Source of the DNA: Monocercomonoides exilis PA203
Lineage: Eukaryota > Protista > Preaxostyla
DNA length: 64,000 bases
Direction of reading: 5' to 3'
Assembly (NCBI GenBank): GCA_001643675.2
Contig: LSRY02000052.1
Location: forward strand, 1 to 64,000
The position numbers and the translations under genes are program-made. Under the pieces are notes generated by a model. It saw only the letters and a program-made list of their open reading frames with translations, did no database searches and was not told the DNA's origin. The number at the start of each line of letters is the position of its first letter. Position 1 is the first letter of the stretch. Shown piece by piece: positions 1 to 64,000 of the stretch.

Positions 1-92
1 TTTTGAATTTTTTGATTTTAATGAAATAATATTCCATTCGTAAATTTGAATCTCTACATGATCGTTTGTTATTTGTAATCTAAATAACATAG

Positions 93-349
93 ATTATTGT
101 GCTTCTTTCCTTTTGTGTGTATTTGTTCCAGCTTTTCAGCAAACATGGCTTGTTGTCATCGTTATCTCATGCTTCTCTATAACTAATGGTTATCATAGTA
201 CTGTTATCATGTCGCAAGCAGGTTCTGATCTTACTGATGATACAGAAAAAGCAATATGTGGAACATTTATGTCACTGTGTTTTAACATTGGCTTTTTCAT
301 TGGTTGTCTGGCTTCAATGTTAGTAAGTTATTTAATTGATAAGAGATAA
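93..349 (+). CDS. Last exon of an equilibrative nucleoside transporter (ENT/SLC29 family)
   Basis: Follows a TAG acceptor at 90-92. Hydrophobic helices with S-I-T-N-G-Y and EKAICGTFMSLCFNIGFFIG, typical of the ENT C-terminal helices. Confidence 0.75.
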
Positions 350-696
350 TAAGAAAATTGTATTTTCCACTTCAATTTTTGCTTTGAAATTTTGAGAAAC
401 ATGTGTTTCAAAAAGAAATTATTGCCCATAAACACTAATATCATATATTTTTCCAAAGATTAAAATGTGACATTGATGAACCAAGATTGTTTTTTTAAAA
501 ACTTTTTTGAAAATTTTGCCATTTATGATTTTTTCGTCTTTGCAATGAAAACTTTCTATCAATACGCAAAAAAAAAAAAAAAAAAAAACAAGTGCGAATC
601 ATAATAAAGTGCATTAAACATTTGGCTGCTCTTATTTTTCATCACTCCATTGTTTATTTAGATCCAATTCATAACAATATGGAAGCAAAATGTTAA

Positions 697-900
697 TGGG
701 TCATAATTTTTGATATCATATGGGTGATTATTTTAGAAAGCATATTATTTGTTTCAAAATATTCGATTCGAAAATAACCCTTGAATATCAACAAAAGAAC
801 ACCAATAAATGAAAAACTCATTGAAGAAATCGTCATTTTTATTTGAGCAAAAACATTTATTTGGGTGATTTTTTTGATATCATAAAAAAGATCAAAAATC
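697..900. repeat. Remnants of dispersed GGGTGATT-ended repeats
   Basis: 721-860 aligns by eye with 48730-48875. 862-890 (tgggtgatttttttgatatcataaaaaa) is nearly the reverse complement of 21911-21940. Confidence 0.55.
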
Positions 901-1429
901 GAAAAAATAAAATATATTGTGGTATTTTTTGATCAAGAAGTTAAAAATGATTTTTTGCAAGTATTTAACTTTAATTTCTGTAATATATATTTGTTTTATT
1001 TATAAGACCAAAAACATACCTATTTAACATTTTTTACGAAAAACGATTTTTGATCAAGTTTAATAAAAATTAACAAAAATAAATAAGTTAAACCAACAAA
1101 ACTCATCAAAAAGACAAAAAAATATTCTTAACCTGTTAAACAAAGCTAATAAAAGGAAAAATATTTAAAGAACTTAAAAAATGCAACAAATTTGTGAATT
1201 TTTATTTTTCTGTGGAAAAGAAATGTGCTTTTCATCAATCTAGCTGAAATCTCTTCAAAAATTTCTATATCTGCTGATCTGCTCAACAGATTCTGCAAAC
1301 GAAGATTGTATTATTCAGGAAACTACAGTTAATAAAAATAATTGACTCTGTCCTTCACTTCTTTTTTATTCTTTATTTAAAAATACAGGTTTTATTTTTT
1401 TCTCGATTCACTACATGGTTTCCTATCAT

Positions 1430-4400
1430 TTCAACTCGACATTTTAAAATTCTCCTTCGTTAACTTTCTTTTCCTAAGTTCCTGCTCTTGTTGCTTTGTG
1501 AAGAAATCAACATTGAATTCGCCTGAGCCATCATTCGTTTTTTGTTTATGCCATTTCTTTCCCTTTTTCATCATCATCTTCCTCTTTCTCTTGATCATCC
1601 TTTTCTTTCGTTTTTGCTTCCTCCTCATTTCACTCTCTCTCCATCATCGCTCTCATCTCTCCCTATGGCAACGATATCTTTCACTAAACAAGCTACTCGC
1701 TTTGATGATCAAAATTGATGGCCTTCCGCTCTTCTTCCAAACCTTCTATCTTCTCTTTCTCTTCCTTCGGCTCTCAGCATCAGCAGCAATTAAACACTGG
1801 CATGCTTAGTTCTTCCCTCCCTTGAGTTTGACACGTTCTGAATACTTTTCCCTTTCCCTTCTGATCCCACTGCTCTCTCCCATGCTCGCTCTCAGAGTCG
1901 TTTAGCAGCGCTTCATCGAAGCTTCCTGGATCGTTCATAATATGTATTTAATTGGCTAGTCTGTGGCGTTATCAATCAGCAAAAATTCAGATTGTGGAAT
2001 AAGTTGCAGCTTGGGAAAAGAAGAAGAGGAAGGGAATGAAGGAGAAGGAGCAAATGGTTGAGGAATTGATTATTCCCTCTTTCAAATACGATTCTGAAAA
2101 AGAAAGTTATACTGAAGATTGAGGAGAGCGTTTGGTAGCACAGAAATAACTGCTCTGCTGTGCTCGCTGGAATATGTTGTGACGTGGCTGTTTTGCGCTG
2201 CATTCTACTGAGGTGGAGAAGCTGTGTGCGTTCTTCAGGCAGTGGGTGGAGCATGTAATGGTGGGACCGGTATGGCAATTGAATTGGTACTGAGGCAATC
2301 GATGGAATATGCAGCAAAGGTGAGCACAGGAAAGAACGCAGTCGATACAAAGTGGGCGAATGACCTTGTGTGCGAGGAGAAGACGGACATGAACACCAAT
2401 CTTCTTCTTTTTTTTTCATCTCTTTCGTTACACTCTCCTTTTCTTCATCCTCATCATCATCATCCTCCTCCGTATTTTCTCCTGTTCTTCTTTTTCCCAA
2501 CAGGTGCATACAGATTAAGCAAAGCACAAGCAGTCATTATTTTCGCTATGTCAGTCGTTGTTGGTGAAGCCGGTAATCCTGCAAGATTCGACCCAACACC
2601 TCAGCTCAGCAAACAACGCAGCAGCTCTTCCATCGTAACTGTTGGTTCATTGTTCGCTTCATTATCCTTCTCGTCTTCTCTTCTTCTTCTTCATCCAGCC
2701 CTCTTCCTTCAGCAAGCGCCTCTATGATTTCCGACGCTGTTGTTCCGCACAATTGCCTGTGGCGAGAACATCAGCTCGACAAGCTCGTTAAACAGCGCCT
2801 TGTCGAGTGAATTGGCAAACAGCTTGAACGACTTGGTGGTCAGCGAGAGAAGAATAGAAGAGGCCTTGTCGATGTATTCAGTGCATGGTGAGTACAGCAA
2901 GCGGAGGATGAGCTGGAGAATGCCTTTGCGCAGGAACACAGAGTGGAACACAGCACCGTTGGTGATGAACTTGTTGGTTACACGAAGAGAAGAAGAGACA
3001 AGGGGGTACCAGTGGAAACTGGATGTGAATATATTTGTGTATTTGTGAATAATGAAACGAACGAGCGAAAAAGTGGGTGTAAAAAGGAAGAAAGAAAAAG
3101 AATTCGAAAAGAAAGAAAGAAAATTTTGTGAAATGAAATTTCAATTAAGTTTCTGGCAAACCTCATGAAACTGATCAATTGCTTTGCAACAGCGTCATTC
3201 AGCCAATAACCTTTATTCACTTAGCAAGACAATTGAAAAATCATAGATATTATTCCACAATCATAACTATTCATCATTTGAGAGTGAACAAAAAATTGTG
3301 ATTAAGATAAATATATGAAAAGCAAAGTCCAGATTAACAAATATAAATGAATCAATTAATCAAATATATTTTATTTTATAGAAAAATTCAAAATTTCCAT
3401 ACAATTCTGGTTCGCTATGTGGGTCATTGCGTTTAGTCCCCTCAGCCTGTGGATGTCGTCGAAGCCGCAGACCATTAACTGTTCAATAGAAAACGCACAG
3501 CGCAGCGAAGGTGGAACATCCATCGACAGAAAAGCGCTGCAAACGACACTGGCACATAGATTAATCACATTCTATTGCTTCACTTTGAACGAACGCCCTA
3601 AGCTGTGCTTGATGGATGGCAGGTTGGCTGGGAAAAGAGAAAGGAAGAAGAAGAAGAAGAAGAAGAAGGTAGTGGTGATGATGGTGATGAAATGGGAAGA
3701 AGAAGAAGTGAATGAAGATGATTTGTTAGTAGATGCAAACGTTGAGAAAGTGATCGCGTTTCGATAAGTTGCTGCTGAATACTTCTTGGATTTTTGATTT
3801 CTAGCTGAAAAGCTGAGAAAAGCGTGGTTTCAATCGACACGGGCTTATTCTTCCTCTGATCCCATTCTATTTTTCTTTTGAGCCCCTTTCTTTATGAGTC
3901 TTTATAATATCTCTGCCATCTTCTTTCCTTCTCCTCTTTCTCCTCCTTCTCCCCACCCACCAAAATCCCTAGCCAGCCACATACGCTCCATAGTTCAGAA
4001 AGATGCTCTGTGGCTCAAACACATCCCTCGTCGCTGACACGCTGCTGCTTGCAAACACACCTGCATTACCCAATCTGCTCTTCCCGAGAATCGCACGAGG
4101 GATCGGCACAGTCACAAGCGGAGGCAGCGAGAAGGATGAAATAGAAGAAGAAAGAGAGGAAGAAGACATGTTTGATAAAGAGGCAGCGCTTGTGCAAGAT
4201 TTGTAGAGGGAATTCTGTGTGAGAGAAGAGGGGTCTGTGGAAGGAGATGAAGGCTTGAAGAGATACAGCGGAGTTCCAACAAGACAGAAGAGGCAGACAA
4301 TTGTGTGTGGCAAGCGGAAAAAAGGAGCAGCAAATTTCTCAGAGGCTGTGACGTTTTGAGTGAACAGTGGGAAGATGAGAGTGTGCTGCCGAACGAGTAA

Positions 4401-7200
4401 AATGTCTGCTGATGTTCATCCATCATCGCTTCCTTCTTCTCTTCCCCAATCCCTCCTCTTCCTTTCTGTTGCGATCTGCGCAAGTCTTGTTTCGAAAGCG
4501 TCAATTTGCGATGTGCAAAACTCGTCTTTCTTATTTGTCTTCATCTTTGCTTCGGTTCTTCACGTGATTCCCTTTCCTCTGCTCTTCGCTCAACTTGCTT
4601 TTGAATATCTCTTTTTTGTCTCTTCCATTTGAACATGCAGTGCTTTCTCTTCGCTTCTTGGAGGTGTCATAAAGCGAGCTGATGAACGCAATGTGCCTTG
4701 AAGCTCCTTCCACCGCCATTTCATTCGATGCCCATTTGCTTCATTCACCCTGTTCAGCACAGCCGGAGCGCGGAAGCCGTACGAAGTGCTGAAGCAGAGC
4801 GGAATGCGCCTCTGGGGAAGAGGAAAACAGTTCAAATGCACATTCAGCGAAGCTGCAGAATGCATTGATAGCGATGATGTTGTTGAAGATAGCCTAACCA
4901 AATGAGATAATTTTTTGTATGGATTATTCAGTTATTGATTGAAAATCTTGCTCACATTCGAATGTTGCGGATCTGATCCAATGTTAAGAGAGAGGACACG
5001 TCAAAGAAGAAGAAGAATGTGATGAAGAAGTGGGAAAAGAAGAAGAAGAGGAAGAGGACAAAGAGGAAGAGAATAAAGCATTCTCAAGAGACAGTTCAGG
5101 AAATGCATCAGAAAGAAAGGATGGTTGTGCTTCTCTTTTCAAATCGCGTTGCGTTCTTGCATGCCTCTCTCTGCCTGCACAGCTGTCTGAATGCATTCCA
5201 TTCCTCTTGCAAAAACTGCCTTTGCTGGTGTCTGCACAACTGTCTGTCTCTTTGAAAATATATTTTGGCTGTCCTGCTCCTTTCTGATCTTTCTCCTAAT
5301 CGCAGCAACGGTTGGCCAGATGACAACAGGATGCAAATGTTTTTAATTGCTCCATTAACTTTTTCTTCCACTGCTCAATGACGTGAAAACTGCTGTATCA
5401 TCAGAAGAATGAGAAGAATAACAAGTCAACGAAGAAGAAGATGAAATATCCGATTAATTGTGATGTGCACAATAAAAATGTGTTGTATCAGAGGAAATGG
5501 AAGATAACATTAATAATTCCTCTTCGCTTTCACCTCTCTCTCCTTCCTCTTCTCTCCCCCTTCTTCATCTTATCTCCATCTTGATTTCCATCACTTCCCT
5601 TCTCTCTGTACGCACGCCTACTCCAAAACCCCTCTTCCATCAGCGCTTCTGTCTCTTCGCTCTGTACAACCCACTCCTCACACAGCTACCTGCTTTCCAC
5701 ATGATACTTCGGTGAGGCTCTCTGCTTCCCACTCTCGTTCAAAAATTTCATTCAAACAGACAATACAATACGATTACATTTGTACTCCGCTCCTCCTCTT
5801 CTGCAATTGCTCCATTTCCAGTGCTCTTCCGTTCTTTGATGTTACAACATCTCTTCTTCTCGTTCTTCTTTGGAATCTTCATTTCAATCAGTCATTCTAT
5901 TGCCTCATTTTCATCTCTCTTCCATCTTCTTTATCATCATCTCCACAATATGCTCTTTTCAGTAGTGGAAGCGCAATCGACAGAATTCCCCTGAACTTCA
6001 TCAGCATCTCATAGAGCGAGTTGACACACGTCACCGCCACGAAATACGCTGCCAGCGCTAACAAAACACATGGCAGCACAACATTCGGTAACTACATCAC
6101 ATTCACAAAAAAATAGAGCAGACAATATTATGTACTTCACAGCCTCCAGATGCTCTGCTGCCACATGCGCTCAAAAGATCGTGGTGCAATGTAATTGACC
6201 AGATGCTGCAGGGTGCAGCGCCTCTCCACACACGCGCCCCATCAGCACCACTGCAACAAACGAAGATATCATTATTCCTGCTGGCGCATTCAGTTGCATC
6301 GACAGCGGCTGGAACACATGCTTCACAACCAGACACGAGTACACACTCCGCGGCTCAGTCCCGCATGCCTGCAGCCCAACATCAGTCGGTATATCTTCCT
6401 GTGGTAGTGCCTTTAGCTGTGCTGTGTCGTCTGTCCCAATGACTATCCCTGTAGAAAACACAAACGAAGAAGTCGAAGAAGAGGCAGAAGTGTGCGCAAA
6501 TGTTTCTATTCGTCGGGCTTCGATAATGACTAAAAAAAAGAAGATGCATAATTTCACAATAAAATCAAAAGAAAATACTAAAAAAATTATTGAAAATATA
6601 TTAATTCATGCCTTTGAATTCTTCAGATCCGACGTTTTGAATTGAAACAAATTAATCATCATCGATTCAATTTTCTTTCTTCGCTTCCTCTTTCTATTCG
6701 GTTGAGTCACAATCATTAAATCCCAAGACAACCTCCCTGATCAACTTCCTTCCTTCATTCTCCCCCCCCCCCCCCCCCCTCCTCTCCCTCTCTTCTCTCT
6801 CTCTCATTCACACTTCTCACTCTTCCCAATGAGCTGCAACAAATATCTGCTTGTGAATACATTCACAAAATGAAAAGAAAGCAGCTGCTTCGAGGCAAGC
6901 TGTCACAATACAAAGTGGAAGAACATGCAATCAATGAGGGGAAAATGTGAGAAGGAAGAGAGAAGGAAGGATGAATGAGGAGCGATGACAGAAGAGAAAC
7001 ATGCTGAACGTGCTCTGATTCCATGCAGCAGCCCCAAATGTAAAGAATGGAGGCATCTCATTCGCCAGGCAGTGCAGCTCGAAACTGCAATTGAAGAGAT
7101 GGGCAAACAACAGAGAAGATGCAGATATCCGGAAAGAAGAAGAGGAGGAGGAATTGCAGCAGAAGATGTGCTTGATAGCCATATGTGTGCTACACAAACA
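1430..7200. pseudogene. Mosaic of decayed coding fragments with Ser/Glu low-complexity tracts
   Basis: GC-richer, coding-like composition but only short, stop-interrupted ORFs on both strands. No family recognised. Confidence 0.35.
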
Positions 7201-7214
7201 GAAACACCAAATTG

Positions 7215-7816
7215 TCAATGCAAAGTTTGCTGTTTGCAACAATTACAAGTTCTTTCAGCAGTAAAATCCAGTTGCAGTTGGGCAGAATGTTGTTCGACTG
7301 CCAACAAATATTTGATAATTGGATGTCTCGTCGTTGGCTGTTCTACACTCTTTTGAAGCAAAAGCGGAATCAGAAATAGAATTTCGCAGCCTTCCACGTC
7401 TGCCTGGCACAGTCCGAGAAACAGGAAAACCTTATTAATATAATTGACATCTTGAAATTCTCCTTTTTTCCAATGAATTGTTGCCTTTTTTGTAATAAAT
7501 ATCCTTCCCTTGATATTGCAAGCCACTTTTTTTTTTGCCAAAAAACTGCTCCCACTGCCTTATATTCCAAATTCTATAAAACTTTGTGCAGATTTTGTCC
7601 TTCACAGAATTCTATCCTTATATCGACATTCAATAAAACATCATTTGAATTTGTTTTAATCTCATGCACCAAATAAAAATCAGGAATCTTACATAACTTC
7701 ATTTGTTCCCCAATGGCTATATAATAATATGTTCTATTCTCATCGCAATGCTCTCCAACGTGAAGATTTGCTATTTGACAGACAAGAAAAGTTCCTTTTC
7801 TTTGAAAAGGAAGCAA
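7215..7816 (-). pseudogene. Possible degraded protein kinase fragment
   Basis: IRIEFCEGQNLHKVL resembles kinase subdomain V (MEYCxGGxL). Interrupted by stops, with no intact HRD or DFG motif. Confidence 0.25.
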
Positions 7817-7877
7817 ACAGAGCAGTTTTCCAATATAATGAAAAAATTGTAATATTACAATAAAAACTAAATTATAA

Positions 7878-8327
7878 AAAGTATTAGCAAACTGGTAAAA
7901 AGTTGGAAAAGTTAGTGGTTTTAAAAAAATGAAAGAAACAAAACTCCAGCTTTAATCAGAACCATATCTTTTTGAATTTTTGAATATTTATTAAAAAAAA
8001 AACAAGTATCAGAAAAATTTTGATTTTTTGTTTAATAGTTATGTATGTGATAAGAGTTAGAAAAATGTTTTTTCTGAATTTTAAAAACTTGTATTCATGG
8101 AAAAAACTTCTGTTTTCCGCTTCAAACAATGAAGATGACAGAAGGATCAGAATCTCGATGCCACTTTTTTTTGTTCAAAATGGTTTATTTCATCGATTTA
8201 ACTTCATATATTACTAAAAAACTGCTTTTTGAAATCTGCAATTTTCGCCCTTTAGCGCGTAATTTTTTGATCTTTTTGCCCTCGAAAAAATTAAAATATA
8301 GGGTCGGATCCTTTTTTTCATTCAAAA
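7878..8327 (+). repeat. Left terminal inverted repeat
   Basis: aaagtattagcaaactggtaaaaagttgg...gggtcggatcctttttttcattcaaaa is the reverse complement of 15835-16276 apart from homopolymer lengths and about one substitution. Confidence 0.95.
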
Positions 8328-8990
8328 ATGTTGATGTGTATGAGTCATATTTTTTCATTTTTCATGCATTTCTGAATGATTAGATGAGTGATCGTTACAA
8401 AAATGTGTTTATTTTATGTTATTGAGTTTTTCTGAAAATCGTAGAAAAATGAGTGAAATGAAAAAAAATACGTCAAAAAATAACAATCATCCACCAATCA
8501 AAATGACATAAAAAAACAAAAAGTACTTCATGATATTAATCATTTAAAAAATTGAAAACAGTTAGAAATTTTCTAATCAAATTCAATAACTTTCAAAAAA
8601 ACACAATTCTGTCACATAATCATAAAACAATCACCAAATATCAACTAAATATCAACAATTTTGAACAATGAAAAATATAAGAAGAAATAGCACTATTTCA
8701 ACAAATTCATGGTATCAAAGACAATTCCAAACAAAAAAGAATACTTATATAAAAAGTTCAAAAACTAACTTGTCTATTTTCCCTCTGTTTTCCATCCACT
8801 CACCCCTTTCTGATATTTCTCTCTCTTTGACTCAAAAAGATCAAATCCAACAAAGAAAAAAGACAGACACAATGATAAAACAACATTTCACACTCTCAAC
8901 AACTCTCCCTTCCAAAAATCTCACTCAAAGATCAATGAATTCCTTCACAACTCTATCTATTAATGAATCTCGATATATACATGTATAAGC

Positions 8991-9050
8991 GGGACAATAA
9001 CCAAGAAATAAATAGGGACATATCAGGGACAATAACCAAAAGAAAACAAT
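8991..9050 (+). repeat. Short direct repeats (gggacaataaccaa x2, plus a partial gggaca copy)
   Basis: Copies at 8991-9004 and 9026-9039, partial copy at 9015. A related copy lies at 9201-9224. Confidence 0.75.
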
Positions 9051-9060
9051 CGGATTCTAA

Positions 9061-9190
9061 CTGTTGTGCACCTGGGAGGCTGTTCGTCGTATCCAGGTCC
9101 GGATATTGCAGCCCGAAGGCTGCAATATCTAATACGAACAGTCACGTCCAGCACCCTTCCGATAAAGTGCCAGCTAAGCATGCACAACAA
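9061..9190. ncRNA. Putative structured RNA (or ssDNA) element just 3' of the transposase stop codon
   Basis: GC-rich island with nested stems: gttgtgca/tgcacaac (9063-9070/9181-9188), ctgttcgt/acgaacag, a perfect 12-bp hairpin gatattgcagcc-cgaa-ggctgcaatatc (cUUCGg loop on the minus strand), and a gcac/gtgc hairpin. Confidence 0.55.
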
Positions 9191-9198
9191 CTAGTTTC

Positions 9199-12100
9199 TT
9201 AATAGGGGACACCAAAAGAACAATTTTGAGATTCATTAAAAGAAGAAGAGTCAAGAAGAAGCTCAAATCTCCTTGAAAGAAGATCTTGAGAAGATTGAGA
9301 AAGAAGAGAAGAGTTAGATGATGTGATATCAGAGTGAAATGACTTTCTTGATCTTTGAACTTTTTCTTTCATCGTTGAAGATTCGAGGGCAACCAGAGAG
9401 CGTTGAGGAAGATATCCAACAGCTGAAGCAGAGACAAATGAGCCTTTGCGCTCAAAATACAAGTAGTCCTTCATGTGAGGGACTGACAGAGATGGCCATG
9501 AAATTTGCTGAGATGGTACATATTCTTCAAAGTACCTCTCATGCTCAAAGTTATTGACAGATGTTGAAGATGGTGAAGAGTTCGATGATGATGTTGAGAA
9601 AATGTTTGATTGTGAAGTTGAAGAAGCTGATGTCGAAGTGTTCATATTGTTTTCGAAGAAGTTGATCAAATCATGAAGTGTGGTGATGTGTTCAGTCGAA
9701 AGATTGTTGTCGATTGCATTCACTAACGCACCAAATTCACTATCACAGATATTTTTTCCATGATGCTCAGCGAAGAAGTTGAGTTGAGTGTTTTTCTTTT
9801 TAAGAAGTTTTGATTGTTTTGAAAGGATGAAGTGAAGAAGGAAGCGATTACGGTTGTGTGGACCTGAATCGCAGAAGAACTTAAAAGTGTGAGTGTCTGC
9901 GAAGAAGTGTCTTTTGATCACAGATTCCAGACACTCAATAACAAATCTGTGATCATTTGAGAGACAGTCGGAGAAGAAGTCGAATGTTCGTTTTATTTGT
10001 TGATTATTAATTTTTTGAAGAGAGATGATTGTGAATTGAGAAACTTGTTGATAATTGAAGAATTCCTGTTGAAGTTGATTTTTTCTGATAGGGAGTTTCC
10101 ACTTCTCTTTGAAGTCGAAGACGAAGACTGCTTCTCCCTCTTTCAGATTATCAACAGTTGATTGATAATGTTTTCGTTGCATTTCTGCAACAAGACGATG
10201 TTGTCGAAGAAGTTTGAGTGTATGAAATTCGGCAGAAGAAAGTCCATTTTTATTTTGTGAAGACTTCAGTTTGTTTTCGAGATAGTTGAGTTTCTCGCAC
10301 ATTCCACAAAGATCTGTACGTCTTTTCGCTTTGGAAAAGTTGGTAGTGAGTTTGTAGAAATGTGACAGAGAAACTTTGATGTTTGTTTCTTCTGTGAACT
10401 CACTCCATAATTTTGTCTTGGGCTTGAAGATTAATCTTTTCTCATTGGGAGAAAAGATGCCCATTTTCTTTCTTTTTTCTTTCAAAGCTTCCAATCCATA
10501 AGAAGATGGAATTGATGATGGTAGTTGTGGAATGGAAGTTGTTGGATGAAGTGGAGTGATGAATGAGGATGAGGATGATGATGATGATGATGATGATGAA
10601 ATGTTATTTAAAGTGTTTAAATTTGATGTTTCTGAAGAAGAAGAAGAACCACCAAATTGAATAGTAGATAGTGTTGGTTTTGTTTTTTCTTTTGTGTAAA
10701 ATGAAAGGGAAGGAGTGAAACCTTGTGAGTGAAGATTATTCCATGAAGAACTCCATTTGTCACTATCGAATTCAGAAACACTTTCATCATTGCAAATACT
10801 CCAAAAACTATTGATTCCACTTTTTCTTTTCACAATTGCGATGTAATGTCCGTTTTGTTGATCCAGACGTTTGAATAGTATTTGTCCAGAAAAATGATAT
10901 ATGATGGTTTCTTGATTATCTTTTTGAAGATGTTGAATATCTTTAGAAGAAAACCCTTTGCAAAACGTGCGTTGATTGACTCTGTCTGTTTCCATTAGTA
11001 ATGTTCTCGAAGGTGCTGAACTAGCAGAATCAGTACATTCATGACAGAGGGCTAGCACCTCTGGAAATGCAGCCATTTCCTCCCATCTCGCAGCACAGCA
11101 TTTTTCCTTGCATGCATCACAATAGACACTATTCTTTCCTTCCAAAACTTCAGTTGCAAAGAGAGAAGATAATCCATGTTGCGTTGATGAAGAATTGATA
11201 ACAATATTGCTACAAAATTCATTGAAATGTGATGTGATTTGTTGGCATTTTTGGCATTTGAAATGAGTGATTAAAACAGGATTGAAGGTGTCCTTATTTA
11301 TCAACTCATCTTTTTGAAGAAGTTGGTGAAGATTGTCAAATGCCTCAGCCGCGTTTTGCTGCTGTCTGCTTCCATAGTTGCAGAAATTTTCCCATTTGTC
11401 AATAAGAGATGGGACCCATGAACGCACTGCCGTTCCATCTTTAGCCAATTGATGACAAACACTTACAACACGCGAAGATGTGTTCTTCAAAAATGTTTGT
11501 TTTTTGAATAAAGATGGTTTTTGAATAGTTATTGAAGAGAAACATTGAAGAAGAGAAGCCAAATAGCATGTGTTGCCTAAGTTAGGCAATCCTTTTGCTA
11601 TTTGTGATGATTTATTTGAAGAATTTAATGAATTTGAGAAAGATTGAGAATGAGAATGATTTTTTATTGAATTTTCTTTTGCATTCTTTTTTGAAATATT
11701 TTTTGAAGAATTATTTTGAATAGATATTTCATTATTTGAAGATTGAATGCTTTGTTGTTGAAGTATTGAAGTGTCATTCTCTTTTGAAAATGAAGAAAAG
11801 AGATTTTGAAATGCTTGAGGTGGAATTAATGTGGGTGAAGTGGCATAATCTACTAATTGCTCACTTACAAACACATTATCATTTTGAAATGATGAAGTAT
11901 TTATTTTTTCTTTCAATTTTTTTGTAATTGAAATTTGTGAAGAAGAAGTTTTTGATTTGAATATTTTGTGAATTGGTATTGGAGATGGAGAAGAATGACG
12001 CTTGTGATATGAATTTTTATTTTGGTTTTTTGTTGACCCCCTTTCTCTCCTTATTGGAGTGTTGATTGGAGCATCAACAGCTTGAGAAGAAGAAGAATTT

Positions 12101-12907
12101 GAAGAAGGAGAATTTTTTTCTGAAATGGTTTTTGAATTTTTATTGAGTTGAGATGATGTTGAAGAAGAAGAAGATTGTTTTTTATTTGTAGAAGAATTTT
12201 CTGTAATAATTTCTTCATCCCAAGCTGCTTCGTCAATAAATCTGGCGTAATCTGGCTCAGCTCGCTGCTTTTTCTTTGCTGACTGAAGCGAAGTTGAGGC
12301 TTCAGTTGAATGAGCCAACATCCAGTTATTGCCCTTTTCCCATTCCTGTTCATTTAAGCCTATAATAAACAGAGAAAATTATTCAAAAAAAATTAAAATA
12401 AATACAAACCACTTTTGCAAGACGGAAGGTGAGGTTTTTGTGGCGGAATGATAAAACCTTGATTCTTCTTCAGCGTTTGCTTCGCGTAAATAAATTTTCC
12501 CTCTGTGACATCATATCCATAGTCCTGTAAATCGGATAATGATGTGTTGCGGGAAAGCGCTTGTAGCATTGTTGTCTGAGTGTGCAACGGAGCGTTGTTG
12601 TACACCACAGACAGGTCTTCCAGCAACTTTATGTGATATTCTGTTTCAAAAAAATAAATAATTAACAAATCAAAAAGAAAAAAAATAACAGAGAGTAATA
12701 ATATTATTTATAACACACAATACAAAAAATAAAAACCAAACCATTCAAAGACTTCAGTAAATCATCAATTACTGAAGATGATTGCCTGTAGGTGTAAAAC
12801 AAATAGGCAAGCAACGAATCCACGTCATTTCCGCCGATTCTCTTTATTTCTTGCCATAGAACATTGCAACGAGAATTTAATGTCGATTCGCGTTTTGAAA
12901 TGGACAT
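9199..12907 (-). CDS. USP (peptidase C19) deubiquitinase / Sola-like DDD transposase fusion, 3 exons, ~1185 aa
   Basis: Exons 12907-12742, 12640-12410 and 12359-9199 join in frame via GT-AG introns. USP Cys box GLPNLGNTCYLASLLQC, QQNAAEAF, CxxC pairs, His box GHYIAIVK and ICNDESV. Transposase motifs TDLCGMC, VFDFKEKWKLP, SDCLSNDHRFV, FCDSGPHNRN and FFAEHHGKNICDSEFG. Confidence 0.88.
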
Positions 12908-13552
12908 TTTTCTCTAATAAATATTTTCTTATGGAAAATCACAATTATTCTAAAATAATTTTTTTTATTTAAAAAATATGTATTGTTATTTTTCATTATT
13001 TGACTATTTCCAAAATTGTTAAAAATTTTTTTAACGTGATTTGAATTATAGAAAAAATTTTAAAAATTTCTTATCAGAAAAAATTGGAAAAATTAAAGAA
13101 TTCTTAAATTGAAGGTTTATTGAAAAATTCATCACATAAATGAACTTGTCTTATGAAAAATATCATTCTCATATATAAAGTTCTTAAAAATATATATAAT
13201 ATTGTTCTTCAATGAAAAAGAATCAGATCCATAATTCAAAATTCGAAGGAGTCAAAAAGATCAAAAAAAAAGTGCTAAAGGGGGAAAGTGCAAGGAGCAG
13301 AAAACAGTTTTTTCCAATAAATAAAGTACATATGTCGTTATTTATCATTTCCGGCATAAATCAGACACATGATAATATTGTCATTTTGTGATCGTCATTG
13401 TTTTTAATTTTCAAACAGAAAAAATTGAATTTATTTTTTTCTCGATGAATGAAAGGATTTTGGATTTTTTTCCAAAGCCAGAGAGTTTATAATTTTTTTT
13501 TATTATAAATGTGAATTAAATATTTCAAATTGAAATTTTTAGTGAAAATCTG
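12908..13552. promoter_or_regulatory. Divergent (bidirectional) intergenic region of the transposon
   Basis: AT-rich spacer between head-to-head ATGs at 12907 (-) and 13553 (+). Confidence 0.45.
13213..13430 (+). repeat. Degenerate internal copy of the TIR, oriented like the right TIR
   Basis: gaaaaagaatcagatcc...caaaaagatcaaaaaaaaagtgctaaagggggaaagtgca...cagtttttt aligns with 15843-15945. tcattttgtgatcgtcattgttt...aaacagaa aligns with about 16012-16050. Confidence 0.75.
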
Positions 13553-15442
13553 ATGAAACCCAATAAAAGGAAATTCATAATGTCAAGTGGGAGGTTGTCT
13601 GGTTCTCGATTTTCCCGTGCGCACACAAGCATGAGAAAGCAAAGCATAATGAACGATGTGGATATGCTATCGAACTTTTTCAGAAATATGTCAGTTGATC
13701 ATGCAAATAAAGTCCCCTTCGAATTTTTTATCAAATCGATCCCCGGAAACTCGCTAATGAATAATCTGATGAAAAATTATGGATGTTTGCTTTTTGTTTT
13801 TCCTTTATTTTCTTTGTTTTTTGTAATTAATAATTTTTTATTTTAATATTTATTATGTTTTTATTTTTTTATTATTTGTTTATAAAAAAGCACCATTACA
13901 TAAGTTTGTCCAAAAATTGAAGCTCCCGTTCAATGAATCGAACCCGTATATCCAAGAAAAAATGCTGCTGTGTCTGACTGAGTGGTTTTCTCAGCAAGAA
14001 CTGATACAAGATTTCAATTACAAGATCAACTGTTTGGGTGAATGTTTGAAGGATAAAAAGGAAGAGAATTCAATTCAATCAATTTTTCGGAAGCAATCTT
14101 CTTCATCAAGTTACAGTGTAATATCTTCAGACGAAGATGAAGCGGTTGATCAAATGTCTGAAGAAGAAGAAAGCGACGATGAAGAAACGGAGAGCGATGA
14201 ATGTTTAAAAATGAGCAAAGATAAAAAATGTTCAGATATTAAAAGAGGAGGAATGAAAATGGAAATAGAGGTTTGGTTTTTTATTTTTTTCAAAATTGCC
14301 TGATTCAATTTGACAGGCAAATCAATAATTATTTGTTTATTTTTTGTTTGTTGCTTTGAAGCAACAGTCTTCAATGGAAGCATTAGGAAATCCTTATTCT
14401 GTTCTTTCGACAGTTCCACAAATGAGTAGCTTTTTTCAATTTCCTCCTTCGTTTCTATTTCCAGCTCATCCTTTACCAAAAGAATCACGTTCATATGTTC
14501 AGGTGTTGGTGAATTGTGGGAGGGAGTTGATAAATTTTGGATCATCATGTGCTTTAGCTTCTATTTGTCAATGTCTGGCATCGTTTGGAGTGCAATGTGA
14601 TATCAAAAAAGACGTGGAGGAGTGTATATTTTCCGAAGACTTTTCAGTGCAATCAGAGGGAGAACTGTGACAAGCAAAGTGTGGGGAACTCCAGCATTTA
14701 TGAATTTTGTGCAAAAACATGGTGGGAGCAAATCTGATCCATTAGGGATCACAACAGCATATGAAGCAATTCTGAACGATGCATTTTTGAGGGGTGCAAT
14801 ATCAAGAAAGACTTCACAGTGAAGCAATCTTCATTCAAACTGTGTGCGAAGTGTTCTCATGTTCGTGTTCATAACCAAAATCCTTCGTTTTATTTCACCA
14901 TCATGCATCCATCGATTGTGAAGGGGTTGAATTTGTCATTGTCTGTAACCGATCAGTTATCAACTGAGGAACCGTGTATTGATGCTTATTGTGGGTGCAA
15001 GACTTCATTTTTGTATTGGACACAAATTGACAGGTTCCCAAAAATCCTTGCAATTTATCATAGCTCAAAGGAAAACTCCCCTGTTATGCAACCGCCCAAA
15101 ACTATCACATTTCATGGAAGTGGATCCACTCCGAAATCGATGGTGGTGACGTCACATGCAACAAATCAACTGAAACATGAGTTTTCTTTCTTTCCGAGGA
15201 TTGATTACAATTTCATTGGATATGTCCTTCATTCGATGAAACCTATGCCTATTGGTCATTTTATAGCAGTTGTTGTTGATGGAAGAGATGAATCGACTGG
15301 GGAGCTTAGTCTACTGGAGTGCAATGATGGAGTTATATCTCAGGTGAATTCCCATTTCAATGAAGCATATTGGAAAGCAATGGCAAATGAAGGATGGAAT
15401 GGTGCAATTTGTTTTTATAGAATAAACCAAATGATTGAATGA
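13553..15442 (+). CDS. Second transposon-borne USP/C19-like protein, paralog of the transposase N-terminus, with two apparent -1 frameshifts
   Basis: Exons 13553-13784, 13891-14270 and 14368 onward splice in frame. Cys box LINFGSSCALASICQC, CAKC, FPKILAIYH, His box GHFIAVV and LECNDGVI. The frame changes near 14610-14625 and 14805-14819. Confidence 0.75.
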
Positions 15443-15834
15443 TTTTGTTCTTTGTCTATTTTTGCTTTAATTTTTACTTTTTTTTTCCTTGCGATTTTTA
15501 CTTTCGAATTTTTCTTTTTTCAATTTTCTCACTTCCTCTCTTGATGTTTTCAGTTTGATTTTTAACAGTTTTCTCAAGAAATCATTTATAATGAATGAAA
15601 TATTTTTTATTTGAATAATGAATTTCTTCTGAAATGACAAATCCTTCAAAATTACAAAAACATATCATAATTTAAAATAAAAATAAAAAATGAAAAATAT
15701 GAAAACATCAATAACATTAACATTGCTGTTAAAAAACAAATAAAATTTATTTTCAGAAAATTTATATGATACCTGTCCTTATACGATTTTTAAATCACAA
15801 ATTTTAAAAATTCGACTATACTCAACATTGTCAA

Positions 15835-16276
15835 TTTTGAATGAAAAAAGGATCCGACCCTATATTTTAATTTTTCGAGGGCAAAAAGATCAAAAAATTA
15901 CGCGCTAAAGGGCGAAAAATGCAGATTTCAAAAAGCAGTTTTTAGTAATATATGAAGTTAAATCGATGAAATAAACCATTTTGAACAAAAAAAGTGGCAT
16001 CGAGATTCTGATCCTTCTGTCATCTTCATTGTTTGAAGCGGAAAACAGAAGTTTTTTCCATGAATACAAGTTTTTAAAATTCAGAAAAACATTTTTCTAA
16101 CTCTTATCACATACATAACTATTAAACAAAAAATCAAAATTTTTCTGATACTTGTTTTTTTTAATAAATATTCAAAAATTCAAAAAGATATGGTTCTGAT
16201 TAAAGCTGGAGTTTTGTTTCTTTCATTTTTTAAAACCACTAACTTTTCCAACTTTTTACCAGTTTGCTAATACTTT
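15835..16276 (-). repeat. Right terminal inverted repeat
   Basis: Reverse complement of 7878-8327. Confidence 0.95.
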
Positions 16277-17029
16277 CTTTTTTTAATGTTTGTAGTAATG
16301 CTATTATTTCTCAAATATATTTTTATTTACCACTTTTTTTAAAAAATATGTCATAATATATTCAAAATCTTTATATTTTATGTTTATTTGTCAGTAATAT
16401 CTGATTCTTAAACTGTTGGCCTGTATTTATCTTGCGTTGCGGCTTTTATGAGAAATGGTTTTTATAAAAAAATGGAGAATTTTATCAGATTCTGCTTTCA
16501 ACCGAACATGTTTTCTGGCGCTGATTGAGTTCACTCTGCTGCTCGTGCGCCAACAAGAAGAATGAAATATCATGCATTCATTCATCTTCTTGGCGAGTTG
16601 CAATAATTATTGAAGCAGTGGCATTTTTTATTTATGAAATGCTTTTACAGCGCATTGTTGCTAATTCAATGAGACGGGGAATTCAATTGTTTGTCGACTG
16701 GAGACAGCAGCGGAAGAGCAAGAAATGTAAAAGAATGCTCATGTTTTATGCAGGACAAGGGAGATTTGTTTTGCAGAAACAGAACTGCAGAGAAAGGAAC
16801 CGAACGAGAACAAAAGATGGAGGTAAGATAAAGGAATGAGAAGCAAGAGAGGTAGAATGGAAAATTAGAAAGGTTATTTTGTTCAATCTATTTAATTCAA
16901 TCTTCTTTTTTTTTTTAAATTTTGAACTTAATAATTATAATTTCAAGATCCTTGCATGATTTTTTATTATTTTTTCTCTGATTCAGATACAGATAACATT
17001 AAAACATGGCTTATTTTGACGAAGCAGAC

Positions 17030-19900
17030 GCGTCTGTTGAATATGCTAGTCTCAGAATTGCGAGCAGAAAACAGATGGTGCGGCGTTGGTGTGCGTCCAT
17101 TTGGTTGGTGATGGGCTGAAACATGGCGTGCCGAGAGTTGACAGTCGAAGAACAAAATGCAGGAGTTGATTTGGCCGTTTGAGTGGAAGATGCAGGAGCA
17201 TCGGTAGAACCTGGCGCGAATGCGGGAGTTTGATAAGCCACGAAAGACATAGCGGACAGCTGGAGCAGAAGAAGTGGTGTCGCCGACGCTGCCACTGCTG
17301 AAGCCGCGGGGGGAGTTCTATAAGGAATCGGAGCTTTCGTGCGTGACTGCGGTGCATAAGAAGAAAATTGTCTGGGAAGATAACAAAGTGTTAGTGAAGC
17401 TGCTTGAATGCAAGAAGTGTGAGCCTTGTGAAGTTGTGTTAAAGATACGGGAGACATGACGGGAGCTGAACTGAAAGATGGGAGATAAGAATGTGAAGAG
17501 GATGGAGGTGGAGATGAGCAAGAAGATGCTTGCGAGTTAGCAGATGGAAGAGAGAAAGTGGAAGAGAGAGAAGAAAAAGAAGGAGATGAAGACAATGAGA
17601 ACTGCAAAAAGATGGAGGATGAGAGAGAAGAACGAAATTTTGTTCAGCGGAGATAACATAGAAGGGAAATTGACGTCGCCAATTGAGAGAGAAAGAGAAA
17701 GAGGAAATAGAGTTGAGCACGAGGGTTCTTTATAGACAGAGAAAGATGGCATTTCCAAAAGCAAAGTCGATAGAATGATGCATTTGGAGTTATTTGATCA
17801 AGGCAGAACATCTCTTGTTATTCCTTCCTGCGAAGAATGGCTGCTGTCAGGAAAATTAGTGGAACACAAAGACTACTTGGGTTTTATTTCGCAATGAAGA
17901 TAAGCAGAGGTGGGCAATACGAACTCAATGAGAAGGTGCTAAAGAGGAGATGGACTATTTTCTGTGGAGGACGAAGAGAACGAAGAGAGAAGGAAAAGCG
18001 AGCTGAGAGTGCTATATGGCAGCTCGTCAGAAGCATCGAAGTCTGCTTCGAAGAAAAGCAGACGTGCTTGTGATACGTCTTCAGTGATTTTATCATCATC
18101 ATCATCATCTTCTTCTTCTTCTTCTTCAAAGCCTCACTCACACTCTCATTCCTTAAATTCGTCCCATTCAAAATCCAGCTCGTCAACAACAACCTTATCT
18201 CCTTCCTCAACAGCTGTTCCAACTGCATCATTATCATCACCTTCTTCTTCAACTTCTTCTATTTCATCTTCTTCATCAGCCTCTCAAAATACATCTGTTA
18301 TCAAACAATTTTGTCATCCTCTCCAGCCACTTGCACAGACACACAAGAAGCACAGCTATCGCACACTCAAACCGATCTCAATTGCGCATCCACGCTCAAC
18401 ACTCTCGCAAAATGCAGCTGAAATTAAAAGGCAGAAGAGGAAGACAGCAGCAAGTCAGAAGCGGAACTCGTCTCTATCACCTTTTTCTTTGATGTTATCT
18501 TCTTCCATTGCTTCTTCCTTTTCCTCTGCATCTTCATTGATTTCTTCTCCATCTTCAAATCTGCTCTCTTATTCTATTTCTTCCAAAAAGAAAACTGAGA
18601 ATGGAAATGAAAAAGAAAAGAAAAGAAAAGCGAAAATGAAGCCAAAATTGCAACAACTCACAGCTCTCCTGAAACGACACATGAGGAAAACGAAGATGAT
18701 GCAGAAAATCAGCCAAATGGTATTATCACTTCTCATCTAAATGCCTCTTCGAAACCAGATAGAAAAGTATTTCCATCTTCTTCAATATAAATTCGACTGA
18801 CTATTTCGACGTCGTCTCCATATTCAGACTTAGTTATATATTCTTCTTCTTCTTCGTTTTCTTCATCATCCTCTTCTTCTTCTGTTCTTCAAGAAATACA
18901 GTGCTCGCTCCATTTCACACTTCCTTCTCTTCTCCACCACTGGGTCTGCTGTGCTGAGACTTGCGGGCAGAGAAGCACGATGGAAGACAGTGTGTTGCTG
19001 CTGCCTGTTGATGGATGGGACATAGAGAAGCTTGTGTGCGACGGAGAAGAGGGGATTTTGGCTCGCATACTGAAATATCCGCAGGAGCTGAGGTTTGCTG
19101 AGAAAGGAATGAAGGCACTGGAAGACAGAGAGGATGAGATCTGGGCAAGGAGGATGAGAGAAAAGGAGAAAAGGAAGAAGGAAAGAAAGAGAAAAGATGG
19201 AGAAGGAAAAGAGAGGAAGGATAGAGAAAGAAAAGAAGAAGAGGATGATAAATCCATAAATAAGCTCAATACAAACATAGAAGCAAATGATGTTGAAATT
19301 AACTCACAATCGTTGCCTTCATCTTCTCTTTCGTCGTCATCATCTTCTTCTTCATATTCTTCAACAGAAAGTATTAAAGAACAGAATGTGAATGCACACA
19401 CAACAAATGCAGCTGATGATGCTTTTCTTCAACCTCCTCTGAATATTCCTCCTCCTCCTCCTCTTTCCGCTCAAGCTCAATTCAATGCCTCTGCTCTCTT
19501 CTCAACTACTTCTTCCATACTCCCCTATGCACCTCCTCCAACCTTTCCTTCCTTTCCTTCCTTTCCTTTTTTTCCCCCTCCTCCTCCTCCTTCTTCTTCT
19601 TCTTCTTATCCTTCCTCTTCCTCTTCTTCGTATTCCCTTTTTCCACTTTCTCTTCCCCATCATCTTATTATATCTTCGCAACTCGATTCATCTTCATCTT
19701 CTCCTTTTCCTTCTTCCCCTTCTTCAATTCCCCCATATCCCCTTCTTATCTTTCTTTCTCTCAGAGCAAGGAATGACAGATTTCGAGGAGTGTCATTTCA
19801 TCTGTTTCTTCCTTAACACGAAAGCCTGAAAGCATCGATACGAAAGGCAGAGGAGAGAGATGATTCTTTATGCAGCGCAGAGTGAATTAACAGTTGAGGA
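17030..19900 (+). pseudogene. Decayed gene containing a PP2C-like motif
   Basis: CAETCGQRSTMEDSV at about 18950-18995 matches the PP2C GxRxxMED motif. The rest is stop- and frameshift-broken with poly-Ser/Pro tracts. Confidence 0.3.
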
Positions 19901-21274
19901 GCCACCAAGATGCGCCTGGAAAGATGCCGCCACCTCCTCATTTGAACGAGGCGATATTGAGTGCTCTGACATATCAAGCAGATGAGATTGCAGTTGGTTG
20001 TATGGAAAAATATACAAATGGAATGCCTTTTGCCGGTGAGCTGGAAGTTGTCGGCATGCACACTCCAACAGAGCTTGTTGAGCGAGATGGTGGTGAAGAT
20101 GGAACACATCACACTGAAGGAACTTTATGAATGATTTAACACAGTGAGATTAGAATAACAACGCTGAAACCTCCGATGAAGAGATCCGTGGTGATGAGAT
20201 GCTCAACAAAGTTGCTGATGCCATCGCCAAGCAGGAGCAGAGGCTGTCGGCACTGAGGGTGGAAAGGTTGTCGTGAGAGAGGAAGAGGGAGGAAGTGGTG
20301 AGAGCATGATGAGCAGGGCAGGTGAGGGGGAAGGGAATGGACAGATATGTTGGAGAGGAAAAGGGTGCCTCGGCAAGAACAAATGAGCGAAAAGATGAGG
20401 TGGAGAGACTTGTTGGCTGCGGAAAAGAGGGTGGAGAACACAGCGATGGATCCGTCGAGGAGAGAGAAGAGGGAAGAGTGGGCAGATCCAGAGGAAGTTT
20501 TCAATTGAGCGGCAGATGTGCAACACAGTTGTGAAGATTGAATCGCAGGAGGCAAGCAGGTAGCTGACCTGGCGGGCAGAGGAGCCGGTGTCTTGGTCGA
20601 CGAATATCTGGTGGACGCGGAAGAATGTGATGAAGGGGAGGAGGTCGACATCGAGGTTGGGGTCGGTGGGAGGAGTGGGAGGCGATGGAGGGGGTGAAGG
20701 AAAGTATGCGAAGTGGAGGTTGAGAATGGAGAGGGGGAGGTCGGCACCGGCTGTGTCCAGCACGAATTCGCTGAGCTCATCGATGGCAAACACCACGCTC
20801 TCGAGGGAAAACTGTCAAATAGCGTCTGCCTCCCCCAAGAACACCCAGCTGCTCAATCCATGGGTCTGTGCCTGGTCTCGCTAGCCTCCTCATGCATCGC
20901 TGCGATCTTTATGCATCCCCCGTCTTAGCTCCCCCTTCTCCCCTCCACCAATCATACACTCGCTGCACTCCACCACGCTGCTGCTCCCAGTGCACTTGAT
21001 CTGTGAAAACGCTGTGCTCGCAATTTTGCACAGTGTTTCGAACTCTCATGGCACCAGCCTCCAAGAGCTGATTGTTATCAGCCTGAAAACCATCATCTCC
21101 ACTTTCAAAAGTTACTCTAACATCCTCATTCAAGGTCGAAACTGAATTAAGCAAGACTGCAGAAGAATTCAAGCAAACTTATTCACATATCTGTCCAGCT
21201 TTCAAAGTGATTTTCGAAGAGGAAGAAATAGCGCAAAGAAGAATATTCAAAAAATAGTTGAATGGAATGTTCAT
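19870..21274 (-). pseudogene. Decayed gene with signal-peptide-like N-terminus
   Basis: MNIPFNYFLNILLCAISSS... followed by in-frame stops and fragments 20909-21172 and 20203-20796 of coding-like composition. Confidence 0.3.
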
Positions 21275-22058
21275 CAAACAACTTAGGCAATGCTTAAAAG
21301 AAAAACAGATGATGAAAAAGATGTATTCATAATAGTTGTAAGCTTTTTTAGTGAAAAAAGTGAAATTTTTCTTATTTCTTTTTAATTTTTTTTGATTCTA
21401 ACTTTGCAATTTTTAAAAATAACTTTGATCAATCTATTTAAATAACTTCTTTGAAGTATTATTTATTTCCAAGCAAATATCAACGACAAATTGTTGTATA
21501 TTTGATAAATATCTTGAGTTTCTATTCTCTTTTTCAATGTTTATTATTGAATATCGATTGTTTTTAACGAAAGTTTTAAGATCTTCAATATTTATATATA
21601 AATTTCTTTCCAATAACATCATAAAACTTATTATAATATAAAAAATTATTGATTTCATATAGTTATTATTGTTATCATGTTATATTAATGATTAAAAAAA
21701 TGTTTTGTTGCGTTTATTGAATTATCGATGTTTTCCAATAAAATTTTTATATTTTTTTCAAAATTTGAAATAAAAACAATTGTAAACAATTTTAAACGAA
21801 CAAATAAATTATATTAACAATATATGAATGCAGATTTTTGCATTATTTTACGAAAATTTTTTCTTATCAACCCCACCCTTAATGAAAATTTTTTCTGATC
21901 AAACGTCGGAATTTTTTATGATATCATAAAAAATCACCCATTTTTTCAAACTATTGTTATGAATAAAGCATTTAAATACAAAAAAATTTACCAAAAACAA
22001 ATGATTATTGTACAAACAACACACCGAAAAAAGTTATGATTTCAAAAATAATCATTTA

Positions 22059-22463
22059 TAGTTAGTGTTAATAATGGTGAACACTTTCAAAAACTGTGGA
22101 CAGTGGCAATATCTCAACAACTGTTGATAATTGTTTTTTGACAATTAACACAATTATTCCTTCATTGAATGTGAATTAATACGAATTGTTTTTTTCATTC
22201 ACACATAACAATAAAATTTAATAAAAATTATTTTTTCTTCTCGGAGAAACTCGGAGAAATAAGATTCTCCGAGTTTCTCCGAATATTTAAATGTCTCTCA
22301 CTTTATTCTTGGGAGCAAGTTGTTTCATTTTTGAATGACTTATTAATTCACATTCAATGAGGGAATAATTGTGTTAATTGTCAAAAAACAATTATCAACA
22401 TAAGTTGAGATAATGCAACTGTCCACAGTTATTGAAAGTGTCCACCATTATTAACACTAACTA
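22059..22463. mobile_element. Foldback MITE with ~125-bp TIRs, TA flanks and a central palindrome
   Basis: 22057-22181 is the inverted repeat of 22341-22465. Ends are TA|TAGTTAGTG...CACTAACTA|TA. The centre has tcggagaaactcggagaa-6nt-ttctccgagtttctccga (22241-22282). Confidence 0.85.
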
Positions 22464-22702
22464 TATATTTCTTTCATAAAAATTTTCTGTTTGAGATTTA
22501 GAAAAGAATTATTGTTAATGAACTCTGAAAAGAGAAAAGGGCAATGAAAAATGTAATTGTTTTTCTTTCATTCAAACATTAACCGTTCTAAAAATTGGGA
22601 CACATTCAAAATATGAAAAGATATTTTTAATAGAATGATTAATAACTTCTGTGTTACTTACATTTGGCAGAAAGTGATGATTTCAAAAATGTCCGACCAC
22701 AT

Positions 22703-22942
22703 GGGTGATTCTTTTTGAAAAGTCACAAATGTTTAATTTTCAAATAAATCAAAAATTTCATAGTATGCTCAAATTTCTGTTAACTAATATCAAACTTCAC
22801 TAAAATGGAATCTATTCATTGATAATGCTATTTCAAACATTCTTGAGGAGATTTGTGAGCTGAAACAAAAATTTGAGCAAAATATGAAATTTTTGATATA
22901 TTTGAAAATTAAACATTTGTGACTTTTCAAAAAGAATCACCC
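22703..22942. mobile_element. 240-bp MITE with GGG termini, ~80-bp TIRs and a 4-bp TSD (ACAT), Sola2-type
   Basis: ACAT|GGGTGATTCTTTTTGAAAAGTCACAAATG...CATTTGTGACTTTTCAAAAAGAATCACCC|ACAT. Confidence 0.88.
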
Positions 22943-23241
22943 ACATGGATGATTGTTCAAGAAGTTATTTCTTTTTTAATGTGACTTTATTAATTTTTCA
23001 AAGTGAGAACTTTCACATTCAAAATATTAATTTTGCAAACGAATTTACAATTTTTTCAAAAGTAATAATAATTTTTGCGTTCGATTTAAGAATTGGGATA
23101 AAATATTTGTCTTTAGACATTTTCATTGATAAATTATGCACCTGAGATGAACTTTTTGTGATCAAAAAAAATTGAAATTAATGGATTTATTTTTTGAAAT
23201 ACAAGTGAGGTCACAAAGCATTTTGTTATTTCATCAATGAT

Positions 23242-23361
23242 GTTTGCATACGAATATGAAAATCAAATTTATTTTGTAATCTGATAAAGTTTGAAAATGT
23301 TTTAAGTGAAACATTTTTTTCAAGCAATGTGCATAAAAAGCTTGAAAGTCCATATTTTCTC
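23242..23361. repeat. Dispersed repeat, inverted homolog of 49278-49399
   Basis: Shared blocks tatgaaaatca(a/g)atttatttt and gtgca..aaaaagcttgaaagtcc.tatttt. Confidence 0.65.
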
Positions 23362-23858
23362 CCAATTGTTGAAAATCAAACAAAATTCACTTCACTCTCT
23401 CACGAAATTTTGTGAAAATCAGTTTTTCACTTTTGAATCGGTAAAAATTTGATGCTGTTGTTATTTTTTTGTGCGTTAGTATTATTTTAGTTATATTTTA
23501 TTCTTTCCTGAAAATTATAATAATTTCTATTTATTTTTATTCCAATGAAAATTTAAGATATTTTCATTTTGAATGCAAATTTATTATTTTGAATGAAAAA
23601 TATATTAATTCGAATGCAAAAATTCTCATTTTGTATAATTTTTGGTGTATTTGTTTGCATGCTCATCAAATGATTTATTTTAAGCATTTTCATTTTGTCA
23701 TTTTTCTCTGTTTTCAACTACAAAAAACAAATAAACAAATAAGAAAAAAATGAATTTAAAAATTTACAAAAAAACACATAACACAATCATGAAATGAGGT
23801 GAAATGCAATTACTACAAAAATTTTTATTATTTGAAAAATCTCCCAAGATTGAGAAAT

Positions 23859-26800
23859 TCAAACAGCTGTATTAGAAGGAAGCGGTGGAGTTTTCACTCG
23901 ATTTAGAAGACTTGTGTTGTAATAATGAGTTGAAGGGATTACTTTACCACACGAGCTTTTCGATCGATATCTTTCAGGTTTCCCAGTTTTATCGTTATCA
24001 ATCGTCATAGACGAAGAACCAGCCAGATAATAATCTTTTTTACTTGCCTCTGAATCAGTTCCATTTGCCGAAGGTCGGCAAGGCAAACCACTTCTGCCGG
24101 GTGCTGCAAGCCGCATTGAAGAATTGACAGCTTCATTTGAAAGTGTGGAGTCATCTGCATTTTGTGGCATGCTGAATATTTTTGAAGGATAGAAATACTT
24201 CTGCCGCTTTGCCAAATCTGTCAATGATTTTAAATCATCGGAAGGATTCTGAAACTCTCCGTTTGATTGGAAGTGAGCCGCTTCTTGATTTGAAGAAGGG
24301 TGTGAAGAGTCGGCAGGCAACGAAGAGCGCGGCGGAGAAGCTGATGAAGTCGAAGGCGGAAGACGCAGTGAAAGTTCACCGTGTGTGTCGACCAGAGTGA
24401 AAAGTGACTTGGTGTTCTGAGGTGATGAAGTGGAAGATGAATCAGCGCTTGTCTTTCCTTCTTTTTCTTTTGCCTGCAAAGAACGGTCAGCGCGCCTTTT
24501 TCTGGAGAGGGGAGAGGAGGAGATTGAAGTGGAAGGTTGATATTTGCCATCAGATAGCAAAGCTGAAGTGTCTGTGTATTTAACACTGCCCTGCTGTAGC
24601 ATAAGCAATTTTTCTGAGGGAGTTGAAATATACAGCTGCCTTTCTTTCACAGTCGTGTCATCTTTTGCTTGACCGGGATTTTCGTCTTTGCTGTTCGTGC
24701 TTGGATCAGTACTGCTTAGTGGCTGGTCCACATTCCTAAAGCCACGCTCTAAAACAGGTGAGCATCCGTCTGTCCCGTTCTGATTTGTGAGTGAAGCATT
24801 CTGAGATTCCGCAAGAGTGTTATGTTGGGAAATTGGCGATGTGAATGTCCCGCTCCTCACAGTCACTACAGCCTGCACTTGCTCAGCTGTATCAGGACTA
24901 ATAGTACAATGATACTGTGATGTGGAATATGACATGGCTGGAGAAGTGTTTGTGAAGCCTTTCTCGGGTTCCGCTTTGACTTGTGGCTTCTGCTGGCTAA
25001 TTGACGATGAACTTGAGCACATTGTATTTGATTCTTCACGAAGCTTCCTGAATTGCTGCTGGGTTGAGCTGAATTTCAGACTGTTTCCTGTTCCGTAAAG
25101 AAAGTCTGTAGATGCCAGTGGAGAAGTCAATCCTGCTGCCTCTTTTTCCCTCTGATAAAGAAGTACAATCAGCTCCTCCACTCTCTCTTGGCTCGGCCTG
25201 CTGAGCAGCGCATATTGCTCAGGCATCTGCATTTTCCTGAACTGGACAAGCGAAACATCGCTCAATTGAGAGTTGCGAGGTGTGAACGATGCCATCGAAT
25301 ACGAGCGAAGTGAAGTGGGTGCGCCTAAAGTTGGGTGATAAGTCGGGGCAGGAACTGTGTCCTGTTCCAGAAGCGTGCTCATCCTTCTGCTTATCGGCAC
25401 TGTGATTCCATTTGTGTTTTCTCCATCCACCACATACGACGATGGCTGTGCATAGCGCATTTCAGATGGCCTTCCATCGCCAAATTGAGTGCCCAAATTC
25501 GCAGTGGAGCTTGTTGAGGCTGTCTGATCTGGAACTGAAGAACGTGATGTGGATGGGCCGCTGAGCACATCAAGCTTGCATTCAGAAGGGGTCCGTACAT
25601 GGATAATATCGCGTGCTCCTTCTCTTTCCAGAGGAGTGCCTTGCCCGTCGATTATCCACTCCAGCCCTCGTTCTTCGACATAATCATTGAAATGGTCTGA
25701 ACTGCTTGGAGTCATTGTCGAAATCACAGTCATCTCCATATGCTTCTTCTCTTTCTTTTTGGCATTTTCTGGGAATCTCCTCTGAGCACCTGCCAGATTC
25801 GCAGTGGAAGATGAAGAAGTGACAACAGAAGGCGAAAATGACTCGGTGGGATTTGAATACGAAGGTGTTGAGTGATGGGACTGTCCAAACAGCGCAGTCG
25901 AAGAAGGCACATCAATCAGAGGAGGAAGCATCGCATGCCTTTCACTCGCCATCTGCTGCCACAGATCCATCTGCGCCTTGTACATAAGCTGTTGCTCAGG
26001 GGTGAGGAGCAGGCGCGCAGCGGCTAACACCTTTTCGAGGCTTTTCCGCTGCTCCTCTTCAATCATCTCCCGCAAAATACGCATTTTCTCTTCAGCGTCA
26101 CGCTCCCGCTCTGCCATTGTCCCCTTCACCGTTCTGGTCAAAATGGGTGTTTTCCACTTTTTCTTCAATTTTTCTTGCAAAGCAGCATATTCTTCTTCAG
26201 TTGGGATCCATCCTTCGATTCCTTCTGCATCTGCCTCCTCTTTCAATCGAGGACACAAATTGCGCATGCTCTTCAGCTTCAATTTCTGAGCCAACATTTT
26301 CCATTTGAGCAAAGTCTCGCTTTTCGTCGTCAAATTGTCTTCCTTTTTGGATCGTCCAAGTGCTTCGTCTTCCTGCAACGTGAATGATCCCTTCATGCTC
26401 CGCTCCAATACCGCAGCCATCTCAGCCATTTCGTTGCTCCTTTTTTCCCCATTCTCCTCCACACCTTCATCTCCAGTAAGCGATACTGCAAGTGCATCGA
26501 AGCCTCGTGCATCTCTCGACTTTGGAGAGCGAAACGGCGCATACGAACCAGCACTTATTGTCCTCTCATCAACAACCGCAGACAATGCTCTTTCAGAACC
26601 TGAAGCATTCATCTTGCTGCCATTCAGCTCTTCTTTGTTCGCACTGACATTCAGAAACTCTCCAAGCTCATCCACATTTCCCGATGGGCTTTTCACGAAC
26701 TTTCCTGAACTACCAGTGATGGTTGCTTCGTTGCCAGCCTTCATTGAAATTGCCGGTGGAGACGATGAGAGCGTGGGATTGAGTAATTGCTTGTCCGTCT

Positions 26801-28347
26801 TTGCATCTTTTGATTTTCCCTGCTTCATCTGCGAAAGTAGTGCCAATTCTCTCTTTCGAAACTGTTCGTTCAGGCGATTGCATTCCGCAACCAGCTCTTC
26901 GTGTGTCATTGACGAATAATCAGGATGCTCCGCTATGAAAGAGTCGGTCGAAAACAATGCTTCATACTTGGCCAATTCCTTTTCCATTTCTTTTATACGT
27001 TTCTTGTTGTTCTCTGCTTGTTCATTCTCTTCTTCTTTGAACTCGTTTGATAGCCTTAAGAGATTCTTAAATCTTTCGTCTTCATTAATTCTGTTCATAT
27101 TTCTTAGTTCTTGTTCCTTTTGCTCTTTGAACATTTCTCCCTCGATGCTCACAATATTCAACTCTCTTTTTGTGAATGCCAGCTCATCCTTCAAAGACTC
27201 AATCTCTTTTTCTCGCTCTTTCAGCTGCTTTCCCAGTGCCATCTCCCTCGCTTCCCACACACTTCGCTCTTTCTCTCTTTCTTCTTCCTCTTTCTTTCTG
27301 GCTATTTCAACTGCCTCGTCTTTCTCTTTCTTCAGCAGCTGCTCTTTTTCGTCCATCTTTTTCTGGAGCTCCTTTCGCGCACCATCTTCTCGGCTTTCTC
27401 CACGCAACCATTCAACTTGTGCCGACAGTTCTTCCTCCTTCCGCCGAAACTCTCGTTCTGCTTCAATTAAGCGTTGATTAAAATCACGTTCCATAATCTT
27501 CATCTGGTTCTCCAACACTTTCTTTTCTTTCTCAGCGTCTGCGCGGTTTTTTTCAAGAATCTCAAATTTCTTTTTTATGATTTCCTCTTCTGATCTCTCT
27601 CTTTCTTCTTTGCTCTTTATCACTCCATCAATAATTTCCTCAGGATTGAAAATGTCAAAATCATCTTCCCTAAAAAATCTATCAAATCTTTGCCTTTGCT
27701 TCAATTGTTCTTTTAGCATCATCACTTCTTTTAAATACATTTCTCGCTGTTCCAATATCTGAATGTCTCTCCTTGAAAGTTGATCTTTCAGCATATCCAT
27801 TTGTTTCTGAGCAGCCCTACTATCTTCTTTTGAATTCTCAAATAATAAACATAATAAACATAGATAAAAATTTAGAGTCATTCCAAACCACAATTGTTTG
27901 TTTCAACTGTTCAATTTCAGAATTCAACTGATTTGCGGATGGCTTCGGTAAAGCTTGTTGTTTCGTTTGCTCTTCCTCAGAATTTATTGATTTTATTTTT
28001 TTCTCATCTTCTGAAATTAAGTTGCGCTGCGAATATTCTTTGATAAATATGGCAAAACGTTTTAATATATTTTCTGATTCGTTTCGAGCGGTTTCAATCT
28101 TCGAAATTTAAAATAAAGAAATTTCACAAAGAAAAAAACAAAATATCGAAAAATGCTTGTGAACACTTTTGGCACAAACATCTTGTTGAGTAATAAAAGA
28201 AGAATTGATTCTGCTGTCCGTGCCGGAAAAAAAATCGTCAATCTCCTTTGTATATTTATCAAGGCCATCAGAAATAGCATTTTCTAAAGAGCTACTATTT
28301 TTGCTCAAAGGTTCTATTGACGGCTCTTCAGGTAATTGCAATTCCAT
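23859..28347 (-). CDS. Large coiled-coil protein with a Ser-rich disordered C-terminus (multi-exon, function unknown)
   Basis: 1344-codon ORF with E/K/R heptads, plus short upstream exons. The start at MELQLPEEP (28347) is tentative. Confidence 0.75.
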
Positions 28348-28567
28348 TTCGTCCAAATTGATCTGCACCAATCTTTTCTTTCTCAAAAAGTTCTTTCACA
28401 AATACTCATGATTAAACTTTATTCATCATAAAATTATTCGAATAAATAAAATATATTTAACACAAAATGTAATGAAGTGAAAGAACAGAAAATCAATAAA
28501 AAACGTTTCTTTCAAAAATGAAGAAACGCTTGCTAAAATTTTGAGATATGGCAAATATACTTTACGG

Positions 28568-28885
28568 TCATATTATGGAGATGACATTTAAGGAAGAGCT
28601 CCACTGTAAAAAGAATAAATTATTTGTTAAAGAAAAATCCAGTATAATTAAAAAAATAAACTTACAATTATCATCATACATTACTGCAAAAATTGTTACG
28701 CCCCCACACATCAGAACAACCAATGAAAAAAATCCAGTATCTTGAAGAAAATACCTAAATTTGTCTGAACAAATAGGTTCCGTTTCTATGTTGCAGTGTA
28801 TTGTTTTATACAAATCAGATGCAAGCGGTATAAGTCCAACGACAATTAGAACAAATCCAAGGATTGCACTGACTTTCTTTGACAT
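28568..28885 (-). CDS. Small putative membrane protein
   Basis: ATG ORF with two hydrophobic segments. The 3' part may be intronic. Confidence 0.4.
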   Translation of the reverse strand: MSKKVSAILGFVLIVVGLIPLASDLYKTIHCNIETEPICSDKFRYFLQDTGFFSLVVLMCGGVTIFAVMYDDNCKFIFLIILDFSLTNNLFFLQWSSSLNVISII

Positions 28886-29197
28886 TATTTATTGTTCTCT
28901 TTTCGTTGTGATCTTTCTTTCAAAAAGAAAATAAGAAAGGGAATTTTATTATTTGTATAAAAAAATCCGTCCGTGTGTATGTGTTGAAAAGCAAAAATTG
29001 AACAAAATAGTATAGTGAACCATGTCACAAAGCTCAATTGCAAAGTGCCCAAGAAAAAAAAAAAAAAATAGAAAACAAATTAAAAATTATTTAAAAAAGG
29101 ATTAAAATATATAATAGGGATAAAGAGTTTATAAAGAAAAATAAAAATAAAAAAATAAAATTGTGAATGAGTTAAAAAGACATCAGAATTCAAAACA

Positions 29198-32100
29198 TTA
29201 TAGACGATAAGACGAACGCGAGGTGGAATTTGGAGGGATCAGCGGCATGCGATAAGGAAGTCCCACAAGAAATGAATGGGAGCCTTGAGCAGCAGGCGCT
29301 GCAGAACGAGAAACTCTCCTCTTCTTCTGGCGAGATGAGGTCTCATCCCATCCCTCCTCTTTCTCTCTCTGCCCCATCCTCCTTCCCCCTCCTCTTTCCC
29401 CTTCTCGTTCTCCCCCTCCTCCTTCTCCATTCACCCCTTTCCTCTTCTTCACTTGCATCGACTGCGCCTCTCTCCTCTCCCTCCTGCGCAACTTTCCCGC
29501 AGCGCTCGGAGAATTATCGCTCTCTATTTCTCCGTCTGCCTCGTACGAGTTGTCGTAGTCGTCCTCTCTGTCGTCTGCATCCTCCCTTTCTCTCTTCCCT
29601 TTCATCGCCCCGCGCCGCTGCGCTGGGCCATCTGCATAGACAGCATGAGTTGCTCTTCCATCTGGTTGAATAACACCCTGTCTCCCTTGATCAGCATACG
29701 CAGGCTGAATACCAGGCAGAGGAGGATATTGATAAGATCTGCTTTGCATTGCAGAAGAAGAAGAGGAGGAAGAAGAAGAAGAAGGTGAGAATGCATTTTG
29801 AGGGGCAGGGCGCATCAGAGGTGAAGAATAAGGAAGTGGATATGGCTGAGCCTGTGGTGGGTACATAGAAAGAGGTGCATGTGAGGTTGGGCTGGGCAGG
29901 CCATATGAATATGCAACAGGAGCAGAAGAAGAAGAGGAAGAGGAAGAGAAACCAGCAGCAGCATTATCCAAATCCCCCGTGGAATAAAGCACTTGATAGC
30001 TCCCATCAACCATCCCGTCCTCTGCCACTATCCCATCTCTTCCTCTGTCTCTCGATGCTCCTCTTTCTCCTCCTCTCGATATTCTCTCTCTTTCCCTTCC
30101 TCCTCCTTTCCACGCAGCACCCACCATCTGCTGCGGTGGAGATGCTGAAGGAGGCATGCCAGCTGCTCCAGTGCTTAGAAAGCCATTCATTCCCATCCCC
30201 ATCCCCATCCCCATTCCAGCCCCTCTCAGCGGAAACGGCACAGAACCCGGCCTCGATGCAGCTCGCTCAGACACATCTGCCACCGTCCGCTTGAACACCT
30301 CGTCCTCCTTCGCCAGCTCCTCCTGCTCGTCTCTCCCTTGTTTCAGCAGCACTGTGCTGTTCCAGGGGAGCAGCACCACCCACTCCGCCAGCCCTTCCCG
30401 GCAGCGCTGGGTGAGCAAATGGACACGGCTGATGATCTGGTGGAGGTCTCTGATTGGAGTGCCCACATCAACCAGAGAGAAGAATGTGTCTAGCAGCACA
30501 CCCCGCACTGCTATGCACCTTGCCAGCTCTTTTCTCTTCTCCACGATTGGCTCATACCTCTCCACTTCAGAGAACAAGAGGCGATAGTTCAGCAGCGTCG
30601 CTGCCTCTCTCAGAGAAGAAGGGGCTGAAGCGACGGCGGTGGAGGAAGAGGTCATTGCTGGTGGAGAGGGAGGGTTGGATGAGGAAGAACTGGATTTAAC
30701 ATCAGCAATGCTCAGCTTTCGGGGTGTTTCAAGAGCTGCATCAGTGTCTGAGAGTAAAGGAGAAGAAGAAGAAGTTGTAGAAGAAGAAGATGAATTAGAA
30801 GAAGAAGAGGAGGAGGAAGTGGAAGAAGAATCAGAAGGAGAAGAAAGATTGCTTCCAGGGCTGACAATGCCCATCAGCGGGGCAGTTTCAGACGGAGGCA
30901 CTTTGAGAACCTCCCAAATCGCCTTCACTTTCCTCACGGCTCGCAAATACTGGGCATACAGAAACTCAAATGCTGGTGTGTTTGTGCGGGGAGAGTGAGG
31001 TGTTGCAACTGTGGCAGAAGAAGAAGAAGGCGAAGAAGAAGAAGAAGCTTTATTTCCCATCCCACTTCCAGTCTGATCCAAGTCTGTCTCCTTCATCTGC
31101 AGTTCCTCTGCGCCTTCCATCGCATTCAGCTCAGCTGCAAACTCCGCAGGAGACAGCAGAACAAGCTCAGCATCCTTCCGGCTGACTGAAGGCGGATACA
31201 CACCAGGCACTACACGAGGCACACGCGCCTCAATCGGAGCAGTCAGAACAAGAGTGTCTGAAGAAGATGGGGAAGAGGAGATGGGGCGATAAGGAGAGGG
31301 GATGCGGGGATTGGAAGGAGCGTTAGAGGAAGAAGATGATGATGACGGAGAGAGAAGAGGGAGCGAGGGAGATGGCCGGTCACGAGGCTGCGGCCTGTCC
31401 TTCCGTGCTGTGTATGCATTGCCCTGCTGATACGCCTCTCCTTGCTGCAGAGTCAATGAAGGTAAGATTGCTCCTCCTTCTCTTTCTCTTTCTCTCTCTC
31501 TCTGATTGCCTGCCTTTGACGATTGTTCAGCTCCTCCATTCTTCGTGTGTGCTTTGCTTTGTGGTCGTGGACGCGAAGAAGCAGGTGAAAAAGCTCCTGC
31601 ATCACGGGCACTGGATGTAGTGGTGGCATCCCAGGCAAGTGGAGGGAGAGGAGGTTTGGCTGCTGAAGAAGAAGAAGAAGATGATGATGAATGTTGATTG
31701 TCAACTCCATCCCCTTGTGCATAGAACCCAGGGCTCATCGATGCATTCTGATATGCATGAGGCAATCTTGGCGACTGCTGCATCTGCATCTGCATCTGCA
31801 TTTGTGCCTGTGCTTGTGCTTGTGTCTGAGGTGGATAAGGCTGATACTGCTGCTGATACGGCTGGCGGTATGTGGAGCCTGCCATGCCCATATTCCCCAT
31901 ATTCCCCATTGGTTGATACATAAACTCTGCATTCCTCGGCACATTCGCAATGATCGGTGAATATCCCACAATCGTCCCTTGCATCGGCTCTCTTCCACCT
32001 TCGTAGTACCCTCCTTGCACCCCTCCTCCATATGCTCCTCCATATGCTCCGCCATATCCTCCATACCCTCCTTCTCCTCTTTCTCCTTTTTCTCCTCCTT

Positions 32101-35100
32101 CCCATTCGCGTGTCCCACTCATATTCATCCTCTCCTTCCCTGGGCGCGGTCGGAACCGCTTCGGCTGCTGCTGCTGCTGTTGCTGCTGATTCCTCATTCT
32201 GTATTCTCCCTCTGCATATCTTCTGTCATCCTCCACACCCCAGCTCTCCTTCAGCCTCTCTCTCTGCCACTCTCTGTCTCCATATCTCTCTCTATCTCTA
32301 TACCTCCCTCCTCTCTCCATACCCCTCGATAGCGATACTGCCCTCCCTGGTACTTTCCTTCCTTGCCTCGTCCCCATCGCTGAGTGTGCAACAGACCCAC
32401 CGGAAAGCTGCTGGCTGAATGCAGCGCCGGCATTGGCTGTTCTTGCTCTCCTGTGCTTCTCCTCCAGCAACAGTAGCTGCTCCAACTCCAGTGCCAAAGT
32501 CCTGTCCTGCTCACGCCGCATCGCCTTCCGCTTCTTCAGCGCCTGTTTTGTGTCTGATTCCTTTCTTGCAGCGCTTTTCTGTGCGTTCTCTTCCTTCGCA
32601 ATCTTCTTCAGATGCCGCTGCATCGCTGGCTGGTCGACGATCACACAGTGCTTGTCCAGCAGCGCATTGTATGGCTCCATCGCCCTCTGCCCCGCGGGGG
32701 GCGGGCGATTGTCCCATCCTTCCTCTCTCTTCTGCAGCAGCTCATTCTCCCTCTCCTGCCAGCTGTCTCGCTTCACATTGCTTTTGTCACCCCGCCTCTC
32801 TTCCCGGAGTTTCTCCGCTCGGCGATTCGGAGAAACTCGTTCGGAGCTCCGGTTTGTTGCGCCTCGGCGTGTTGAAGACAGTTCTTTCTCTGCTTTTGTT
32901 CTCTTTTCACTTTTCTTCTTCGGCTTCTTCTTCATCGCCTTTGTTGTCTTCTTGTCGCTTCTTTCAGACTCCATTGCTGTGCCTGACAAGTTCCCACTCT
33001 CTCCCAATTCAGAACTATCTCCAAACATCTCTTTCTCTCTCTTCTTCCCTCTCCCTCTCCCTCCTCCTCCTCCTCCTTCTCCTTCTCCCCCTCCTTCTTC
33101 TTCCCCTTCTACTTCCTCTTCATTCCTTTCTGAATGTACCGACGTGTTTGTCGAGCTGAGTGTCGCCAGCAGCTTCTCCCTCTCTGCCTTCATCTCCTGT
33201 ATCCTCAGCTCCTCCTCCTGCTGCATCTTCTCCAGCTGCATCAGCATCACCTGCACCTGCTTCTGTTGTTTTTCTCTCTCTCTGCTTTCTGCCTCGTCCT
33301 CCACGCTGCTCTCCCGCTGCGCCGTCAGCTTCTCCTGAAGCAGCTGCATCTGCTCCACCATCGTGTTCATGTGCGTCTCCAGCTGTTTCTCTCTCTGTGC
33401 AATCTGCTCGTCACAGGAGGAGGAAGAAGAGATTGAAGAGGCTGAATCATCGTAATCATCATCATCATCATCATCATTAACATTGCTGTCATTGTCATTG
33501 TAGTCTTCTTCATAGCTGTTGGTATTATTGTTATTGCTTTTATTGCTATTGTTATCATTATTTTCATTTTCTCTTTCCTCTTCAGTGTATTTATCTTCAA
33601 ACGAATCCTCATATTTATCAGCATATTTAGCTTCTTCTTCTTCTCTTTCTCTTTCTTCTTCTCTTTCTTCTTCCTTCCTTCTTCCTTTCTCTGTCCGCAC
33701 TCCTTCATCCTGAGCGAGAGAAGGCGAGTGTGTTGCAGAGCTTGAAGGAGAAGAAGGAGAAGAAGCAGCAGAAGAAGAAGCACGAGAAATGGGGCGAGAA
33801 GAGGAAGGACGAGGTCTGCCTGCAGATTTTTTGGGGTCAGAAGAAGAAGAAGAAGAAATTTGAGAAGGAAAATCTTGATTCTCTTTGGATGATGATATTT
33901 CTGAATCTATTTCTTTTTCTTCCTCTTTCTCCTTTTCCTTTTCCTTTTCAGTTTTTCTTCCTTTCCGTTTATTCTGCAGTTGTTTGATTTCTTCTTTGTA
34001 TTTTGCATCTCTTCTTGCTTTCTCTTTCATTATCGCTGATATCTTCTGCTGTGCTTCATCTATCTGCTTCTGAATATCTTCTTTTTCTTCTTTCTCTTTC
34101 TCTTTCTCTTTCTCTTTCTCTTTCTCTTTTCTTCTTCTTTCTTCTTCCTCTCTTTCTTTTTCTTCTCTTTCTCTCTCTTCTTTCTCCTTCTCCTCCCTCT
34201 CCTTCCTCTTCCTCTCCATCTTCTCCATCTTCCCTTCTTTTGCCTTCTCCAGTTTTGCTTTGTATTTCGCATCTTTCTCTTTCTTCTTCCGCATAATTGA
34301 AGATACTTTTGCTCCAACTTCTTCATATTCTTCTTCTTTTCTTCGGTTTGCTTTCTTTCTCTTCTCCTCTTCTTTCTCCTTCTCTTTCTCCTTCTCTTTC
34401 TCCTTCTCTTTCTCCTTCTCTTTTTCTTTTTCTTTTTCTTTTTCTTTTTCTTCTTCTCCTTTCTCTTCTTCTTCCTCCTCCTCCTCTTCTTCTTCATCTC
34501 CTTCTTCTCCTTCTTCTTTCTGATATCCAAACATATCTCCTTCTTCGCTCTCTTCTTCTTCTCTTTCTTCCTTTTCTTCTCTTTCTTTTGATTTTTTAAC
34601 TTCTTCCTCTTCCTCTTCTCTTTTTTCTTCCTCTTTCTTACTCTCTTTTTGACTTTTCCTCTTTTCCTGCAGTTTTGCTACTTCTTCTTTGTATTTCGCA
34701 TCTTTCTCTTTCTTCTTCTTCAACGTCGCTGCAATCTTCTGCCCACTCTCTTTATACTTTTCATTTCTTCTTCTTTTTTCTTCCTCTTCTTTCTCCTCTG
34801 CTTCTCTCTTCTTCTTTGCTTCTTTTTCTTTTCTTTCTCTTTCCTCTTTTTCTTTCTCCTTTTCCTTTTCTTTTTCTTCCTCTTCTTCCTCTTCCTCTTC
34901 ATCTCCTTCTTCCCACTCCTCTTCTTCATCTTCCTCTTCTTCTTCTTCCTCCTCTTCTTTCTTCTCTTTCTCTTTCTCTTTCTCCTTTTCTTCTTTTTCT
35001 ATCAACTTCTTCTTCTTTTCGCTTCTTTCCTTATTCAATCTTGCAATAGACTGTTTATACTTCTCGTCTTTCTCCTTTTTCGCCTTCAAAACACTCGATA

Positions 35101-37156
35101 TCTTCTGCCCACTCTCTTCATACTGCTTCTTCCTTCGTTTTTCTTCTTCTTCTCTTTCTTTCTCTTCCTCTTTCCTCTTTTTGTCATCTTCTTTCTCTTC
35201 TTTCTCTTCTTCCTCTTCCTCTTCTTCTTCCTCCTCTTCTTCCTCTTTCTTCTTCTCTTTTGCTTTCTCTTCTTCCACTTTTTGTGCTTTTGCTTCTGTA
35301 ACTTTCTTTTCTGGTTTTTCTTCTTCCTCCTCGTCCTCTTCCTCTTCTTCCTCGTCCTCTTCCTCCTCCTCCTCTTCTTCTTCCTCTTTTTCTTTTTTCT
35401 CTTTCTCTCTTCTTCTTCTTTCTTCTTCCTCTCTTTCTTTCTCTTTCTCTTCTTTCTCTCTCCTCTTCCTCTCCATCTTCTCCTTCTTTCCTTCTTTCGC
35501 CTTCTCCAGCTCTGCTTTGTATTTCGCATCTTTCTCTTTCTTCTTCCTCATAATTGAAGATATACGCTCCCCTGTCTCTTTATACCTGGCTTCCTCTTTC
35601 TCCTTCATCGCTTTCGCAATCGCTGCTTCTTTTTCTTTCTCTTTCTCCTTTTCTTTCTCTTTTGCTTTTGCTTTTTCTTTCTCTTTCTCTTTCTCTTTCT
35701 CTTCTTCCTCCTCTTCTTCATCTCCTTCTTCCCACTCTTCCTCTTCCTCTTCCTCTTCTTCTTCATCCTCTTCTTTCTCTTTCTCTTTTTTCGCTTCTGC
35801 CTTTTGAACAGCAGCAACATTTTGTGATTGTACTTTTGCCACTGGCTGTGGTAACATCTGCTTTTTGCTTTCTTTCTCTTTCTCCTCCTCTTCCTCTTCC
35901 TCGTCTTCTTCTCCTTCTTCTCCTTCTTCTCCTTCCTCCTCCTCTTCTTCTTCTTCTTCCTCTTCTTCTTCTTTCTTCTTTTCTTCTTTCTTCATTCCTC
36001 TTTCAATCACAACTTCCTTTTCAGGTTCTTTTTCTTTTTCCTTCTCTTTCTCTTCAATTTTTGCTTTGCTCTCCTCAACTTCTGGAGTCACTTTCTTTTC
36101 AGCAACTTTTGTTTCTTTCTCCTCTTCCTCTTCCTCCTCCTCTTCTTCTTCTTCCTCCTCCTCTTCTTCTTCCTCCTCCTCCTCATCCTCCTCCTCATCC
36201 TCCTCTTCTTTATTTTTATCTTCTTTTACTTCTGGTTTATTTTCAGAGATAGGCTGAGAAGGTGCTTTTGTAACTGGTTGTGGCTTATTATCCTCTTTTT
36301 CCTCCTCCTCCTCTTTTTCCTCCTCCTCCTCTTCTTCTTCCTCATCTTCTTCTTCATCCTCTTTCTCTTTGCTTTGTTTAATCTCATTGGCATTTTTCAG
36401 TTGCGGTTTTTCTTCAATTTTTGCATTACTCGTTGCACTGGTATTTGAAGATTGAACAGGAGCCTGATTGCTTTGAGTCTGCTTCGCATCAGATTCGCCA
36501 TTTATTTTCATACTGTTATTTTTTCCCTTGGCTTCACTTTCTTCTTCTTCCTCCTCTTCCTCTTCCTCCTCTTCCTCTTCTTCCTCACCTTCGTCTTCAT
36601 CATCATTTTTTGTAACTTCTTTTACTTTTGGAGTTTCTTCTTTTTTCAGTTCTTTTGCTTCAACTACGTTCTTTTCTGGTTCTTCCTCCTCCTCCTCTTC
36701 TTCCTCCTCCTCCTCTTCCTCTTCCTCTTCTTCGCCTTCATCATTATTTTGGCTTCCAATCTTCATTGCAGGTTTTGAAGCATTATTATTGATTTGTTGC
36801 TGACGCTGTGGTTGTGCTAATGATCTATCTGCGTTTTTCTTTTGTATATTTTCGGCCTCTTCTTCTTCTTCATCTTCCTCTTCCTCCTCTTCTTCTTCCT
36901 CTTCTTCCTCTTCTTCTTCATCGTCATCTTCCTCTTCCTCTTCCTTCTTTTTTCTTAAGTCATTACTTCGTTGTTGTAAGGCCTTTGATGCTGCGACTTC
37001 TTCGATGCAACGATTAAATAATATTGCAATTCATTCATGAAAATATTATGTCAGTTGGAATGCATAAGCAATGAGATGAAGTATCAAAGTACAATATTAA
37101 AAAACGTTAGTTGATAACTTGAATTTATAAGTTAAGTATTCCTAACCTTTTGCCAT
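29198..37156 (-). CDS. Giant (>2500 aa) Glu/Lys-rich low-complexity protein with internal repeats
   Basis: Uninterrupted 2522-codon ORF, open further upstream to about 37010. Possible micro first exon ATGGCAAAAG|gt at 37156-37147. Confidence 0.75.
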
Positions 37157-37292
37157 CTATGAAGTGAATAATAAAAAGAGCAAAAAAACGTTAATTGCGC
37201 CCATATTTCTTTCCGTTAAGATCAACAAAAACTTTTTTGATATGAAAAAAATAAAGTGGATGAAATGGTTGTGTGATGATGAAGTGAATAAT

Positions 37293-38253
37293 TTAGAAGC
37301 CTCCTAAGTCTTCTGCTTCAAGTATATGATCAATTGCAACAGTGGGATCATATTCAGCTGCTTCAACTGAACTTAATCTTTGCATTGCTCTTCCAACAGC
37401 AGTTCGTGTATGCCTGTCTTCATCTAATTTTGCTTTTTCTTGTTCTATAACTGCTTTGTCCGATAAATACCTACAAAAATCAATTTTGAAATTCAAGTGA
37501 GTGAACCAATGGCAAATCTTGATAAAAAAAAATCCTATTAATTGCTCATACTTTCTTTTCATCTCGTTGATGCTTGCTTCTTTCTGCCTCTGTTTCTTTT
37601 CGTTCAAAAGGCGTCTCTGCCGCTCTTCGTGTGCCTTCACAGCAGCAGCCGCTGCCTGTGACTGCTTCTGTTGGTTCAGCTGTATCTTTGCTGTCCGTTC
37701 GCTTCCCTTTTGCAGATCGCGGAATTTCCTTCCTTCTCGGCCAGCCTGTTTGGTGTGAGGGAAAAAGTTATTTTGAGGGGGAAAAAAAAAAAACGTTATT
37801 TTAAAATATAAACAAAATTGACAAAATTAAATCCCCAGTTAAAATAAAATTAAGTGAAAAATAAAAAAATGAGAGATGAGAGTAAATAAAAAAGAAGATA
37901 GAAAAAAAAATTCATATTTGAAAGGGTTCATAAGCAAATTTCTTCACAACGAAATAAAATGACATACCAGATCATTTGCCAGAAGTTTGTTTTTCTCTCT
38001 AATTGCTCGTGCTTCTGCCTCTAACATTTCAATTTCTCTGGCTTTTGCTGTTTATTCATTGAGCAATTTTTGTATCGATTAAAAAAAAAAATTTGAATAT
38101 GAGGGAGAAAAAAATGAAATAAAGGATGAATCCAGAAAATCAAAGAAAAAGAGAAAGAAAAAGAAAAAGAATGAGTCATTAGTATTAACGTCACATTATT
38201 AAAAATTAATAATAGGAAAGAGAGAGAGATAGAGAGATAGAGATAGAGAGATA

Positions 38254-38293
<40 letters not shown>

Positions 38294-40307
38294 AGAAAGA
38301 AAGAAAAATACCTTCTCTTTTAGCCGTCAGCTTGTCGTGCATCTTCTCAGCAGACTGGTCTCTCTGCTTTTGTGCCAGCCTCTCCTTCATCCGCTGCTGC
38401 ATCTGCTCTTTCTCTTTCCTTTCTCTCCCGTCCGCTGCTGCCCTTTCCCTCAGCCGGCTGATAAACTCCACTTTGCTCTGCATCTCTGCCTCCTTCTCTG
38501 CTTTCGTCGCCAGGATCGCATTCCTCCTCTCCTCCCTCTCTTTCTCTTCTCTCTCCTGCAGAAGCCGCAGCTTCTCCTTCAGCTCCGACAGCGACATCTC
38601 ATCCAGCAGCCCGTGCCCTGGCGTGGTTGTCGGGTCAAACAGCTTCACTCCTCCTTTTCCTTCGCTTCCTCCTCCTCCTTCTCCTCCCGCTGGCACACGC
38701 TCCAGCGCTCTTATCTGCATAATGATGTCTCTTCTCTTCTCTTCCTCGGCTGCTCGCTGCTCTGCCAGCTGCCGCTCTCGCTCGGCTCGCTCAGCTGCCA
38801 TCTTTTCAGCACTAAAAAAATTGGAAAAAGAAAGAAAAAAATTTTTTTCGATTTGAAAAATAAATAGAAAAGCTTCAACAACTTCTGGCAAACTTATCTT
38901 TTCTCTGCTCCAGCAGCAACTTCTTCGCAGCATCAACATTCATCTTCTCCTCCACTGCAATTTCTTCAGCACGCTTTCTGATGAGCTCTGCTTCTTCATC
39001 CTCCTTTTCCTGCTTTGCCAGCAGCAGCTCTGCCATCTCCCCAGCCAGCTCTGCCGCAGCCACTGACTTCTTCACCTGTGAAAGCATCTTCGCCTTCTGC
39101 GCCTCAGCCGCGCTGGCTGCGATCTCTTCCTTCGTCTGCTCAATCTGCACTGCCCTCTGCGCTTCCTCCTCTGCCTGCTGCTTGCTCCGCCACCGCTCAA
39201 ACTCCCGGCTGTCCCTCAAGTCTTGCTCGAATTGCTGCAAAATCCGCGCCTCTTCTTCCTGCTTTCGCCGAAGCGCTTTTTCTTCTCGAAGAACAGCCGC
39301 AACTGTCAGACGCACTGGCGCTGTTGGAGGGTATGTAGGCATGGGACGAGCAACTTTTTTGTTGAACTGAAGTTCCTTTTGCCGCTTTTTTTCCACTTCT
39401 TCTGCGACTCGTGATAAATTGGATGGACGACGATCAGTCGCGAGATCAAAGGGCTTCACCTCCAACGTAGATTCTTTGCTAGTCTTTTTTGTGCGCATGG
39501 TGTTGTCGGGTTTTGTGTAGTGGGATTCAGGCACCGGTGACGCAGTAAACGTTGTCTTGTAAGCTTTTGGAGGTTGAACAGCTCGAGGCTTAGGACTTGT
39601 TAAATTGAACGGTTGAACAACAGTAACTCTTGTTGAACGACCAGTTGCACCCATTCCTCGTTCAACTCCAGTTAGTCCGCTTGTTCCTGATACTTTTCCA
39701 GTAAGTTTTTCGATTAAATTCAAAATCTCTTGTTCATGCAGCTTCATCCTAACTTTTAAGTTTTCAACAAACTCTGGTTCATACAGTTTGCATAATTCTA
39801 TTTTAATATTATTCTCGAAATTGTCCCAGTTCCAAAGATATTGTAAAAGCGTGGCCATCTTTGCAGGACGTTGTGAATTCACAAACATTTTGAAATTTGA
39901 AAAACCAAGCTGGTCAATAGCCATTAAGGCAAGATATGTTACGACTGTATAAAGTGATGAATCTGATTTTAATGAGGTAGTGCTTGTTTCAAGAAAATTG
40001 GATACAATCACCTTCAAATAATAATTATGAATATTCCAAAGAAGACATAAAATTTAAAAATAAAAACGAGATGATTATATGTTCTAAGAATGCAAAAAAT
40101 TAATGTGTTACTGCATACATCAAGTAAACGCTTGTATCTTGTACATCCAGCTATAACTGATTGAATAAATTCATCATCGTCATCGTCGTCGATAGGATGT
40201 TGTTCATAATATTGTTCCGCATAAGCCTCAATTGTTTCAACAGATGGATCAAATCCTTTCAAAAGAAATACTACATAATCAAGTAATTCACCTGGTTTCA
40301 GGCTCAT
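37293..40307 (-). CDS. CFAP99: Cilia- and flagella-associated protein 99 homolog (multi-exon)
   Basis: Motifs QPFNLTSPKPR, VRLTVAAVLRE, LRDSREFERWR, IIMQIRALE and DPTTTPGHGLLDEMSLSELKEKL. Exons separated by AT-rich GT-AG introns. Confidence 0.75.
38219..38293 (+). repeat. (AG)n/(AGAGAT)n microsatellite within an intron
   Basis: Visible directly in the sequence. Confidence 0.9.
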
Positions 40308-40608
40308 ACTTAATGAAAAAGTTAAATAAAATTTTTGTAATGGGTAGTTTTCTTGAAAATGACGAAAAGTTTGATTTCTCCTTTTTAATTATGATTTATA
40401 TTAAAATAATATAAAAAACAACAACAAATCAACAATATTCTCTTTTAAAGTCTCAAAATATTCATTTGTTTAAAAATAATGAACGACAAATGTAAATCAT
40501 AGAACTCTAAACAAAAATTCTCAATTTCTCAAAAAATCAAAAATTATAAAACATGCAAATTAAGAAAATGGATTAACACTAAGTGACAGAGGTGGAAAAG
40601 AAAATTCT

Positions 40609-41245
40609 TTAATGATAATCTGAAGGTACAGAAGAGGAAGATGGCATTTCTGCTTTAACTGCAATTAGATCTGACCTATCAACCACGGGCTTTTCACAAG
40701 GAAATGCTTCTGTAGATACAGGAACACTATCTTGGGAAGTTTGAACCTTGAAAAGGATTTTTTAAAAAAAATATTGTTAGAAATTCTAAAAAGACTTGAT
40801 CAAAAGTAAATACCCCTCTTAAAGCATTAAATGAATCATAGCCAATCTTATCAAGGTCAAATTTTGCATAGACATTTAGAATGGAAGCGAGCTGCTCGGG
40901 TGTTTGCGCTTCCAAATCATACGTTTCGGAAAATAGCAAATCAAATGAATGTGTTGCAGTATCTCGAGGTACAAGATCGAGTACCTGCTCTGCTGGTATA
41001 AACCACTGGGTCGAAGATCCCTTAACATTTCGAACGCCATCAGCTGCGAATTGAATCTTTCTTTCTTGGTTTTTACCTTCACTGTTAGTTTTTATAACCT
41101 CAAATACCTCTGAATTTTGAAGTCCAACATCAGTACGGTTTTTTTTATTGAAAACGTTAAACATTTGATCAATATCGACCATAAATAAATTGAAGTTTTG
41201 CTCTTGCTCTACTTTTTTAAAATTTTCAAAAAAAATGACATTCAT
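40609..41245 (-). CDS. Small protein with a possible PH-like domain
   Basis: FEVIKTNSEGKNQERKIQF resembles the FxVxKxNxxGKxQxR strand pair of PH-like domains. The last exon ends ...VPSDYH-stop at 40609. Start uncertain. Confidence 0.45.
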
Positions 41246-41304
41246 ACTAAAAAAACACTCGGAAAAATGTATTTGCAAAATTAAACTTGAACAAATAATT
41301 TTTC

Positions 41305-44300
41305 TCAAAGATCTTTGCTCAACTCATTTCTTTTAGCTCGGATTCTCTGCCTTTCTGTTCGAGGATAAAATCCAAGTTTCTGATCAATTTGCTCAGTGAG
41401 AAATCCATAGAGAGATCTGCGTGAATGAGGCAATCGAATCGAATGTTGATCGTTGGGAAAGATGTTGAGTGCATAATTTGTAGCTTCTTCATCAACCAGT
41501 TTTCTGAGAATCTGCAAAGAATTAACGGGATGAACCTAGTTGAGTTAAAATCAAATGAAATAGCATTTCGATAAAATATTTTGAAAAAAAATAATAATAA
41601 TAATAGAATAAAACTAAAAATATTGTTTTGCTTCAAACATTATCATCAGATGTTCCATAGCAAAGTGTCCATTTCTTTCCTTTTGAGATTGCAGTGATTC
41701 GAGCTGGAGTAAGATTGCTGCTGTTGACATATGAAGACCTGTCCTTAGCATCATACTGCATAAATCGTTCTGTATACGGTGCATCGTAAAGAGACCTGAG
41801 AATAAAAAGATTCAAATATTTTTATAATAAATAAAAATGAATAGAAAAGGAATGATTTTCAAGTTGAATTTGATTTTTTCATCATCATCATCATCATCAA
41901 ATTAAAAAAAAGATCAAATCCAAAAAATACTTTTTTTTTTCTTTTATTCAAATAATCATTTCTTAACAAACCAGTCAGTCACAGGTGCCACCGCAATGCC
42001 GAATTTGAAAGGGGTGTCTTCAGACCTGCTGAGTGTTCTGATAGTCATGTACCCTCCAAACGACCAGCCGTAGATCATCAGGCGCTGCTCGTCCACAAAC
42101 GGATACATCCCTGGCAGTTTCTTCATCAGCTCTGTGTAAACAACCTCGTTCTCCACGCCAAGCGTCTTGAAGCACCTCGAACGGAACTTGATGCCCTGAG
42201 CCCCGCTGCCTGGCGCATCGATGCTGACGATGACCAGCCCCTTTGATGAGCACATGTACACATGCCAGTTGTCAAAGTCAAAGGCGTTGTTCACCATGTT
42301 GTGGTTGGGGCCTCCATATACATCTGTTGTTTTAAGGAAATGTTGAATTTTAAAAAAGTAAATAGATATGTGAATACATATAGAATGATAGAGTCATCAA
42401 ATCAAACAAAAAAAGATAAATGTTAAAAAAAATAAAAATAATATGCAAATACAATTAAGTTTTTCGTTTTTTCAAAAAAAAAATTTTTTTTTCTATATTA
42501 GCATCAACACATACATAACATCGTTGGGTACTTTTTCCTTTCATCCAAGTTCTGAGGCTTCATAATTCGCATCCTGTACTCCTCGTTATTGATCGTCACT
42601 GTCCTCATCTCAACCTGAGGATATGCCTTGCTGTTCAAAGTATCAATGAGCTCAGAATTGTCTTCCATCATTTGATATTTCTCCGGCTCGCTTGAGCTGC
42701 ACAGCGTATACACAGGCGGTGTGGCGTAGTTCTGATAGGAGTGCACAAAATACTCTCCAGTGTCTGAAAAGGAGGCCGTGTGTGTGCCAACCTTGTCAAA
42801 GAGATACTTCGGCACATCGTACTTTCCATTCACCTTGTTCAGCGACACCCAGAAAAGTGCTCTGTCGTTCGCACTCGGAGCAGCAGCAATGAAGAAGAGC
42901 TTCTGGTTTTTGCTGTCAAACCCAGAAATCTCAATCACATCATACGGGAAGTCCTCCTGCTTGATTACAATTTCGGCTGCTTTGTCTTCTGTGTTGTCCA
43001 GAGGGAATATGCCAATGGAGCACCCGGTCTTGTCATCGGGCTCTTTCCACGAGTCCCACAAATCCACGATGCTTTTCAGGCTGTCCACATAAATTGGTGA
43101 TGTGCTTGGTGTCAGCCAAGTGCCCTGAACAGCTGTGTGCTTGCATATCCTCTTCTCCTTCACTTCCTCTTTCCCCACTTCAATCCCATAAAACACTCGC
43201 TCCGTCTGGTACCTGTTATAAACGGTGTATACAAACGTCTTGTCCGCCCACAGGCACTTGCCCAAATAGGCTTCGTTGTCATTGAATTCATACTTGTGCA
43301 ACAATGTCTCACCTTTCACATCGTATACAGACACGCTCACCTTACTGATCGGCTGGCCAGGAGAAGGATAGCGGAACTTCCACTGCACATCAAGTTTATT
43401 GTCTGATGGCGCTGCATCTGTCACAGGAAGCTCGATCTTTTTGTTCGAAAATGATGAGTGGATAATTTGCGTGTGCATCGCAGGAGCTTTCAAGGGATAG
43501 TTATAAGATGACTCTTTGTTAGCCTTCTTTTTTTCATTGAAGTCTGGATAATTGCTTGTGTCAAGATCGTCATAATGAGGAATAGAAACGATTGGTACAT
43601 CTTTCTGATTGAAGGTTGCAAAGGCAACGTATTGACCATTTTCATCCCACCACAAATATCTATCTCCTTCCATAATCTCTTCTTCATGTCCCCAATCTGC
43701 AATGCCGTTTAAAATATCTGCGTCCACTGGTGAATCTCCTTTGAATGGTTCTCCATTTGCTTTGGTTGAATCAGTAATTCTAATGTCCTTTTCTACTTCT
43801 AATTTGTTTTTATCATTTCGTTTGAACACCATTGCATAAACATCGTTCTTTTTCACGTATGCGACTTTGCATTCGTCTTTATTGCAATTTGGCGCAAATG
43901 TTGCCATTTGAAGCTGTGTTTTATCATTATCCGTTCTCACTTCAACAACTTCTTTGTTATCCAAATCATAAATAATGTAATCGCCAAACGAAGAATGACG
44001 ATAAATTGGTTTTACATTAATTGCAAATAAAATTAATTTTCCATCTTCACTAATTTCAACATTATCAAAAGAATATGGTTTATCATCCTTATTGTGCCTT
44101 TCTGCAACATCTTTACCGGTACAAATCAGTGCAGAATTATTGTTCGTTGCATCAACGCTATAAAGAGGCATTTCTTCCTTTGTCGTATCAACGTATATGA
44201 ATTTGTTATTTTTCTTTAACCATTGTGCAGATACGCCTTTTGGATGTAAAGAAAAAATATCATCAAACGAAAAAGCATTTTTGTTTTCGGGTTCTTTCAC

Positions 44301-44508
44301 ATAAGATGTTACTATCCAAAAAATAATTTTAAAACATCAAAACTAAAAAAAAAATACTAACAAAATAAATAAATAGCACACAAAGGATGACAATCAGCGC
44401 ATATACAACTGAAACAGACGCAGCGCATATTACAAAAAATATATCAGAACTGCATAAACGACCTATGCAACTCTGAGAATGATGAGAAAGCTTGTGATGA
44501 TCTTTCAT
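41305..44508 (-). CDS. DPP4: Dipeptidyl peptidase IV family (S9B) type II membrane peptidase
   Basis: N-terminal TM anchor, YRHS, NGIADWGHEEEI and YPSPG. Catalytic GWSFGG (Ser), GTSDDN|VHP (Asp) and FPNDQHSI (His) lie across spliced exons. Confidence 0.92.
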
Positions 44509-44732
44509 TTTTGCCCATACATTGAACTTAATTTCCACTTTTTTATCAAAATGTTGTGCAATTCAACAATAACTTCCGAATATTAATTAAAACAGCTTAT
44601 TTAAAAGAAGAAAAACATCATTGGATCAATAACAGACAAAGAGCAATTTAATTGAAGAGAAGACTTTAAATGTTGAAATTGCTTTCACAATTCACAATCG
44701 ATGTGTTTAGAAAAAAATGAAAGTTAAATTGA

Positions 44733-45373
44733 TTAAGCGTCTGGAACAGCAATAGTTCCATCATCAATTCTTGGGAAAAGATCCTTTGGAGATTGCCCAT
44801 CAACTGAGCATCCAACGCTGACGCATGAGCCAAGAATCTCCTTAACTGTGCCTTTTAAAGTGCAAGCAAGAGATCTGTCGCGAACAGTACGTGCAATTTT
44901 TATGACCTGATCCATAGTGATTGAGCCACTGTGTTTAACTTTAAAAAATAATGTTATTTTTGAGAAAAGGCATAAAAATGTCTCATAAATTGCAAAATTT
45001 CATGAAATATCCAACGTACTGTTTTTAACTTTCTTTCTGTCTCTTGGTGGTTCGTTCAAAGCTTGGATAATCATTGAAGGAACTGATGGAACAACAAAAA
45101 CTTCTGCTTGTCTGTTCTTTACTACAAGCTTAACGGTCACACGAAGTCCTTTCCATCCCATTGTAGCTTTTGCTATATCTTCTCCTGTTTTTTTTGGATT
45201 CTATATTTGCATATTCAATCGCATTATGAAAAATATAATAATATTCTTATCAAAAATCAAACCAATCCAAGAGGACCAATCTTTGGTGCAAGTGTTGAAG
45301 CTGCACCAACTTCACCTCCAACTGCACGAATGAATACAATCTTCTCTTCATTAGGATCAATCTTTGGCGGCAT
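44733..45373 (-). CDS. RPL12: 60S ribosomal protein L12 (uL11), 3 exons
   Basis: [37 protein letters not shown]...[15 protein letters not shown]. Confidence 0.96.
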
Positions 45374-45491
45374 TTCAATAGAATTTCACGATCATAATAA
45401 TCCTGCGATGACTTAATAATAAGATCGCTCCCTTTTTAAATTAATATAATATTTCCGCAGTTTCCTCCAGCGAAAGTGAAAATCGCTAAAA
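45374..45491. promoter_or_regulatory. 118-bp bidirectional promoter region shared by RPL12 and RPL9
   Basis: Head-to-head ATGs at 45373 (-) and 45492 (+). Confidence 0.6.
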
Positions 45492-46276
45492 ATGAAGACA
45501 ATTCATCAAGTTGAAACGATATCAGTTCCACGCGGAGGTTCTATAATACTTTTTTCATATTTTCCACTGAAGTATTTGTTTCAATTTTTGATATTTCATC
45601 GTTTAGTGAAAGTTGAAGTACATTGCAGACAGGTTCGTGTGACTGGACCTCGTGGTGTTATCAAGAAGTCTTTTTCACATATCCCAGTTGATTTAACACG
45701 TAAAGGAAGAAAAGTCACAATTGCATACTGGAGCGGTAACAGAAGACAATGCGCTCTTGTTCGCACTGTTTACACAAAGATCAACAACATGATTCAAGGT
45801 GTTACAAAGGTGTGAATACTTTTTCTAGATTTATCTCTTTCTTTAAAAAAATGTATTTATTTTTAGGGATTCCAATATAAGATGCGTGCTGCATATGCCC
45901 ATTTCCCAATTATGATGGTTGTTTCTGATGATAAGAAAACTGTCGAAGTGAGAAACTTTTTGGGAGAGAAGCGTGCTCGCATCATCAATCTCCCCGAAGG
46001 TGTCACAGCTTACAGGTCAACTGGAGTGAAAGATGAAATTGTTCTTGAAGGAATCGACAATGAGTTGGTCGGAATGTCAGGTTTGTTATGATTGATTGAT
46101 TTGCAAATCTCAATTTATTTTTTTTTTTTTAATATTTATATTTTTATTTTTGTTGTATAAAATGCTTTGAACTTGCAGCCGCTCAAATTCATCAAAGCAT
46201 TCTTGTGAAAAACAAGGATATTCGTTTCTTCTTGGACGGTATCTACGTTAGCGAGAAGAATTCCATCTCCGAGTAA
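45492..46276 (+). CDS. RPL9: 60S ribosomal protein L9 (uL6), 4 exons
   Basis: [25 protein letters not shown] and [17 protein letters not shown]. Confidence 0.96.
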
Positions 46277-46563
46277 ATATTTTCAATTCTTTTCAATTCA
46301 ATTCGTTTCAACAAGAATTAATCAACGATTGAAATTAATTAAAATTATTTTGTAAATAAATATTCTCTTTGTATATTTTTTTCAAAAAAAAAATATTTTA
46401 TTTTTAAAGTCAAATTAGTAAAATTTGCGAAATCAATACAATAAATATAGTTATTAGTCAATATTAAATGAATGAAATTTTTCATTTTTGAATTGATAAT
46501 TTTTTTTAATTATATAATCATTAAAGCAATAAAATATTTAATTTTTTTTCTATTATTAAACAA

Positions 46564-46578
46564 CGTGGTCAGACCACG
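46564..46578 (-). other. Hairpin ~40 nt downstream of the H4 stop (candidate histone 3' stem-loop)
   Basis: Minus strand CGTGGT-CTG-ACCACG, a GC-rich palindrome in an AT-rich UTR. Confidence 0.45.
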
Positions 46579-46617
46579 GGGAAAAAGAACTTAAATATGA
46601 AATGAAGAAAACTTTGT

Positions 46618-46935
46618 TTATGCTCCAAAGCCATAAAGTGTTCTTCCTTGGCGTTTAAGAGAGTAGACAATATCCATGGCGGTAACTGTCTTCCTTCTAG
46701 CATGTTCTGTGTATGTCACAGCATCACGAATAATTCCTTCAAGGAACATTTTCAAGATGATTCTTGTTTCATCATAGATAAGGTTGGAGATTCTTTTCAC
46801 TCCTCCTCTGCGGGCAAGACGACGGATGGCTGGTTTTGTAATTCCTTGGATGTTATCGCGAAGCTTGCGATATCCCTTTGCTCCAGTTTTTCCGATACCT
46901 TTTCCTCCTTTTCCACCTTTTCCACGTCCAGACAT
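46618..46935 (-). CDS. H4: Histone H4 (intronless, divergent N-tail)
   Basis: [24 protein letters not shown]...[15 protein letters not shown]...GRTLYGFG. Confidence 0.98.
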
Positions 46936-48303
46936 AGTTTATATATTAATGTTTATAGTTTAAAATAATTTTCACCACATCTTCATTTTTTATTTATACT
47001 CTAATTTTTTAGCCCATAAACATGAAATTGGACAATTCCCAAATTTTTATTTATGAAATAATAAATTAAGAAAATAAATGAATCGAAAACAACTGCTCGG
47101 AAAAAAAAGATTTATATTTTCGTTATTGCATTTATCATAAAAGGCAGTATGATAATAAATTCTTGGAGTTTGATATTCGACCAAATGGAAAACTTCATTA
47201 TGCAAATAATTCTCATTACAAAGTGGAAGAAATGATCAGAAAAGAAGGTTTGATGAACTGATTTTATCATCTTATGTTAACTGACGCTTCTGTTCGTTAA
47301 ATATGAATAAACTAATGAATGTTTATGTGTTACTTTCAAAGTCTATTTAAGTCCTTGTACTGTTGCAGAATTACAGAGGATGATTAATGATACGGATATT
47401 ATGAGGTTAAATGATGTTTGTTGTTTTCTAAGGATTATTAATGATGCACCATTTTGTATTTTCTCTTTTGTTTTCCAATTTAGAGATAAACAAAGAATTA
47501 CTTGAAATCTACAAAGAATTTAATAAAATACAGAAATTGTTAATAAAAATTTAAATGGTTCTTTTGTAGTTTGCATGGGTTTCTTGATAATTGCCAATTT
47601 TGTTAATTTTTGAATTCTTTCTTACACATGCAGTCTTTAAAATCACACAAATATTTAGGATTGAAGAGATCCAATGGATTAAGAACATTTTATAAACTTA
47701 TTCAGGACTTAAATAAATTTTTTATTTTCATTAATTGGACTTCTCTTTGAATTTTGCCTTTTGTTTTCCATTTTATAAACTACTGTTTTTTTCCTTTTTT
47801 TTTTCCTGGTTTTTGTCTTGGGGCACATTGATAAAAAATCAACGAGTATTTTTTAAGGAATGCATATTGATTGAGAAAAAAGAATGAAAGAAATTTTAAC
47901 AGCAATATATTTTATTTAGCTCTCAATTTTCAATCATTGAAACGCTTTCTTTTTTTTTTTATAGTTAAGATAATTATCCTTCACAAATCTCAATTTGTTG
48001 AATTTTCAATTTTTCTGCTTTTCATGAGCAAACATTACCTTCTCAATTAATACGTTCACTACTCTGGTATTATTTTTGAAGTCATGAATTTTTTTGTTTT
48101 GTTGAACAATTTTTTGTTCTCTTTAATTACAGTTTTCATTTTCATTTTTTCGGTTAAACCACTGAAGTTATTTAAAAAGCCTATAAATGAATGCTAAGAG
48201 AAATCATGAACATTCATAATATTGTTTTCATTTTTGTGTTAAAGTTAGTGAACCAATTCAAATTTTTTTAAAAGAAAAGTTTCAAAAGGAAATTACTCTT
48301 TCA

Positions 48304-48347
<44 letters not shown>

Positions 48348-48729
48348 AAATAACGAACTACATTGACTGATGTGATAGAAACTTTATCAATTCATCACTC
48401 GGATTTTGTCTCTTTTTATTGAGTTTAAATGATTTGTCTAAATTATTCTTATTTCTGGAAACACATTAAAATTTAATTTTTTATTCCTGATTTGAAAAAA
48501 CACACGTTTTGATCCAGATTTATTCTGGTTAACAATCCCAACATGTGCAATAAATTGATGAAAAATAAAATCGATATATTTTTTTATTACGGAAAGATTC
48601 TTAGCAGTTATGTGGAAAGTGGAGTGTGACAATGCATCATAATTAAAAATATAAATTTTCAATTATTCGGGTTCTTATTTTCAAAAAGTTGAAGACGTTT
48701 ACCGTTTTTGCTGAATAAAGCTGAACATT

Positions 48730-49400
48730 TTGGTGATTATTTTTGAAATCATATTCTTTCAATCAAATATTTTCGTTTTCGAATTCATTTTGAATATCAA
48801 CAAAAAAAACACTGAAAAATGAAAAGACTCACAAATAACATCATCATTTTCATTTCAATGTAAACATTTGTTCATGAAACAGTTGTGATAATTATAGCAT
48901 TTGAATTTAAAACCTTTTCCCAATGTCAAATAACCTTGGAGAAATCAATACCCCGAAAAAAGTGATGATTTCAAAAATTTTCGCGCATATGGTTATTCTG
49001 AATGACAGAAAGAAAATACGATGATAATAAAAAAGAATGTTCAATTGTTTGTGCGAAAAGTTATTTAAATAGAAACACTATGCTAGGTTCAACGATTGAC
49101 ACAAATAAACAGAATGTTTAAATCTGTTTATTATCTTCAGGTTATGAACATCTCACTGTGATCCATAAAAATTGTTGACAATTTTGTCGATCCATTAGTA
49201 GCATTTGAACAATGTTGAAAAAACGGACTTTGTCAAGTTTACAAAAATCTCCTGAAAGAAATGGAATTTTTGAGAAATGAAGGAAAATACGGACTTTCAA
49301 GCTTTTTTTGCACAAGGCATTGAAAAATTGATTCGCTCATAACTTTAATTTCGCTTTCTCAGATTTTAAAAATAAATCTGATTTTCATATCTGCAAACAG
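48730..49400. repeat. Old dispersed-repeat cluster
   Basis: Segments homologous to 721-860, 22025-22050/22670-22700 and (inverted) 23242-23361. Confidence 0.55.
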
Positions 49401-49468
49401 GCTTCGTTGAAATAATAATATGAAGTGTTGTGACATTCCGCGAATGTCAAAATGTGAACACATATTTA

Positions 49469-49864
49469 CAGATATCGCATAAAATACCGGACATCGCACA
49501 AAATACCGGACAAGATCGATATTTCAATAACTGTAAGAGAAATAATTCTGACAATTTTCCTCAAAACACACCTCATCAATACAAACTCATTTGATATACA
49601 AAACTTTCAAAGCAGCTTCATTTGTGCTCAGAAAAAATAATAATTAAAATTTAGGAGAAATAGGATTTTGTGTTTCTCCGAGATAAAAATAAAATTTTTC
49701 TCCATGCATAAACGAGGAAGTTTTGAAAGTCTTGAATGTCACATGAGTTTGTATTGATGAGATATATTTTGAGGAAAATTGTCAGAATTATTCCTCTTGC
49801 AGTTTTTATGAAATTGATCTTGTCCGGTATTTTGTGCGATGTCCGGTATTTTATGCGATATCTG
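49469..49864. mobile_element. Tc1/mariner-type MITE (TA TSD, CAG termini, ~140-bp TIRs)
   Basis: TA|CAGATATCGCATAAAATACCGGACATCGCACAAAATACCGGACA...TGTCCGGTATTTTATGCGATATCTG|TA. Each TIR has a tandem 19-bp motif. Confidence 0.88.
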
Positions 49865-50383
49865 TATTATGTTTTTTGATCTCAAAAAGTCAATGAAAAG
49901 TGCATAATTTTTCAATGAAAATGCCAAAAGCAAAATAATTTGCCCCACCTTTTGGGATCTAATTATCGTTATTTTGAATAAATGATATTTTTGTTTAACT
50001 TCAAGCCAGGAGTTAGCAGTTACCAAAATCATTATAAAACTAATAATTTAAATATAAAGAACACAAATTAGATGAATTTAGGTAATGTTGTTTTGTTTCC
50101 TTTAACTGTGTGGAATAAACTTGTAAAATGAACAAAATTTTCGTTTTTATTGTTGATTAAACTTTGATCTTATCATAATTTTTTAATATTCAAAATAAAA
50201 ATGGAGAGAATTAATAAAACATGTTGTAAAGAGCTTAGCACAAGTTAAATATCATAAAAATTATTTATTTGTATTTCATTGAATTGTAACTTTAATGATT
50301 CGACGATCTACCAAGTTTGATTGAGGTTCGTGATAAATCAATTAACTTTTATTGCATATTGCAAAATACTGAATCAAAAATAA

Positions 50384-50768
50384 ATGACAAAGGAAAAAAT
50401 TCCTAAAATTCGACCAAAGATATCTTTGGATTTATTAAAGGAGATGGCTTCTCAAGTTAGAACAGGAGGAAAAGGCTCTATGAGGCGAAAAACAAAGATT
50501 GCACATCACACTTCATTTGATGATAGGAGAAAAATAGAGACTTTTATTCAAGCAAATCAATGCCACGAACTCCCTTCTGTGGATGAAATACAACTTTTTT
50601 TGAAAGATTCAAGTTCATTTCAATTTATAAAACCAAAAGGTACAATTATCCATCATTATAATTTTTAATAACAAATAATCTTGTACATATTTAGTTTTTG
50701 CAAATATAGGATCTAATTTAACTGTGATTCAAGGAAAACATGGTTACAGAAACGAACAATTGGCGTGA
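50384..50768 (+). CDS. BTF3: Nascent polypeptide-associated complex beta subunit (BTF3/EGD1-like), 2 exons
   Basis: QVRTGGKGSMRRK and a NAC domain, ...FIKPK|VFANIGSNLTVIQGK, with an intron at about 50640-50694. Confidence 0.85.
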
Positions 50769-52012
50769 AAAGATTTGTAAAAAGGATTTTTCAAAAGAAC
50801 TTTCATTGAACAAATCATAAAGGTTCAATATAACTTGTTAGTTTTTTTTTGAAAAACGAAAATAATAAGATTTTTGTTTAAAATGAAAGGAATTACACAA
50901 ATGAAAACGAGTTTTGCATTTTTCCTTTTATTATCACAAATAAATATGCAAAATTTTGAAAGCCTAACAAAAATGATTTACACAATGACTTATTTCATTG
51001 AAATTATTTCATTCGTATCCCGAAGAAATCGATGCAATTGAAAATCACTGAACTTAAATTAACAATATTCAAGCATTACAAAGCCATCCGAATAATCACT
51101 TCAATAAATCAGCATTTTATAAACAGTTATTGCAAATGTTGTGTTTATTTGAAAATGAAAAATTCATTGCTCCTGATTTTTCATCTAGAGCAGGATTTGT
51201 TACAAACGATAAGCTGTGAAGTGGGGAAATGAAAGAAATATGACGCGCAATTGAAAACAGTTACAAAGCAAATCCATAAACAGTCACATATGCTTGTATT
51301 GTTTCATTACTCCACGGCTCCATCAAAAAATCTTTTAAAAATTACAAATAAAAAACAAGAATAAAGAGTATTTGAAATAAAAAAATGAATAAGAATAAAT
51401 TCTTCTCAAAATAGATCAATTGAATATTTCACAAACTGTCAGTAGTTTTGTCCCAAAGACACATTGAAGATGAAACCACTCCAGCGCCAACGTTCTGAAT
51501 TATTATACAAGAAACTATTTGTAAAATGAACAACAAACAACAAAATTGAAATCGAAAAAAATAACATGTACAACCAGAGTACTTGTATTGATGCTTGAGC
51601 ATTGAAAGTTTTTTCAAAATGCCTTCAAGAATTGAATTTGTCCAAAAATCAAGTCTAAAATGTTCAAAAAAACACATGTATCATGAAATGGTTCAATATC
51701 ATATAAAATATTATTCTTTAAAATTGTTTTTACAAGGCAATCAAGCATGCCTTGAATTCTGGAATTCAGTAGAGGGTTGCAAGATTGAGTTATAAGTTTC
51801 TCTTGCAATTTCTAATATCATGAATTGGTAAGTTTACAAAATTGATGCTTAATATATGAATGCAATACCTCGAATTTCTTCAGCAGGAAACGGATGGCCA
51901 AGGTCAAGCTCCATTATTCAAGCAGTTGGACACAAATTTATATCATGGGTAATGAACCCATACAAATAAGATTTAATTAATATTTATCTGAATTTTTTAT
52001 GAATAAGAAGAT

Positions 52013-53204
52013 ATGGACAAGAGAACTCCAATCACTTATTTTGCTGATTTAAAGTTTTATATGGCAAATATTTCAAAACAACTAAGACTTATTGTTAGTG
52101 AAGACATAACAAATAAAAAAATTGATGAAAAACTTTTAAAAACTACATTGTCAAATATGGATAAAACCATTCGACAACTTTTATCAGAACTTCTAAATTG
52201 TTTCCCAGACTTATCTCTTCTCGACAGTCTTGCAAACAATTCTGAGCAATCCAGACGAATTCAAGCTTCAATATTGGAAGACTTTTCACATCAATCGATC
52301 GAAACGGCTCATTTATATAGGCAATTTGAATGTCATATTATGGAATGGGAACAAAAATATCGACCGGTGATCAACATGTTTCAAGATGTCCAAAAAGAAT
52401 CGCAATCAAAATTGGAGTACCCAACCACCAATTATTTTGAAGCCTTACCTTTTCAATCACAGGGAAAAGTGTCTCCCTCACAAAGTAAAGCTACATCAAC
52501 ATTTTCCACTTCGCAAAACAATCCATACATACCTTATTTATCAACAAATGAAAAAGAATCTTCAAGCTCAGCTTTTGATTCAATAGTTACGTCTTCCCAA
52601 GTGCAACCTCTTCGATTCATTCATCGCCATACTGAAATTAGAAGAAGAATCAAGAAATCCGTAAGTCCAACAACAAAAATAAAAGAAATTGTTGCAAACA
52701 ATGAAAGTGAAGAAAAACTACTTTCTGATGAATCGAACAATCATTTTCAAACAGATAAATACCCAGATAAAAATTCTCCATTTTCTGGAACCAACAAATC
52801 ATTCACAATTGATCATCAATCTCCTTCGTTGGAAATGCATTCACTTTTTAGAACAATAAGTGGGCGCTCATCATTTCCATCCCAAAGTGCTGCTGAAATG
52901 CCTTCAGCGAAAAATGAGTTATCTTCTTCAGTTCCGATTGTTCAGCCTTCAACGCAGATTTTTGATCAACCAATGCAAGCAAACAAAGAGAAAACTTCGA
53001 AAGTCTTGGATAATTTGGAGCATTCACAAAAGAATCAAGAACCTCAGAGCGATACTGATGAAGGTTTGCTAAAAATCATCTTTTTTGCATTTTAACTTAC
53101 TCATTTCAAAAGAACATTTTGAAAGAAATCGTAAAGATGCAAAGGCACAATTTACTGCATTGATGTGTGAATTAGATCAGCTTTTAAATGAACTTATTGA
53201 TTGA
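52013..53204 (+). CDS. Hypothetical protein (probably has further upstream exons in 51000-52000)
   Basis: 360-codon ORF, then a GT-AG intron and a short last exon ending ...QLLNELID-stop. Confidence 0.55.
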
Positions 53205-53955
53205 AGAAACAACCTGTATTTACAATCTTTAATCTGTTGGGGCTGATTGTTGTTTTGAATCAGCTTTTTGCAGTGCTCAGCTGTTCGAGAAGATGTTTGC
53301 TATGAGCCAAAAATGTTCGCACAAAATAATATTTCTCAGGAAATAGTGGAAACAAATGCAATTCCAATGTTCAAATAATTTTATCGAAGAACAACAAATT
53401 CAAGTTGCATTTTCTTTGTTGAATTTGAAAGCAAACATCGTTCAAAAAATTTCTCGTATTATTAATTGAAAATCGAGGAGTTATTTGTTAAAAATGAGAT
53501 AATTCTTTTATTACTCATGAAATTTCAAGAATGCTTATTCCTTTGGGATTTATTTCAGATATTTTCCCCCACAGATTATAGTCTTTTTTCAGCAATTACA
53601 AGCATAAATTAAAAATAAAATTGCATTTGAAGTCCTGCTGCAATTTTTGGGAGGTCAGAAAAATATCTTTTCAGTCATAAACTTAAACTTCTGCCAAATT
53701 GATTATATTAATTGTTATAAAGCGAAAACAGACTAATAATATTATCATTTTCATCTGCTCTTAAACCACGTTCCCTAATCATGCATAAATGCATTTTCAC
53801 TATTTTTAATCTTTCAAAACATTCAATTTTTCAGTTATCTTCTTCAAAACATTGAAAATAATAATTTGTATAAACGAATGAGGAGCTTGAAAATAGCGTG
53901 TTATGTATAGCAGGAAGTCAATCTAAACGAGAAATGAAGAAATTGAATTCCTTTT

Positions 53956-54565
53956 TTATTTAAGAGGGATGAAACGACTGGAGTGAGTTGCACCAATACC
54001 AGGGCGACCATGGGTTGACACCTTGTATGTAATCGCAAATTCGCCGAGGTAATGTCCAATCATTTCAGACTGATATTATAACAAACGACGAAACATAACA
54101 ATTAAATTTAACAGCTTTTAAGAGTGAAAATACCTTAATTTCAACAACATTGTAAGCTTTTCCGTTGTGAACGCCAATCATGCTTCCAACCATTTCAGGA
54201 AGAACAACCATATTTCTGTAGTGAGTTTTAACTGTGGCGGGCTTTTCACCAGCTTGGCAATTGCGTTTCTATGATGATAAAAGCAGAAAATATATTTAAT
54301 AAAAAATAAAGAAACTAGATGTCCATCCAAATTTCAAAAAATTTTAACGTACTGCTTTTCTCAATTTTTTTAAAAATGTTTGCTGTCTTTTCCAAATTCC
54401 GGTGCGGAACTTGCGACGAAGGCGAGCTGGGAAAAGACGAAACAATTGCTGCTCTTTCAAATCCAACAGATTCTGAAGTTCAACTCCACGATAGGTGAAC
54501 TTTTTCAAGCCACGTTTACGCTCCTCATGTTTTGAAAGATTGATTTCTCCAGAAGCTTTTGGCAT
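53956..54565 (-). CDS. RPS15: 40S ribosomal protein S15 (uS19), 3 exons
   Basis: [20 protein letters not shown] and [36 protein letters not shown]. Confidence 0.96.
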
Positions 54566-55084
54566 TTTTGGTGTTGATCTGTGAAGAATAAATTGCGGAT
54601 TTATTGACAATTTCGGATAAGGGCAAGATCATTTTCATTTTTAATAAAGAAGCATATTTTTTTGAAATTATTAAATAAAACTTTGAATGAATTTCTCACA
54701 TCAACATATATATCTGAAAATTATTTTGTTCAAATTTTGAAATGAAGAAAATATAAGTCTGAAGATAATCGGAGATAGAAAATGAAGAATTCTCACGGAA
54801 TGAACAAGAGACATTAGCATCCACAAATCCCTCCTTGTCCTCCATCGTTAGTATCATTTTTTTTAGCAGAAGGATCACAACTTAGGGAGAAGAAGAAGAT
54901 GATAATGATGAAGATTATGATCCAACATAAGTCGAAGATTTTGCGGGACGATATGTCCTGCGATGTTCTGCAGTATATATTGATCAAATATCTTTTGGTT
55001 AAAGAAAGCCTTTTTATCAATAAAAGTCGAACTTATGCAAACCTTCTCTTTTGTTACCAAAATTGGTTGCTATTCCCCAATTGC

Positions 55085-55640
55085 TAACTTTATGGATGGT
55101 TCGATAAAAAATATTCTTCGTTTTCTTGCAAAATCTTTTCCTTATGACGAAGATGTTTGATGTTAAGGTTAAACAACAATGACTTTTTGGAATAACAAAG
55201 TTTTCAAAGAAATCCAAATTTTCACTTGTAAAAATTGTTGGAAAGAAAAAAAAATTAATTAAAAACAGCACACATCAGAGGATCTGCTTTATTTCCAGCA
55301 AGCATTATCACAGGTTCTGCTTCGTCAATATTTTCTCGTGCTTCTTTAAGCCATCTATCCAAATTCTCTAACGTCAAACGTTTTGGGGCAACATTCACAA
55401 GCACAATACAGATTGTTCTGCGATAATGAGAACTAGTTGGAGTTAAATAGCGTTATTGTGCTTCGGCGCATCATTTTACCATTAGTTCCATTTTTTTTTT
55501 CAGAATGCTATGCCTTTCAATTGAAAGTTAATCCGAATTATGACAGGACAGTTCGAATTAAATGCATATTCAGCAAATCGAAAAAGAAGAGAACTTTTTC
55601 CAACTTTTCCCGAAAAGAGAAATGTCAAATTTCAAAAAGA
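55085..55640 (-). pseudogene. Rab-family small GTPase pseudogene
   Basis: Hand translation gives SGKVGKSSLLFRFAEYAF (G1), *CAEAQ*RYLTPTSSHYRR (decayed WDTAGQERxRxxTSSYYR), LDRWLKEARE...MLAGNKAD (G4) and GKDFARKRRIFFIEPSIK (G5), with in-frame stops. Confidence 0.8.
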
Positions 55641-56051
55641 GCGTGAATGGAAAAATGTGAAATATTTGCAACATCGTATAATTATCAAGAGAAAACAAAA
55701 AGAAAAAAAATTTCAAATAAAAATTAAAAAGCAAACATCACATTTAGAATAAAAAATATTCTCAAACCTTCATCTATAACAACAAATTTGACTTGGGAAT
55801 CCCACCAATAATAAATATTAACAATCATTGGTGTTCAAATGAAGAAAATTCACGAAAATGGAGGGATAGTTAGAATAGAATAAATTACATAGATGTGAAC
55901 AATTATTCTTCATTCAAATAACGCTTAAAGCATCTATATCCATTGAAAAGTTTTTAATAGAAATCTCATAAATATTTAATTTTTCAGTAATGTTTATTAA
56001 AATATTTTTTTTTAAAAAACAATAAATATATAACAAATTTAATTTCATCTG

Positions 56052-56065
56052 GTGTTAAAAAACAC
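56052..56065 (-). other. Hairpin ~40 nt downstream of the H3 stop (candidate histone 3' stem-loop)
   Basis: Minus strand GTGTT-TTTT-AACAC, a 5-bp stem with a 4-U loop. Confidence 0.4.
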
Positions 56066-56106
56066 GATTTGAAATGTCAACGAAAAAAAAAATATTATTA
56101 AAAAAT

Positions 56107-56517
56107 TTAAGCTCTTTCTGCCCTAATTCTTCTTGCTAATTGCATATCTTTTGGCATGATTGTAACACGTTTTGCATGAATAGCACACAAGTTAGTATCT
56201 TCAAACAATCCAACGAGATAAGCTTCGCATGCTTCCTGAAGAGCTGCAACTGCTGAGCTTTGGAATCTCAAATCAGTTTTGTATTCTTGTGCAATTTCAC
56301 GAACAAGACGTTGGAATGGAAGCTTTCTAATCAAAAGTTCAGTGCTCTTCTGATACTTTCTGATTTCACGAAGTGCCACGGTACCTGGACGGAAACGATG
56401 GGGCTTCTTCACACCACCAGCTGCAGCTGCTGTTTTACGTGCTGCTTTTGAAGCGAGCTGTTTGCGTGGAGCTTTTACACCAATTTGCTTACGAGAAACT
56501 TGCTTTGTTCTAACCAT
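56107..56517 (-). CDS. H3: Histone H3 (intronless, divergent N-tail)
   Basis: [40 protein letters not shown]...[19 protein letters not shown]. Confidence 0.98.
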
Positions 56518-57446
56518 CTTAAAATATTACTAGTTTGATAAAGATATATCAAAAAATTATATGATAAAAATTTTCATCAGATGATATATATAACGATGAG
56601 TGTAATAAGATCAATTTGTGCGCAAAATTGATCAACATTTTTCGAAGATTAAATATGGTTTGAATCAAACTGATTATTCAAAATATCCTCCTGAAAGATA
56701 ATCAATAATGCATTGCTGGAAATAACGAATGAACAAGAAATTTTATTTAAAACTCTTTTTTTTCCATCAAAATTTTCATGAATATGATTTTCTCATCTCA
56801 AAGGATTTTTTTTTTTACTTCTCTCAAATTTGTGTTTGATATACATGTTGGAATTTGAAAAGCTTGTTTGTGATAGTTTTCGTGTCTTCAACGATAATCC
56901 CAAGAATTCTCATGTTATGTTTTTTCATGAAATATCTTTGATACCAACATAAGTTTGATATGAAACTCAAAAAATTATGATAATGAAAAAGGCATTTTAA
57001 AGATCCTTAATGCATATTTCAAAAGCATTGACATTAAAAAGAAAATGATTTCAACAAAATAAACAGTTGAAATAAAAATCTGGAATGATTCGCTTTGAAA
57101 TTTTGTTAAGTTAAATAGCTCTTTTAATGTCCTTGCTTTCCATTAATAATAAACAACGAAAAGATTTGTGATGAAATACCAAAAAGAAGTTAAAAGATGC
57201 AAAAAAACGAAATGCAAGGAATGACATGGGAAAAAAAAGCAATATTTAAATTTTAAACAATCTAAACATATTAACATATACAAATCATAGCATTACAGTT
57301 ACGAATCTTCAAAAAAGCGTAAACAATTTAAAAAATAAACTCCAAAACAGATTTTTTTAAAAAAAAAATTAAAAAGCAATAATAAACCAATGCCAAGATG
57401 AAATATGAAGCCTCATGAAAGAAGATAGCTTAACAATTAAATAGAA

Positions 57447-60400
57447 TTATCTTTTCTTTAAAGACAAATAAAGAACAAGAATGAGAATGAGAACACCCAA
57501 AATAGTACAAATTCCAATAATTCCCCAGAAAATAATCCTCTTCCGATACGCCCTGTACGTGAACTTTGCCATTTTGTGCACGGCCCACGGCGGAAACGAC
57601 GTTTCGGGTCTTTCCGGCGGGGGCAGGAATGGATCCTGATTCGGAGTATTCTGCCCTTTTCCCGATGGAGTAGCCTTGGCGTATTTCTCCGAAACCACAT
57701 CCAGCGACATCTCCACCTGGCCCTGTGGCCCCGAATACATCGGATGGGTCATCACGAGCCACTGCTTTCTGATTGTCTGGTTCTGCTTTGTTCTGTAAGC
57801 TGCTTTGAACACACCGCCCAGATGCAAAACAGCTTCTGCAATGGAATCGTTTGCAGAGAGCATGTTCTTGTCCCATATTTGCAGTTTCAGCCGCGGCACG
57901 TGGCATGGCAGCGTTAAGGGAAACACGAATCTCCAGTTGAAGTTGCCTATGCCATTTGTAGAGCGCCAATGAACATCTGTCTCCTGCTGGTCCTTTGTCA
58001 GCTCCATCTTTCCTGTGAGGAAGATGTCTGACTTGTCCTGGTTCATAAAGTCGTTCGAACACGAGCACATCTCCTGGCAGAAGCTCTTTTTCTGCGACTT
58101 CTTCAGCTGAGAGTCGTCTTCAATCCCAGCCTCCATCTCTGCCATCTTCTTCAGTGGGGAGCCGGATTTGATGTCCTTGAACACCACGTCCTTCGTGTTC
58201 CAGATGACCACCCGCAGCTCCCACCCTTCGATAGAAGGCGCCTGGATCGGCTTCGGCGGGTTCAATCGCGCCTCCTCTGGTGTCATAATCTCCAGCCACA
58301 TCTCAATCTTGCCCTGTGGAAACGACGAGGCAGGTGACCACAGCGTCCGCCACTCAATCGGTTTCTCCTTCCAACTCCGCCATTCTTCACTCAGCAGCCG
58401 CGTCTCCAGGTCGATCGTCGTCCTTCCCATCAGCTCGTCTGAGCCCACAAGATTCGCATCCCACACCTCGATTGTCAGCTCTGAATTGCCTGGAATTGTC
58501 GCAGGAATCTCATAGCACTTGTAGAAATCCGGTTTCAACGTCTTGGATTTTTTGTTCTTCTTGTCGTTGATAATGTTCTCCTTTGCTGTTCCATTCCACA
58601 GCTTCAAATAAGGTGTGGCTTTTCCCGACGATGACACAGGCACCATCTGCCTGCCCCTCAGAATATACGCCCGCACCACAAACGGACGTGGCTCGTACTT
58701 CTTCCTCAGCGCTGCCTGCGCAATGTTCTGTGGCTGCAGCGATGGATCTTCTGCCTGAAAGACAGTCAGATTGCCTTTCATCTTTCCAACACACGTGCGC
58801 GTCCCAATCGGCTGCGACTTGTCTGCAAAGAAGCGCCGAAACGACGATAATCCAAATTTCTGCCCGCGCCACAGCGGAAACTCGTCAAAAGGCGGGTTTT
58901 TCAGCTCGAATTCAAGTTCCCATTGGAATTTTGGTGTTTCTTTCTCTTTCTCTGCTTCGGGGTCTGATCCATGGATTTTGGTGTCGGGGACATCGGGCAT
59001 TGTGCGGACACCTGAGAGAAGGGGAGAAAAAAGGGGGAAAGGAGAAAAAGGAGAGGATGATAGAGAAATTAATAAAAGAATCATTATGTTTTGTAGTTGT
59101 GAGAATAAACGAAAATAAATTATTAAAAAATGAACAATAAGAAACATAAATACATAAAATAAATTTAATTCTATCACATATTTAAAAACTAAACATACCA
59201 CCACCAGCTTTTGAGTCACTCTCATCTTCGTCAGCTGGAGCTCCTGTTGACATCTCCAGTCTTTCCCCTGCTTTCTCATTCGCATCTTTTATATCCTCTG
59301 GTATCAAATCATACATCCTCTGCCTCTCTGCTTTTATCCGCTCTGCCTCTTCCTTCGCCTTCTGCTCCTCTGGTGTCAGCTCCGGGACGGACTCTGCTGC
59401 AAGATCTGGGTCTTCCTCAGCACCAGGAATGCTCTCTGCTTTCTCTGGCAGATTGTTCTGCGGTTTTTCTTCATTCGACCAAGGGATATACGGCACCAGC
59501 GGAATCGACGATGTTCCAATCAGTCGTGTTGTCATTCCGCTGTCTAACACACGTGCATTGAGCGTCGGTGCGTAAAGCGGATTAAGCGGTAGATCCAGCT
59601 GAAAATGAAGCACTTCGAGTATGTTTGGTGAAGTAGCAGTGGGATCAGCAGAAGGGGTGGTTCTTTTGAATGTCCTGTGGTCGCCGCAGTTGATCTGAAT
59701 GTACGGCTTGTTCATCGTCTGCAGCTTCTTCGGCACAAGCCCTCTCAATCCAATGCATTGAAACTCCACCACGCACGGGCGCATGGGCGGTCTAATAGAA
59801 GGCACAGGTTCTCTTGCAGCCTCCATAATGGGCAGCAGCTGGAAAGAAGCCAAAAGGGAACCTTCTTTCTCGTCTGTGTCGCCCACATACAGCTCGTGCC
59901 AGCGCGGCTCGTTTGCCACGTGGCGAGTCATCTGATTGAACGGCACTTCCACTCTTCCAATGAGCGTGTTCTTAGAGACGTTGTTGTGGTCGTAGATGCT
60001 CACAATCAGCGGAGGCGCGAGGAGCGGGTCTTCAGGCAATGATACGTTTAAGCAGAGCGTCTGGTACCACACCGGATACAGCGACTTCTGCACCACCCGC
60101 GTCTTCGCCTGCCTTCCCCCGTACTTCACAAGCACAAACGGGTCGCTTGTTCCTGTTTCATCTGCAGCAGGCAGCTCCTTCGCCTGGTAGAGATGCGCCC
60201 GCACTTGGAACGAGATCTTCTTCGGAGCCAGCATCTCGTGCCTCTTCGGGCGTGCGGGTGTGCCATCAGGGTTCGTCTGGTCCAACCCGAAGCACAGGCG
60301 CATCAGCAGAAACCCGCTCACTTCGCCTTCAGTGTACACAGAGCTCGTCTTGTCAGGCACAATCGTGTGCCACTCAGGCTGTCTGGCAAAGCCAGCGATG

Positions 60401-62056
60401 TCCTCCACACGCAATCGGATGTAGCCCACACGTGATGCTCCCATGATGGTGCTGACTGACTCCACATCCACAATCACATCCGGCACCTGCGCCAGGTCCT
60501 TCGGCCACTCCATCACCTTCTCCTCGAACTGCTGGTAGTACTCCACTTTCCCTGCCTCCATCTCTGCTTTCTTTGATTTCAGCTCGTGATGCCCCATTTT
60601 CACACTCACCCGCACTTTGTCCATCGTCTTCACCGGAATCTCCGTTGCCATGAACAGATCCGCCCACAAAACATACTTGGCGGTCTCTGGTTCTTCGCAC
60701 GGCGCAATCTGATCGCTGCCCAGCTGCGGCTCGTCTGTCTGCTCAGCCAGCAGCGTGAGGAGCACCCGCCCTTTGTAGCACGACGTGGGCATGTCGCCGT
60801 TCTTGATGCGCGCAATCATCGAAACCAGCTTGGAGAACTGCGCTTTGTCTCTCATTGAAATTGGGTAGGCACCGTATCTGAGAGGAAATATGAAATGTGG
60901 TTGTATGTTGAGCAATCATCACGTTGATGACAGTCAATGATGAAGAAAAAAGAACAATGAAAAATCAAAAAAAAAATGGCAATATGTTAAAAAAAGTCAA
61001 ATCACACATGTTGACCCAGGCAGGGCCAAAGTGGTCTGTGAGGATGGATGACCAGCGGAAGTTCATTGTGGCTATTGGCTCGTCGTTGCCGATCTTTTCG
61101 TGGTCCATCACTCGAACAGATATTCTGTCGCTCATCGTTGGCACATACACAGGAAGACGAAGCTCCGTGTTCCACACTGGATCATAGTTCTCCTTTTTAA
61201 AATCAGTCTTCATAGACTCTGATGAAAATTGCGCTAGTATGTATGCATCTGTTTTTCCAACTGTAAAACAATATTTGGAAATAAATTAGCACAAAAGAAA
61301 TGAAATCTTTCATATTGAAATTATTCAAACATGTATCAGTCTTTGGGAGTTTTTCTGCTCTGTAAGCTCTCACCTTCAATTCGTATCCAATTCTTTCAAT
61401 TTGAGGAGGAAGCAAAACCATTTTTTGTAGATCATCGCCTTCCACTTCTTCGTCGTCATCATCATCCTCGTGATTTGCAGGAACATCTCCTGGCCCAAGA
61501 ACAACAATTGAACAACGAAGGTACCCTTGAAGCTCCGGACCAAGATCGGCATTATATAAGCCAACCCACTTTCGATACAGCTCATGGTCATCTTCTCCAT
61601 AGACACGTGTCTGAAAAATTATGATTTTTTGTGAAAAAATACATTTAAAAAATGATACCATATCGAATTCAAATGAGCCAATAAGTTCATTTCTGGTAAA
61701 TGTGTTTGCGTTGAACACTTGAAATTGAATTTTACCATCCAAAAACTCTTCTTTTGTAATCTTAAGATTGAAGAAAAACATTTGCTCCCAGTAAGGAGAA
61801 AGCGTTTTCTTTTCAATGGTTGTGTGTTGCGATTGACCGCAACAACGGACATAACAAACGGGATCGGACATTGAATTTTTATTTCTTCAAAAATTGAAAA
61901 AAGGAAAATTTTCAGTTTGCAAAATAAAAACACAATCAAAAGTTCAAACTTTCCTTTAAGATCTCTGCATTCAATTACACATACTCTAACAGAAAATTGC
62001 TGAATTCCGCCAGGTCCTGCTTTGGCAGAAGACTCAGCTCTTTCTAAGGCATCCAT
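57447..62056 (-). CDS. Ferlin-family multi-C2-domain tail-anchored protein (multi-exon)
   Basis: Several C2 domains (SDPVCYV, DPVWNTEL, LPAADETGTSDPFVLV, RAYILRG). Ferlin C-terminal motifs WELRVVIWNT, QETDVHWRS, GNFNWRFVFP and PPPERPETSF, then a terminal TM helix. Confidence 0.93.
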
Positions 62057-63018
62057 TTAGAATATGGGAACAAGACTTTTATTATTTTTGTCTAATTATA
62101 ACATAAATGGATCATATCTTCAAAAAGCGATAGTTATTGGAAAATATATGATGAACATTGTTTTTATGACACAATCTTTTTTTTTTTTTTTTTTTTTTTG
62201 TAAATCATATGAACAATTATTTTCGAAATCATAACTTTGTTCTGGATGTTTATTATTATGAAAGTACATTGTCATATGCCATTTAATTTTCTTTCAAAAA
62301 TAAATTGTTTTTTTGATCATTTTAAAAAGCAATGGTTATGTAAAAAATAGAGATGTGTTGCGTTTGTGTTGTCACACTTCAATGTTTGTTCAAAATTTTT
62401 ACAGAACAAGTTTTCAAAATGAGACTTTTGTTCGTAAAAATAGAATTTCACAAATTATCACCCAAATGAATGAAACTTAAATATCATCAATTCCTCAAAA
62501 AAATAGTGCATTCAAAAACATTCACTGAAGTTAAAATCAGAAAAATAAATTGTTGTGTCATTCAAAAAAGAATTTTAATTTCTTCATTTTTCATAAACAG
62601 TGGATTGTAATGGGACGAAATTCTTGCTTTTATGAAAATGACAACGATTTGTTCCAAACTTTTTCTGCTTTCACATTGTAACAAGTCAAACATTATCATG
62701 CAAAAACACTTAGAAAAATTAAAAAAAATGAGAAATTCATTCGTAAACTCTGAAAGGAAAAAAATTCATAAAGGAAAAAATATCGTCCCATATTTATAAA
62801 GATTCAGATAAACAAACATTATTTTTCGCAATTGGGAAAAGATTAGACACTTTAATAATTGAATAACTGTGCAAAAAAAATATTCGACATTCGTCTTTCT
62901 TGAAACTTGCGGTTATAATGCTTATAACAACAACATCAAAAAATAAATAATTCGTATATTCAACGGTAAAATATTGCAAATTATGAGTTAGAGATCAAAA
63001 TTTGTTGATATCGTTTTA

Positions 63019-63444
63019 ATGTTCTTTACTGTTATTGCTTTACTGGCTTCAAACTTGTTCGCAGAAGATTTCGAAGAGTTGGAGGAATATGACTATGATG
63101 AATATGCTTATCTCGAAGACGATGATGGCGAAGAAACACCACAAGGATTTGGAATTGCAATGTTTGACAGAGACGAAGTTGAAATGTTGATAGATGCCGA
63201 ATTTGCAGGAATTAACACATGCTCTGTTTGCAAAACAGTTGTTAACTACGCTTCAAACCTTGCATCCAAATATGGATCCTCAAAAGTTAAATCTCTTGTT
63301 AAGGATAAAGTTTGCGCCGCCAAGCCAGGTGCATTCGAGTCCGTTTGTGACTTTGTTGCAGACAAGGTTATTGACTGGGCCTTCTCTGAGTTGAAGAAGA
63401 AAGTCAATGCAAACACCTTGTGCAAGAAAATTACTTTGTGCTAA
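63019..63444 (+). CDS. Saposin-like protein (SAPLIP) precursor
   Basis: Signal peptide, acidic pro-region, and a C-terminal saposin-B domain with six Cys (CSVC...VC...VC...LC...LC). Confidence 0.88.
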   Translation: MFFTVIALLASNLFAEDFEELEEYDYDEYAYLEDDDGEETPQGFGIAMFDRDEVEMLIDAEFAGINTCSVCKTVVNYASNLASKYGSSKVKSLVKDKVCAAKPGAFESVCDFVADKVIDWAFSELKKKVNANTLCKKITLC

Positions 63445-63882
63445 ATTTATAGAGATAATGATTTAGCTAGAGTTCAATTGTGTTTTGATTTAATTTTTTA
63501 TTTCACTTTCTTAATATCCAGAGTTTAATGTCTTGAGAATTGACATTTGTTTTGACGATCGAATTTTTTTCGATGGTTTTAACGCAAATAAAATAAAATA
63601 AACAAAAAAGTATTAAATATTTTTGAGAAGCATTTGAATTTCATTGAAAGAATTTGTTTAAATAAATTTGATTTAACAAAAAATAAATTCAAATGAGTTT
63701 AGGCCTTCAATGATTAATTGCAAGAGTTGATGAAGTGATTGTGTCTTTATTTACCTTTTCTTTTGGCTGAAACCCCAGAAAGTGTTATTATTTAAGTTCA
63801 TTAATAGAAAATGTTTTATTTGATCAAAATAACCATTTAGTCTTTCATCTTTAATTTTTTACTGTTTCTTGCTGTACGTGAT

Positions 63883-63972
63883 ATGGCAACGCCGGATACA
63901 CGATCAGTGAGTAGCGTTGGAAACGATGATAGAGCTACAGTTCCATATGCAAGATTTGGATCATTCGATCAA
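63883..63972 (+). CDS. Possible first exon of a gene running off the window
   Basis: ATG MATPDTRSVSSVGNDDRATVPYARFGSFDQ followed by a GT and an AT-rich tract. Confidence 0.3.
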
Positions 63973-64000
63973 TTGTATCGATAGATTTTTTATTTTTTTA

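What the first reader, a model, noticed from the sequence alone, without database searches (positions are those of the whole stretch)
9061..9190. Compact multi-stem structured cassette immediately downstream of the transposase stop
Seen: a ~130-nt GC-rich island in very AT-rich DNA, beginning about 10 nt after the stop. It has an 8-10-bp closing stem, an inner ctgttcgt/acgaacag stem, a perfect 12-bp hairpin whose minus-strand loop is the hyperstable cUUCGg, and a GCACUUU/AGGGUGC hairpin. The segment cctggg (9071-9076) can pair with either 9092-9097 or 9147-9151, giving switch or pseudoknot potential. G-U pairs support both strands, so orientation is unresolved. Inference: an element-encoded ncRNA, 3'-UTR regulator, novel ribozyme or ssDNA recognition structure. 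It matches no family I can recognise.
Basis: partly seen in the sequence, partly recalled or inferred. Interest (0 to 1): 0.78.

Follow-up and report, generated by a model that had tools for sequence, protein, structure and literature searches.

The report
Folded RNA behind a protist transposase
Right after the stop codon of a jumping-gene enzyme in what is likely a gut protist lies a 145-letter stretch, nearly unchanged between copies, that is predicted to fold into a compact RNA of no catalogued family and likely protects the gene's message from decay.

Summary
The stems are real. The cassette begins 4 nt after the stop of a USP-peptidase/DDE-transposase gene in a multicopy element whose close copies are labelled Monocercomonoides exilis. 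Three corrections. (1) The minus (sense) strand is favoured: a 15-pair closing helix, cUUCGg loop, and ensemble energy -57.5 against -49.0. (2) The perfect 12-bp hairpin is a minority allele; about 84% of depth has a 2x2 U/U loop. (3) The cassette is the non-mirrored loop of an old 545-nt inverted copy of the transposase 3' end (66% identity). It stays 51% GC while that arm fell to 27%, and it varies about half as much between copies (p 0.007-0.05, confounded). A 6-bp loop-tail pseudoknot and a two-state inner domain are predicted. No credible Rfam, ribozyme-motif or outside homologue was found. There is no double-sided covariation and no RNA data, and a mutation-energy test was not significant. 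Best reading: a cis-acting 3'-UTR element that protects the transposase mRNA (0.4). A neutral or DNA-level origin remains possible (0.25).

The parts
9049..9194 (-). Structured cassette, about 145 nt, two nested junctions, starting 4 nt after the UAA stop
9180..9194 (-). P1 5' strand of the 15-pair closing helix (partner 9071-9057); 3-4 G-U pairs on the minus strand
9057..9071 (-). P1 3' strand
9148..9173 (-). P2 hairpin, 10 pairs, 6-nt loop 9163-9158
9134..9141 (-). P3 5' strand, 8 Watson-Crick pairs with 9087-9080
9080..9087 (-). P3 3' strand
9102..9129 (-). P4 hairpin with cUUCGg loop: 12 perfect pairs in the window allele; 6 pairs, a 2x2 U/U loop and 4 pairs in the majority allele
9090..9105 (-). 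P5 hairpin, competing with the outer part of P4 (p about 0.55 against 0.43 in the majority allele)
9049..9054 (-). 3' tail, fully complementary to the P2 loop 9163-9158 (predicted pseudoknot PK-A)
9070..9098 (-). Predicted pseudoknot PK-B, 9098-9093 with 9075-9070; free only when P5 is not formed
9199..12321 (-). Last exon of the USP peptidase + DDE transposase gene (1040-aa ORF); upstream exons about 12405-12641 and 12743-12907
8432..8976 (+). Decayed inverted copy of the transposase 3' end (9770-9223), 348 of 529 aligned letters identical
8991..9050 (.). Two direct copies (8991-9011, 9026-9050) and one partial copy (9015) of the GGGAC-containing ORF end 9206-9224
8408..8414 (-). First AAAUAA/AAUAAA signal downstream of the stop, just past the inverted arm
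   Evidence: motif from PMC8767320 passages
7832..8354 (.). Long inverted repeat, the putative end of the element
   Evidence: 491 of 526 identical to 16321-15806
15806..16321 (.). Partner long inverted repeat

Best explanation
The cassette lies on the sense strand 4 nt behind the stop codon of a DDE transposase gene, is predicted to fold into a two-junction RNA closed by a 15-pair helix, and likely acts in the mRNA as a barrier that protects the message from decay coming from its long fold-back tail. Shown: the gene, the position, the stems, the near-identity of the core between copies, and the 545-nt inverted copy of the gene's 3' end that follows it. Inferred, step by step: (1) Pol II reads through the cassette and the inverted arm to the signal near 8410, giving a 3' UTR of about 800 nt that can pair back onto the coding end. 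(2) The cassette folds on its own in the loop of that fold-back. (3) When the U-rich tail is deadenylated, cut or trimmed, 3'-to-5' decay stalls at the base of P1, where the tail is tied to the P2 loop by six pairs; this leaves a stable message without its antisense arm. (4) The P4/P5 two-state domain may tune this. Steps 1, 3 and 4 are untested.
For: Sense strand: 15 continuous pairs on minus against 9 on plus; majority-allele ensemble energy -57.5 against -49.0; cUUCGg loop. The two common variants in P1 (9063 at 44%, 9182 at 69% of X1 depth) and the window's 9165 allele all keep pairing as G-U on minus. Conservation: X1 lists 10 variable places in 9035-9225 (all rows shown; 9063 makes 11) against 132 in 8700-9700; Fisher p 0.007 for 9040-9200 and 0.051 for the core 9066-9195. 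In X2 one 101-nt contig at depth 297 spans 9070-9170, while the other seven listed pieces have depth 3-29 and 8-19 differences. X8, from another study, has only the majority letters over 9035-9168. GC is 51% against 27% in the decayed arm. The spacer is not a mirror image (score -38, shuffles -42 +/- 8.5, true arm segments +36 to +48). The cassette keeps its fold inside the 1421-nt predicted transcript. A loop-to-unpaired match of 6 bp or more arose in 1 of 400 shuffles. Precedent for stabilising elements behind a transposase gene or a stop codon: PMC13541005 (passages), PMC5580461 (abstract).
Against: No double-sided covariation was seen, and the variant tables carry no linkage. Observed variants are no less damaging to folding than random ones (minus-strand p 0.32-0.64 in three subsets); 2 of 13 break a P1 pair (9188, 9193). 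The G-U bias to the minus strand is also seen in the decayed arms (48 against 21, p 0.002), so it may reflect strand-biased mutation, not selection on RNA. The 1% depth filter is stricter where depth is high, Logan contigs drop rare alleles, and the window's own alleles are missing from X2, so the conservation contrast is confounded. PK-A was noticed after the fact, and the same script scored the real sequence only 4 bp because a weak 2-bp MFE helix covered the tail. No feature ties the fold to decay rather than to another role. Whether this host has a hairpin-RNA or NMD pathway was not established.
Confidence: 0.4

Rival explanations
1. No RNA function. The cassette is a GC-rich piece caught in the template-switch event that made the inverted and direct duplications. 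It is kept palindromic by strand-switch correction, and looks conserved because it is younger or because of assembly filters.
For: It sits at the symmetry centre (about 9100-9105) of a real inverted duplication and between direct copies of the ORF end. The window's TT allele at 9106-9107 perfects a palindrome, as template switching would (inference). The energy test is not significant. The window has three other self-inverted elements.
Against: The spacer is not a collinear mirror. P2, P5 and the crossed PK-A order cannot all be remnants of one fold-back. GC and C content did not decay as in the arm. The loop is cUUCGg.
Confidence: 0.25
2. A separate small RNA of about 145 nt, 5'-3' paired and ending at the U-run 9046-9043, is transcribed by Pol III or cut from the 3' UTR and acts in trans, for example as a decoy like VA RNA or sfRNA.
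For: The ends pair in a 15-pair helix, a U4 run follows 11 nt after it, and an A-box-like GCTTAGCTGG starts at 9179. The high-depth block begins near 9040.
Against: The internal B-box-like match has 2 mismatches, and the 1-mismatch one lies at the 3' end. An A-box-like match of this kind is expected about 0.15 times by chance (own estimate). ARAGORN finds nothing. Contigs show the cassette only in its transposon context (share running on unlike 0-0.01).
Confidence: 0.15
3. A self-cleaving ribozyme of an uncatalogued class cuts the mRNA behind the stop and so removes the antisense fold-back arm.
For: Compact size, two junctions, two predicted pseudoknots, a peripheral UUCG cap and nearly invariant junction letters. 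The position upstream of a self-antisense arm would make a cut useful.
Against: No hammerhead core (0 matches even with 1 mismatch), no HDV L3 motif, no twister or pistol motif (motifs recalled), and no Rfam ribozyme hit. A cut would also remove the poly(A) tail.
Confidence: 0.1
4. A translation-termination or readthrough signal: the helix 4 nt after UAA slows termination or promotes readthrough, adding 18 residues before a UGA.
For: The spacing resembles that of viral readthrough structures (recalled). The frame is open for 18 codons after the stop.
Against: All four close homologues end at the same place. UAA is the least leaky stop (recalled). No conserved extension could be tested.
Confidence: 0.1

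Closest known systems
ENE / dENE of plant and fungal transposons, e.g. rice hAT TWIFB1 (PMC13541005, passages)
   Same: A structured element behind a DNA-transposon transposase gene; the proposed role is mRNA stabilisation.
   Different: No U-rich internal loop able to bind poly(A), only a 2x2 U/U loop in the majority allele. It is a multi-junction fold, not a hairpin, and the gene has introns.
[quoted passage not shown]
   Same: Lies immediately after a stop codon that is followed by a long 3' UTR; protects the mRNA.
   Different: The RSE is 400 nt and retroviral. Here the element is 145 nt and compact, in a protist DNA transposon, and no activity is shown.
Flaviviral xrRNA (PMC8374639, parts 1-2 of 5)
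   Same: A three-way junction at the start of a 3' UTR with a hairpin loop predicted to pair with a downstream tail.
   Different: The pairing loop is on the 5' hairpin, the P2-P3 linker is 6 nt rather than 0-1, no 5'-end pairing into the junction is evident, and the RNA is larger.
Mu killer of maize (PMC3440606, abstract)
   Same: A partial inverted duplication of a transposase gene that would give a hairpin transcript.
   Different: Here the duplication is carried by many copies of the element, is only 66% identical (longest uninterrupted predicted helix 12 bp), and has a conserved structured loop.
DUF7869 (PF25273)-type eukaryotic DDE transposases
   Same: Atlas neighbours at 0.93-0.95; 2 of 22 aligned relatives hit DUF7869; the fold matches IstA, Mos1 and Hermes.
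   Different: Fused to a USP peptidase. The superfamily was not assigned: the two defining papers tried were not held.

Membership tests
Any Rfam 15 family | Score at or above the gathering threshold | tested here: not met
   0 hits; one 12.9-bit partial hit against a cut-off of 382. Only the window allele was scanned.
ENE/dENE | [quoted passage not shown] | tested here: not met
   No run of 4 U inside the cassette; the largest U loop is 2x2.
ENE/dENE | Located behind a transposase ORF on the sense strand | tested here: met
Flaviviral xrRNA | Three-way junction plus a loop-to-downstream pseudoknot | tested here: inconclusive
   A junction is predicted and a 6-bp complement exists, but from the 5' hairpin.
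Flaviviral xrRNA | 0-1 nt between P2 and P3 | tested here: not met
   6-nt linker 9147-9142; criterion.
Flaviviral xrRNA | Blocks Xrn1 in vitro | not testable with these tools
   needs an assay
Hammerhead ribozyme | CUGANGA and GAAA core around three stems (recalled) | tested here: not met
   0 matches to CUGANGA even with one mismatch, majority allele, both strands.
HDV-like ribozyme | Nested P1-P2-P3-P1.1-P4 with L3 UYCNCG and J4/2 CNAA (recalled) | tested here: not met
   No L3 motif on either strand. On plus, only 13 nt lie between the P2-like strand and the GG, too few for P3, L3 and the P1 3' strand (read).
Twister / pistol ribozymes | Conserved core words (recalled) | tested here: not met
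   Rfam negative
Any self-cleaving ribozyme | Site-specific self-cleavage | not testable with these tools
   needs an assay
SECIS | AUGA/GA non-Watson-Crick quartet, about 11-bp helix II, apical AAR (recalled) | tested here: not met
   AUGA at 9145 in the majority allele, but no GA opposite and no apical AAR.
Box H/ACA or C/D snoRNA | Hairpin-H-hairpin-ACA with pockets; boxes C and D (recalled) | tested here: not met
   An H-like ACAUGA follows P2, but P2 has no pocket and the ACA is 12 nt past P3; boxes C and D are absent.
tRNA / tRNA-derived SINE | Cloverleaf or A and B boxes, poly(A) or repeat tail, dispersed copies | tested here: not met
   ARAGORN 0; weak B box; no foreign flanks among the loose ends shown (114 and 12 rows not shown).
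Bacterial small SRP RNA helix 8 | CAGG/AGCA loop closed by a 3-bp stem and a GNRA loop | tested here: not met
   Plus-strand sequence likeness to E. coli ffs in 2-6 of 3000 shuffles, chosen after the fact; the helix-8 pairs are not kept.
DDE cut-and-paste transposon | RNase H fold with conserved acidic residues | tested here: met
   Invariant D149, D231, D273 in 22 sequences; all 7 PDB matches with E<=0.001 are transposases.
DDE cut-and-paste transposon | Terminal inverted repeats with a target-site duplication | tested here: inconclusive
   526-nt inverted repeats, 93% identical; no duplication or exact end was found, and no genome was held.

The most novel reading that the evidence does not exclude
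A new class of 3'-end-forming RNA, self-cleaving or nuclease-directing and switchable between two folds, that lets a DNA transposon cut away the antisense fold-back copy of its own transposase message and so escape hairpin silencing.
Probability: 0.1. Interest if true: 0.85.

Novelty: new variant of a known kind. Interest (0 to 1): 0.5.

Why it matters
The structured RNAs behind DNA-transposon transposase genes that turned up in the papers read here are the ENE/dENE triplexes of plants and fungi. This one has a different fold and comes from a distant protist lineage. It also sits in the loop of a built-in antisense fold-back that many copies carry. If it protects or cuts the message, it shows how a transposon can tolerate its own hairpin, and it adds a compact RNA fold that is cheap to test in vitro. 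Searches for Monocercomonoides with transposon or non-coding RNA and for ribozymes in DNA-transposon UTRs listed no title describing it; only the listings were seen, apart from passages of PMC8767320.

Tried and rejected
No own genome was held, so copies were seen only as variant tables of contigs. No RNA holder was listed; this is no evidence either way. X9 laid nothing. Outside homologues of the cassette: a loose viral pattern gave 5 loci, judged chance from their folds. A stricter pattern gave 0 in metagenome, genome and viral contigs. blastn gave one short chance hit each in phages and plasmids. Loci of transposase relatives: 21 viral and 242 metagenome pattern matches, none confirmed, so cassettes of distant relatives could not be inspected. 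A profile search of PDB sequences gave 0. The earlier-findings look-ups were empty. The SRP helix-8 likeness was rejected. Likenesses to 5S rRNA, U1, TPP riboswitch, glmS, hairpin and hatchet ribozymes were recalled by eye and dropped for lack of Rfam support. A Helitron 3' end on plus (CTAG at 9191) was rejected because the majority allele breaks the hairpin. The loose end behind 9113 was first read as an inverted loop and is more likely the other arm laid on the palindrome. The P5 indices were off by one and were corrected; no variant falls there. The z-values printed for two allele sets are placeholders and were not used. The sigma-70 scan is not relevant to a eukaryote. Three papers were not held.

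Full report
Context. The window is eukaryotic. The ORF 12321-9199 (minus strand, 1040 aa) carries a UCH/USP domain (E 1.4e-11) and a C-terminal domain with invariant D149, D231 and D273 in 22 aligned sequences. Its predicted fold (pLDDT 76) matches transposases: all 7 PDB hits with E<=0.001 are IstA, Mos1 or Hermes. Four homologues at 90-95% identity are labelled Monocercomonoides exilis, so the window probably comes from that species or a close relative. One homologue maps to two further upstream exons. The unit lies between 526-nt inverted repeats, 7832-8354 and 15806-16321, 93% identical; exact ends and a target duplication were not found. A profile-free search found 699 relatives at E<=0.001, and the Atlas places them near DUF7869. 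The superfamily is left open.

The observation. The 151 nt fold better than 200 of 200 shuffles on both strands (z -5.4 and -4.4). Among 124 strand-windows scanned across the element, only the coding stretch 10321-10460 is comparable. Rfam has nothing credible.

Other copies. No genome was held, so I laid public contigs on the region. One search shows 40 of 165 variant rows; one search shows all 12 rows for 9035-9225. The window differs from most copies at 9106, 9107 (84% of X1 depth), 9145, 9165 (over 99%) and 9182 (69%); 9063 varies in 44%. So the perfect 12-bp hairpin is a minority form, and most copies have 6 pairs, a 2x2 U/U loop on the minus strand and 4 more pairs. X1 lists 10-11 variable places in the cassette block against 132 in 1001 nt overall (Fisher p 0.007 for the block, 0.051 for the core). 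In X2 a single 101-nt contig at depth 297 covers 9070-9170, while the other seven listed pieces have depth 3-29 and 8-19 differences. That suggests tens of copies with a nearly uniform core (inference; the tool warns that depth is no copy number). Limits: the 1% filter is harsher where depth is high, rare alleles are dropped, and X1 may be the source of the window. Contigs do not run on into unlike sequence (share 0-0.01), so the cassette appears bound to the element.

Strand and fold. On the minus strand P1 is 15 continuous pairs beginning 4 nt after UAA; on plus it is 9. For the majority allele the ensemble energy is -57.5 on minus and -49.0 on plus. P1, P2, P3 and P4 have pair probabilities mostly above 0.8. 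Inside P3 the majority allele is two-state: the outer part of P4 (about 0.43) competes with hairpin P5 (about 0.55), and only the first state frees 9098-9093 for PK-B (duplex -8.4 kcal/mol); the window allele is locked in the first state. The whole 6-nt P2 loop is complementary to 9054-9049, 2 nt past P1 (duplex -6.5). Such a match arose in 1 of 400 shuffles, and the target word occurs twice in 8490 nt. This was noticed after the fact, and the script itself scored the real sequence 4 because a weak 2-bp helix covered the tail. Of 13 variant letters, 7 are unpaired in the model used, 4 keep a pair and 2 break one; their mean folding cost does not differ from random substitutions (minus-strand p 0.32-0.64). 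No double-sided change can be shown.

The enclosing fold-back. The DNA downstream of the cassette, 8976-8432, is an inverted copy of the coding end 9223-9770: 348 of 529 letters identical, score 195 against a shuffled maximum of 72 in 100 (0 of 500 for a shorter stretch). Its symmetry centre, about 9100-9105, falls inside the cassette. The 246-nt spacer is not a mirror image, though, so the cassette is the loop of the duplication and not its remnant. The arm has drifted to 27% GC and is U/G-rich on the minus strand, while the cassette holds 51% GC. Changes that give G-U on minus outnumber the reverse 48 to 21 in the arms. This fits minus-strand transcription, but it also means the G-U bias in the cassette is not independent proof of selection. 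Direct copies of the ORF end flank the cassette, which points to a template-switch origin for the junction. The first AAUAAA/AAAUAA after the stop lies at 8414-8408, just beyond the arm. These are the signals reported for M. exilis, whose 3' UTRs average 312 nt (PMC8767320, passages); their absence over 785 nt is not itself surprising (0.39 expected each). A transcript to that site is predicted to form 386 arm-to-arm pairs, the longest uninterrupted helix being 12 bp, with the cassette intact in the loop.

Mechanism. I put the chance that the cassette is selected as a minus-strand RNA structure at about 0.7. Within that, the reading that best joins position, fold and context is a cis-acting barrier: a long closing helix with the tail tied back to a loop would stall 3'-to-5' decay and preserve the message once its U-rich antisense tail is lost (0.4). 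Rivals: a neutral or DNA-level product of the duplication (0.25), a separate small RNA (0.15), an uncatalogued ribozyme (0.1), and a termination or readthrough signal (0.1). None has direct support, since no RNA run was listed.

Comparison. In position and proposed role it is like the ENE/dENE behind the TWIFB1 transposase (PMC13541005, passages) and the RSV stability element (PMC5580461, abstract). It fails the ENE loop test and the flaviviral xrRNA junction test (PMC8374639, parts 1-2 of 5). The fold-back resembles Mu killer (PMC3440606, abstract) but is old and carried by many copies. Recalled motifs of hammerhead, HDV-like, twister, pistol, SECIS, snoRNA and telomerase RNAs were not met. 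A plus-strand likeness to E. coli 4.5S RNA is nominally unlikely (2-6 of 3000 shuffles) but was chosen after the fact and keeps none of the helix-8 pairs. No outside homologue was found. PMC9587614, bioRxiv 2021.09.26.461848 and PMC6173133 were seen as passages only and did not settle the superfamily or NMD in this host. No supplements were read.

Verdict. A real, conserved-looking, uncatalogued structured element in a transposase 3' UTR, in an unusual fold-back setting; function unproven. New variant of a known kind; interest 0.5.

Noticed in passing
window 8432-8976 and 9223-9770: An old inverted duplication of the transposase 3' end, 66% identical; the 8700-8976 part was seen in many copies. 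It amounts to a built-in antisense arm.
   Followed up: yes
window 14518-15442 (+): A second, divergently oriented USP-like gene or remnant inside the same inverted repeats (24% identity to the transposase's USP part, E 3e-6).
   Followed up: partly
window 13205-13327: An inner, 72%-identical partial copy of the long inverted repeat, possibly an older end of the element.
   Followed up: no
window 10321-10460: A strong fold inside the transposase coding sequence, z -4.7 (+) and -5.7 (-).
   Followed up: partly
window 8977-8986: A perfect 10-bp palindrome right at the end of the inverted arm, perhaps the apex of the fold-back event.
   Followed up: no
window 8991-9050 and 9206-9224: GGGAC-containing direct repeats of the ORF end; the motif persists in other copies while the spacers vary (loose ends). 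The majority letter at 9145 makes the P2-P3 linker complementary to them.
   Followed up: partly
window 22054-22468, 22702-22943, 49457-49875: Three AT-rich self-inverted elements at 76-80% identity, with related flanks at 717-861, 21939-23359 and 48726-49947.
   Followed up: no
window 33910-36742: A long, strongly skewed tandem-repeat region.
   Followed up: no
window 9202-12321 protein: A USP/UCH peptidase fused to a DUF7869-like DDE transposase; a second subfamily at 42% identity (P0007) carries the same species label.
   Followed up: partly
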